A DNA stretch of 64,000 nucleotides from Micavibrio sp. (lineage in GTDB: Bacteria; Pseudomonadota; Alphaproteobacteria; Micavibrionales; Micavibrionaceae), in contig JALTAZ010000010.1 of assembly GCA_027075555.1 (NCBI GenBank), forward strand, positions 2,496 to 66,495, given 5' to 3'. The position numbers were made by a program, and so were the translations under genes. The notes beneath the pieces are model-generated. The model was not told the DNA's origin, searched no databases, and saw only the letters and a program-made list of their open reading frames with translations. This document shows positions 1 through 64,000 of this stretch, one piece after another. Position 1 is the stretch's first letter; the number at the start of each line of letters is the position of its first letter.

Positions 1-127
1 TAGCCATGCCATCATATTGACGTGAGGTTACGTTCGCTATTTCCACATAAGGGTGTGCGTTTAATATACGTAAAAGCTCTAGCCCTGTATATCCAGTTAT
101 GCCGATAATTGATATGCGTGTAGCCAT
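1..127 (-). CDS. argC: N-acetyl-gamma-glutamyl-phosphate reductase family (ArgC/LysY-like). Only the N-terminal 42 codons are present; the gene runs off the left edge
   Basis: The reverse complement of 1-127 translates to [42 protein letters not shown]. The IxGxTGYTGxELxRxLxxHP N-terminus is typical of ArgC-type semialdehyde dehydrogenases. It is absent from the ORF track because it is truncated. Confidence 0.55.
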
Positions 128-1164
128 CTTGAAATCACCAAATCTATCCATTCTGTGCTTGGGTTAAATGCGTTATATACAATAACGTCTAATTCATCTT
201 TAATAATTGCTTTTCCTACATCATTATCTGTGACAGGGCCACTTATTACATCAATAGGAATACCAATGTTTTTGCATCCCTCAGCAAGTCCAATTGCGCC
301 TATAGGATCACTGGCGCAGCCTATGTGAAGTCTTACATTTTTTTGAATTTCAGGCATTTGCAAAATGGCATTAACGCCGTATTTACCCATTAAGCCGTCA
401 CCAAATTCGATAATAATTGCATCAGGGTTATCATTGCTTAGATAATCAAGAGCTCCTCTAGTTACATCTGCCATGGTTTTATCATCAATATTGGCAGTAG
501 AGGTTATTCCAGCATCAACAAAAGATACCGCATTATAAACCCCGTAATCTTGCATTTTATAAATATCACGCAGTGCACCAACACCAGTTAGTTTTGTTCC
601 TGCAAGCTTCATTCCCATTCGTGTTAGGGTTTTGGTAATTTCAACAGCAACGGTTGTTTTGCCACTATCCATGCTTGTGCCTGTTACAATAATTAGTGGT
701 ACGTTGCTGCTCATATCTTTTTTTGGGGAATATATCGTGTTTTGATTTATATTTAGTGACCTTCCATCTTTATCAATTATTGCCCCAAGTACTCTTATGC
801 GAAGGGGGTTGCCAACTTCAGTAGTGTTGGCGCTTGTACATTCTCCTGCAACTCCGCCCATATTAAGAAGGTGGATAACATCATTAGGGTTTAGAGATTT
901 AGGCAAATCACCAACAAAACCTTTAAGGGCGCGCCTTTGCCCCAAGGCTACGGTGATTATATCACCTTTTTTAAGTTTGGAAAGTCGCCCTGAAGGTAAT
1001 TCAAGTTCATTATAAACGCGTTTGTCATCAAGAACTTTGGCAACCAGAACCGTTCCCATTTCACAAGGAAGTGCGGTATTAGGGTCGTTCATAATTATTT
1101 GTTGGTGTTTCAGTTTTAAATTTTTTGTAATGGCTGAAACTTTATCAATTAGAATAGGATTCAT
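97..1164 (-). CDS. Hypothetical protein with a BioD/DUF1611-like P-loop ([12 protein letters not shown])
   Basis: 355-aa ORF. The GTxxDxGKT(T) motif resembles the dethiobiotin-synthase/DUF1611 type of P-loop. The N-terminal ~140 aa is not recognised. The 3' end overlaps the argC-like start by 31 nt. Confidence 0.5.
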
Positions 1165-1400
1165 CTCATTTTTTTCATTAATCTTTACTATTTTAAAATG
1201 CCGTATACATGACGTTCAAGCAATTTGTTTTTAAGGGAATATAATCTATAAATATTAAAACAGTGATAACCTTTTTTAAGATTGATAACACAAAATATCT
1301 AGCTAAGAGGGGGCTAGCGGCTAACTCATCGTCGATTTGGTGTTTTTCTGTAGTTCATGGGTAATCAGAAACATATAATGTGGTGCTATGTCAACATTTT

Positions 1401-2597
1401 TTAATCTTTTAAAGGTAGAAGATGTTCTACTAGTCTTGCCCAATATTCTATTGTTATTGGTAATAAATCATCATTAAAGTCATAGCCAGCATTATGTAGC
1501 CCCTTGCTGCATCTATGGTTAGGATCATCGTCAACGGCTTGTCCAATTTTAATATAAGCTCCGGGTATATGCTCTAAAAATACTCCAAAATCTTCACCTC
1601 CCATTGAAGGGGTGGGGTCTTTACTAACCATTGTATCGCCAACCATTTCTTTTGCAATATTTATGCAAATTTGCGCGTGCTCCTTATGATTTTTTGTTGG
1701 CTGTGTACGTGTTTCATAGGTGCAAGTTGCTATTGCTTTGTGTGCGTTTGCAATTTCATATGATATCTCTCTTATTCGCTTTTCAATATGCCTTTTTAGA
1801 TTTTTATCATAGCTACGCACTGTACCGCTAAAGCTAGTTTGGGAAGGGATAACATTAAATGCGCCTGTACCACCATTTATATTCGTAACACTAAGAACAG
1901 CAGGGGTGAAAGGATCAGTTTCGCGGCTGATAATGGTTTGCAATGAATTGATAATTTGTGAAGATATTATAATGGGGTCAATAGTTGTATGTGGTTTTGA
2001 TGCATGTCCACCTTTACCATCAATAATAACTTTAAAATGGTCAACGGCGGCCATACTCTCTTTTTCATTTATCTCAAAATAGCCAAGTGGGCAATATGGC
2101 CAATTATGCATTGCATAAATAAAATCGCATGGAAAACGCTTTAATATGCCATCATCAATCATGGCTTTTGCGCCTTGTCCATTTTCCTCAGCCGGCTGAA
2201 ATATAAGATTAACTGTGCCGTTAAAGTTATTGTTTTCTTTTAAGTATTTAGCAGCCCCAAGTAGTGCTGCACTATGTCCATCATGACCACAGCCATGCAT
2301 CTTACCCTTAATATTTGATACCCATTTTTTGTTATCTTCTTCTAATATATCAAGAGCATCAATATCAGCACGAATCCCGATCGATTTGTTACTATCTGAT
2401 TTTTTACCTTTTATAGTTGCGACAATGCCTGTTTTTCCGATATTACGCTCAAAAGCGATTCCCCATTTTCTAAGTTTATCAGCAATAAAATCGCTAGCGA
2501 AGCTTTCCTTAAATGCTGTTTGTGGGTTTTGATGCAAAATACGGCGGTATTTTGTAATTTCGTATTTAATATCAATAATATATGGTCTTATTTTCAT
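1401..2597 (-). CDS. M20D-family amidohydrolase (N-acyl-amino-acid amidohydrolase / hippurate hydrolase-like)
   Basis: MHGCGHDGHSAALLGAAKYL and FQPAEE motifs, with a typical length. The track start at 2606 is TTG; the ATG at 2597 (MKIRPY...) is preferred. Confidence 0.8.
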   Translation of the reverse strand: MKIRPYIIDIKYEITKYRRILHQNPQTAFKESFASDFIADKLRKWGIAFERNIGKTGIVATIKGKKSDSNKSIGIRADIDALDILEEDNKKWVSNIKGKMHGCGHDGHSAALLGAAKYLKENNNFNGTVNLIFQPAEENGQGAKAMIDDGILKRFPCDFIYAMHNWPYCPLGYFEINEKESMAAVDHFKVIIDGKGGHASKPHTTIDPIIISSQIINSLQTIISRETDPFTPAVLSVTNINGGTGAFNVIPSQTSFSGTVRSYDKNLKRHIEKRIREISYEIANAHKAIATCTYETRTQPTKNHKEHAQICINIAKEMVGDTMVSKDPTPSMGGEDFGVFLEHIPGAYIKIGQAVDDDPNHRCSKGLHNAGYDFNDDLLPITIEYWARLVEHLLPLKD

Positions 2598-2647
2598 AGC
2601 TAGCAAATACCTTATTTAAGTGAAGATATATACTACTATAGTTTTTA

Positions 2648-3814
2648 TTATATGCCGAGAACATCATCATAATAGGCGGCTTCTTCTTCACCCTTAGAGC
2701 CTTCATCATTATCTCGGTCATATTTGTCATAAATATATATGTTTGATGATGAAATAGAAACAGTATTACCTCGGTCATTATGTAGTGTGGCGTCGATTCC
2801 TTCTTCTTTGTAAGCAATGTCGATATTATCAAATTCTATAATATCATGATAATCGGTAAGTAAATCCTCATCTAACACATCAATATCGTTTAAATATTCA
2901 GGATCATCAGGATTAATATTTAGGTGTTGGTCTAGCTCATCAGGCTCTATTTCTGTTAGAGCAATATCCTCTATTATACTATCTAATGATTTAGTAAAGT
3001 TAAAATCACCCTCATCAAAATAAAATGGAATGTCCTTACCTTTTTTAGGGCAAAGAACTTCATATTGTCTTAATGTGTTAATAAGCTCTGCGGCCTTTTC
3101 CTGTGCTTCTTTTCCAAAAATATACCAATTACGTGATTTGCTGGCGATATAATCACTTTCACATTCACTTTCAGAGCGTATAGTATCTCCTGCAGAAGAG
3201 TTAAAAAGTGGTTTTATTGTGGAATAATAGCTATCAACAATATTCCAAGACATGGCAGTGCCAAAAAGATTATTTGCGGCTTTGTTTTTTTTTGATACTT
3301 TGGCGATAATAGGGTGGTCTATTCCTTTTTGTTCTTTTAGAACCAGGGATAGTGCGGAAATAGCGATATTAGTAAGCCCTAACCCTTTAGCGCATGATAT
3401 AACAGTTCCAATTTCAGTTACTGTTTGCGGAGTATCCTGTCCAAATAAGTTTTCAACTTTATGCGTAAATGCAAAGCAAATAGCCGTTATACCTTCATCA
3501 TCTTCTATTAGCGCAATGCGCCCGCTTTTGGCCAAGTCTTCTACAGGGTCGTCCGGGCGGGGCTTTACAAAGTTTTTTGGATCTGCTTCTTGTTTCCTTC
3601 TAGATTTGAAAAACTCTTCTATAGCATTGATATCTTCTTTATCTGCAATTCTCAAGGTAAGGCGTTTAGGTCGATCATCTTCACTTGTTTCGGGGCTGCC
3701 CCATTCGCTATAAAGCCATTTAGGGTCAACTACCTGAAATATATTACTAAACCTATCGGCGTTTACATAGGAGTCATTATTTTTTAACCCTATCTTGTAA
3801 TTATAACCAGACAT
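2648..3814 (-). CDS. Hypothetical protein: GNAT-like acetyltransferase core followed by a long acidic C-terminal extension
   Basis: 388-aa ORF with an ATG start. Residues ~55-195 show a GNAT-like pattern (LRIADKEDINAIEEFF ... IALIEDDEGITAICFAF ... ISCAKGLGLTNIAISAL ... NKAANNLF). The last ~120 aa are very D/E-rich. Confidence 0.5.
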   Translation of the reverse strand: MSGYNYKIGLKNNDSYVNADRFSNIFQVVDPKWLYSEWGSPETSEDDRPKRLTLRIADKEDINAIEEFFKSRRKQEADPKNFVKPRPDDPVEDLAKSGRIALIEDDEGITAICFAFTHKVENLFGQDTPQTVTEIGTVISCAKGLGLTNIAISALSLVLKEQKGIDHPIIAKVSKKNKAANNLFGTAMSWNIVDSYYSTIKPLFNSSAGDTIRSESECESDYIASKSRNWYIFGKEAQEKAAELINTLRQYEVLCPKKGKDIPFYFDEGDFNFTKSLDSIIEDIALTEIEPDELDQHLNINPDDPEYLNDIDVLDEDLLTDYHDIIEFDNIDIAYKEEGIDATLHNDRGNTVSISSSNIYIYDKYDRDNDEGSKGEEEAAYYDDVLGI

Positions 3815-3932
3815 GTCTCTATTCCAATGTTCTACCTTGCATATTGTAACATATATTTATTTTGCGCGCACGTAATACACCTAATAGTATGTGTTTGCAA
3901 GAAAAATAGCATTTAATATATTAAATTATTAT

Positions 3933-4970
3933 TTACATAGTGGTTTTTCGTGGATCAAATGCGTCACGCACTGCTTCACCTATAAAAGTAAGCAGGGTAA
4001 GCATAGTAGCTAGTGATAAAAATGCAGCAATCCCAAGCCATGGAGCTTGTAGGTTATTTTTTCCTTGTGCCAATAGCTCACCTAAAGAGGGGCTACCTGG
4101 GGGCATACCAAGACCAAGAAAATCAAGCGCAGTTAGCGATGTAATAGAGGCAGTTAGAATAAAGGGCATGAATGTGATTGTTGCAACCATGGCATTTGGC
4201 AAAACATGTCGCCACATAATTATTGGATTTGATATTCCAAGAGCGGCTGCTGCTCTCACATAATCAAAGTTACGTGCTCGTAGGAATTCTGCTCTTACAA
4301 CATCGACTAATTTCATCCACGAAAAAAGTAATAGGATTAAAAGCAAGCTCCAAAATCCAGGTGTGAACATAGATGAAAATATTATCAATATATAAAGGCT
4401 AGGAAGGCTTGACCATATTTCAATAGTGCGCTGCATGAGTAGATCAAGCCTACCACCGTAATATCCTTGCACCGCACCCGCAGCAACACCAATGGCAGAG
4501 CTTACCAATGTAAGTATTAAGCCAAAGAGCACAGATATACGAAATCCATATATTACGCGCGCTGCAACATCACGACCCTGATCATCAGTGCCGATCCAAT
4601 TAACGCTATCAGGCGGAGTGGGGGCAGGGCTGGTAAGGTCGTAATTGATAGTATCATAATAAAAAGGTATGGGTGGCCATAATATCCACCCCTTTGTTCC
4701 ATCTTCTCCTACTATAAGTTCTTGAACGAATTTATCGCGATATTCGGCTTCGGTTTCGAAGTCACCACCAAAGGTGGTTTCGGGATAGCTCACTAATACG
4801 GGGAAATATAATTTTCCCTTATAGTTCAACATTATAGGCTTGTCATTTGCGATAATTGGGGCGGCAAGTGATATTAAAAGTAAGGATACAAAAATCCAAA
4901 AGCTCCAATAGCCACGCTTATTGGCTCGGAATTGTAAAAGTCGTCTTTTTGTAATTGGCGATAGCTCCAT
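3933..4970 (-). CDS. yejE: Peptide/microcin-type ABC transporter permease (YejE-like)
   Basis: Shows RRLLQFRANKRGYWSFWIF, the long periplasmic loop, and IGTDDQGRDVAARVIYGFRISV, as in YejE. The track start at 4988 is TTG; the ATG at 4970 (MELSPITK) is preferred. Confidence 0.8.
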   Translation of the reverse strand: MELSPITKRRLLQFRANKRGYWSFWIFVSLLLISLAAPIIANDKPIMLNYKGKLYFPVLVSYPETTFGGDFETEAEYRDKFVQELIVGEDGTKGWILWPPIPFYYDTINYDLTSPAPTPPDSVNWIGTDDQGRDVAARVIYGFRISVLFGLILTLVSSAIGVAAGAVQGYYGGRLDLLMQRTIEIWSSLPSLYILIIFSSMFTPGFWSLLLILLLFSWMKLVDVVRAEFLRARNFDYVRAAAALGISNPIIMWRHVLPNAMVATITFMPFILTASITSLTALDFLGLGMPPGSPSLGELLAQGKNNLQAPWLGIAAFLSLATMLTLLTFIGEAVRDAFDPRKTTM

Positions 4971-5013
4971 GACATTAACTATATGCAAGTTTTTATGGCT
5001 ATAAAAGGGGGTG

Positions 5014-6264
5014 TTATTGCTTTTTATTACTCTTATGCGATTTTTGTATGTTTTTTGTTTTTAGCTTCATAATTGAGGGCGCAGATAAAGTTGGTATATG
5101 GACGAAGCTCCGTTTATGTTCGATTTTTTCTCCTACAATTGTTCTATAAAATGCTACTATTAGGAGTAGCCCAAGGTACAATGAAATCATGGTAAAAAAG
5201 CTTTGTGATCCAAGGTAAGATAGAAGAAAACCTGCTATGACAGGACCACTCATAGAACCTAAAGAATTGAATAATATCAAGGATCTACTGGCGGATACTA
5301 TTTGCTCTTTTTTAATTTGGTCATTCATATGGGTTATTGAAACGCTGTAAATTGATGTAATCATTCCGCCAAGTATAAAGATTAAAGGGTAGTGGTAGCT
5401 GTCTGCCACAGTCATAAGCGAACAGATAATACCAATAATAGCTGTAAGTTTTATAATCATGCGACGATCTATTCTGTCTGATAGAGGGCCTAAAACCGCA
5501 GGAAATACAGTGTTACCAAGAATATAAATACCCATGAATATGGTTATTTCAGAAGTAGGCATTTCTATATTTTTTGCATAAATAGGTCCTAAGGTAAGCA
5601 TGGTTGCATTGCATATCCCTGCGATAAACACACCTGTCATGGCTAGGGGGGAAATATTTATCATTTCTTTAAAGGCTATTGATTGTGGTTTGGCATAACC
5701 TGGAGTTTTTTTATTTGTAAGAGTTATTGGCGCAATAGCAAATGAAATCATAATTGATACAAGTATAAACAAATTTATACTGTTTAGTGGTGCTAAATTT
5801 ATCAAGAATTGCCCTGTAAATAGCCCTCCATATACTATGGAAACATAGGCGCTAAATATTGCTCCTCTTTGAGATTTATTGGCAATTTTATTAAGCCAGC
5901 TCTCTGCAATTATAAATAGACCTGAAAAACAAAATCCAGTTAACATGCGTGTAGGAATCCAAAGCCAGGGATTAACAAACAGCCCATGAATCAAAACAGT
6001 TGTAGATGCTATTGAGGCAAGGGCAGCAAACACACGAATATGACCAACTGAGGCAATCATATCAGGGATATAGCGGCAGCCAATTAAAAATCCAGCATAA
6101 TACATTGCCATTATAATACCGGTTATTTCTATTGGAAAATCTTCAGACTGTGCGCGTAAAGAAAGCAGCGTACCTTGAAGACCATTGCTAGTCGTTAGTA
6201 TCCCAATGCCAAGTAATAATGGCCAGACAATGATAAGACGCTTAAATGCAGATGATGAAGGCAT
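5014..6264 (-). CDS. MFS transporter
   Basis: 416 aa with about 12 hydrophobic segments and an MFS-like loop, and a basic C-terminal tail. ATG start. Confidence 0.7.
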   Translation of the reverse strand: MPSSSAFKRLIIVWPLLLGIGILTTSNGLQGTLLSLRAQSEDFPIEITGIIMAMYYAGFLIGCRYIPDMIASVGHIRVFAALASIASTTVLIHGLFVNPWLWIPTRMLTGFCFSGLFIIAESWLNKIANKSQRGAIFSAYVSIVYGGLFTGQFLINLAPLNSINLFILVSIMISFAIAPITLTNKKTPGYAKPQSIAFKEMINISPLAMTGVFIAGICNATMLTLGPIYAKNIEMPTSEITIFMGIYILGNTVFPAVLGPLSDRIDRRMIIKLTAIIGIICSLMTVADSYHYPLIFILGGMITSIYSVSITHMNDQIKKEQIVSASRSLILFNSLGSMSGPVIAGFLLSYLGSQSFFTMISLYLGLLLIVAFYRTIVGEKIEHKRSFVHIPTLSAPSIMKLKTKNIQKSHKSNKKQ

Positions 6265-6398
6265 TTTTTATAACTTTTTGTGCTATATCTATGCGTCAGC
6301 GTATATTCCTTTATTAGAATAACGTCAAGAATATTATTACTAAGATTTATGATAATTTCTTTGAGATATATATTATATATTACCTGCTCTTTGGTTCA

Positions 6399-7517
6399 TT
6401 AGACCTCACGTCTTTCAAAGTCGATGCGCGGATCTACCCACACATATACCAAATCACGCAGCAGATGCATGACAACACTCATCAAGGCATATATATAAAG
6501 CGTGCCAAGTACAACAGGATAATCGCGATTTATTATGCTCTCATAACTTAGAAGGCCTAAGCCATCGAGTGAGAATATAACCTCAATCAACAATGCGCCA
6601 GTAAAAAATATTGATACAAAAAGAGCAGGGAAACCAGCAATAACAATAATCATGGCATTGCGAAATATATGACCATAAAGAACTTGGTTTTCTTTCAGGC
6701 CTTTTGCTTTGGCTGTAATAACATAATGTTTGCCAATTTCATCAAGGAATGAGTTTTTGGTTAGCATTGTAAGTGATGCAAACCCACTTATTACCATCGC
6801 CGCAGTAGGTAAAACCATGTGCCAAGCATAATCGGCTATTTGTTGGAGCAAGCTCATATCTTCCCACCCGTCAGAAGTCAGCCCGCGCAAGGGGAAGAAA
6901 TCCCAATAACGCCCGCCAGCAAATAATACGATCAATAATATAGCAAACATAAAAGAAGGGATAGCATAGCCAATAAATACCGCCGCACTTGTCCATATAT
7001 CAAAGGCAGAGCCGTCTCTAACGGCTTTTCTAATGCCAAGTGGTATAGATATAAGATATATTATAAGCGTTGACCAAAGCCCAAGAGAGATGGAAACAGG
7101 CATTTTTTCAACAATCAATTCCCATACACCGATATCGCGGTAATAGCTCTCTCCTAAGTCAAAAGTCATATAGTTTTTAATCATATTTATAAAGCGTATA
7201 TGAGCAGGCTTGTCAAAGCCATACATCGCTTCAAGCTCTTTTATAAATTCAGGGTCAAGCCCTTGGGCGCCCTTATAACTTGAGTTTGAGCCTGTTGAAC
7301 TTTGAGAAGATATTGAGCTTGAGCTATTATTTGCGCCCATATCACCGCCAGCGCCACTAAAACGAGATGTAGCAGAAGTTCCATGACCTTGCAGTTCAGC
7401 GATCATTTTTTCAACAGGCCCTCCTGGGACAAATTGAATAATTATAAAGCTAAGCAGCATAATTCCAAGCAATGTTGGAATCATCAAAAGCAAGCGTTTT
7501 AGGATATAAGAAATCAT
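6399..7517 (-). CDS. yejB: Peptide/microcin-type ABC transporter permease (YejB-like)
   Basis: MISYILKRLLLMIPTLLGIMLLSFIIIQFVPGGP N-terminus and the Ser/Gly-rich insert typical of YejB. BPD-type permease core. Confidence 0.8.
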   Translation of the reverse strand: MISYILKRLLLMIPTLLGIMLLSFIIIQFVPGGPVEKMIAELQGHGTSATSRFSGAGGDMGANNSSSSISSQSSTGSNSSYKGAQGLDPEFIKELEAMYGFDKPAHIRFINMIKNYMTFDLGESYYRDIGVWELIVEKMPVSISLGLWSTLIIYLISIPLGIRKAVRDGSAFDIWTSAAVFIGYAIPSFMFAILLIVLFAGGRYWDFFPLRGLTSDGWEDMSLLQQIADYAWHMVLPTAAMVISGFASLTMLTKNSFLDEIGKHYVITAKAKGLKENQVLYGHIFRNAMIIVIAGFPALFVSIFFTGALLIEVIFSLDGLGLLSYESIINRDYPVVLGTLYIYALMSVVMHLLRDLVYVWVDPRIDFERREV

Positions 7518-7608
7518 ATGATATATAATAGCTGCGCTATTACAATAAGTCTATGCACAAAAATAGTAAGCACAAAAATAGCAAGGGCAAGCATAAAATA
7601 TTACAAGT

Positions 7609-8346
7609 CTAATGTATGGATTTTGATTTTGTATAACCGCTGCGTAAATTAAATTCATCAAATGCTGAAGGTGTTTCTGACATGATAAAAGCAGCCTCAA
7701 AATCGCGTAATAAACGTGATTCTTGTTCCTCTAGTTTCTTTATACGAAGTTTTGCAGAAACATTATATGCCTTAGCCAATGTGCTTTGGCGCACTTCATC
7801 GCGCCCTAACAGCTTGGCTACATAGGCTTTATTACCTAAAACAGTCAGGTTGTCAGGATCAATTTTAAGCGCTTTATCAGCAACTTGCAGCGCTTCTTCC
7901 TCACGATTAAGATTGGCAAGGGCAAAACCTTTATTAATAAGGGCGTTTACATTATTTGGATCTTGAGAAAGGATTTTATCTTCCCGTGCTAATAGCTTTT
8001 CATACTCATCTTTTAGATGCTTGATAAATGCCTTTTGGAATATTGATTTTTCATCATCTGGATTTTTTGCAAGGCGTTGATCTATAAGCATTTCGGCCTC
8101 TTTATAAAAGCCATCAACAATCATAATATCAACTTCATCATCACTGCTTTGAAGGTCATAATTAGATAAGCTTTCCGGAGTTAAAAAATAGTGGCAATCG
8201 CTGCGTTGCATAAAAGTCATTAAGTCATAGGCAAGGCGTGCGCGCAGCGCCCCATCATCAATGGGAGCATGATTAAGTGGGTGTGCATATTTAAAATTTT
8301 TAGATGAAGATGACCCACCACTAGCGTAAATTTCCTCTGGCAACAT
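7609..8346 (-). CDS. TPR-repeat protein
   Basis: 245 aa. Residues ~120-190 carry TPR-like repeats (NVNALINKGFALANLNREEEALQVADKALKIDPDNLTVLGNKAYV). Confidence 0.6.
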   Translation of the reverse strand: MLPEEIYASGGSSSSKNFKYAHPLNHAPIDDGALRARLAYDLMTFMQRSDCHYFLTPESLSNYDLQSSDDEVDIMIVDGFYKEAEMLIDQRLAKNPDDEKSIFQKAFIKHLKDEYEKLLAREDKILSQDPNNVNALINKGFALANLNREEEALQVADKALKIDPDNLTVLGNKAYVAKLLGRDEVRQSTLAKAYNVSAKLRIKKLEEQESRLLRDFEAAFIMSETPSAFDEFNLRSGYTKSKSIH

Positions 8347-8480
8347 AATTATTCAAACCCCAATTTTTATAATTATAGTTATTTTTATATTATTTTGATA
8401 TTTAATACCATCTAGATAGTACCGCTTTTGGTTTGATAAATGCAAGCATTTTTAATGATTTAGTTATATATAATCGGATA

Positions 8481-9134
8481 TTAGTCCAAAATCGGAACTA
8501 TATTCCAGTCTACAACCCGCCATTTACCTTGCGAAAACGCTAATATTCCAAGAGAGCCAGTTCTTAATTTTATTTTATATTGTTTAGCAAATGAATCAAA
8601 ATCTTCAGTAATATAAGGCGCGAATCTTGCTATACCATTTGAGGTAACTACTAAGGCTGTTTCGTCTATATTCATTACCCTATTGGTAACTATGTCATGA
8701 GTTTTGGTTAATTGGTAAGCAAAGTTTTGCCAGTTTTCTATTATCTCGTTTGGATTGACTTTCCAACCATTAGGCACTATTGCGTTATTATCCCATTGTT
8801 CGATGGCATTTTTGCCAATGCGGGAAATTACGTCTTTTTCTGTTTTATTTTCATCTTCCCCGTAATCAATTTCATTGAATATATCCAGTTCATATACAGG
8901 AAGTGATATTCCAGCTTCTTTTAAAGCCAATATAGCAGTTTCTCTGGTACGTTTAAGGGTAGAGCTATAAGCTATATCAGGCAAAAGGTCATTGTCCTTT
9001 AAGTAACGTCCGATGGCCTTTGCCTGCTCTTGACCTTTTTCAACCAAGGGAATATCAGTTCTTGCGCCTACGCGCGTTGGAATGTCACCAGAATTAAATG
9101 TATTGCCATGGCGCGCAATAATCAGCTTAGTCAT
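8481..9134 (-). CDS. Histidine phosphatase family protein (phosphoglycerate-mutase-like)
   Basis: N-terminal IIARHGNT catalytic RHG motif and SSTLKRTRETA. The start overlaps the kdsB stop by 1 nt (TAATG). Confidence 0.75.
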   Translation of the reverse strand: MTKLIIARHGNTFNSGDIPTRVGARTDIPLVEKGQEQAKAIGRYLKDNDLLPDIAYSSTLKRTRETAILALKEAGISLPVYELDIFNEIDYGEDENKTEKDVISRIGKNAIEQWDNNAIVPNGWKVNPNEIIENWQNFAYQLTKTHDIVTNRVMNIDETALVVTSNGIARFAPYITEDFDSFAKQYKIKLRTGSLGILAFSQGKWRVVDWNIVPILD

Positions 9135-9943
9135 TATATCGGCTCGCCATGATCTAATATATATTTTTCAGCCCTTGCCAAATCTTCAGGACTATCTATG
9201 CCTGATTGTATGGTTCCTTGTTCAATATCAATATCTATGCTTTGTATATTTATGTTATTTTCAATCATGCGCAATTGCTCTAAACCTTCTAATTGTTCGT
9301 AAACCCCTTGATTTAACTTGCAAAACTTTTCAAGTATATCACTGCGAAATCCATATAAACCAATATGCTGATATATTGGTGATAAGGGGCTTTGCTTACG
9401 TAAAGTTTCTTCATTACGAATTGCAGGAATTATATTTTTTGAAAACCATAAGGCTTTTCCATTTTCATTTATAATTGCAGTTGTCCCGCTAAAGGGAGTT
9501 TTTTTCTTTATTTTTCTTAAGCGTTCAAGGTCAAGCCAGCTAAGGCGGTGAACAGGTGTTATTACTTCAAGGTACGGGTTTTCAACATATGCATCTATCA
9601 TTTTTTTTATAACTGAAGGTGGTGTAAAGGGGGCGTCTCCTTGTAAATTTATTACAAAATCTGGCCAATCATCTAATTGTCTTATTGCGGATAAAATGCG
9701 GTCTGATCCAGTGGCACATCTTGCAGAAGTGCTTATACAAGGTGTGCCAAGTTTTGCTGCGTGATCGGCAATGCGCTTATCTTCGGTTGTTACAAATATG
9801 AATATATTTTTATACGATGATGCAGCCTTATTGGCTATATCTAAAACTCTGGATAACATGCTCTTGCCTGCAATAATTGCCAGTGGTTTTCCCGGAAAAC
9901 GAGAAGATCCATAGCGCGCGGGGATTGCTATAGCCAGTTTCAT
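9134..9943 (-). CDS. kdsB: 3-deoxy-manno-octulosonate cytidylyltransferase
   Basis: MKLAIAIPARYGSSRFPGKPLAII N-terminus, NLQGDAPF, GLYGFR. The length fits KdsB. Confidence 0.85.
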   Translation of the reverse strand: MKLAIAIPARYGSSRFPGKPLAIIAGKSMLSRVLDIANKAASSYKNIFIFVTTEDKRIADHAAKLGTPCISTSARCATGSDRILSAIRQLDDWPDFVINLQGDAPFTPPSVIKKMIDAYVENPYLEVITPVHRLSWLDLERLRKIKKKTPFSGTTAIINENGKALWFSKNIIPAIRNEETLRKQSPLSPIYQHIGLYGFRSDILEKFCKLNQGVYEQLEGLEQLRMIENNINIQSIDIDIEQGTIQSGIDSPEDLARAEKYILDHGEPI

Positions 9944-9955
9944 AATATTTTTTTC

Positions 9956-11863
9956 CTATTTTTGCATCTGATTTGTTGTATCAGTAGCTTGTCTTGACCA
10001 CCAAGTCTGGGTAATCATCGGGCTTATAGATGATAGTTTTTCAGGTCTTTGAATATTATTCCAATATGCTATTCTCCACTTGGGATAGTGCCACATTGGA
10101 ATAACGTAATGATTCCATAATAATACGCGATCCATAGCTCTAGTCCTTGTAACTAAATCTTCACGTGACTTTGCTTGAATTATACCTTCTATTAGCTGGT
10201 CTATAACTGGGTCTTTAATACCGATCAAATTACGAGATCCCTTAATATCGGCCTTACTTGACCCCCAAAAATCACGTTGTTCATTACCTGGGGAGTCAGA
10301 TTGACCAAAGCCGCCAATAAGCATGTCATAGTCAAAACTTTCAATTCGTCTTTGAAATTGTGCGGAATCAACTATGCGGAATTTTGCTTCTACGCCCATA
10401 CGCTTTAAGTTTTTAACAAAGGGTAGTACCCATCTTTCATAAACAGGCATGAAATGTAGTATTTCAAAACTCAACCTTTGAATGCTTCCATCTTCTATAG
10501 TTTTAAAACGGATTCCATCTTTTCCTATTTGTTTATATCCGGCCTGCTCTAATAGCTTTATTCCCAAGCGTAAGTTCTTACGGTTATTGCCCGATCCATC
10601 GGTAGTAGGAGGTTTATATTGAGCGGTAAAAACCTCTTCAGGTATTCTACCGCGCAGTGGTTCTAATATTTCTAATTCATCGGCGCTAGGCAACCCCCTA
10701 GATGCAAGATCAGAATTTTCAAAATAGCTGTCTGTACGAACATAATCACCATAGGCAAACTGTTTATTTGACCATTCAAAATCAAACCCATATGCAAGTG
10801 CTTGACGTACAATCTTATCTTTAAATAAGGGGCGACGTATATTATATATGAATGCCTGCATACCTACAGGTCTAGAATTTTCGATCTCCTCTTTTGTAAG
10901 AAGTGCCTTTTTATCATCGGCAATATTGTAGCCTTCTTTCCATATTTTTGCGGTTGTTTCGAATTTAACATCATAATCATGTGATAAAAAGGCTTCATGA
11001 GCAACGTTAGTATCACGGTAATAATCATAAACTATTTTATCAAAGTTATTCATACCTTTAAAAAATGGTAAATCCTTTCCCCACCAGTTAGGGTTGCGTT
11101 CATATTCTATAGTGCGCCCTGCAACTACTTTAGATATTTTATAAGCGCCACTTCCTAGGGGAATATCCATAGTAGTATTAGAAAAATCTCTTCCTTCTTT
11201 TGTCCAGTAATGTTTGGGAAGTATAGGCATTTGTCCAATAATAAGTGGCAATTCGGCATTTCCACGTACTGCAAATTTGAAAATAACCGATTTATCTCCA
11301 TCAGCTTCTATAGTTTCAACATCATGCCAATATGCCCTATATAGCGGAGTTCCTTTTTCTGTAAGAGTTTTAAAGGTCCATATAACATCATCAGCCGTAA
11401 TTGGCTTGCCATCATGCCATTTTGCTTCTTCTCTTAATTCAAAACGCACCCATGATTTATCATTAGCAACACTTATGTTTTTGGCAATAATTCCATACAT
11501 GGTAAATGGCTCATCGTTACCATTTTGCATTAGGCTTTCATAGTAAATGCCAGTTCCCAGATAATTTAGACCTTCTGCAGAGTTTCCTTTGACAATAAAT
11601 GGGTTAAGGGAGTCAAAAGTGCCTATAACATGTTGCTTTAATGTTCCACCTTTGGGCGCGTTGGGATTGACGTAATCAAGATGTTTAAAGTCAGATGGGT
11701 ATTTTGGCGTTCCGTGTAGCGCTATCGCATGGGCTGGCTTGCTGCTTGTGCTGGGGAATTTTTTATCTTCTGAACTATGACTTAAAGATGATATAAAAAT
11801 AAGGTTTATTGTTATAAATAAGGCAACAAGAAAACCATTAAGACGCAAAAGATTTGAACCCAT
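9956..11863 (-). CDS. yejA: ABC transporter substrate-binding protein, family 5 (YejA-like)
   Basis: 635 aa with a signal peptide. Shows SBP_bac_5-type blocks (FELREEAKWHDGKPITADDV, YERNPNWWGKDLP) and a long YejA-like size. Confidence 0.75.
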   Translation of the reverse strand: MGSNLLRLNGFLVALFITINLIFISSLSHSSEDKKFPSTSSKPAHAIALHGTPKYPSDFKHLDYVNPNAPKGGTLKQHVIGTFDSLNPFIVKGNSAEGLNYLGTGIYYESLMQNGNDEPFTMYGIIAKNISVANDKSWVRFELREEAKWHDGKPITADDVIWTFKTLTEKGTPLYRAYWHDVETIEADGDKSVIFKFAVRGNAELPLIIGQMPILPKHYWTKEGRDFSNTTMDIPLGSGAYKISKVVAGRTIEYERNPNWWGKDLPFFKGMNNFDKIVYDYYRDTNVAHEAFLSHDYDVKFETTAKIWKEGYNIADDKKALLTKEEIENSRPVGMQAFIYNIRRPLFKDKIVRQALAYGFDFEWSNKQFAYGDYVRTDSYFENSDLASRGLPSADELEILEPLRGRIPEEVFTAQYKPPTTDGSGNNRKNLRLGIKLLEQAGYKQIGKDGIRFKTIEDGSIQRLSFEILHFMPVYERWVLPFVKNLKRMGVEAKFRIVDSAQFQRRIESFDYDMLIGGFGQSDSPGNEQRDFWGSSKADIKGSRNLIGIKDPVIDQLIEGIIQAKSREDLVTRTRAMDRVLLWNHYVIPMWHYPKWRIAYWNNIQRPEKLSSISPMITQTWWSRQATDTTNQMQK

Positions 11864-11967
11864 TTTAAATTCCTTTTTTAAAATTGACGCATTTTAACAA
11901 CCATTTACACATTGTCACGCATAAATATGAAAAATTATATCTATATGTTTTTTTGTACAATATTTGT

Positions 11968-12948
11968 TCATTTAGTGTGAACTCCTTGGAAGTCAGGTTT
12001 ACCAAATAAAAACCCTTGACCATATTTAAAGTCAAAATCTAGAATTTGTAATAATATTTTCTTTGTTTCTATCTTCTCAATTATTACATCTATGCCATTA
12101 ACTTCAAGGTTATGTTTATAGCTTAAAATTTCTGAGAACCTGCTTTCTGAATTGCTATTTTTAAGCAGGCTTTGCGCCGCTATTTTTACAAAACATATTG
12201 AATTTGCTTGTAATAACTTTATATCTTTGGGAAGTTCATCAATATGATCAAGTGAAAAGCGACAGCCAATTTCTGCAAGCCCATTTAGGATTTTCTGTTC
12301 TTTTGGAGATAGCATAAGAAAATCACTATATTTAATTTCAAAAATAAGGGATTTTGCGATAAATTTATTGTGTGATAGCAAGGTTAAGAGGTTGCCTACA
12401 AATAGGCGGTTTTGCAAGGTTGAGGGCTTTATATTCACAAAACATGCAAGATTATATCTGTTATGATTTTTGCGCTGTTTGCTTAACATTTTGACAAAAT
12501 GCAATAAAAGCAGGGCATCAAGATGGTTTAGCATCGGTTCATTTGCAGCAAGTGGCATATATTCTTGTGCAGGAAGATAAACGCCTGATATAACGCGCAA
12601 GCGTCCGTATAGCTCATAAAATGAAATATGTCTTTGTGGTAGGGTGACTATGGGTTGCACGAAAGCATCAATATAGTTATGTTCCACTGCGTCTTGCAGG
12701 CATTTACGTATAATGATATTTGATGTTATGTCATCATGATGTTCTTTTGATAAAAATTCAACATTATTAGAATTTATTTTATCATTGTCTATATTATCTA
12801 TTATTTTATTTTTTAAATGGCTTTGCCCTAAAATGTGATCGGGGGCAAGAAATGCCGGTATTACATCTCCTAATGCAGAGTATTTTACCTCATCTTTAGT
12901 ATTGTTATTTTCTCTATCCATATAAAACAACCATTTAGTAACGTCCAT
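11968..12948 (-). CDS. EAL-domain protein with a partly degenerate active site
   Basis: The C-terminal ~240 aa follow the EAL layout: QPIVTL...YELYGRLR, VNIKPS, FEIKY, SLDHID, VKIA, IEKIET, GQGFLFGKP. Several catalytic positions are substituted (see findings). Confidence 0.7.
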   Translation of the reverse strand: MDVTKWLFYMDRENNNTKDEVKYSALGDVIPAFLAPDHILGQSHLKNKIIDNIDNDKINSNNVEFLSKEHHDDITSNIIIRKCLQDAVEHNYIDAFVQPIVTLPQRHISFYELYGRLRVISGVYLPAQEYMPLAANEPMLNHLDALLLLHFVKMLSKQRKNHNRYNLACFVNIKPSTLQNRLFVGNLLTLLSHNKFIAKSLIFEIKYSDFLMLSPKEQKILNGLAEIGCRFSLDHIDELPKDIKLLQANSICFVKIAAQSLLKNSNSESRFSEILSYKHNLEVNGIDVIIEKIETKKILLQILDFDFKYGQGFLFGKPDFQGVHTK

Positions 12949-12979
12949 TGGCCGTTATAAATGCAAATTTCATGCCGTT

Positions 12980-14059
12980 TTATTTATGGTCTGCGCCGAT
13001 AGCTTGGGAAATATTGCTAAACCCATCATGGTCAAGCAAGTCTAATAGCCCTTTATTTATATTATTGGCTATATCAGGTCCTTCATAAATCATTCCTGTA
13101 TAAATTTGAACCAGCGAAGCTCCCGCGCGGATTTTATCATAAGCATGCCTAGCTGTTGATATTCCTCCCACACCGATAATGGGCAATTTACCTCTGGTTA
13201 GTTTGTAAAATCTGCGTATAGTATCTGTGGATTTATCACGTAACGGAGCGCCACTAAGACCGCCTTTTTCTTCGCCAAATTTTTTATTAAGAAAATCAGG
13301 GCGATCAAGTGTGGTATTTGAAAGAATAACTCCGCTCACCCCGTTTTCTATAAGTGTTTTAGCTATTCCTTCTTGTTGTTTTTCATTTAAATCAGGTGCA
13401 AGCTTTACAAGCAGTGGTGTTGGATAATCTCCACCAACCCTTCTTATTGTTTTCATAACTTTAGATAGTAATTCTGATAGGGCATTTTTTTCCTGTAGAT
13501 CGCGTAAACCAGGGGTGTTGGGCGATGAAATATTAATAGTAATGTAATCAGCTTGATCTGAAAGCTCTTTTATTAGTTCAATATAATCTTCTGCTGGGAT
13601 TGTTTGCCCTTTATTCATACCAATATTAACCCCAATGATGCTACCATCAGGGCATGCAGGGTTGCTTTTGGCTTTATCAAGATTAGGCTTAAATACACGA
13701 ACCCCACCATTAGGAAAGCCCATGCGGTTTATTACAGCCTCATTTGAGGGATCACGGAAAATGCGTGGACGTGGATTACCGCCTTGTGGTTTAGGTGTAA
13801 CTGTTCCAACTTCAGTAAACCCGAATCCTAATTTTAGAACAGGAACGATAATTTCGGCGTTTTTATCAAATCCTGCTGCCATACCGACTGGGTTTTCAAA
13901 ATCAAGTCCAAAAACATTTTGCCTTAATGCCGTATCTTCTATAGGTAAGTAGCATGAACGAACCAGACCTGTTTTCATGGTTTTTATAGTTATCCCGTGA
14001 GCAATTTCAGGATCAATTTTAAATATACAAGGGCGTATAAGTTTATATAGGTTATTCAT
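12980..14059 (-). CDS. pyrD: Dihydroorotate dehydrogenase (quinone), class 2
   Basis: GLDFENPVGMAAGFDKN, GFGFTEVGTVTPKPQGGNPRPR, NISSPNTPGLR, IGVGGI motifs. Confidence 0.9.
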   Translation of the reverse strand: MNNLYKLIRPCIFKIDPEIAHGITIKTMKTGLVRSCYLPIEDTALRQNVFGLDFENPVGMAAGFDKNAEIIVPVLKLGFGFTEVGTVTPKPQGGNPRPRIFRDPSNEAVINRMGFPNGGVRVFKPNLDKAKSNPACPDGSIIGVNIGMNKGQTIPAEDYIELIKELSDQADYITINISSPNTPGLRDLQEKNALSELLSKVMKTIRRVGGDYPTPLLVKLAPDLNEKQQEGIAKTLIENGVSGVILSNTTLDRPDFLNKKFGEEKGGLSGAPLRDKSTDTIRRFYKLTRGKLPIIGVGGISTARHAYDKIRAGASLVQIYTGMIYEGPDIANNINKGLLDLLDHDGFSNISQAIGADHK

Positions 14060-14062
14060 GGC

Positions 14063-14647
14063 TCAAGCCTTATCTTTATCGGATTTTACTTTCATATGTT
14101 TAAGCCCGATAATCAGATAAGACAAGCCTGTAATTAAGGTTAATATAGTGGCAAGTAATAGCAGTATAACACCAATCTCATATGCATAAGGGGAGTAACC
14201 GCTTAATATTAAAAATCCTAGTGACAGCATTTGTACAGTGGTTTTCCATTTTGCAAGTATAGTTACGGGCATTTTAATGCCTTTAGGTCCTAAAAATTCA
14301 CGTAATCCCGATACCATAAATTCACGCGCAAATATAAGCATTACCAAAATTACCCAAATACCTGTAATTCGTTCAAAAGCTACTAGCATTATAAGTATTG
14401 TTGATACAAATATCTTATCAGATATAGGATCAAGAAAAGTTCCGAAATTGCTGATTTGGTTTAATTTTCTTGCGATGTAGCCATCAAAATAATCAGTTAT
14501 TGCAGAGATTATAAATATAAAAAAACATAGCCATATAACAACTGATCCATAAGTATCTTCCAAATAGAAAAATAAGACCATAATCGGCAATAATAATATG
14601 CGTGAAATGGTTAGAATATTTGCAATGTTATTTTTAACTAACTCCAT
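14063..14647 (-). CDS. pgsA: CDP-diacylglycerol--glycerol-3-phosphate 3-phosphatidyltransferase
   Basis: CDP-alcohol phosphatidyltransferase motif DYFDGYIARKLNQISNFGTFLDPISDK. 194 aa, multi-pass membrane protein. Confidence 0.85.
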   Translation of the reverse strand: MELVKNNIANILTISRILLLPIMVLFFYLEDTYGSVVIWLCFFIFIISAITDYFDGYIARKLNQISNFGTFLDPISDKIFVSTILIMLVAFERITGIWVILVMLIFAREFMVSGLREFLGPKGIKMPVTILAKWKTTVQMLSLGFLILSGYSPYAYEIGVILLLLATILTLITGLSYLIIGLKHMKVKSDKDKA

Positions 14648-14652
14648 ATTAT

Positions 14653-15621
14653 CTACTCTAATGTAAAAGTTGCAATAAGGGAATGATGATCCGATTCTAT
14701 AGCTTTATCTTTATTGATAGAGCTAAGAATTATGTCATTACTGAATAATATATGATCTATTGGTATTTTTAGAAATGGTAGAGTGGCAAATGATGGCCAG
14801 GTTGTTTCTGGAAATATATTGTAATTTTGATAATTAAGTTTTGATATTTTGAGCATATTTTTAAATGCAGGGCTATAAGGGGTAGAGTTCCAATCCCCCA
14901 TGAAAACTGTATTTGGCAAGTTATCACTGGCAATCCATCTTGCCATGCCATCTAATTCTGCAAAATTTTCTTTATATTTTTGTGTGCCTATAGGCGCTTC
15001 GGTGTGAACACTATAGATATTGATTTTTTCATTATCAAATGGAGAAATAGTAAATCGTAGTCCCTTTGTTTTGCATATATCGCCACATATAGATTTTATT
15101 ATAAGATTCTCGATTGGATATTTGCTATATATAGTAACATAGTTGGGGCGTTCAATATCTTTTGGCATTGTGTAGGGTAATATTTTAAGCAATTCATCAT
15201 CTAGCATTTTCAAATATTTGCCGTGGACTTCTTGCATCATAATTAGATCAATATTATTGTTTTTCACCCATTGTCCAATTTTTTTGTATGAATGGTTTTT
15301 GTAATATTTATTATATTGCGCAATTTTGATTTTATTGCCTGCATTGCTACTTATAGGCGCGGCAAAAGCTAGTGGATTACTCATCGGAGCCCTTATCTGT
15401 GCATAAGAACCCATGGCTACAGCTATTACAATAGCTGATAATAAAGCATCTTGATTTAGTAATATAAGCAATGGAAGCAGGATAATCGCTCCAGCGAAAT
15501 ACTGAATCACAAAATTTGATAATAGAGCAAAAAACCAGTGCCACTTTGCAAATAAAGACAGTGTGTAGACTGCGACCAGTATAAATGCCAAGACTGAAAT
15601 ATAATTTTTTATAAAATCCAT
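14653..15621 (-). CDS. Endonuclease/exonuclease/phosphatase (EEP) family membrane protein
   Basis: N-terminal TM segments followed by an EEP core (IDLIMMQEV ... GDWNSTP ... IDHILFS ... SDHHSL). The track start at 15657 is TTG; the ATG at 15621 (MDFIKNY) is preferred, and it removes the overlap with the upstream remnant. Confidence 0.7.
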   Translation of the reverse strand: MDFIKNYISVLAFILVAVYTLSLFAKWHWFFALLSNFVIQYFAGAIILLPLLILLNQDALLSAIVIAVAMGSYAQIRAPMSNPLAFAAPISSNAGNKIKIAQYNKYYKNHSYKKIGQWVKNNNIDLIMMQEVHGKYLKMLDDELLKILPYTMPKDIERPNYVTIYSKYPIENLIIKSICGDICKTKGLRFTISPFDNEKINIYSVHTEAPIGTQKYKENFAELDGMARWIASDNLPNTVFMGDWNSTPYSPAFKNMLKISKLNYQNYNIFPETTWPSFATLPFLKIPIDHILFSNDIILSSINKDKAIESDHHSLIATFTLE

Positions 15622-15634
15622 AAGGGTTTGCTTG

Positions 15635-15889
15635 TTATTGTAATACGAAAATAGCAATCAGAGGATAATGATCTGAGCCCATAGCAGAGCCACGGTGTTT
15701 ATCTACTAATTTAAGATCACCTTTATGCAATATATGGTCAATAGGAATTTGGAAAATATAGTCATAAAAAATATACTCATAAAATTGTGTAGCCCATGTT
15801 GGCGATGATAAGATGCTAAAATATAAAATGTCGCAGTATATATATCCAATATATATCCAATATATATCCATAAAAAACAGATATATCAT
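15635..15889 (-). pseudogene. C-terminal remnant of a second EEP-family paralog
   Basis: The last ~45 aa (IPIDHILHKGDLKLVDKHRGSAMGSDHYPLIAIFVLQ) align with the C-terminus of the adjacent full-length EEP protein (IPIDHILFSNDIILSSINKDKAIESDHHSLIATFTLE). The apparent N-terminus is encoded by a tandem repeat, and no upstream catalytic core exists. Confidence 0.6.
15838..15870. repeat. Perfect 3 x 11-bp tandem repeat (ATATATATCCA)
   Basis: Counted directly: 15838-15848, 15849-15859 and 15860-15870 are identical. Confidence 0.95.
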
Positions 15890-16015
15890 GCCCCGAAAGA
15901 GGAAAGAGGCTGCTTAGCATAGAAAAAGTAAAAGAGCCAGAACAACGGCTTTCTTATAATTATGCTTTATAATGCCTTGTTCTTGTATAACGATTTATTA
16001 AATAGGGGCTATTTA

Positions 16016-16720
16016 TTAGCCATTAACCGCCTTTTTTTTATCTTCATGTGGATCACGAAGCACATAGCCACGCCCCCATACGGTTTCAATATAGTTAGAT
16101 CCGTCAGTTGCATCGGCAAGCTTCTTACGGAGCTTGCAAATAAACACGTCGATAATTTTGGCTTCGGGCTCGTCCATACCACCATAAAGGTGGTTAAGGA
16201 ACATTTCCTTGGTAAGGGTTGAGCCTTTGCGCAATGAAAGAAGCTCTAATATACCATATTCTTTACCAGTTAAGTGAAGCGGACGGCCTGCTGCTTCTAT
16301 AGTACGCGAATCAAGATTAACTTTTATATCACCAGTTTCAATAATACTTTGAGAATGACCTTGAGAGCGACGTACAATTGCCTGAATACGTGCGACTAGC
16401 TCACGCTTATCAAATGGCTTGGTCAGGTAATCATCTGCACCAAATCCAAGCCCCTTTAATTTGTCATCAAGAGCGCTAAGTCCTGATAAGATCAAAATAG
16501 GGGTATCAACCTTTGCAGCGCGGAAAGCCTTAAGTACCTCATATCCGTCCATATCTGGAAGCATTAAATCAAGAATTATAATGTCATAATCATATATTTT
16601 TCCTAGATCAAGACCATCTTCCCCAAGATCAGTAGTATCAACTATATACCCTTCTGATTTTAGCATCAATTCAATGCTTTTTGCGGTGGACGCATCGTCC
16701 TCAACTAATAAAACGCGCAT
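16016..16720 (-). CDS. ctrA: Cell-cycle response regulator CtrA (OmpR family)
   Basis: [25 protein letters not shown]...[13 protein letters not shown]...LTKPF receiver domain plus the winged-helix C-terminus ([17 protein letters not shown]...[12 protein letters not shown]...[13 protein letters not shown]). The ATG at 16720 is preceded by GGGAGA; the 26 extra codons in the track ORF are not CtrA-like. Confidence 0.9.
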
Positions 16721-16769
16721 GGATTCTCCCTTTAAAATGCAGTTAGAACAAAAAGTTATACGAAGTGCG

Positions 16770-16826
16770 TTAACCTTTATTAACAAACATATTAACAAAT
16801 ATTAACAAAGTTAACAAATTGTTTAA
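16770..16826. promoter_or_regulatory. Array of five TTAAC motifs plus one TTAA (CtrA-type half-sites) in the ctrA/fliI divergent intergenic region
   Basis: TTAAC at 16770, 16780, 16792, 16802 and 16811, and TTAA at 16823. Start-to-start spacings are 10, 12, 10, 9 and 12 bp. The sequence reads TTAACCTTTATTAACAAACATATTAACAAATATTAACAAAGTTAACAAATTGTTTAA. Confidence 0.45.
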
Positions 16827-16912
16827 TGTTTTTTATACATATTTTCTAAAATCACTAGGATTTATATTCTCTTATCTTTGTATTTTGGACAAATAAGGGT
16901 AAGCTATTTCAT

Positions 16913-18241
16913 ATGGAACGTTTAGCATATCAAGTTGCCAACATAATATCATCTATCCCTGAGCATGAGCTTTATGGACGTGTAACAAAAATCCTCGGAC
17001 TTTTGGTTGAAATTGATGGCATATCAGAGGCTTTAACTATTGGCGCTGTTGTTCACTTAAAGCCAAAAAATGGAGAGGATATACCCTGTGAAGTAATAGG
17101 TTTTCGCAGTGGGCAAGCTCTTTTGATGCCTTTTGGATCATTAGATGGTGTTGGTCTTGGTTGTGTTGCCGTAGTGCAAGATAGTGCACCTAGTATAACT
17201 CCTAGTGATAAATGGCTAGGGCGGGTAATAAATTCTTTGGCAGAGCCAATAGATGGTAAAGGAGCGTTACAGCAAGGTACAATTCCAGTATTGCTTAAAA
17301 ATAAAGCTCCATCTCCTCATGCAAGGCAAAGAGTAGGACATCAACTGGATTTAGGAGTGCGCGCAGTTAATACATTTCTTGCCACATGTCAGGGGCAGAG
17401 AATGGGTATATTTTCTGGATCTGGAGTTGGTAAATCTGTTCTTCTTTCTATGATGGCGCGTTATACTGCTGCTGATGTTTCTATCATAGGGCTAGTAGGA
17501 GAGCGCGGGCGAGAAGTTCAGGAATTTTTGCAAGATGATCTTGGTGAGGAAGGTTTGGCGCGCTCTGTTGTTGTTGTAGCAACAGGTGATGAGCCAGCGT
17601 TGATGCGTAGGCAGGCTGCTTATGTAACTATGGCTCTGGCTGAGTATTTTAGAAATCAGGGTAAGCAGGTTTTATGTTTGATTGATTCACTTACCCGTTT
17701 TGCAATGGCGCAGCGCGAAATTGGTCTTAGCGCAGGCGAGCCGCCAACATCTAAAGGGTATCCGCCAACCACCTTTGGAGAGCTTGCAAGATTGCTTGAA
17801 CGCGCAGGTCCAGGAGAGAAGGATCAGGGGTCAATCACTGGCTTATTCTCAGTTTTAGTTGAAGGTGATGATCATAACGAGCCTATATCCGATGCAGTGC
17901 GCGGCATTGTTGATGGTCATATTGTTATGGAGCGAGAAATTGCAGATCGTGGGCGTTTTCCTGCTATAAATGTGCTTAAATCTGTATCGCGTTCACTTCC
18001 CGGAGCCATAACGCCAGAGCAAAATGAAATTCTTCGCCATGCAAAGAAGATTATTACTACTTATGAGGATATGGCCGAGCTTATACGCCTTGGTGCATAT
18101 CGTAGGGGTAGTGATCCATTAGTTGATGAGGCAATATTGATATATCCTAAGGTAGAAGAATTTCTACGTCAGAATAAAGAGGAATGCACTGGCATTGAAG
18201 ATGGGTTTAAAAAACTTGCTGATATTCTTAGAATTGGATAA
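16913..18241 (+). CDS. fliI: Flagellum-specific ATPase FliI
   Basis: Walker A GIFSGSGVGKSVLL and Walker B VLCLIDSLTRFA, with F1-beta-like architecture. 442 aa. Confidence 0.9.
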   Translation: MERLAYQVANIISSIPEHELYGRVTKILGLLVEIDGISEALTIGAVVHLKPKNGEDIPCEVIGFRSGQALLMPFGSLDGVGLGCVAVVQDSAPSITPSDKWLGRVINSLAEPIDGKGALQQGTIPVLLKNKAPSPHARQRVGHQLDLGVRAVNTFLATCQGQRMGIFSGSGVGKSVLLSMMARYTAADVSIIGLVGERGREVQEFLQDDLGEEGLARSVVVVATGDEPALMRRQAAYVTMALAEYFRNQGKQVLCLIDSLTRFAMAQREIGLSAGEPPTSKGYPPTTFGELARLLERAGPGEKDQGSITGLFSVLVEGDDHNEPISDAVRGIVDGHIVMEREIADRGRFPAINVLKSVSRSLPGAITPEQNEILRHAKKIITTYEDMAELIRLGAYRRGSDPLVDEAILIYPKVEEFLRQNKEECTGIEDGFKKLADILRIG

Positions 18242-18248
18242 GTGATAC

Positions 18249-18668
18249 ATGGCAGAGCTTGACCCTTTGATTCGTATGCGTAAATATGAGATAGAGCAAA
18301 GGCAAAAAGCTCTAGCTGAGTTATATAAACGGGCGCAGGATTTAAGATATGAGCGAGATTCCCTAGAATCGCAGCTAGCAATTGAAGCGGAAAAAACACG
18401 GGAAATGGACGCAGATTTTTTAAGCTATTTCGGGGCGTATTCAAACAAGATGCAAAAAGAAATAGAAGCCATAGATCGCAAGCGCTCTAAGCTAGAAAAT
18501 CAGATTAAAATGGCTCAAGATCACGTGCGCGATGCCTTTGCAGAGCTTAAGAAAGTTGAAATTATCAATGATCGCCGCAGGGAAGAAGAGCTATCTGTCC
18601 TTGATAAAAAAGAAGCTGATGAACTTGATGAAATTGCGATTGATAGATTTAGACGTAAAGGCGAGTAG
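18249..18668 (+). CDS. fliJ: Flagellar export protein FliJ
   Basis: 139-aa charged coiled-coil protein immediately downstream of fliI, which is the conserved fliI-fliJ position. Confidence 0.65.
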   Translation: MAELDPLIRMRKYEIEQRQKALAELYKRAQDLRYERDSLESQLAIEAEKTREMDADFLSYFGAYSNKMQKEIEAIDRKRSKLENQIKMAQDHVRDAFAELKKVEIINDRRREEELSVLDKKEADELDEIAIDRFRRKGE

Positions 18669-18674
18669 TAGCTA

Positions 18675-20378
18675 TCAAACATTTTCTCTATACTTCTTAA
18701 CTTCATCAGGGGTGATACAAACCCAGCTATCCAGATGATCTTGGAATGATAATTCCCCAGATGTTTTTGTTTCTGATAATGCTTTACTATAGGTTTGGCG
18801 AATTTCTTGTTTCATAGATTCGCTAAAGCTTTGCTCTGTACGTAAGATCAGATCAAGCCTCCCGATATTTTCTGATATTCTGGCAAACGTACCATCAAGC
18901 TGTATTTTGCCCATTTGGCTTAAGTATAAATCCATTATAAAGCGAACTTTTTTACCCACACCTTGTGGGTTAGAGCTATGATCATTATTTTCTTTGCAGT
19001 AATACAACACTATTTTATATATTTCATTTTGCCAAGCAAGAGGTAGAGAAAGGGCTTTCCAGTCTCCTGAAATACTATCAGAATTCAAACGCGCCAATCC
19101 TAACATTTCTTGACCTAAGCGACCTAAAATATCAGATTTTCCCGCGCGTTTAAGAGCGTTAACTACCTTATCGCCAAGCCAGCCTTGAATATCACCAGAA
19201 CGCATAGCAGCAATGAAAAATAAAATAGTTGCACCCATTTGCAAAGGAGCAGCAGAATTAGGAATCACATTATTAAATATTAGCGCAGCTTGTGGGTTTG
19301 TTTGAGTTAATGCTTGTTCTATCTCTTGAAATATTGACCAAGATTGCGGCGTTAGGTAATAAGACGGAGTTAATGGGGGCGGTAGCGCGGATTGTGGTTC
19401 TGACTTAATAATATTTATAGATAGTTTTGAGCCAACAGGAATATCTTCTATTGGCACTTGGAGAGCGTAATTTTGCCCTGCTAGACTATCAGGAGCCAAA
19501 ATGCGCAAAACTGCAAAATTTTTATTTTGTGTAAAACCCTGTAAAACCGCGCTGGTTTCCCCTATTTTTGTACTAAGAAGGGTGAACTCTTTTGGTGTGT
19601 TTGGATAAATAGATAGATTGGGCAAGGTGATCTTCTCTATGTTTATGGTCGATATTCTAATGGGGCTTGGCTGATTTTTATTTGTTATTGGCTCTTGCAA
19701 TGGTGATGATATTATTTGCGATGCTATCTCACGAAATGGAATATCAATTTGTTTTCCAAACTGGCTTAAACTTTGTTTTTTTTTATCTGTCGGTGGGCTA
19801 AGCATGGTGTTTACCGGCATAGCAAAATTATCAATCTTTGATGGTAAGTTTAAGTTAACATCTCCTAACTCACTTACTAATATATTTGGTTGCCATATCT
19901 GTGATATTTGCCCTTGGATTTGTTCTAAGAAGGGCTGAGTTATTTCTAGTGGAGTATTAAGTTTAGTTAAATTTAGCTCTGCCCCATTTATTATTTCATT
20001 AAGTGTTAGAGTTTTAGGTATGCTAAATTGTGGTAACAATGTTTGAGTTCGTAGCGACTCAGCTTCTTTGGCTATTGGTTGTAATATAGCTTGTAGTGGC
20101 GGATTTCCAGCATCAATACGTATCTCTATTGGCGCGCCATTTTCAAGGCGAATGGTTGTTTGATTGGTTCTTATAATAATTTGTCCCTGACTGGTTCTGA
20201 TTGTTATATTGCCGTTATTTTCTACATTTATAATTTTCCCGCGTAAGTTTTGGGGGCTTTCTAATGATTTTAGGTTTTGCGGAAGAGTTACTATCTCAAA
20301 TTTTGAACTGGCAGATGAACGAGCGTTTGCTACTATTGTCTGAGTTAATAATGATGTGATAGAGGTTGGATCACTCAT
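18675..20378 (-). CDS. Putative flagellar hook-length control protein (FliK-like)
   Basis: 567 aa, Q/P/S/T/N-rich and low-complexity. The C-terminal block VRFIMDLYLSQMGKIQLDGTFARISENIGRLDLILRTEQSFSESMKQEIRQTYSKALSETKTSGELSFQ resembles the Flg_hook (FliK C-terminal) pattern. It lies directly downstream of flhF-flhG. Confidence 0.45.
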   Translation of the reverse strand: MSDPTSITSLLTQTIVANARSSASSKFEIVTLPQNLKSLESPQNLRGKIINVENNGNITIRTSQGQIIIRTNQTTIRLENGAPIEIRIDAGNPPLQAILQPIAKEAESLRTQTLLPQFSIPKTLTLNEIINGAELNLTKLNTPLEITQPFLEQIQGQISQIWQPNILVSELGDVNLNLPSKIDNFAMPVNTMLSPPTDKKKQSLSQFGKQIDIPFREIASQIISSPLQEPITNKNQPSPIRISTINIEKITLPNLSIYPNTPKEFTLLSTKIGETSAVLQGFTQNKNFAVLRILAPDSLAGQNYALQVPIEDIPVGSKLSINIIKSEPQSALPPPLTPSYYLTPQSWSIFQEIEQALTQTNPQAALIFNNVIPNSAAPLQMGATILFFIAAMRSGDIQGWLGDKVVNALKRAGKSDILGRLGQEMLGLARLNSDSISGDWKALSLPLAWQNEIYKIVLYYCKENNDHSSNPQGVGKKVRFIMDLYLSQMGKIQLDGTFARISENIGRLDLILRTEQSFSESMKQEIRQTYSKALSETKTSGELSFQDHLDSWVCITPDEVKKYRENV

Positions 20379-20452
20379 ATTTTTAGTTTAACGTGAAATA
20401 TGCGCAAAAGTGTAGCAATATTTTATCAGGATTTTATCTAAGGCAAAGTTTC

Positions 20453-21286
20453 CTACCCTTGTGCAATTCTTCTTTGTGCATTTTCAACATTTTTCCATAC
20501 ATAGCGCGCAATTTTTTCAACATCTTCAGCAGCATCTGCATTTGGGGATCGTATTAAAATCGGAGTTTGTGATCGTATTGTTTCTTTTACCTTTGAATCT
20601 ACGCGAATTAGTCCTGCCATATTAGGTGATAGGCGCAAGAAATTTTCGCAGGCTTTCAAAAGGGTTTTATATGTCTTTTGCCCTTCGGTTACGCTGGATG
20701 CCATATTAACAACAATGCTTATATTTTTTGACATTCCCGCCGCGTTACCAAGCTTTATGAAAGCATAAGCATCTGTGAGTGATGTTGGTTCATCAGTGGT
20801 AATTAGCAAAGTATTTGTTGCTGTAGCAGATAGCATACGCACAGTTCTATCAACGCCAGCTCCAAGATCGGCTATAACTACATCATATTCAGAGGATAAA
20901 TCCAGTAATTGATCTCGAAGAAGACTCAATCTTTGGCTAGGTAAGGCAGATAGCGAAGCTTGACCAGAACGCCCAGCCACAATATCAAAACCGCCATCTT
21001 CATACTCTTGTACTACGCGATCTAATCCCAAGCGCCCGCGAATAACATCATTAAGGTCACGTTTTGGCATAAGACCAAGTTGAACATCAACATTAGCCAG
21101 CCCTAAATCACCATCAAAAAGTAAAACTCGTTTTCCCATTTTTGTTAGAGCATGGGCGAGAGTAATTGAAAACCAAGTCTTGCCAACACCGCCCTTGCCG
21201 CTGGCTACGGCAATAATATTTGCAGATCTTCCAAAAGTAGGATTTGCAGTTGATGGTGCTTTGTTGGTTACTGGCTTTCCTGTCAT
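20453..21286 (-). CDS. flhG: MinD/ParA-family flagellar number regulator FlhG (FleN/MotR)
   Basis: Deviant Walker A IAVASGKGGVGKTWFSITLA. The start overlaps the flhF stop by 1 nt (TAATG), which is the canonical flhF-flhG pairing. Confidence 0.85.
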   Translation of the reverse strand: MTGKPVTNKAPSTANPTFGRSANIIAVASGKGGVGKTWFSITLAHALTKMGKRVLLFDGDLGLANVDVQLGLMPKRDLNDVIRGRLGLDRVVQEYEDGGFDIVAGRSGQASLSALPSQRLSLLRDQLLDLSSEYDVVIADLGAGVDRTVRMLSATATNTLLITTDEPTSLTDAYAFIKLGNAAGMSKNISIVVNMASSVTEGQKTYKTLLKACENFLRLSPNMAGLIRVDSKVKETIRSQTPILIRSPNADAAEDVEKIARYVWKNVENAQRRIAQG

Positions 21287-22332
21287 TATCTGGTTCCTGT
21301 TCTTTTGGCAGCTTGTGATTGCAGGCCTTGTTTGCTTACTATATCATTTTTTGAAGATTTATATAGCCGTGGCATTAGTAATTGTGCAAGAGCACTTGGA
21401 GAAAGAGGAATAAGACCTCTTGCAACTTTTGGAGTTGTGCTCACATCTGTAAAGCTAAGATCGCCTTGATGCGCGGCTGATAGCAAACTTCCCAAGCGAC
21501 GTGCAATGTCAACGCGCGTTGGTAATATTTCACTAACCCCAATAGTGGCAAAAACACGCGCCATCTCTCCAGCTTCATCTGCATCAGTTCCAGCGGGCAG
21601 AACCATTACTGGACGAATATCTGTGGCATTTATAAGGCGTGCTAATATTTTTACTTCATTTTTATCAAAAGGATTTAATCCAGATGTATCAATGACCACC
21701 TGATCATGGTCTTTCATTAAATCATCTGCGATATTACCAAGTGATCTATAATCAACGGCCTTTTTAAGTTTTATATTAAGCAGATCGGTAAAGGCTTTTA
21801 ACTGTTCTATACCTCCAGCGCGCACTGTATCAGTAGAAATCACGCCAATGTTAAGGCCATTCATCGCCCCTCTAGCAGCTAGTTTTGCCACAGCTAGTGT
21901 TTTACCGGCTCCTGGAGGACCAACCATCATAATAGGTTTATTAAAGGTTCTTACAGGTAAAGGGCGATAGGAGAATAATTGCTCTAATGTACTAATAAGA
22001 GCAATTTTAATATTATCAAACCCCATAACGGTTGCACAAGAAATCATATTATCCATGACGTCTTCAGGAACGCAATGGCGCAACATTATATCGGTTAGCT
22101 CCTCAGTAATAGCATTGGAATCAAGCTCATCATCATATTGTAGCCAGCTATCACCGCTTGCTATTCCTTCATCACCAATTTCAAACGCAGGCTCTATCGC
22201 CGCTGTAACACGAACATTACCTTTCGCGCGATCTTCACCTGTCGCAACAATAATGGCTTCTTCGCCAAGAGTTTCGCGTATCATTTGCATCGCTTCTGTC
22301 ATTGTACTGGCATGAAATGTCTTTAGCCGCAT
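21286..22332 (-). CDS. flhF: Flagellar biosynthesis SRP-type GTPase FlhF
   Basis: MRLKTFHASTMTEAMQMIRETLGEEAIIV N-terminus, GPPGAGKTLAVAKLA, DTSG. The track start at 22353 is TTG; the ATG at 22332 matches the usual FlhF N-terminus. Confidence 0.85.
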   Translation of the reverse strand: MRLKTFHASTMTEAMQMIRETLGEEAIIVATGEDRAKGNVRVTAAIEPAFEIGDEGIASGDSWLQYDDELDSNAITEELTDIMLRHCVPEDVMDNMISCATVMGFDNIKIALISTLEQLFSYRPLPVRTFNKPIMMVGPPGAGKTLAVAKLAARGAMNGLNIGVISTDTVRAGGIEQLKAFTDLLNIKLKKAVDYRSLGNIADDLMKDHDQVVIDTSGLNPFDKNEVKILARLINATDIRPVMVLPAGTDADEAGEMARVFATIGVSEILPTRVDIARRLGSLLSAAHQGDLSFTDVSTTPKVARGLIPLSPSALAQLLMPRLYKSSKNDIVSKQGLQSQAAKRTGTR

Positions 22333-22454
22333 GGGAAAGTTTACCCGAATCAAACTAATTATATGGTTTCCATTAATTATATACTAGAGCATAAGCATAA
22401 AAAAATGCTACAGTCTTTTGAAATTTGTATAAATAATATTTTTAGGAGAATATA

Positions 22455-23075
22455 TTGTCTTATAATAACTTGTTTTTGAAACCTTATACACGGTTTTTGG
22501 TGATTGGGCTATCTGCTATTTCTTTGGGATATAACATGTCAGCTAAAGCTGGTGATGAAATAGAGCAAGTTGTAGAAATAAAAGATTTACCAAGTGGTAA
22601 GGGTCAGACTATTGAAAAATTAACACAAGATCTTATTAAGGATTTTTATAAGAAAGCAGAGTTAGCTTCATTAGAAGGTGGTAAGACTATATTGAAATTT
22701 TTGGATAAACATACCGCCGAAGACGCAAAAACCAAACTTCATATGCGAACTGTTATGCCTAACAAGCCGCCAGAAAAAAGCGTAGTTATATCTGATAAAA
22801 CTACTATGCTTGCAGATACAAAATCAGCATATGAAAGGGGTAGCGTTGATAACATGAAAACTGAGGTTATATCAGTTAATATTTCAGATGATGGTAAATC
22901 TGCATCAGTAGTAGAAAGAACTGTTTCTGATTATTCGTTAACATTACCAGAAGATCAGAAAGTAAAAATAAGAAGCGATCAGAGCTGCGATACTTCTATC
23001 ATACTAAATGATGGTATTATTCAAAGCGGTAATTCTGAATGTGACGTTGAGGTTAATATTGAGCCGGTGAAATAG
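22455..23075 (+). CDS. Secreted hypothetical protein, paralog 1 of 3
   Basis: TTG start, 6 nt after AGGAG. Signal-like segment ...LSAISLGYNMSAKA/G. Shares conserved blocks and a C-x17-C pair with the next two ORFs. Confidence 0.6.
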   Translation: MSYNNLFLKPYTRFLVIGLSAISLGYNMSAKAGDEIEQVVEIKDLPSGKGQTIEKLTQDLIKDFYKKAELASLEGGKTILKFLDKHTAEDAKTKLHMRTVMPNKPPEKSVVISDKTTMLADTKSAYERGSVDNMKTEVISVNISDDGKSASVVERTVSDYSLTLPEDQKVKIRSDQSCDTSIILNDGIIQSGNSECDVEVNIEPVK

Positions 23076-23654
23076 ATGATGAAGTGTTTTACTATTAAGT
23101 TTAATTTATTGTTGTTAATGGTATTTATTGCCGCAGGTAGCACACATTTTTTGTATTTAAAATCGGCTATGGCTGGTTTTGATATTTTAACAGATAATAA
23201 AATTAAATCTTTCTACGATGATTATATTTCTATTCAAACGGGTAATCCAGATAAGGCTATATCATTTTTGAAAGAGCATCTTAGCGATGATTTCAACATG
23301 TCTGTTAATGTCATAAGTAAAATTGAAGGTTCTCCACAACAAGAGCAAATAGTGAATTTTAATAAGGAAAAGATGTTAGAGGAAACTAAAAGGGGTATGG
23401 AGGTTATTAAAACAAGTTCTGTAGATTATAAGATAAAATCTATTGATATAAGCGACGATGGCAAGGTCGCAAAGGTTATAGATAGTCGATCCCTTGATAT
23501 TGAGCTATCTATAGGAAGTTATGGTATGCCTACAAAGTTTATAGGTAATCGTTTTATGATTTGTAATACAACTTTATATTTAAATAGTAATGGTAGCATC
23601 ATGATTAAGGATAGCACTTGCAATTCCAAAGATAACATAAGATCCGCAGAATAA
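23076..23654 (+). CDS. Secreted hypothetical protein, paralog 2 of 3
   Basis: The ATG directly abuts the stop of paralog 1. Signal-like LLLLMVFIAAGSTHFLYLKSAMA/G. Conserved IKSFY, ISDDGKVAKV and C-x18-C. Confidence 0.6.
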   Translation: MMKCFTIKFNLLLLMVFIAAGSTHFLYLKSAMAGFDILTDNKIKSFYDDYISIQTGNPDKAISFLKEHLSDDFNMSVNVISKIEGSPQQEQIVNFNKEKMLEETKRGMEVIKTSSVDYKIKSIDISDDGKVAKVIDSRSLDIELSIGSYGMPTKFIGNRFMICNTTLYLNSNGSIMIKDSTCNSKDNIRSAE

Positions 23655-23684
23655 TTATTATTATACACACAGAGTTTAATTTCC

Positions 23685-24224
23685 ATGTACAATTTTAAAT
23701 TTATTATTTACTTGATTTTATTAACATTTTCCCTGTTCCCCATATATGCTTATTCAAGTGATAAGGTCTTAAATGAGAAAACTATTAAGAATTTTTATAA
23801 AGACCTTGTTGAGGCTAAGATTTCTGGGGGAGAGTATTTAATTTATTTTCATGGAAAGCATTATAGCGATGATTTGAAAATGATATTGAATCTAAGAAGG
23901 AAAGTTGGTGGTGATGAAATGTCTAGGGTTTTTCTAGATCATGATAAGGAAAGCTTTATGGAGGCCATAAAGGAAAACTCTAAAATTTTAGATCATAAAA
24001 ATGGAAGATATGATATTGTAAGCATTTCGATGAATGAAAACGATAACAGTGCGGAAGTTCATGTTAGGTTAGTTAGTCAGTTTATTGTTCAAACTGATAG
24101 GCTTGCTCCTAGAAAGTCAGCAATTGAAGCAATGGATTGTAAGGATATAATAACATTGTCTAATTATGGTGTTATACAAATTAAATCTTCGCAATGTGAT
24201 GTAAATGTTTCCATGGATAAATAG
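23685..24224 (+). CDS. Secreted hypothetical protein, paralog 3 of 3
   Basis: Signal-like IIYLILLTFSLFPIYAYS/S. Conserved IKNFY, HYSDD and C-x18-C. Confidence 0.6.
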   Translation: MYNFKFIIYLILLTFSLFPIYAYSSDKVLNEKTIKNFYKDLVEAKISGGEYLIYFHGKHYSDDLKMILNLRRKVGGDEMSRVFLDHDKESFMEAIKENSKILDHKNGRYDIVSISMNENDNSAEVHVRLVSQFIVQTDRLAPRKSAIEAMDCKDIITLSNYGVIQIKSSQCDVNVSMDK

Positions 24225-24254
24225 GAAAAAAATCAAAAGTTAATAATAAAAAAA

Positions 24255-26375
24255 TTAAATTTGTCCCATAGTTTTTATTTTTGCTTTGGGGTGGATTTCA
24301 TTTTGAGACATTACGACAGTTTGAGGGCGGAATCTCTCAATAACAGAGCGAACATAAGGGCGTATCATTGGTGATGTTAATAAAACAGGTGTAATTCCTT
24401 GGGCAGCTAGCGAATCATATTGTTCACGTACAGCAGTTATAAAATCCTGTAATTTAGTTGGAGGCATGGCAAGTTGTTTATCCTCACCATCTCCAACTAG
24501 AGCGTCCATAAAGGCTTGCTCCCATTCAGGCGACAGTGTTAATAATATTAAAACGCCTGATTGGTCAGTATTTGCATCGCAAATTTGCCTAGCTAGCCTA
24601 GACCTAACATGTTCAGTGATTTTTGCTATACTCTTAGTGTAGGCAGATGCCTCTGATATTCCTTCTAATATAGTGGCTAAATCTCTAACAGAAACACGTT
24701 CAGCCAAAAGATTTTGTAATATACGTTGTAAACCGCCAACAGTTATTTGTGCAGGTATAACATCGGCAACAAGCTTTTGGTATTCTTGAGGCAACTCATT
24801 AAGGAGCTTTTGTGTTTCTGCATAATTAAGCAGGTCAGGCATATTATCTTTAATTATTTCGGTAATATGAGTTGTAATAACAGTTGGTGCATCAACAACT
24901 GTATATCCTTTAAAATGTGCTTCTTCACGGTATTGTTCTTGTATCCACATAGCGGGCAGACCAAAGGTTGGTTCAACGGTGTTTTCACCGGGCAATGATA
25001 TAGTTGCGCCATTAGGATCCATGCACATAAGCATATTAGGACGCACCTCACCACGACCTGCTTCAATCTCTTTTATGCTTACGACATATGCATTTGCGGC
25101 AAGTTGTAGATTATCTTGTATCCTAACTGCGGGTAGAACATATCCCATATCTTCTGCTAGTTGACGGCGTAGCCCCTTAATTTGATCAGTTAGTTTATTC
25201 CCGCCATCTCCTTGAACCAGAGGGAGTAGTCCATATCCCAGCTCTAGGCGAATTATATCCATGGCTAATGCATTTGATATTGGCTCTTCTGCGATTGGTG
25301 CTCCTGCTCCTTTTTCTCCTGAAACTTGAGCGTCTTTCGCGGTTAGTTTTTCTTCCTTTCTTTCGTTGTTTTTTTGATAGGCAAAATATGACAAGCTGCC
25401 AGTTATTGCGGAAATAATAGCAAAGGGTATAAATGGCATCGCAGGGACAAGGCCAAGTATAAGCATTAGGACAGAGCTCATGGCCAATGCATTAGGGTAG
25501 CGGCTTACTTGTATGAATAACTCTTGTTCGGCAGAGCCCTCAACCCCAGCTTTGGAAACTAAAAGACCCGCAGATACAGAAACAACAAGTGCAGGAATTT
25601 GACTTACAAGACCGTCTCCAATTGTAAGTATTGTATAATTGGCTGCGGCCTCGGCTAGGGTCATATCTTGCATGACTGTACCAATTACAATACCGCCAAT
25701 GATATTAACAAAAACAATCAAAAGCCCAGCTATGGCATCGCCACGAACAAATTTGGCTGCACCGTCCATGGCTCCGTAGAAAGTGCTTTCAGATTCTAGT
25801 TTTTTACGTTTTTCTCTAGCCTCATCTTCGGTAATCATGCCCGCGGATAAGTCGCTATCAATTGCCATTTGTTTTCCTGGCATAGCATCTAAGGTAAAGC
25901 GGGCAGCTACTTCCGCAATACGACCTGAACCTTTTGTGATAACGATAAAGTTGATAATTACAAGAATTGAAAAAACAATAGCCCCTATGACATAGTTGTT
26001 CCCAATAATAAATGTTCCAAAGGCTTCGATAATTCCCCCTGCAGCATCGCGACCTGTGTGACCGTCTTCTAAAATAAGACGTGTAGATGCTATATTTAGC
26101 CCCAATCTCATAGATGTTGCGACTAGCAATACGGTTGGGAATGTTGAAAATTCCAACGGAGTTTGGATAAATAATACGGTCATTAAAATTATTATTGAAA
26201 AAGTAATTGATATTGCTAGGCCTGCATCAAGCATGAATGGGGGCATGGGAACTAGCATAAATAAGATGATTGCAATAATGCCAAAAGCAAAAATTATGTC
26301 ACTACGGAAAAATGCTCCTAAGCTAGGAAGAGAATCCGAGGAGCTACTTTTTGTCTGTAATGCATTATCGGTCAT
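24255..26375 (-). CDS. flhA: Flagellar type III export gate protein FlhA
   Basis: 706 aa. FHIPEP blocks (VFSILVIINFIVITKGSGRIAEVAARFTLDAMPGKQMAIDSDL, FYGAMDGAAKFVRGDAIAG) and a cytoplasmic C-domain. Confidence 0.95.
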   Translation of the reverse strand: MTDNALQTKSSSSDSLPSLGAFFRSDIIFAFGIIAIILFMLVPMPPFMLDAGLAISITFSIIILMTVLFIQTPLEFSTFPTVLLVATSMRLGLNIASTRLILEDGHTGRDAAGGIIEAFGTFIIGNNYVIGAIVFSILVIINFIVITKGSGRIAEVAARFTLDAMPGKQMAIDSDLSAGMITEDEAREKRKKLESESTFYGAMDGAAKFVRGDAIAGLLIVFVNIIGGIVIGTVMQDMTLAEAAANYTILTIGDGLVSQIPALVVSVSAGLLVSKAGVEGSAEQELFIQVSRYPNALAMSSVLMLILGLVPAMPFIPFAIISAITGSLSYFAYQKNNERKEEKLTAKDAQVSGEKGAGAPIAEEPISNALAMDIIRLELGYGLLPLVQGDGGNKLTDQIKGLRRQLAEDMGYVLPAVRIQDNLQLAANAYVVSIKEIEAGRGEVRPNMLMCMDPNGATISLPGENTVEPTFGLPAMWIQEQYREEAHFKGYTVVDAPTVITTHITEIIKDNMPDLLNYAETQKLLNELPQEYQKLVADVIPAQITVGGLQRILQNLLAERVSVRDLATILEGISEASAYTKSIAKITEHVRSRLARQICDANTDQSGVLILLTLSPEWEQAFMDALVGDGEDKQLAMPPTKLQDFITAVREQYDSLAAQGITPVLLTSPMIRPYVRSVIERFRPQTVVMSQNEIHPKAKIKTMGQI

Positions 26376-26591
26376 TAAATTACCCGTAAGGCAGAAAGCC
26401 TAGAAAATTAGAACAACAAAAACACGCCTGTGTTTGAAACACAAACCAGCTATAATACTACCTCCGCATAAATAAACATGCAAACGTTTAGACTGTTTTA
26501 ATAAATAAAAAAGAAAGATATAATCTTTGAATTTATTTTATATATTAAGGACATATACATACATGTATATATAATATATACGCTGCAAGTC

Positions 26592-27239
26592 TTATCCTAG
26601 ATCGTTATTGTCACCAATAAATATAGGAGCTTCAGGAACTTCTGTATAGGCTTGCGTTTTTGCCATATCAGGGCGCTGAAGATCAATTTCCTTGCCAGAG
26701 TGATCAACCAATACAACATTATGTTCTTTTACTGTATCGGCATTTGGCGCATATGAAAGACCTCCATCTTGAGCCGCTTTTTGAATAGCTTCTTGTCTTT
26801 TATCATCAGGCGTTGAAATAAAAATCAATAGCGCATCTTTTTGGCTAGAGCTAAGATTATCATAAGCATCAACATCGGCGCCTAGTTCTTTTTTCAAGGC
26901 TTTTTCATGCTGTTTTTTTTCTGCTGAGCTTACATCTTTAAGGTATCCACCTTTAACTAGCTTTTGTGAAAAATCAGCGATAATAGCAACAGTTTCATCA
27001 TTAGTTACAACACCATCTTTTTCTTTTGCGTCACTAATATTCATGCCAAACTGTTTTTCAAACATAGGCCCTTGATTAGGATCATTAAGCATAGCTGTTA
27101 TCTCAGCAAGCTCACTGCCGTAATTACCATAATTGTCTTTTCTTTGATTTTGTTTTGTTCCAGTATCTATAAGACTTTCAGCGCCTTTTGCAAAATCTTT
27201 CATAGTCGGAATCTTGTCTGTAAAGCTATCCCAGCCCAT
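26592..27239 (-). CDS. Hypothetical protein (no recognised domain)
   Basis: 215-aa K/D/E-rich ORF with no signal peptide or TM segment, co-directional between flbD and flhA. Confidence 0.45.
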   Translation of the reverse strand: MGWDSFTDKIPTMKDFAKGAESLIDTGTKQNQRKDNYGNYGSELAEITAMLNDPNQGPMFEKQFGMNISDAKEKDGVVTNDETVAIIADFSQKLVKGGYLKDVSSAEKKQHEKALKKELGADVDAYDNLSSSQKDALLIFISTPDDKRQEAIQKAAQDGGLSYAPNADTVKEHNVVLVDHSGKEIDLQRPDMAKTQAYTEVPEAPIFIGDNNDLG

Positions 27240-27311
27240 AATTATTTATCCTTCACTAACAATATTTTATTTAAGCATTATATATCGTTTTACGCAAATG
27301 TAATACAAAAA

Positions 27312-28685
27312 TCAACTTTGCCCTGCGGCAGGAATGTTTATACCATCATTTTTATACTGGTTTAATTTGTTACGCAAAGTTCGAATAGATATTCCTAATA
27401 TATTAGCTGCGTGTGTACGATTTCCTAAGCATTGATCCAATGTGTTTAGAATCATCTCTCTTTCTACATCTGAAATTTTTCTTCCAATAAAAGACTCAAC
27501 GCCACTTGTATTTTGTATATTCGTATCTTGTTTTTCCCCACTAGTTCTATTTTGAGAATTTGTCAAAGGAGAAGGGGCGCTAATTTCATCGCCTTGAATA
27601 AATATAGCACCAGCTTCTATCTCATTTTCATTAGACATCAATATTGCGCGATGCATTGTGTTTTCAAGTTCACGAATATTACCACGCCATTTGCATGATT
27701 TAAGTTTTTCTTGCGCTTCTTTTGATATTGATTTGCGTTCTAAATCATTAGATTCAGAGAATTTATCAGCAAAAAATTGTGCTAATCTAACTATGTCAGA
27801 GGGGCGTTCTCGCAACGGGGGGAGGGGTATGTTAACCACGTTAAGTCGGAAATATAAATCCTCACGAAAATCCCCTTTTTTAACAGATTCTTGTAAATTT
27901 CTGTTAGATGTGGCTAGAATGCGAACATCTACTTTAATGGTGTTATTACCACCTATACGGGTTATTTCTTTTTCTTGTATTGCCCGTAATAGCTTGGCTT
28001 GCAGTAGTGGGTGCATTTCACTAACCTCATCAAGGAGTATAGTTCCACCACTAGCTTCTTCAAATTTTCCAATTCTTCGTCCTGTAGCACCCGTAAACGC
28101 CCCTTTTTCATGTCCAAATAATTCAGATTCCAACAAGTTTTCAGGAATAGCTGCGCAGTTAACAGCAATAAATGCCCCATCTTTACGTTTTGATTTGTTG
28201 TGAATATAACGTGACATAACCTCCTTGCCTGTACCTGATTCACCAGTTATCATAATAGTGGCATCAGATGGAGCAACTTTATTAGCCAAGGTTATGATAG
28301 GCTTCATTGCAGGATCATCAGCAATCATAGAGTTATTTTCTTCTGTAACAGCTTCTAAAACAGCAGCTATTAATTCTGCATCGGGGGGCAATGGTATATA
28401 TTCTTTTGCTCCTTGTTGAATTGCTTTTACAGCTGATCTCGCATCGGTACTAACCCCACAAGCAATTACAGGAAGATGTATACGTTCTGTTTTTAGGCGT
28501 TCGATAAATTCACTAATTTTTTGTTTGACATCAATCATAACAAGATCAGCGCTCTTACCATTTAGTAACGCGCCAAATGCTTGATCCGTATCTTCACAAT
28601 GAATAACCTTAGCTCCGCGCTGTAAGGCTATTTTTCCAGCTTCAGAGATATGCCCATTTAGGCTACCAATAATCATTAAACGCAT
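27312..28685 (-). CDS. flbD: Sigma-54-dependent flagellar transcriptional activator FlbD
   Basis: Atypical receiver MRLMIIGSLNGHISEAGKIALQRGAKV...ADLVMIDV, as in Caulobacter FlbD. AAA+ core with GESGTGKE, GAFTGA and ESELFGHEKGAFTG, and a C-terminal Fis-type HTH. The ATG at 28685 sits 9 nt after AGGAG; the track start at 28706 is TTG. Confidence 0.85.
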   Translation of the reverse strand: MRLMIIGSLNGHISEAGKIALQRGAKVIHCEDTDQAFGALLNGKSADLVMIDVKQKISEFIERLKTERIHLPVIACGVSTDARSAVKAIQQGAKEYIPLPPDAELIAAVLEAVTEENNSMIADDPAMKPIITLANKVAPSDATIMITGESGTGKEVMSRYIHNKSKRKDGAFIAVNCAAIPENLLESELFGHEKGAFTGATGRRIGKFEEASGGTILLDEVSEMHPLLQAKLLRAIQEKEITRIGGNNTIKVDVRILATSNRNLQESVKKGDFREDLYFRLNVVNIPLPPLRERPSDIVRLAQFFADKFSESNDLERKSISKEAQEKLKSCKWRGNIRELENTMHRAILMSNENEIEAGAIFIQGDEISAPSPLTNSQNRTSGEKQDTNIQNTSGVESFIGRKISDVEREMILNTLDQCLGNRTHAANILGISIRTLRNKLNQYKNDGINIPAAGQS

Positions 28686-28768
28686 GTTATTTTGCTCCTG
28701 CTGCAAAAGAGTAGAAAAATCTATAATATTTACTATAGAACAACTTTTTCAAGCTATAATATTATCTT

Positions 28769-29452
28769 ATGACACAACTAGATTATATACCAGAGGGGTA
28801 TGAGCAAATAAAGGTGGTTGATAATCTGTTTTCGTTTTTCAAGACAGATTTTGAGCCTAAAGCCAATATTGTTCTTTATCCAAGAAGGTTAACAGGTAAT
28901 TTTGATAGGTTAGCTGTTGAAATGGCAAATTTTTTTGATTTAAAGGAAGGGAAGCTTTTTATCAAATATAGTGAATGCAGCAAGATTCAATATTTTCAAA
29001 AGCAAGTAAAGGATAAAGATATATACAAAGCCGTAGATATAATATTATCTGATATGGAGTGCTTGTACTTTGCACGGGTTAAAACTCATATGCGTTTGGT
29101 TGTTAATGAGTATAAAAAGCATCATGATGTTCATGAGTTTCATGTTGATGGTCTAAATCAGGATTTTGATCGCTTTATTGTCTGCTATAATGATCCAGTA
29201 ACGCAATTTGTGCGTAATGATGATGTAATTATGGTTTCTGGTAATAATGTAAAGGTCAAGGATAATGCCCCTACATATCAGTTTGCATCAGGTGATATGT
29301 GGAAGGCGCGTGTGCGTAACAAACAACGAAACAGTGCCGATGATTTTCTTGGTAAAATTTTACGAGATAAAGAACGCCGCGCTTTTGTGCACAGGGCTTT
29401 GCGTTCTAATCTACCAAGAATTTTGGTTGTAGGTGATAAAAGATTAAATTAG
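28769..29452 (+). CDS. Hypothetical protein with a possible HxD...H metal triad
   Basis: 227-aa ORF on the opposite strand to the flanking flagellar genes. EFHVDG and FVHRA give a candidate 2-His-1-carboxylate arrangement. I have a vague recollection of DUF1826-like proteins, but this is not verifiable here. Confidence 0.4.
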   Translation: MTQLDYIPEGYEQIKVVDNLFSFFKTDFEPKANIVLYPRRLTGNFDRLAVEMANFFDLKEGKLFIKYSECSKIQYFQKQVKDKDIYKAVDIILSDMECLYFARVKTHMRLVVNEYKKHHDVHEFHVDGLNQDFDRFIVCYNDPVTQFVRNDDVIMVSGNNVKVKDNAPTYQFASGDMWKARVRNKQRNSADDFLGKILRDKERRAFVHRALRSNLPRILVVGDKRLN

Positions 29453-29466
29453 CAATTATTCAATTG

Positions 29467-30300
29467 CTATTTGAAATAACTTATTCGCTTTGATGGTGGT
29501 AGTAAACTATTTATCATCATTTCTAAATTACGCGGATTTTCATGCCTAAGCATTGATTGAACTGTTTTTAGGGTCATCATTTTAGCCATAACATCATCAT
29601 CGGCATTTTTTTCAATTTTTGCAGCCAACGGAGCCATGACAATAGTTCCTAATATCGCGCCATAAAATGTTGTAAGAAGGGCTATTGCCATTGACGGACC
29701 AATAGCATCTGGGTTATCAAGATCTGCAAGCATTTGCACAAGTCCGATTAGTGTTCCAATTAAACCCATGGCAGGGGCAATTTCAGACCCTTTGCGCAAG
29801 ATGCTTGCGGCTCTTTTATGATTTTCTTCTTCCTTGTCAATTTGAAGCCGCAAAATACGCTTCAAGTCTTCTTCACTATATCCATCAACGACAAGACGTA
29901 TGGCGTAGTCTAAAAAAGGTTCATTTTTGGTTTGTTTTTCGTAATTAGACAGAGCCAATAATCCTTTTTTACGCGCTATTATAGCAAGATCAATCATGCT
30001 TTTTGCGAGAGAAGGGAAATTTCTAACTGGTCTAACTACTACTGTAGAAATAATTTTAATTGCCCCTTTTAATTCTTCTCCATTAAACGATATGCATGTA
30101 GCCGTAATTGTTCCAAGCAGAACAATTAGAAGTGATGGTATATTTATGAATTTTGCTTCACTAGGGTTATAAAAAATAGCCCCAACAATCATGCCAAAAG
30201 TAAAAACTAGCCCTAAAATAGTTGCAAGATCAGGCATAGTGGTGATGCTTGGTACATTAACAGCAGGTAATTTTATATCTTCTTGTTCGGACTCTGCCAT
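29467..30300 (-). CDS. motA: Flagellar stator A subunit (MotA/PomA family)
   Basis: From M22, MPDLATILGLVFTFGMIVGAI... resembles PomA/MotA N-termini. The MotA/TolQ/ExbB channel block is APAMGLIGTLIGLVQML. The start is uncertain (30300 or 30237). Confidence 0.75.
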   Translation of the reverse strand: MAESEQEDIKLPAVNVPSITTMPDLATILGLVFTFGMIVGAIFYNPSEAKFINIPSLLIVLLGTITATCISFNGEELKGAIKIISTVVVRPVRNFPSLAKSMIDLAIIARKKGLLALSNYEKQTKNEPFLDYAIRLVVDGYSEEDLKRILRLQIDKEEENHKRAASILRKGSEIAPAMGLIGTLIGLVQMLADLDNPDAIGPSMAIALLTTFYGAILGTIVMAPLAAKIEKNADDDVMAKMMTLKTVQSMLRHENPRNLEMMINSLLPPSKRISYFK

Positions 30301-30394
30301 GGTTATTATGCAATCCTTGTATCAATAATAGCTAGTAGTAATAATTGAATAAGTAGTTTTACGCAGTTATGAAATTAAATACTCACTTAAAATA

Positions 30395-30799
30395 TTAGGT
30401 ACGGTCAGATTTGACAATTTCTGTCATTGTAATTCCAAGTTTATCTTCAACAACAACAACTTCACCTCGGGCAACAAGACGGTTATTAACATAAATATCA
30501 ATTGCTTCTCCCACCTTGCGGTCAAGCTCAATAACCGCTCCGCGACCTAGTTTTAATAGCTGGCTAACTTGCATGGTAGAGCGCCCTAAAACGGCGGAAA
30601 CATTAACAGGAATATCGTAAATTGCGGTAACATCACCTGCCATGGCTTCCCCAATGGCAAACTCCTTATCATCGCTCTTGTTCTTAAGCTCTTCAGGCTC
30701 ACTTATTTCATCAAGATTCAGGTCACTACTTTCTGATGAAGGAGGATCTCCAAACATATTGTCTATGTCATCTTGATTTGCATTATTATCATCGGCCAT
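30395..30799 (-). CDS. fliN: Flagellar motor switch protein FliN
   Basis: C-terminal SpoA block IPVNVSAVLGRSTMQVSQLLKLGRGAVIELDRKVGEAIDIYVNNRLVARGEVVVVEDKLGITMTEI. Confidence 0.9.
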   Translation of the reverse strand: MADDNNANQDDIDNMFGDPPSSESSDLNLDEISEPEELKNKSDDKEFAIGEAMAGDVTAIYDIPVNVSAVLGRSTMQVSQLLKLGRGAVIELDRKVGEAIDIYVNNRLVARGEVVVVEDKLGITMTEIVKSDRT

Positions 30800-31474
30800 T
30801 TATGTTTCTCCAAGTTTGTTATTATCCTTATTTCCTTGCTCATAGCCATCATGAAGGCTTATGCCACGCTCTGCAAGAGATTGCTTTAAAATATCAAATA
30901 TTTTTTCTGCTGTTGCATCGCGGTTACAAATTATTCCCCCTCTAGGCCAGTTGATACGACAATCATTATTTGAAAGAGAATTATCAATTTTTAATGATAT
31001 TTTCTTATGAAGAACTTCTTCTTGAGTTTTAAGAAATACTGACAATGCCTCATTTAGCTCTTTATTAAGGCTGATTGATATTTTTTCAGGGATCATGTTA
31101 TCTGATAGGGCTGCAACAATTGATTGTTTTAATTCCTCATGACCATATTTTTCCATATAGTGAGGAAAAGCCTTTGTAAAGAGTTTTGAAGTCAAATATA
31201 TTACTTCATCTTCATATAATTTATTTCTTTTTTCTTCAGCAGTGAATAATATTGATATGTTTTGATCAATTTTTTGCAATATATTAAGCATCTTACTGGT
31301 GATAGAATCTTGGCTTTCTTCAAAACCAGATTTTTTTCCTTCTTCAAATGCTGCTTTTTGTGCCTGCTCCATTTCGCCTTTTGTAAATTCAGGCTGTTCG
31401 GCAATTTCATCTTCTGATAATTGATAATCATCATCAAATATATTTGAATCAAAGAAAAATGGCTGTCCTTTCAT
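30800..31474 (-). CDS. fliH: Flagellar assembly protein FliH (FlbE-position protein)
   Basis: 224-aa acidic/coiled protein between fliG and fliN. The stop abuts the fliN ATG. This matches the fliF-fliG-fliH-fliN order of alphaproteobacteria. Confidence 0.55.
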   Translation of the reverse strand: MKGQPFFFDSNIFDDDYQLSEDEIAEQPEFTKGEMEQAQKAAFEEGKKSGFEESQDSITSKMLNILQKIDQNISILFTAEEKRNKLYEDEVIYLTSKLFTKAFPHYMEKYGHEELKQSIVAALSDNMIPEKISISLNKELNEALSVFLKTQEEVLHKKISLKIDNSLSNNDCRINWPRGGIICNRDATAEKIFDILKQSLAERGISLHDGYEQGNKDNNKLGET

Positions 31475-31510
31475 GGCGTTTTTGTCCTTGGTGCTTTTTT
31501 GTTAATTATT

Positions 31511-32536
31511 TTAGGCAATCATTTCTTCTTCACCAGATCCTGTATTTATGGTTATCTCACCTCTTGTTTCCAAGTCCTTTGTAACGGTAACAATATATTG
31601 CTGCGCTTCTTCAACTTCTTTTAATCTAACAGGGCCCATAGCAGCCATATCCTCTTTCATAATTTTGGCTGCGCGTTCTGACATATTGTCAAAAAACAAA
31701 TCTTTTAAACTATCCGTAGCACCTTTCAATGCCAAAGGTAGTTTTTCTTTATCCACGGCGCGAATAACTGTTTGTATAGAGGCGGGGTCAAGATTAAGAA
31801 GATCCTCAAAGGTAAACATAAGGCTGCGGATTTTTTCAGCAGAATCTGGGGTTATTTTTTCCAATTCTTCCATAAACCTAGTTTCAACCGCACGCTCCAT
31901 GTTGTTAAATATATCGGCAATAAGCTCATGGCTGTCACGACGCTGCGTCCGTGCAAGGTTAGACATAAATTCCTTGCGTAGGGTCTTTTCAACTTCTTCT
32001 AGAATTTCTTTTTGAACCGTCTCCATTTTAAGCATACGGTTTATAACTTCAAGGGCAAACCCATCTGGTAAAATAGCCAAAACTCTAGCTGCGTGATCTG
32101 TTGAAACCTTTGATAAAACAACGGCAACAGTTTGGGGGTATTCTTTTTGTAGAAAGTTGGCTAAAATCTCTTCATTTACATTACCAAGCTTTTCCCACAT
32201 AGTGCGCCCTGCAGGACCTCGAATTTCCTCCATTATTATATCAATTTTTTCTTTAGAAAGACCAGATTTTAAAAGCAGGCGTTCCGTGCTATCTTGCGAT
32301 CCAACTAGGGTGCTAGTAGAGCTCATTTGTTCCGTGAACTCAATGAAAAGGCGTTCAACTACGCTAGGACCAATTTTTCCTAATCCTGATATTATTTGTG
32401 ATAATTCTAATATCTCGTCATCATCCATATGGTTAAATATTTGTGCGGTATGTTCTTCACTTAGTGAAAGCACAAATATAGCGGCCTTTTCTGGGCCTGA
32501 TAACGAACGATAATCATCTCTAACACGGACACTCAT
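31511..32536 (-). CDS. fliG: Flagellar motor switch protein FliG
   Basis: [23 protein letters not shown], the MFTFEDL motif, and the charged C-terminal helix region. 341 aa. Confidence 0.9.
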
Positions 32537-32542
32537 CTGATA

Positions 32543-34234
32543 CTAGCTCTCCTGTGACATCCAACTTCTAATAACTGATACGGTCTCAGTTGGATAGCTT
32601 TCTACTATTTCTTCAACTTTTTTAACAGTAGAAGCCTTAACCTTACCTTCAATGCCTTGAATATTTATTAGAGAATCATCTTCTTCTGTAACAACAGGAT
32701 TATTTGTAATTGGAGGGAGTGGTTGACCATCAGCACCTAACTGTTGTTGTTGCGGGGGAGCTAATGCCGGATTGGCTGGAGATGCCGATAATAGATCATG
32801 CTGTAGAAGCTCATCAAGCCCTGCAACGGGTTTATTTAAACTCTCCATATTCATAAGTTTAGATACCATTGGCTGTATAACAAGAACAACAACAAGGATT
32901 AACATAATAGCAACAACTATCATCTCTGCAGCATCGATAAGATCACTTTTCTCAAATCCAAACAACATGCGATCATCGGCAACATCTTCTGCTGTGTCAA
33001 TTTGTGCAAATTGAAGATTTGCAATTTCAATTACATCACCACGATTTTCATCGAACCCTACCGCAGTTTTTACCAATGCTGCAATTTTATCCATTTCATC
33101 TTTTGATCTAGGTTCATAAACTTTATTTCCATCTCCATCTTCTTTATAACGACCATCAACTAATACTGATACAGAAAGCTTTTTTATATGACCTGATTGT
33201 CTAACCGTACTTTTAATAGTTTTACTTATTTCATAATTTACAACTTCTTCACTTTTTGAAGATTCTAGGCTAGGAGAATCACCAGAGAGTAAATTACCAC
33301 CAACACCAGGCAGGTTGTTGCCAACGGATACATTATCTGATGCAGGTTCTCTTTCCTTATTATCTTCTTGGGTTGTTTGTGATGATCTTAAAACCTGCCC
33401 TGCGGGGTCATATATTTCTTCGTTCATGCTTATTTGATCAAAATTCATATCAGCATTAATAATGGCTGTAACCTTTCCAAAACCAACTATCCTGCTTATT
33501 TGGTCTTCTATTTGTCTTTGCAGGCGTCTTTCATAGTTGCGCCTTAAATCTTCAGTTTTTAATGACATAACACTTTCATTATCCCCGTTGGCTTTTGCTA
33601 ATAAATTACCATTGCTGTCTATAACTGAAACATTAGAAGATTTTAAATTGGGGACAGCAGATGCCACTATTGATTGAATTGCCTGTATCTGTGATTTTTC
33701 TATAGAAGATCCTGATTTTATTCCAAGAAATACGCTAGCTGATGATGAACGTGTATTTTTGCTAAATAATTCTCTTTTGGGGATAACAATATGAACGCGT
33801 GCACTACGAACACTATCTAGTGAACTAATTGTTCTTGCTAGTTCGCCTTCTAGTGCTCTTACTTGGTTTATGTTTTGTATGAAATTGGTCGTACCAAATC
33901 CCGATTGCTTGTCAAAAATCTCATATCCCATAGACCCGCCATTTGGAAGCCCAGCATCAGCAAGCAACATACGAGCTCGTCCAACCTCATTTCCTGGAAC
34001 TAAAATGCGAGAACCATCTGCGGAAATTTCATAGGGAATTTGAGTTTCTTCAAGTTTAGCCGCAACAGCTCCAGAGTCAGTTGATGATAGGTCTGTATAT
34101 AACAACTTCATTTCCGGAGTGGTTATACGCATTGACAAAAACACAAAAAACATAAGTAGGCTAAGCACAATAGCGCCCATAACACCCAAGCGCGCCGGAC
34201 CTAATTGTTGTAATGTTGCGACAAAGTTATTCAC
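32543..34234 (-). CDS. fliF: Flagellar M-S ring protein FliF
   Basis: (V)NNFVATLQQLGPARLGVMGAIVLSLLMFF matches FliF N-termini. YscJ/FliF blocks are present, and a C-terminal TM. Both candidate starts are GTG (34297 and 34234); 34234 fits homolog N-termini better. Confidence 0.85.
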   Translation of the reverse strand: MNNFVATLQQLGPARLGVMGAIVLSLLMFFVFLSMRITTPEMKLLYTDLSSTDSGAVAAKLEETQIPYEISADGSRILVPGNEVGRARMLLADAGLPNGGSMGYEIFDKQSGFGTTNFIQNINQVRALEGELARTISSLDSVRSARVHIVIPKRELFSKNTRSSSASVFLGIKSGSSIEKSQIQAIQSIVASAVPNLKSSNVSVIDSNGNLLAKANGDNESVMSLKTEDLRRNYERRLQRQIEDQISRIVGFGKVTAIINADMNFDQISMNEEIYDPAGQVLRSSQTTQEDNKEREPASDNVSVGNNLPGVGGNLLSGDSPSLESSKSEEVVNYEISKTIKSTVRQSGHIKKLSVSVLVDGRYKEDGDGNKVYEPRSKDEMDKIAALVKTAVGFDENRGDVIEIANLQFAQIDTAEDVADDRMLFGFEKSDLIDAAEMIVVAIMLILVVVLVIQPMVSKLMNMESLNKPVAGLDELLQHDLLSASPANPALAPPQQQQLGADGQPLPPITNNPVVTEEDDSLINIQGIEGKVKASTVKKVEEIVESYPTETVSVIRSWMSQES

Positions 34235-34543
34235 GGATAATACCTTTTTGAAAAACGCTGAAATTATAACGATATTAAGCGCATAATAGTATAACACAAA
34301 AACATTGCATTAGACGAGGGGGGGATTCGTCAAAACACTTATATAAATTACTGTAGTTTTTGAATTCTGGCAAATGGCAATATAAAAATTTAGTTATACA
34401 AAGATATTTACAAGATATTTCATAGCAAAAATAACATGACTTGACTTTATGGTAATAATATAGTACTGTGATAGTAGGGTAGTATATCAGAATTCTGTGT
34501 TTTTGGAAGTCTGATTGATAGTAGAAAGGTTAGGGTTGCGCTC

Positions 34544-35029
34544 ATGATTGATGCGGTGAATTCTACAATTGCAAATACGTTACCAATGCGCTCGGGTGTG
34601 TCTTTGGACGGCGTTGAGCCACCTGTGCCTTCAGAAGCTCCGCGTGCTCCGCAAGCCCCTTTTGTTTCCCCTTACATTGCGGTTGATTTGGATTTTGACA
34701 AGGCTGTTTTACAAATTCGTGATTCTGAAACGGGAGATGTTAAACAACAATTCCCAACACAAAGCCGTTTAATTCAGCTTAGCCGTGCACAAGAGCGTTT
34801 AGAAGTTGCTCAGGCGTCTCAGCGGCAAGACCAGAATTCATACGTTGAATCTATAGCGCAGCAGACTCAACAGGTGTCAGATGTTGTCACTATACAAGAT
34901 ATAACCTCATCTCTGGCATCTAATCAGTCATTGCCTGCACCACAAATAGCTGCGGCGGCGTTATCTACAGGGGCGCAATCTGCTCAAACAAATGTGAACA
35001 CTGGCGCTAGCGTTAGTGTTCTTGCTTAG
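34544..35029 (+). CDS. Putative FlaG-like flagellar protein
   Basis: 161 aa. SPYIAVDLDFDKAVLQIRDSETGDVKQQFPTQSRL resembles the FlaG core (F.vd....vv.v.D..TgEvirQiP). It is divergent from fliF. Confidence 0.4.
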   Translation: MIDAVNSTIANTLPMRSGVSLDGVEPPVPSEAPRAPQAPFVSPYIAVDLDFDKAVLQIRDSETGDVKQQFPTQSRLIQLSRAQERLEVAQASQRQDQNSYVESIAQQTQQVSDVVTIQDITSSLASNQSLPAPQIAAAALSTGAQSAQTNVNTGASVSVLA

Positions 35030-35254
35030 GAAACAATATTAAATAATTGATATTATTAAACCTTAAATTTTTTTATTTTCCTTTTTGTGGTGCTTGGAAT
35101 GTGGGCTATTGGTAGAGCTTCTTCTTGTGAATGAAAGAATAAAAAATAAAAATTTAAAAAAGGAGGAAGGGTAAAAAGCCAGAATAACAGGCTTATCTAG
35201 CTTTTTTATTTTATTTTGTTTTGAAATCATTTTTAAAATTTTTTATAAGCACGT

Positions 35255-35279
35255 AAAAATCGCGGGGCGTATCCCGTGG
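35255..35279 (-). terminator. Candidate intrinsic terminator after the DUF1013 gene
   Basis: Minus strand: CCACGGGATACGCCCCGCG followed by ATTTTTA. This gives a short GC stem (CGGG/CCCG) with a 6-nt loop, 8 nt after the stop codon. Confidence 0.35.
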
Positions 35280-35286
35280 AGATTCA

Positions 35287-35982
35287 CTAACTGTTTTCTG
35301 AATTAGAATCTTCAGGCAAGAAGTTAGAAAAATCAAAACCCGCGCTTGATCCTTTGGAAGGTTCGTTTTCCTGGGGAGCGTCAAGCCCTTTTTGTATTTC
35401 AGCTTCACGCTCAGCCTTTATTGCTTCGGGATCTTTACCTGCTGCTTTTAGGCCTTTATTATATGCTTTTTCAAATTCCGAATAAGTACACAGCCCAAGT
35501 TCTGCTGGGTGGCGCGGTCGTAAATTGGAACTATTAGGGTGAGACCTATCACGAATAGATGCAATAGTTGGTTTTGTAGTGCCAACAAGTTTACATATCT
35601 GAGCATCTGAAATCTCAGGATTATGCTTTATAATATAAGCTATAGCATCAGGCTTATCACCACGTTTTGAAACAGGAGTATATCTAGGGCCTTTAGAGCG
35701 AATCTTTGCACAAGGCAAGTCACGCTTTGCCATTTTTAAAGATGCAAGAGGGTCAGCCTCACAACGTTCAAGCTCACTTTTAGTTATTTCGCCATGCTCT
35801 ATTGGATCTCTGCCAACAATACCTTTGCCAATCTCTTCATTTGCTAAAGCTTCAACTTCTATTTCTGTAATGCCCGTGAAATCAGCAATTTGTCTGAATG
35901 TTAATGCTGTATTTTCAATTAACCATATAGATGTTGCCTTTGGCATAAGTAACTGTGGGGTCTGTTGTGCGGCCTTGGCCAT
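35287..35982 (-). CDS. DUF1013-family protein (TrcR-like cell-cycle transcriptional regulator of alphaproteobacteria)
   Basis: LLMPKATSIWLIENTALTFRQIADFTGITEIEVEALANEEIGKGIVGRDPIEHGEIT matches my recollection of the conserved DUF1013 N-terminus. A second repeat is KPDAIAYIIKHNPEISDAQICKLVGTTKPTIASIRDRSH. Confidence 0.65.
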   Translation of the reverse strand: MAKAAQQTPQLLMPKATSIWLIENTALTFRQIADFTGITEIEVEALANEEIGKGIVGRDPIEHGEITKSELERCEADPLASLKMAKRDLPCAKIRSKGPRYTPVSKRGDKPDAIAYIIKHNPEISDAQICKLVGTTKPTIASIRDRSHPNSSNLRPRHPAELGLCTYSEFEKAYNKGLKAAGKDPEAIKAEREAEIQKGLDAPQENEPSKGSSAGFDFSNFLPEDSNSENS

Positions 35983-36220
35983 TTTTATCTCCTTATAAAA
36001 GGTCTTTCAATATATGTTTAACTGAGCCTGTCCCTTGGCTCATTATTTAATAAATATCAAAAATATATAGGGAACTTGTGTCTTATAAGTGATATTTTTT
36101 ATAAAAGCTAGTTTTTTTTTGCTTTAAGTTGTGTTTGATATATGGATTGATTTTAAAGAGATATAATCTTATCTTTGCTCTGATGAGCGATTTTTTGTAA
36201 CCTTATTAAAGTTTTATAAT

Positions 36221-36403
36221 ATGTTTGATGAAGATTTACCCAAACCAAAGTGTGATAATGGTTTGCCACGTAGTTTAGATGATATGTCTATTTCTGATCT
36301 TGAAGAATATATTAATGATCTAGAAGCTGAAATTTCTAGAGTCAGGAGTGATATAGATAGGAAAAAAGCATCGAGTCAAGCGGCAGATTCGTTTTTCAAA
36401 TAA
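36221..36403 (+). CDS. DUF1192-family small protein
   Basis: 60 aa. LDDMSISDLEEYINDLEAEISRVRSDIDRKKAS matches the DUF1192 pattern conserved in alphaproteobacteria. Confidence 0.6.
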   Translation: MFDEDLPKPKCDNGLPRSLDDMSISDLEEYINDLEAEISRVRSDIDRKKASSQAADSFFK

Positions 36404-36461
36404 ATCATTATTTTATTACTAATCTAATAAAGAACAGGGAAATAAAGAACAGGGGAAAAAT

Positions 36462-55172: not shown

Positions 55173-56331
55173 TGATAATAAATATAAAAAAGCAACTAAA
55201 TTTGTTCATGCAGGGCGTAATCCTGAAGATTATTTTGGTGTGGTAAATCCACCTATTTGTAGAACATCTACTATATTATACAAAGACTTGGACGCTTATC
55301 TTAATCCTTATACTAAATATCGTTACGGGCGTATAAATAACCCCTTATCACAAAATTTTGAAGAAGCCGTATCAGAACTTGAGGGCGGCTTTCATTCTAT
55401 ATCAACATCAAGTGGTTTATCAGCTATTACAACGGTATTACTGGCATTTCTTAAGGCAGGAGATCATATTTTGATTGTAGATAGCTGTTATCCTCCCACG
55501 CGGTTTTTTGCTAATTCACAGTTGAAATCTTATGGTATAGAGGTTGAATATTACGATCCGATGGTAGGGGCAGGAATTAAAGATTTAATTCGCGATAATA
55601 CGGCCCTTATATATCTAGAATCTCCGGGCTCTGCTACGCTAGAAGTTCAAGATGTTCCTGCAATTGCAAAAATTGCAAGGGAAAATAACATTTTAACAGT
55701 TATGGATAATACTTACTCAGCAGGGATATTATTCAATCCCCTAGATCATGGGGTTAATATATCCTTACAATCAGCGGCCAAATATCTTGGCGGTCATTCA
55801 GATATTAATCTTGGTTTTGCTGTTGCTGATACTAAGGAAAATTATGAAAAGCTTAAGGCTTGCGCTGTGAATTTAGGTGTTTGTGCAGGGGCAGAGGATT
55901 TATATCTTTCTTTGCGTGGACTTAGAACACTTCAGATGCGCCTTGATTATGCGGGTAAGAATATGCTCTTAGTGTTAAAATGGTTTAAAGAACGTAAAGA
56001 GGTGCAAGAACTATACTGTCCAGCCCTTGAAAATGCAAAGGGACACGATATATGGAAACGTGATTTTTCAGGGGTTAATGGTTTGATTGGCGTTTTATTT
56101 AATCCTAAATATAGTTTTAACGATATATCTAGATTTGTAGATTCACTCGAGCTTTTCCCTGTTGGCAGTAGTTGGGGAGGGTATGAAAGCCTTGTACAAC
56201 CTCAAGATATGAAGACTTATCGCTCTAATTGGCAAAAAGAGGGTGTGTTCATTCGTTTTCAGATTGGAAGTGAGGATCCACAAGACTTAATTTCTGATTT
56301 GGAGGGGGGAATTGTAAATTTAAAATTGTAG
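55165..56331 (+). CDS. metC: Cystathionine beta-lyase (Cys/Met-metabolism PLP enzyme)
   Basis: NPPICRTSTILY, VMDNTYSAG, and SAAKYLGGHSD (PLP-lysine region). 388 aa. Confidence 0.75.
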   Translation: MSNDNKYKKATKFVHAGRNPEDYFGVVNPPICRTSTILYKDLDAYLNPYTKYRYGRINNPLSQNFEEAVSELEGGFHSISTSSGLSAITTVLLAFLKAGDHILIVDSCYPPTRFFANSQLKSYGIEVEYYDPMVGAGIKDLIRDNTALIYLESPGSATLEVQDVPAIAKIARENNILTVMDNTYSAGILFNPLDHGVNISLQSAAKYLGGHSDINLGFAVADTKENYEKLKACAVNLGVCAGAEDLYLSLRGLRTLQMRLDYAGKNMLLVLKWFKERKEVQELYCPALENAKGHDIWKRDFSGVNGLIGVLFNPKYSFNDISRFVDSLELFPVGSSWGGYESLVQPQDMKTYRSNWQKEGVFIRFQIGSEDPQDLISDLEGGIVNLKL

Positions 56332-56351
56332 GACAAGTTTATCACTTATTT

Positions 56352-56666
56352 CTATGCCAATATTCCAACATTAACATCAAGGGCTTTTGCAATGGCTTTC
56401 ATGGCACGTAGTGATCCGTCTTTCTTGCCTGTTTCTATCTCTGTTAAATAGGGGCGAGATATACCAGAGGCTCTGGCTAGATCGCTTTGGGTCATGCCAC
56501 GATATTTACGAATTATCTTGATTGGGTGTTCTTGTCCTGCGGAAATTTGGTCTAATATATCATCAGATAGATGCGAATCTGCATTTGTATCAGCTAGCTC
56601 TCTATAATCATGCAAAGGAACAAGGACATAAGGTTTACCTTGAATATGTAATAGGTCGTATTTCAT
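56352..56666 (-). CDS. XRE-family HTH protein (antitoxin-like architecture)
   Basis: 104 aa. The C-terminal HTH is IRKYRGMTQSDLARASGISRPYLTEIETGKKDGSLRAMKAIAKAL. The short N-terminal segment is GKPYVLVPLHDYRELA. Confidence 0.65.
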   Translation of the reverse strand: MKYDLLHIQGKPYVLVPLHDYRELADTNADSHLSDDILDQISAGQEHPIKIIRKYRGMTQSDLARASGISRPYLTEIETGKKDGSLRAMKAIAKALDVNVGILA

Positions 56667-56834
56667 AAATGATTTTTCTTTCTATCAACAACTTGCAACA
56701 TTGTATCAAGAATAAGAGTTATGTACAGAGTACTTATAAATCTATTTGTCAGGGTTATTGACCAAAAAAATAAGGTGATAATAAAGAAAATTTTTAACCC
56801 ATGATGATTATGCTCTACCTTATAGAAATTATCT

Positions 56835-57512
56835 ATGCTAGAAAGTAACGCTATGAGCATTAAGAATTTTTATGAATATTGCCCTGATTTGGGTAAGGTG
56901 GAGCAGCTAGTTATTATGCTTCATGGTGTTGGTTCTAATGGGCAAGATTTAATATCTTTAGCGCCTTTATTATCGCAAAATCTACCAAAGGCCATGTTTA
57001 TATCACCTGATGCGCCTTTTCCTTGTGATATGGTTCCACCTGGCTACCCCAACGCATATCAGTGGTTTTCACTGCAAGATCGTAACCCTAAAGTGATGTT
57101 AAAGGGGGTAGAACAGGTTTTTCCAATCGTTGAAGAATTTATAGAAAGGCAACTTAGAAGTTATAATATAACCCCAGAAAAACTTGCATTGCTGGGTTTT
57201 TCTCAGGGTACTATGACATCTTTACATATTGCACCTAGGCTGAAAAGTAGGATTGCGGGCGTATTGGGATATTCAGGGGCTTTGCTTTGGGATTTTTCGC
57301 AAGATATTGAAAAATTTCAAAAAATGCCTATACATCTTATTCATGGTGAAGATGATGATGTTGTTCCCGTGCAAGCGCGCGCACAGGCTGAGGGAATTTT
57401 AAAAGAGCATGGCTATGAAGTTAGTGGTCATACAACAGCAGGGCTTGCACATTCAATTGATCAAAAAGGTATTGATAGTGGTGCAGAGTTTTTGATTAAT
57501 ATCTTGGGATGA
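56835..57512 (+). CDS. Alpha/beta hydrolase, phospholipase/carboxylesterase family
   Basis: LVIMLHGVGSNGQDL, the nucleophile elbow GFSQG, and HGEDDDVVP. The start is uncertain (56835 or 56853). Confidence 0.75.
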   Translation: MLESNAMSIKNFYEYCPDLGKVEQLVIMLHGVGSNGQDLISLAPLLSQNLPKAMFISPDAPFPCDMVPPGYPNAYQWFSLQDRNPKVMLKGVEQVFPIVEEFIERQLRSYNITPEKLALLGFSQGTMTSLHIAPRLKSRIAGVLGYSGALLWDFSQDIEKFQKMPIHLIHGEDDDVVPVQARAQAEGILKEHGYEVSGHTTAGLAHSIDQKGIDSGAEFLINILG

Positions 57513-57533
57513 ATTTGTAAATGCACGTTTATG

Positions 57534-57569
57534 TAGATTTTATATAGATTTTATATAGATTTTATATAG
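57534..57569. repeat. 3.3 x 11-bp tandem repeat (TAGATTTTATA)
   Basis: Counted directly: 57534-44, 57545-55 and 57556-66 are identical, followed by a partial TAG. Confidence 0.95.
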
Positions 57570-57633
57570 CAACTATTGTGCAGTGCGGGTGAAAGATTAT
57601 TGTCTCTTTATCCTTGGTTTAACCCATTGAATA

Positions 57634-57665
57634 GCCTTGGTAAATTTCACCCAAGCGTTTTTTTT
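57634..57665 (+). terminator. Candidate intrinsic terminator
   Basis: G(C)CTTGG - 10-nt loop - CCAAGC stem, followed by G and eight T (57658-57665), ~120 nt downstream of the hydrolase stop. Confidence 0.4.
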
Positions 57666-57870
57666 GTCGTATAAAAATTGTGGATTGCAGCAAAGAAATA
57701 TTATTTCAAAGAACAAAAATTAGCTCAAATATGATATAATTCACACAGGGAAGTGCGGGATTTAGCGGTGGTTGAGGCTATTTCTTCTCCGCCTGTTGGT
57801 TCGTGCTAATTAGGCTATTACTGGTGTTTTTTTTATCTTATGCTGGCATTAGTCGGAAAGGATCGTGCAA

Positions 57871-58440
57871 ATGAATACAGCCATACCGTTAGAGCGATGT
57901 AGTGCCTTGATATTAAATGCTGATTTCAGACCGCTTAGCTATTTTCCATTATCTGTCTGGTCTTGGCAAGATGCTGTTAGGGCAATTTTTAGAGGTAGCG
58001 TAAATATTGTATCTGAATATGATCGCACGGTGCGCTCTCCTGCTATGGAAATGAGATTACCATCCGTGCTTGCTTTAAAGGAATATGTGCAAACAGCGCG
58101 CGCGCCAGCTTTTACAAGGTTTAATCTATTCTTGCGGGATCGCTGGACTTGTCAATATTGTGCTAAAGGCTTTAAAACGCATGATCTTACCTTTGACCAT
58201 GTAGTGCCACGCTCTAGAGGGGGGCGTACAAATTGGGATAATATAGTTGCGGCATGTCAGCGCTGTAATACTAAAAAAGGTAATAAAATGCCTGAAGATA
58301 TAGGAATGTATCCGCTCATAAAGCCTAGAGAGCCAACAGTTTTTGAGCTTCAAAATAGTGGGCGCAAATTCCCTCCTAATTTTTTACATGAAAGCTGGAG
58401 TGACTTTTTATACTGGGATGCAGAGCTAATAGAAGAATAA
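57871..58440 (+). CDS. HNH endonuclease family protein
   Basis: CQYC...LTFDHVVPRSRGGRTNWDNIVAACQRCNTKKG is an HNH/zinc-finger core. The ATG at 57871 is preceded by GGAAAGGA; the track start at 57865 is GTG. Confidence 0.8.
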   Translation: MNTAIPLERCSALILNADFRPLSYFPLSVWSWQDAVRAIFRGSVNIVSEYDRTVRSPAMEMRLPSVLALKEYVQTARAPAFTRFNLFLRDRWTCQYCAKGFKTHDLTFDHVVPRSRGGRTNWDNIVAACQRCNTKKGNKMPEDIGMYPLIKPREPTVFELQNSGRKFPPNFLHESWSDFLYWDAELIEE

Positions 58441-58464
58441 TAAATATAAATAAAACAAAAGGTT

Positions 58465-59022
58465 TTATGGCTTTTTAAAAGGCACAGATATAGTTTTAGT
58501 TTTAAGCAGGTAGGCGCCAATTATAGAAAACACAAATAAATCAAAAGATAATAAGACATTATAATTCGCCATCGATAGACCAAGCAAAGGGTCTTGCCAT
58601 TGAATGTCGCTGCATGATGACATTGGCGCGCTCATGAGGTTTTCAAGAATGCTTTGTTCTGATGTGTCATCAAAAAAATGCGGAACTTTGCACCCCTCAA
58701 GCACCGAAGTCCACCATTTTTGTTCTACTCCTGTATGATAGAAGGCAATTCCGCTATTGATCAGAAAGTTAATTCCTATCACCCCCAGTAATATACGAGC
58801 GATTTTTTCTTTATTGCGTAAGATTAATCCAGCTATACCAAGAATTATTCCAAATAGAAATGGGTAGCGTTGATATATGCATAAATTACAAGGTTCTAGC
58901 CCAAAAAACGCTTCTGATGATAAAGCCATTGCAAGAGCTGTGAATGATATAAACACAATGACCCCAAAAGTAAAAACAGGGTTGGATAAAAGCATTTTGA
59001 TTAAATCTATATTTATTTTCAT
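58465..59022 (-). CDS. dsbB: Disulfide bond formation protein B family
   Basis: GLEPCNLCIYQRYPF (CxxC followed by QR), 4 TM segments, and a second Cys pair in the large loop. Confidence 0.75.
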   Translation of the reverse strand: MKINIDLIKMLLSNPVFTFGVIVFISFTALAMALSSEAFFGLEPCNLCIYQRYPFLFGIILGIAGLILRNKEKIARILLGVIGINFLINSGIAFYHTGVEQKWWTSVLEGCKVPHFFDDTSEQSILENLMSAPMSSCSDIQWQDPLLGLSMANYNVLLSFDLFVFSIIGAYLLKTKTISVPFKKP

Positions 59023-59035
59023 GGTATTTATTCCT

Positions 59036-59650
59036 TTAAAAATACCCTTTGATTAGATCTTTAACGATATCAATGCCCTCAGTGCCTAAGAATAATATAA
59101 TAGCTGTAATCGCGCAAACCCAAATAATACCGATGGCAGCACCTACCAATATTGCTAATCCATCTCTTGTTATTATGCCAATTGACATAATTGCTATACC
59201 AAGGCTAGGAACTGTGTTGGTAAGGGGCAGGGGTATTGAAACGGATAATGCCATGATAAAGCCAAATACTCCGATAAGACGCGAGAAAATATCATGTGTA
59301 ATAAATAATAGCCTAGGCTTAACTAGCGTTTCTACTCTTTGTGTCCATGGTAAAGCCTTGTCAATCATGGCAATAACGCTCTTGCGCTTTAGGCTCTTAT
59401 TTTTGAATTTTTCAGGAAACCAAATAGTATGACGCCCGATTGCTTGCTGTGCAGTTAAAAACATTAGGGGAATGGCTAAAACTGTGCCAATTCCAACAGC
59501 AGGTAAGGGAAGGGCAGCGGGCAGAGCAAATATAAATAAAAAAAATCCAAACCCGCGCTCATGAAAGGCCTCTAGTAAGTCGTTAATGCTAATATTATCG
59601 CCTTCACACTCTGTTTCTATGCTTTTAAGTATGTCTGATAAGTTTCTCAT
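59036..59650 (-). CDS. exoD: ExoD-family membrane protein
   Basis: LLEAFHERGFGFFLFIFALPAALPLPAVGIGTVLAIPLMFLTAQ matches the ExoD family pattern. 204 aa. Confidence 0.65.
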   Translation of the reverse strand: MRNLSDILKSIETECEGDNISINDLLEAFHERGFGFFLFIFALPAALPLPAVGIGTVLAIPLMFLTAQQAIGRHTIWFPEKFKNKSLKRKSVIAMIDKALPWTQRVETLVKPRLLFITHDIFSRLIGVFGFIMALSVSIPLPLTNTVPSLGIAIMSIGIITRDGLAILVGAAIGIIWVCAITAIILFLGTEGIDIVKDLIKGYF

Positions 59651-59787
59651 TTATGATGAAATATCAAACTTTGCTAATCTTTACGAGTGTAAAAAACAAA
59701 AAATACTAAAGATTTAAAATTTTTTTCTACTAAATTCTTGCGGATTTTGTAAAGATGGCTATTATCGCTCCAATAATTATGTTGCAG

Positions 59788-59872
59788 GCCCCTGTGGCGG
59801 AATTGGTAGACGCGCCGGATTCAAAATCCGGTTCTTTCGGGAGTGTCAGTTCGAGTCTGACCGGGGGCACCA
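59788..59872 (+). tRNA. tRNA-Leu (anticodon CAA)
   Basis: Hand-folded cloverleaf. Acceptor GCCCCTG/CGGGGGC (one G-U pair), D arm GCG...CGC, anticodon stem CCGGA/TCCGG with loop TTCAAAA, a long variable arm, T arm GTCAG-TTCGAGT-CTGAC, discriminator A, and an encoded CCA. Confidence 0.9.
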
Positions 59873-59901
59873 CGGTATTTTTATCTTAGGTTATAATTCT
59901 T

Positions 59902-60981
59902 TTATGTTATCGACTCACACCAAGCATCATAGCCACCGCACATATTAGTTATGTTTGTGTAGCCACTAGATTTTAATATCTGGGCGGCTTGTTTTCCGCG
60001 CATGCCTTTTTTGCAATATAAAATGATTTCTTGATCTTTAGGCAAATTTGGCATTTTGCCTTCCGATAAGTCTGATAGAGCGAAATGTATGGCATTTTCA
60101 ATATGCCCGCTATCCCATTCGTCTTTTTCTCGAACATCTATAATGGTTGCATTTGTGTTAGATTTAACATCTTCAGGGCTACATTCGGGTATAATTCCAC
60201 AATTTTGTGATGAGTGTGTCAATTTAATCTCCTCCTTTTTTTCTTTTGAACAAGTTGGGCAATTTGGATTTTTTGGTATGGTAAGGGTTTTACAATTCAT
60301 ATTATGAATATCGATAATCCATAATTTAGCAGATAATATTTCTAAAATATCATTGTTAATTATAATTTTTATAGCTTCCATAGCTTGGGTGGTTCCGATT
60401 ATTCCTGCTACTGCCCCTATCACTCCGGCTTCTGCACAGTTGGGAATATACCCTTTTGGTGGCGTAGGGAACAAACAACGATAGCAAGCGCAGCCATTAT
60501 GATTAAATATGCTAACTTGTCCATCAAAACCAAGTATTGAACCATATATGAATGGTTTGCCCATTTTAACAGCGGCATCATTTATTAAGAATTTAGCAGA
60601 AAAATTATCTGTGCCATCAATTATAAGATCATATTCATTGAAAAGTTTTTCTACATTTTTATCATTCAATTCAAAATCATATGCAATGATTTTAATATCA
60701 GGGTTAAGGGAGTTTAGCCGTGTTTTTGCGGCTAGAGCTTTATTCTTACCAATATCATCAATTGTAAAAAGCACTTGTCTTTGCAGGTTACTTTCATCAA
60801 CATTATCAAAATCAACTATGCCAATATGGCCAATTCCAGCAGCGCTTAAATATAAAAGAGCAGGGCAGCCAAGCCCTCCTGCACCAATACATAGCACTTT
60901 GGATTTATGTAGCTTTTCCTGACCTTTTGTGCCAATCTCAGGCAATATCATTTGTCGGTTATAGCGTTTTTTATAGCTCAT
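59902..60981 (-). CDS. moeB: MoeB/ThiF-family adenylyltransferase fused to a C-terminal rhodanese domain
   Basis: RYNRQMILPEIGTKGQEKL, GAGGLGCP, CxxC pairs (CYRC, CPTC). The C-terminal rhodanese is IIDVRE...YCKKGMRG. Confidence 0.8.
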   Translation of the reverse strand: MSYKKRYNRQMILPEIGTKGQEKLHKSKVLCIGAGGLGCPALLYLSAAGIGHIGIVDFDNVDESNLQRQVLFTIDDIGKNKALAAKTRLNSLNPDIKIIAYDFELNDKNVEKLFNEYDLIIDGTDNFSAKFLINDAAVKMGKPFIYGSILGFDGQVSIFNHNGCACYRCLFPTPPKGYIPNCAEAGVIGAVAGIIGTTQAMEAIKIIINNDILEILSAKLWIIDIHNMNCKTLTIPKNPNCPTCSKEKKEEIKLTHSSQNCGIIPECSPEDVKSNTNATIIDVREKDEWDSGHIENAIHFALSDLSEGKMPNLPKDQEIILYCKKGMRGKQAAQILKSSGYTNITNMCGGYDAWCESIT

Positions 60982-61171
60982 AATTTTATATTCTATGGTT
61001 GGGGTCAGTATCTTTTACTTTATAATACGCTAAATAATACGCTAGAGTAACAGGATTTTTCTTAGCAGTTGTTTTAGAATACCGGTTTGCATGTTATTGT
61101 CGCATTTTAATTGTAATTACCATTACCATCATTAAATAGATAATAAAAAATAGATAAGAAAATTTTTCAAC

Positions 61172-62449
61172 ATGGATTATAAAAGATTTAATAAAAACCT
61201 CTGGATTAAGATTTTAATAGGTATGTTTATAGGTATTATCGTGGGGATAATACTATCTCCTCATGGTTATGCTTTGTTATCTGATGATTTGGTACGTGAT
61301 GTATCTCCTTGGATTAAATTGCCAGGTATATTGTTTCTTGGTCTTATACAAATGGTGGTAATTCCACTTATATTATGCTCAATAATTATTGGCATTACAC
61401 AAAGTGGAGAATTAGCATTTTTACAAAAAATGGGTGTTCGTATAGTGTTTTACTTTATTAGTACGACTGTAATTTCAATATCTATAGGTATTGCTTGTGT
61501 TTATTTTATTGATCCAGCTAGCTATATAGACCCTGATCTTATAAAAGGGTTTAGAGATGAGATGAACTATGCCCCTGTTGCACCTAAAACATTTGAGGGG
61601 CTTACAATTCCAGATCGTATCGCTAATTTAATTCCTACTAATATGAGTAAGGCCATATTGGATAAGAATTTATTACAAATTGTAATTGCAGCTACTGTTA
61701 TTGGCGTAGCTTTAGTAAGCCTGTCAGAAGATGTTGCTAAACCTATAAAAGATCTAGCACAATCAGGTCAGGCCATTTCTATGACGGTTGTTGGCTGGGC
61801 AATGATGATTGCTCCAGTTGCCGTATTTGGCTTGATTTGCGATATGACAATTAAGCTTGGCTTTGCTGCTCTTGCTGGTATGGGCATGTATATGCTTAGC
61901 GTTTTATTTGGCCTAATTAGTATGGTTGGAGTGTATTTGTTTATTGTAAAATTTATCGCTGGGCGCAATCCTATCGAATTTTTAAAGGCCGTAAGAGAAG
62001 TTAAGTTATTGGCTTTTTCTACTTCTTCATCAGCGGCTACTATGCCTTTTACTATGGCTTGCTCTGAGCAGAAATTAGGAGTTCCTGCAAAGATAAGCCG
62101 TTTTGTTATTCCGCTTGGCGCAACCATAAATATGGATGGTACTGCTCTTTATCAGGCTGTGGCAACTATTTTCCTAGTTCAGGTATTTGGTGATATTTCA
62201 GGAATAGAGCTTACTAACGCTGATATAGCATTGATACTAGTTACAACCGTTGGTGCCTCTATTGGTACACCAGCGACCCCAGGGGTAGGGATTGTGGTTT
62301 TAGCCACCATTTTAACCAGTGTGGGGCTTGCGCCTGCTGCGGTTGGGTTTATTCTAGGTGTCGATAGAATTTTAGACATGTTTCGTACTGCAGTTAATGT
62401 AACGGGTGACTTAACAGCAAGCGTAGTAATGGATAGATGGCTTCGGTAA
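61172..62449 (+). CDS. Dicarboxylate/amino acid:cation symporter (DAACS family)
   Basis: SSSAATMPFT, IPLGATINMDGTALYQ and DRILDMFRTAVNVTGD motifs of the GltP/DctA family. Confidence 0.85.
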   Translation: MDYKRFNKNLWIKILIGMFIGIIVGIILSPHGYALLSDDLVRDVSPWIKLPGILFLGLIQMVVIPLILCSIIIGITQSGELAFLQKMGVRIVFYFISTTVISISIGIACVYFIDPASYIDPDLIKGFRDEMNYAPVAPKTFEGLTIPDRIANLIPTNMSKAILDKNLLQIVIAATVIGVALVSLSEDVAKPIKDLAQSGQAISMTVVGWAMMIAPVAVFGLICDMTIKLGFAALAGMGMYMLSVLFGLISMVGVYLFIVKFIAGRNPIEFLKAVREVKLLAFSTSSSAATMPFTMACSEQKLGVPAKISRFVIPLGATINMDGTALYQAVATIFLVQVFGDISGIELTNADIALILVTTVGASIGTPATPGVGIVVLATILTSVGLAPAAVGFILGVDRILDMFRTAVNVTGDLTASVVMDRWLR

Positions 62450-62520
62450 AAATAATATAATTTATTTTAGATGCTTGTTTTTATTTTTCTATCAAGCCAT
62501 AGTGCTTTTATTTTTATAAC

Positions 62521-63243
62521 ATGGGGTACGATATGGTAGATAAAGACCAGAAGAATGGTAATGTTGATGATATCACTTATTCCGTAGGGGTTTTACCAAG
62601 GTTACGCCGTTATTTACTTACTGGAATTTTGGTAACTGCTCCGATAACCATAACGGTATATCTTACTTATATATTTTTAACATATGTGGATAGTAAAGTT
62701 GGCAAGGTTCTTCCAGATGATTGGTATGAGGCCTTATACGGTCATACAACTATTCCAGGTCTTGGACTTATAATTGCCATAGCCTTTTTTATAATTATTG
62801 GGTGGTTTGCCACTAATTTTCTTGGTCGCATGTTTATCAAATTATCTGAGTATATTGTTGATAAAATGCCAGTAGTTCGTAGCTTATACGGAGCAATCAA
62901 GCAGATATTTGAAACTATCATGGCTAGTCAGTCTAGTGCATTTAGAGAGGTTGTTATGCTTGAATATCCGCGTAAAGGTATTTGGTCCATAGGCTTTGTA
63001 ACAGGAACATCAGAAGGTGAAGTTCAATATCATACAGATCAGGAAACTGTAAATGTTTTTGTGCCGACAACTCCTAATCCTACATCAGGTTATTTACTTT
63101 TTGTTCCTAAATCAGAGCTTAAATATCTGAAAATGAGTGTTGAGGAAGGTGTTAAACTTGTTGTTTCTGCTGGAATTATTACCCCATCAACAGAATTAGA
63201 AAAAATAGAGGGTAAAAAAACTAAAAATAAAAAAGAGGCGTAA
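62521..63243 (+). CDS. DUF502-family membrane protein
   Basis: LRRYLLTGILVTAPITITVYL..., IPGLGLIIA..., PVVRSLYGAIKQI, VFVPTTPNPTSGYLLFVP. This is the pattern recalled for DUF502. Confidence 0.65.
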   Translation: MGYDMVDKDQKNGNVDDITYSVGVLPRLRRYLLTGILVTAPITITVYLTYIFLTYVDSKVGKVLPDDWYEALYGHTTIPGLGLIIAIAFFIIIGWFATNFLGRMFIKLSEYIVDKMPVVRSLYGAIKQIFETIMASQSSAFREVVMLEYPRKGIWSIGFVTGTSEGEVQYHTDQETVNVFVPTTPNPTSGYLLFVPKSELKYLKMSVEEGVKLVVSAGIITPSTELEKIEGKKTKNKKEA

Positions 63244-63248
63244 GGAAA

Positions 63249-63917
63249 ATGTTTGATCTTATTAACTCTATACGTGAGCGTGACCCTGCTAAACCCAGTT
63301 TTTTAGAGGTGGTCTTTGCCTATAATGGTTTTCATGCAGTGCTTTGGCATCGTCTTAATAATTTTATTTGGCACTTGAAGTTAAGAGCTCTTGCCCGAAC
63401 TTTGGCAAATTTTTCACGTATTCTTACAGGAATTGAAATTCACCCTGAGGCAAAAATAGGGAAGAACTTTTTTATAGATCATGGAACAGGTGTGGTTATA
63501 GGTCAAACAGCGGTAATAGGCGATAATGTTACTATTTATCATGGCGTAACACTAGGTGGAGTAGGGCGTGTAGGTAAGGTTGATGGCAAACGCCACCCAA
63601 CATTAGAGGATTGGGCGATTATCGGCGCGGGATCACAGGTTCTTGGAGATATTACAATAGGTGAGCATGCAAAAGTTGGTGCAAATTCAGTTGTTACATC
63701 TGATATTCCTGCTGGTGCTACGGCCATCGGTATTCCTGCGCGAGTAATTGGCGGCGATGATAGAGCTAGAGCCTACGGTATGCCATCAATTAAAGAAATG
63801 GAAGAGGTAACATTTACAATTGATTGTATTATAAATGAAATGGGGAAAATCAAGAAAGAACTAAAACTGGACGATGCGGATTGTAAAAAATTAAAAGAAA
63901 AGCAAAAAATCAATTAA
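63249..63917 (+). CDS. cysE: Serine O-acetyltransferase
   Basis: RERDPA, GFHAVLWHRL, GIEIHPEAKIG, FIDHGTGVVIGQTAVIGDNVTIYHGVTLGG hexapeptide repeats. Confidence 0.85.
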   Translation: MFDLINSIRERDPAKPSFLEVVFAYNGFHAVLWHRLNNFIWHLKLRALARTLANFSRILTGIEIHPEAKIGKNFFIDHGTGVVIGQTAVIGDNVTIYHGVTLGGVGRVGKVDGKRHPTLEDWAIIGAGSQVLGDITIGEHAKVGANSVVTSDIPAGATAIGIPARVIGGDDRARAYGMPSIKEMEEVTFTIDCIINEMGKIKKELKLDDADCKKLKEKQKIN

Positions 63918-64000
63918 GGAGCTTTTCTAACCACTCCTAAAATATTTAATTGCTTGATCGCGCTCAAATAAATATAGAAGCGTTTTAAGTGCACTTCCAC

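Follow-up and report, generated by a model that had tools for sequence, protein, structure and literature searches.

The three tandem genes located between flhF and flhA in Micavibrio sp. belong to an exported protein family, hitherto unannotated and defined here, which falls into at least 283 clusters when grouped at 50% identity. According to the structural models, each product is a single NTF2-like (SnoaL/KSI-like) cone domain of ~150 residues placed behind a Sec-type leader. Among the loci collected through family members, a family gene was directly divergent from flhF in all nine of the Micavibrio-like alphaproteobacterial lineages inspected. With slightly less than even confidence, we propose that the three paralogs, co-inherited with flhF, are accessory proteins that serve the polar flagellum from the periplasm. 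They are plausible periplasmic partners of this organelle because they are exported, contain a putative disulfide and are always encoded back-to-back with flhF.

The window analysed was a stretch of 64,000 nucleotides from contig JALTAZ010000010.1, and its relevant features are collected in Table 1. The first-pass annotation had described three head-to-tail ORFs on the + strand amid flagellar genes on the - strand, with the TTG start of paralog 1 located 6 nt past an AGGAG and the start of paralog 2 abutting the stop of paralog 1. The ORF coordinates bore out this arrangement, and both details of the starts were confirmed: AGGAG is the Shine-Dalgarno sequence of paralog 1, and the TAG stop of this gene directly abuts the ATG of paralog 2. 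The same N-terminus was kept in the orthologs of paralog 1, which backs the TTG start and the leader, and AGCCGCAT was kept at the start of flhF in all the loci compared, which supports the assigned ATG. On the - strand, the paralog interval contained no ORF reaching 60 aa. The spacer between paralog 3 and flhA was 30 nt long and no terminator-like site was found in it; a scan for sigma-70 promoters and terminators had the same outcome as with shuffled sequence.

Table 1. Coordinates of the paralogs, their control region and the neighbouring genes in the window.
Feature	Position	Strand	Description
flhG-type MinD/ParA ATPase	20453-21286	-	
flhF (SRP-type GTPase)	ORF 21286-22353; likely true start ATG 22332 (MRLKTFHA)	-	TIGR03499, E 4.7e-37
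flhF/paralog-1 control region	22333-22454	.	Alignment of nine loci; fixed distances; includes AGGAG 22444-22448
Conserved non-coding block TATACTAGAGCATAAGCATAAAAAAATGCTACAGTCTTTTGAAATTTGTATA	22380-22431	.	Near-identical in eight lineages
Paralog 1	22455-23075	+	206 aa, TTG start; leader, tether, NTF2-like domain
Paralog 2	23076-23654	+	192 aa, ATG start; leader, NTF2-like domain
Paralog 3	23685-24224	+	179 aa, ATG start; leader, NTF2-like domain
flhA	24255-26375	-	TIGR01398, 890 bits; convergent with paralog 3
FlbD	27312-28706	-	

The homology of the three ORFs, previously drawn from a hand alignment, was significant by BLASTP (pairwise E values of 4e-12, 3e-14 and 9e-13), and the identity, judged by eye to be about a quarter to a third, was computed as 27, 26 and 23% over ~150 residues. 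When the paralogs were aligned, IK.FY, F..KH..D, IS.DG.SA.V and two Cys corresponded to invariant or near-invariant columns. The C-terminal Cys pair already noticed (C-x17-C, C-x18-C and C-x18-C) was found again with spacings of 17, 18 and 18 residues in paralogs 1, 2 and 3, and the spacing was near-constant throughout the family (17 or 18 in 174/177 members). The two Cys presumably form a disulfide locking the last beta-hairpin.

A simple heuristic recognised a hydrophobic h-region and an AXA-like site in all three paralogs, where a leader had been suggested, as well as in 172 of 180 family members; in the three paralogs, the same heuristic detected no lipobox. By these features, they are predicted to be Sec-exported soluble or tethered periplasmic proteins. 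The cleavage-like sites, with a slash at the cut, were AKA/G in paralog 1, within IAAGS or AMA/G in paralog 2 and YA/YS in paralog 3. In paralog 1, the leader (residues 1-32) is followed by a disordered acidic tether of ~18 residues, and Cys178 and Cys196 lie in the NTF2-like domain. The signature of the family consists of the leader, LTE..I..FY, KH, DG.SA.VKD and C-x17/18-C. Only C126, C145, A97 and K62 (93%) were more than 90% conserved across 180 members, and the other conserved polar residues were Y12 (79%), H33 (75%) and Q139 (74%); K62, Y12, H33 and Q139 are given in the numbering of mature paralog 3.

The size of the family was obtained by an exhaustive HMMER search, since word-indexed protein searches were lossy for this family (8, 11 and 19 matches vs 283 by HMMER) and were not used for this purpose. 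Every named member is called "hypothetical", and the failure of the first reading to recognise a family was confirmed in the databases. Neither the three paralogs nor 37 diverse family members matched NTF2-clan models of Pfam/NCBIfam (SnoaL, SnoaL_2-4, DUF4440, VirB8) at E≤1, the paralogs had no Pfam/NCBIfam match to FlgT, MotX, MotY, FlgO, FlgP, PflA, PflB, FlhE or FlgA, and the family profile had no PDB sequence match at E<0.3. Two weak Pfam matches, DUF7356 (E 0.059) and Glyoxalase_2 (E 0.0022), were discarded as below threshold and not common to other members. In P0117, a secreted-looking protein of 660 aa, one family domain was appended at the C-terminal end. No account of the family and no flagellar NTF2-like protein were found in the literature.

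The NTF2/SnoaL-like fold, at first a guess, was confirmed by two confident AF2 models and by Foldseek. The mature part of paralog 3 was modelled with a pLDDT of 94.6 and a pTM of 0.88, and paralog 1 with a pLDDT of 89.9 (below 50 for mature residues 1-18). Both models had the topology H-H-E-H-E-E-E-E, with helices predicted to pack into a curved antiparallel beta-sheet cone, as in the NTF2-like superfamily, and with the two invariant Cys carried by the last beta-hairpin of the domain. Foldseek searches of the PDB with the two models gave 164 and 127 matches at E≤1e-3, and among the matches listed all were NTF2-like; the best one for paralog 3 was 3rob (E 2.3e-7, probability 1.0). These matches included KSI-like and SnoaL-like proteins, LinA, PhzA/B, dioxygenase beta subunits and designed steroid binders.

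Enzymes and binders dominate the NTF2-like superfamily and occur among the Foldseek matches, and the conserved K62, Y12, H33 and Q139 could line a pocket. The paralogs could be periplasmic small-molecule binders or enzymes without a flagellar role, acquired by chance beside flhF and kept there by low rearrangement, with the triplication as a diversification of ligand specificity; this explanation is the main rival of the flagellar role, and we regard it as somewhat less likely than that role. No curated enzyme family was matched, and no invariant catalytic constellation was apparent, given that the two Cys, A97 and K62 are the only residues conserved above 90%. The genomic evidence described below also bears on it in both directions.

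Regarding the age of the genes, each of the three paralog clades was monophyletic in the gene tree, with one member per triplet genome, and the tree agreed with the order of FlhF divergence. The bootstrap support was 75 for the clade of paralog 2 and 100 for that of paralog 3, which diverges most. A single copy came first; the triplication is old, as previously proposed instead of a recent duplication, and was retained in one marine sublineage that includes the window. The three genes are real and are all kept under purifying selection: dN/dS was 0.13-0.19 for paralog 1, 0.17-0.26 for paralog 2 and 0.13-0.26 for the three overall, vs 0.03-0.08 for FlhA and FlhF. The paralogs change at 4-6 times the rate of the core flagellar genes, and the fastest of them is paralog 2, with 51% identity to its orthologs where FlhA has 92%.

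An unrelated insertion had been offered as an alternative origin. As a recent, horizontally acquired event splitting flhA from flhF, it is suggested by the opposite strand and by the total GC of the three genes (0.30-0.34 vs ~0.41 in the flanks). Nevertheless, their GC3 (0.24-0.28) was taken as equal to that of flhF and flhA (0.28-0.29), and from genome to genome the GC of family genes follows that of the host, over a range of 37% to 60%. On both counts the genes match their host; such a recent insertion was therefore rejected, and we give it hardly any credence. Orthologs also occupied the corresponding position in every relative, with a gene tree in the order of FlhF divergence, and neither mobile-element genes nor repeats turned up.

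The conserved neighbourhood was analysed in nine lineages (the window, L001, L003/L004, L009-L011, L006-L008/L015/L016, L019, L014, L017/L018/L023 and L024), in which FlhF identity to the window ranged from 92% down to 53%; five of the nine loci were found via the family motif and not via flagellar genes. A metagenome scan contributed one locus only, and a scan of genome contigs with paralog-3 motifs found no relative. Unrelated genes had entered the gap on the flhA side of the family gene (those of an antiporter, a toxin-antitoxin pair and an ABC transporter, and a 257-aa ORF), and none had entered on its flhF side in the inspected loci. In L014, flhA was absent from the site and the family gene was still beside flhF. 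The linkage partner is flhF, and not the flhA-flhF junction. The earlier picture of a triplet embedded between flhF and flhA holds for its position in the window, but the association is with flhF only and the ancestral state is a single copy.

The other conserved genes of the cluster with a recognisable function were all flagellar or regulators of flagella, namely CtrA, FliI, FliJ, FlhG, FlhF, FlhA, FlbD, MotA/PomA-like, FliN, FliH-like, FliG and FliF. Conserved genes without a recognisable function were located at 26592-27239 and 28769-29452. By conserved neighbourhood, the family genes would qualify as flagellar in the nine lineages found via the family. Remote members (~22% identity) were beside purE-purK/fumC or nadA-nadC, without flagellar genes nearby. 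The co-localisation of homologs with flhA/flhF, first suggested as a check on a flagellar accessory module, was found for the core subfamily, divergent from flhF in 9/9 lineages; the remote members, by the criterion set in the first reading, count in part against such a module. These metabolic neighbourhoods are in line with a binder or enzyme. Against such a protein stands the observation that in none of the nine lineages had the gene moved away from flhF, although indels had occurred elsewhere in the same gap. Part of the flhF linkage may be mere inheritance, because the whole cluster is strongly syntenic.

The divergent region of ~125 bp between flhF and the family gene was rigidly conserved across the inspected lineages, which also argues against the binder or enzyme. 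The family proteins were only 25-80% identical across the eight lineages sharing the near-identical block TATACTAGAGCATAAGCATAAAAAAATGCTACAGTCTTTTGAAATTTGTATA. This block occurs once in the window, and its distance to the flhF ATG was 47-50 nt in 8/8 lineages; the distance to the start of the family gene was 75-79 nt in most of the eight and 143 nt in L024. The block may be only the flhF promoter, because the distance to flhF is constant where that to the family gene changes (L024). A structured RNA was not supported, with no Rfam match and an RNAalifold consensus fold of only -1.6 kcal/mol.

Searches of the intergenic regions with regular expressions for sigma-54-type (TGG-N10-GC[AT]), CtrA (TTAA-N7-TTAA) and sigma-28 sites gave nothing consistent, and a TTAACCAT half-site was found in L001 only. 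With 3 mismatches allowed, a window-wide sigma-54 search did not outperform shuffled sequence, and a search for the palindrome AGCAT-N7-ATGCT, the actual site spacing being N6, gave no enrichment. The lack of a flagellar promoter motif upstream, together with the fast evolution of the genes, would fit the binder or enzyme.

A role in predation was also considered, in which the paralogs would be fast-evolving secreted proteins for prey contact, binding of the prey envelope or self-protection from the cell's own envelope-degrading enzymes, duplicated in an arms race. All the flhF-linked loci carried Micavibrio-like labels or belonged to unclassified Alphaproteobacteria, export and duplication of the proteins go together with a comparatively fast evolution, and the fusion to P0117 also fits. 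Many attack-phase genes of M. aeruginosavorus are hypothetical (PMC3189940), which was counted for this role. Nevertheless, dN/dS was well under 1, with no gene-level sign of positive selection, a strict linkage to flhF is unexpected for prey-interaction genes, and that the window organism preys on others is itself inferred from MAG labels alone. We consider predation quite improbable as an explanation.

Returning to the flagellar role, the paralogs would be accessory flagellar parts located in the periplasm of the flagellated pole, most likely adaptor or scaffold subunits that bind a partner by the pocket of the cone or by the face of the sheet. This partner could be a sugar or peptidoglycan, or else a protein of the basal body or the stator. 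The three copies, having diverged, would probably work as a heteromeric set, and their expression would probably be coupled to flhF-flhG through the common intergenic region. That the three assemble in the periplasm into a heteromeric ring or collar belonging to the polar motor, derived from a homomeric ancestor and with its output coupled to FlhF/FlhG via the divergent promoter, seems unlikely; it would be a motor component made of NTF2-like domains, a fold that is not known so far from flagellar structures.

The constrained genes, the family-wide leader and Cys pair and the confidently predicted fold would be in favour of the flagellar role, as would, at the level of sequence, the unbroken flhF adjacency in nine lineages, the fixed intergenic layout and the flagellar content of the cluster. 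The documented binding of ligands or peptidoglycan by other periplasmic NTF2 domains, such as that of Pgp2 (PMC8038945), would be in favour as well. The absence of a sigma-54, CtrA-box or sigma-28 consensus upstream, the remote members in metabolic contexts and the fast evolution would point against it. In M. aeruginosavorus ARL-13, GMV_758, an ORF in the equivalent slot and a putative family member likened by slot only, had GEI values of 0.5 in attack and 0.1 in attachment phase vs 7.7 and 4.9 for FlhF. If it belongs to the family, this barely expressed gene would count against the flagellar role.

If the flhF linkage is functional, the paralogs would represent a new class of periplasmic flagellar protein, specific to a lineage of predators whose motility drives prey finding, and the NTF2-like fold would join those employed around the motor. 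In any case, an unannotated exported family now has a signature, a confidently predicted fold and a genomic association that can be tested. Because Micavibrio aeruginosavorus can be cultured, a functional study is feasible should the gene in this slot turn out to belong to the family.

Among known systems, MotX/MotY of the Vibrio T-ring, FlgT/FlgO/FlgP of the H-ring and PflA/PflB/FlgP of Campylobacter are Sec-exported, lineage-restricted accessory proteins of the motor encoded with flagellar genes. The paralogs resemble them, by analogy, in these three respects, but they share no sequence relationship and the folds are different; moreover, the Vibrio and Campylobacter proteins have motor phenotypes and in situ densities, whereas the paralogs are known from sequence and models alone.

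The same alpha+beta cone was found in NTF2-like proteins of unknown function (3rob from Planctomyces limnophilus, 3fsd, 3fka and 2r4i), with a Foldseek probability of 1.0, E values of 2e-7 to 1e-4 and target-normalised TM-scores of at most 0.80. In contrast with these proteins, to which the identity is only 10-16%, the present family is larger (~150 residues, with long strands), always exported and provided with an invariant C-x17/18-C.

A periplasmic NTF2-like module is also present in Pgp2 of C. jejuni, an LD-carboxypeptidase whose NTF2 domain binds peptidoglycan, and in Csd6 of H. pylori, where this domain has been proposed to bind pseudaminic acid and which is linked to flagellin biosynthesis (PMC8038945). 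A pocket binding an envelope ligand is a feature of Pgp2 and Csd6. The domain is fused there to a catalytic one, whereas the paralogs are standalone, single-domain proteins without a YkuD or LD-carboxypeptidase match, and neither Pgp2 nor Csd6 was in the best 50 Foldseek matches of the paralog models.

VirB8 of type IV secretion, which acts as an oligomerising assembly factor, has a periplasmic NTF2-like domain behind an N-terminal hydrophobic segment and offers an analogy of topology for the leader and tether of paralog 1. It differs in that the paralogs had no VirB8 Pfam match and no T4SS genes nearby, and VirB8 was not among the top structural matches. Finally, bacterial proteins similar to the CaMKII association domain (3ksp and 3h51) and the LDB1/2 self-association domains were among the structural matches, with a likeness at the level of the fold only (9-12% identity). 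The proposed heteromeric assembly of the paralogs would have a precedent in them, because these NTF2-like domains form homo-oligomeric hubs.

Three ORFs arranged head-to-tail on the + strand, in one common reading frame, were found between flhF and flhA, and the ORF and neighbour calls placed them amid flagellar genes of the - strand encoding a MinD/FlhG-type ATPase, FlhF, FlhA (TIGR01398, 890 bits) and FlbD, as the first-pass annotation had described. The initiation codon of paralog 1 was preceded at 6 nt by AGGAG, its stop codon abutted the start of paralog 2, and no rival ORF of at least 60 aa was present on the opposite strand across the triplet interval. The stop codons of paralog 3 and flhA were convergent, with no terminator-like hairpin between them, so transcripts from either side would read antisense into the other gene.

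Features of the triplet, its surroundings and the corresponding loci of relatives (L001-L018)
Feature	Sequence	Coordinates	Strand	Remarks
Paralog 1	Window	22455-23075	+	206 aa, TTG start
Paralog 2	Window	23076-23654	+	192 aa
Paralog 3	Window	23685-24224	+	179 aa
Gap between paralog 3 and flhA stops	Window	24225-24254		30 nt
Conserved non-coding block	Window	22380-22431
CtrA gene	Window	16016-16798		410 bits (cut-off 350)
fliI/fliJ junction	Window	18241-18249		genes directly adjoining
ORF without family match	Window	18675-20378		567 aa
ORF without family match	Window	26592-27239		215 aa
ORF without family match	Window	28769-29452		227 aa
Stator A subunit gene	Window	29467-30300
TrcR gene	Window	35287-35982
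ORF between fliI and fliJ	L001	4263-4970		235 aa
ORF between fliI and fliJ	L003	4586-5293		235 aa
ORF between fliI and fliJ	L006	4935-5642		235 aa
ORF between fliI and fliJ	L009	4990-5697		235 aa
ORF between paralog 3 and flhA	L001	11759-12532		257 aa
flhA remnant	L014	10541-10648		last 36 codons
Iron-type ABC transporter	L014	10865-14689
CPA2/Kef-like cation antiporter	L017	5908-7674		588 aa
Toxin-antitoxin-like pair	L017	7713-8418
CPA2/Kef-like cation antiporter	L018	10618-12384		588 aa

Pairwise BLASTP gave E-values of 4e-12, 3e-14 and 9e-13 over ~150 residues, which makes the paralogy of the three ORFs statistically secure, and the identity of 23-27% agreed with the quarter to a third estimated by eye. 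The homology blocks and the C-terminal Cys pair at fixed spacing (C-x17/18-C) that had been noticed in the sequence were recovered as invariant columns of the paralog alignment. The 64-kb window contained no further copy of the family.

The proteins form an exported NTF2-like family with a predicted disulfide. The Sec-type leaders proposed earlier were detected heuristically, as a hydrophobic leader with an AXA-like site, in all three paralogs and in 172 of 180 family members; no lipobox was present in the three. The fold, previously a guess, was indeed NTF2/SnoaL-like. An AlphaFold2 model of mature paralog 3 (8-sequence alignment; pLDDT 94.6, pTM 0.88) had two helices ahead of a pair of long strands, with a third helix then leading into four long antiparallel strands. 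Its Foldseek matches in the PDB (164 at E<=1e-3) were, among those listed, all structures of the NTF2-like superfamily, the best being 3rob (E 2.3e-7, probability 1.0, target TM-score 0.80). The model of paralog 1 was as good (pLDDT 89.9) and again matched NTF2-like structures, and the pLDDT below 50 over its first 18 mature residues points to a disordered acidic tether. The only invariant positions across the 180 members were the two Cys, located on the last two adjacent strands, followed by A97 (96%), K62 (93%; where helix 3 begins), a DG turn, Y12 (79%), H33 (75%) and Q139 (74%; mature paralog-3 numbering). On these models the paralogs would be disulfide-locked periplasmic cones, and their conserved polar residues could belong to a binding pocket; the conserved positions included no obvious catalytic set.

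The size of the family was obtained by searching 1.84 billion representatives exhaustively with a profile, a word-indexed search having returned close relatives only. At E<=1e-3 it comprised 283 clusters, of which 128 also reached E<=1e-10. Almost all were 170-210 aa long, and members had in common the leader, LTE..I..FY, KH, I..DG.SA.VKD and the Cys pair. No Pfam model was matched by the paralogs or by diverse members, no NCBIfam model by the paralogs and no PDB chain by the family profile, and the source names read "hypothetical protein" throughout. The first-pass annotation had not recognised the family, and it is undescribed and unannotated within a known fold superfamily; we found no paper describing it or linking an NTF2-like protein to the flagellum. 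The sole multidomain member, P0117 (660 aa), carries the family domain as a C-terminal fusion (residues 491-634) to a long Asp/Gly-rich part with calcium-binding-like repeats and no Pfam match.

Each paralog had orthologs in related contigs, where the unusual TTG start and the leader of paralog 1 were kept. The dN/dS of the triplet was 0.13-0.26 (0.17 and 0.20 for the unsaturated pair L003/L004), and that of FlhF and FlhA 0.03-0.08. The three ORFs are real, long-resident genes under purifying selection several-fold more relaxed than that on core flagellar genes. A recently acquired foreign insertion, one form of the unrelated insertion offered earlier as an alternative, is essentially excluded: total GC was 0.30-0.34 in the triplet and ~0.41 in the flanks, but GC3 (0.24-0.28) was close to that of flhF and flhA (0.28-0.29), hence the low total GC reflects amino-acid composition, and the GC of family genes tracked that of the host from 37% to 60%.

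The context of the family was mapped by tblastn of the flagellar proteins of the window onto every fetched locus. The triplet was found at the flhF site in L001 and L003/L004 (FlhF 92% identical to that of the window), L009-L011 (83%; including a 354-kb TARA Oceans scaffold) and L006-L008, L015 and L016 (80-81%; including a 2.41-Mb "uncultured Micavibrio sp." chromosome). A single copy occupied this site in L019 (70%; directly between flhF and flhA), L014 (67%), L017, L018 and L023 (60%) and L024 (53%). The first gene divergent from flhF was a family gene in 9/9 lineages, including the window, in a sample located via the family itself, with flhF-bearing relatives devoid of it falling outside. 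NCBI taxonomy places Micavibrio under Pseudobdellovibrionaceae, so the differently labelled MAGs represent one Micavibrio-like alphaproteobacterial group, in which the family is strictly inherited beside flhF. Additional genes within the flhF-flhA gap always lay on the flhA side: the antiporter of the high-GC relatives L017 and L018, joined in L017 alone by the small toxin-antitoxin-like pair, and, in L001 alone, an ORF whose N-terminus is hydrophobic and which matched no Pfam model. In L014, where the ABC transporter follows the flhA remnant, flhA was lost or moved and the family gene remained by flhF.

The co-localisation with flhA/flhF proposed earlier as a test therefore held for the core subfamily, but not for remote members (about 22-28% identity; L012/L013, L020/L021, L022), which bear a long Pro/Ala-rich tether and occupy conserved purE-purK-X-fumC or nadA-nadC-X sites with no flagellar genes nearby. 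These members favour the main alternative, a periplasmic binder or enzyme without a flagellar role that synteny has kept at this site, as do the fast evolution of the family genes and the lack of flagellar promoter motifs; we regard it as possible and somewhat less likely than a flagellar role.

The triplication is ancient. In a neighbour-joining tree of members of known context, the paralogs formed three monophyletic clades (bootstrap 100, 75 and 100), each with one gene per triplet genome, and the single-copy flhF-linked genes lay nearer clades 1 and 2. Hence, as had been supposed, this was no recent duplication: it took place before these marine lineages diverged, and its stable retention is more in keeping with subunits that are subfunctionalised or co-assembling than with transient duplicates. 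A paralog-1-like and a paralog-3-like gene two locus tags apart (MGN7438093.1 and MGN7438095.1; clusters of P0012 and P0015) probably belong to another triplet, in a MAG labelled Alcanivorax sp., possibly through a binning or naming error.

Furthermore, flhF and the family gene share a rigid intergenic region. Its non-coding block, TATACTAGAGCATAAGCATAAAAAAATGCTACAGTCTTTTGAA..., was near-identical in eight lineages (counterparts in L001, L003, L009, L014, L016, L019 and L024) and exceeded in conservation the adjacent family genes, whose proteins fell to 25-80% identity. In all eight the flhF ATG was 47-50 nt away from the block, and in most the start codon of the family gene was 75-79 nt away (143 nt in L024); the block occurred once in the window. 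No Rfam match, convincing consensus RNA fold, or sigma-54, CtrA-box or sigma-28 consensus was detected in it; on the simplest reading, the block probably serves this clade as promoter or operator of flhF. The listed flhF ORF begins at TTG 22353, but every locus conserves AGCCGCAT (MRLKTFHA), which indicates ATG 22332 as the start instead.

Additionally, CtrA at one edge of the flagellar cluster and the cell-cycle regulator TrcR just past the other fit alphaproteobacterial cell-cycle control. The stator A subunit scored above MotA with the sodium-type PomA (208 bits) and MotP (191 bits), all under curated cut-offs, a hint that the polar motor of this marine organism is driven by sodium. The conserved 567-, 215- and 227-aa ORFs are candidate lineage-specific flagellar genes, the first being fast-evolving (35-75% identity) and in a FliK-like position. 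The conserved 235-aa ORF of four relatives, without Pfam match, was absent from the window and L014, where fliI adjoins fliJ.

The family is new, with a known fold and a suggestive, testable genomic association with flhF. The idea of a flagellar accessory module, still a hypothesis, survived its synteny test for the core subfamily. We tentatively favour a role in the periplasm at the flagellated pole, the likeliest one being that of an adaptor or scaffold subunit, and the three paralogs might work jointly there. A predation-related secreted role seems improbable. In M. aeruginosavorus ARL-13, GMV_756-GMV_759 show the same cluster order as the window (PMC3189940, Additional file 4), and GMV_758, a 918-nt hypothetical ORF between an FlhF-type GTPase and FlhA, is by its position a candidate family member; its expression index (GEI) was very weak, 0.5 in attack and 0.1 in attachment phase, versus 7.7 and 4.9 for FlhF (PMC3189940). 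Periplasmic NTF2 domains are known to bind ligands, the NTF2 pocket of Pgp2 binding peptidoglycan and the NTF2 domain of Csd6 having pseudaminic acid as its proposed ligand (PMC8038945), and the triplet resembles them in its predicted periplasmic NTF2 fold.
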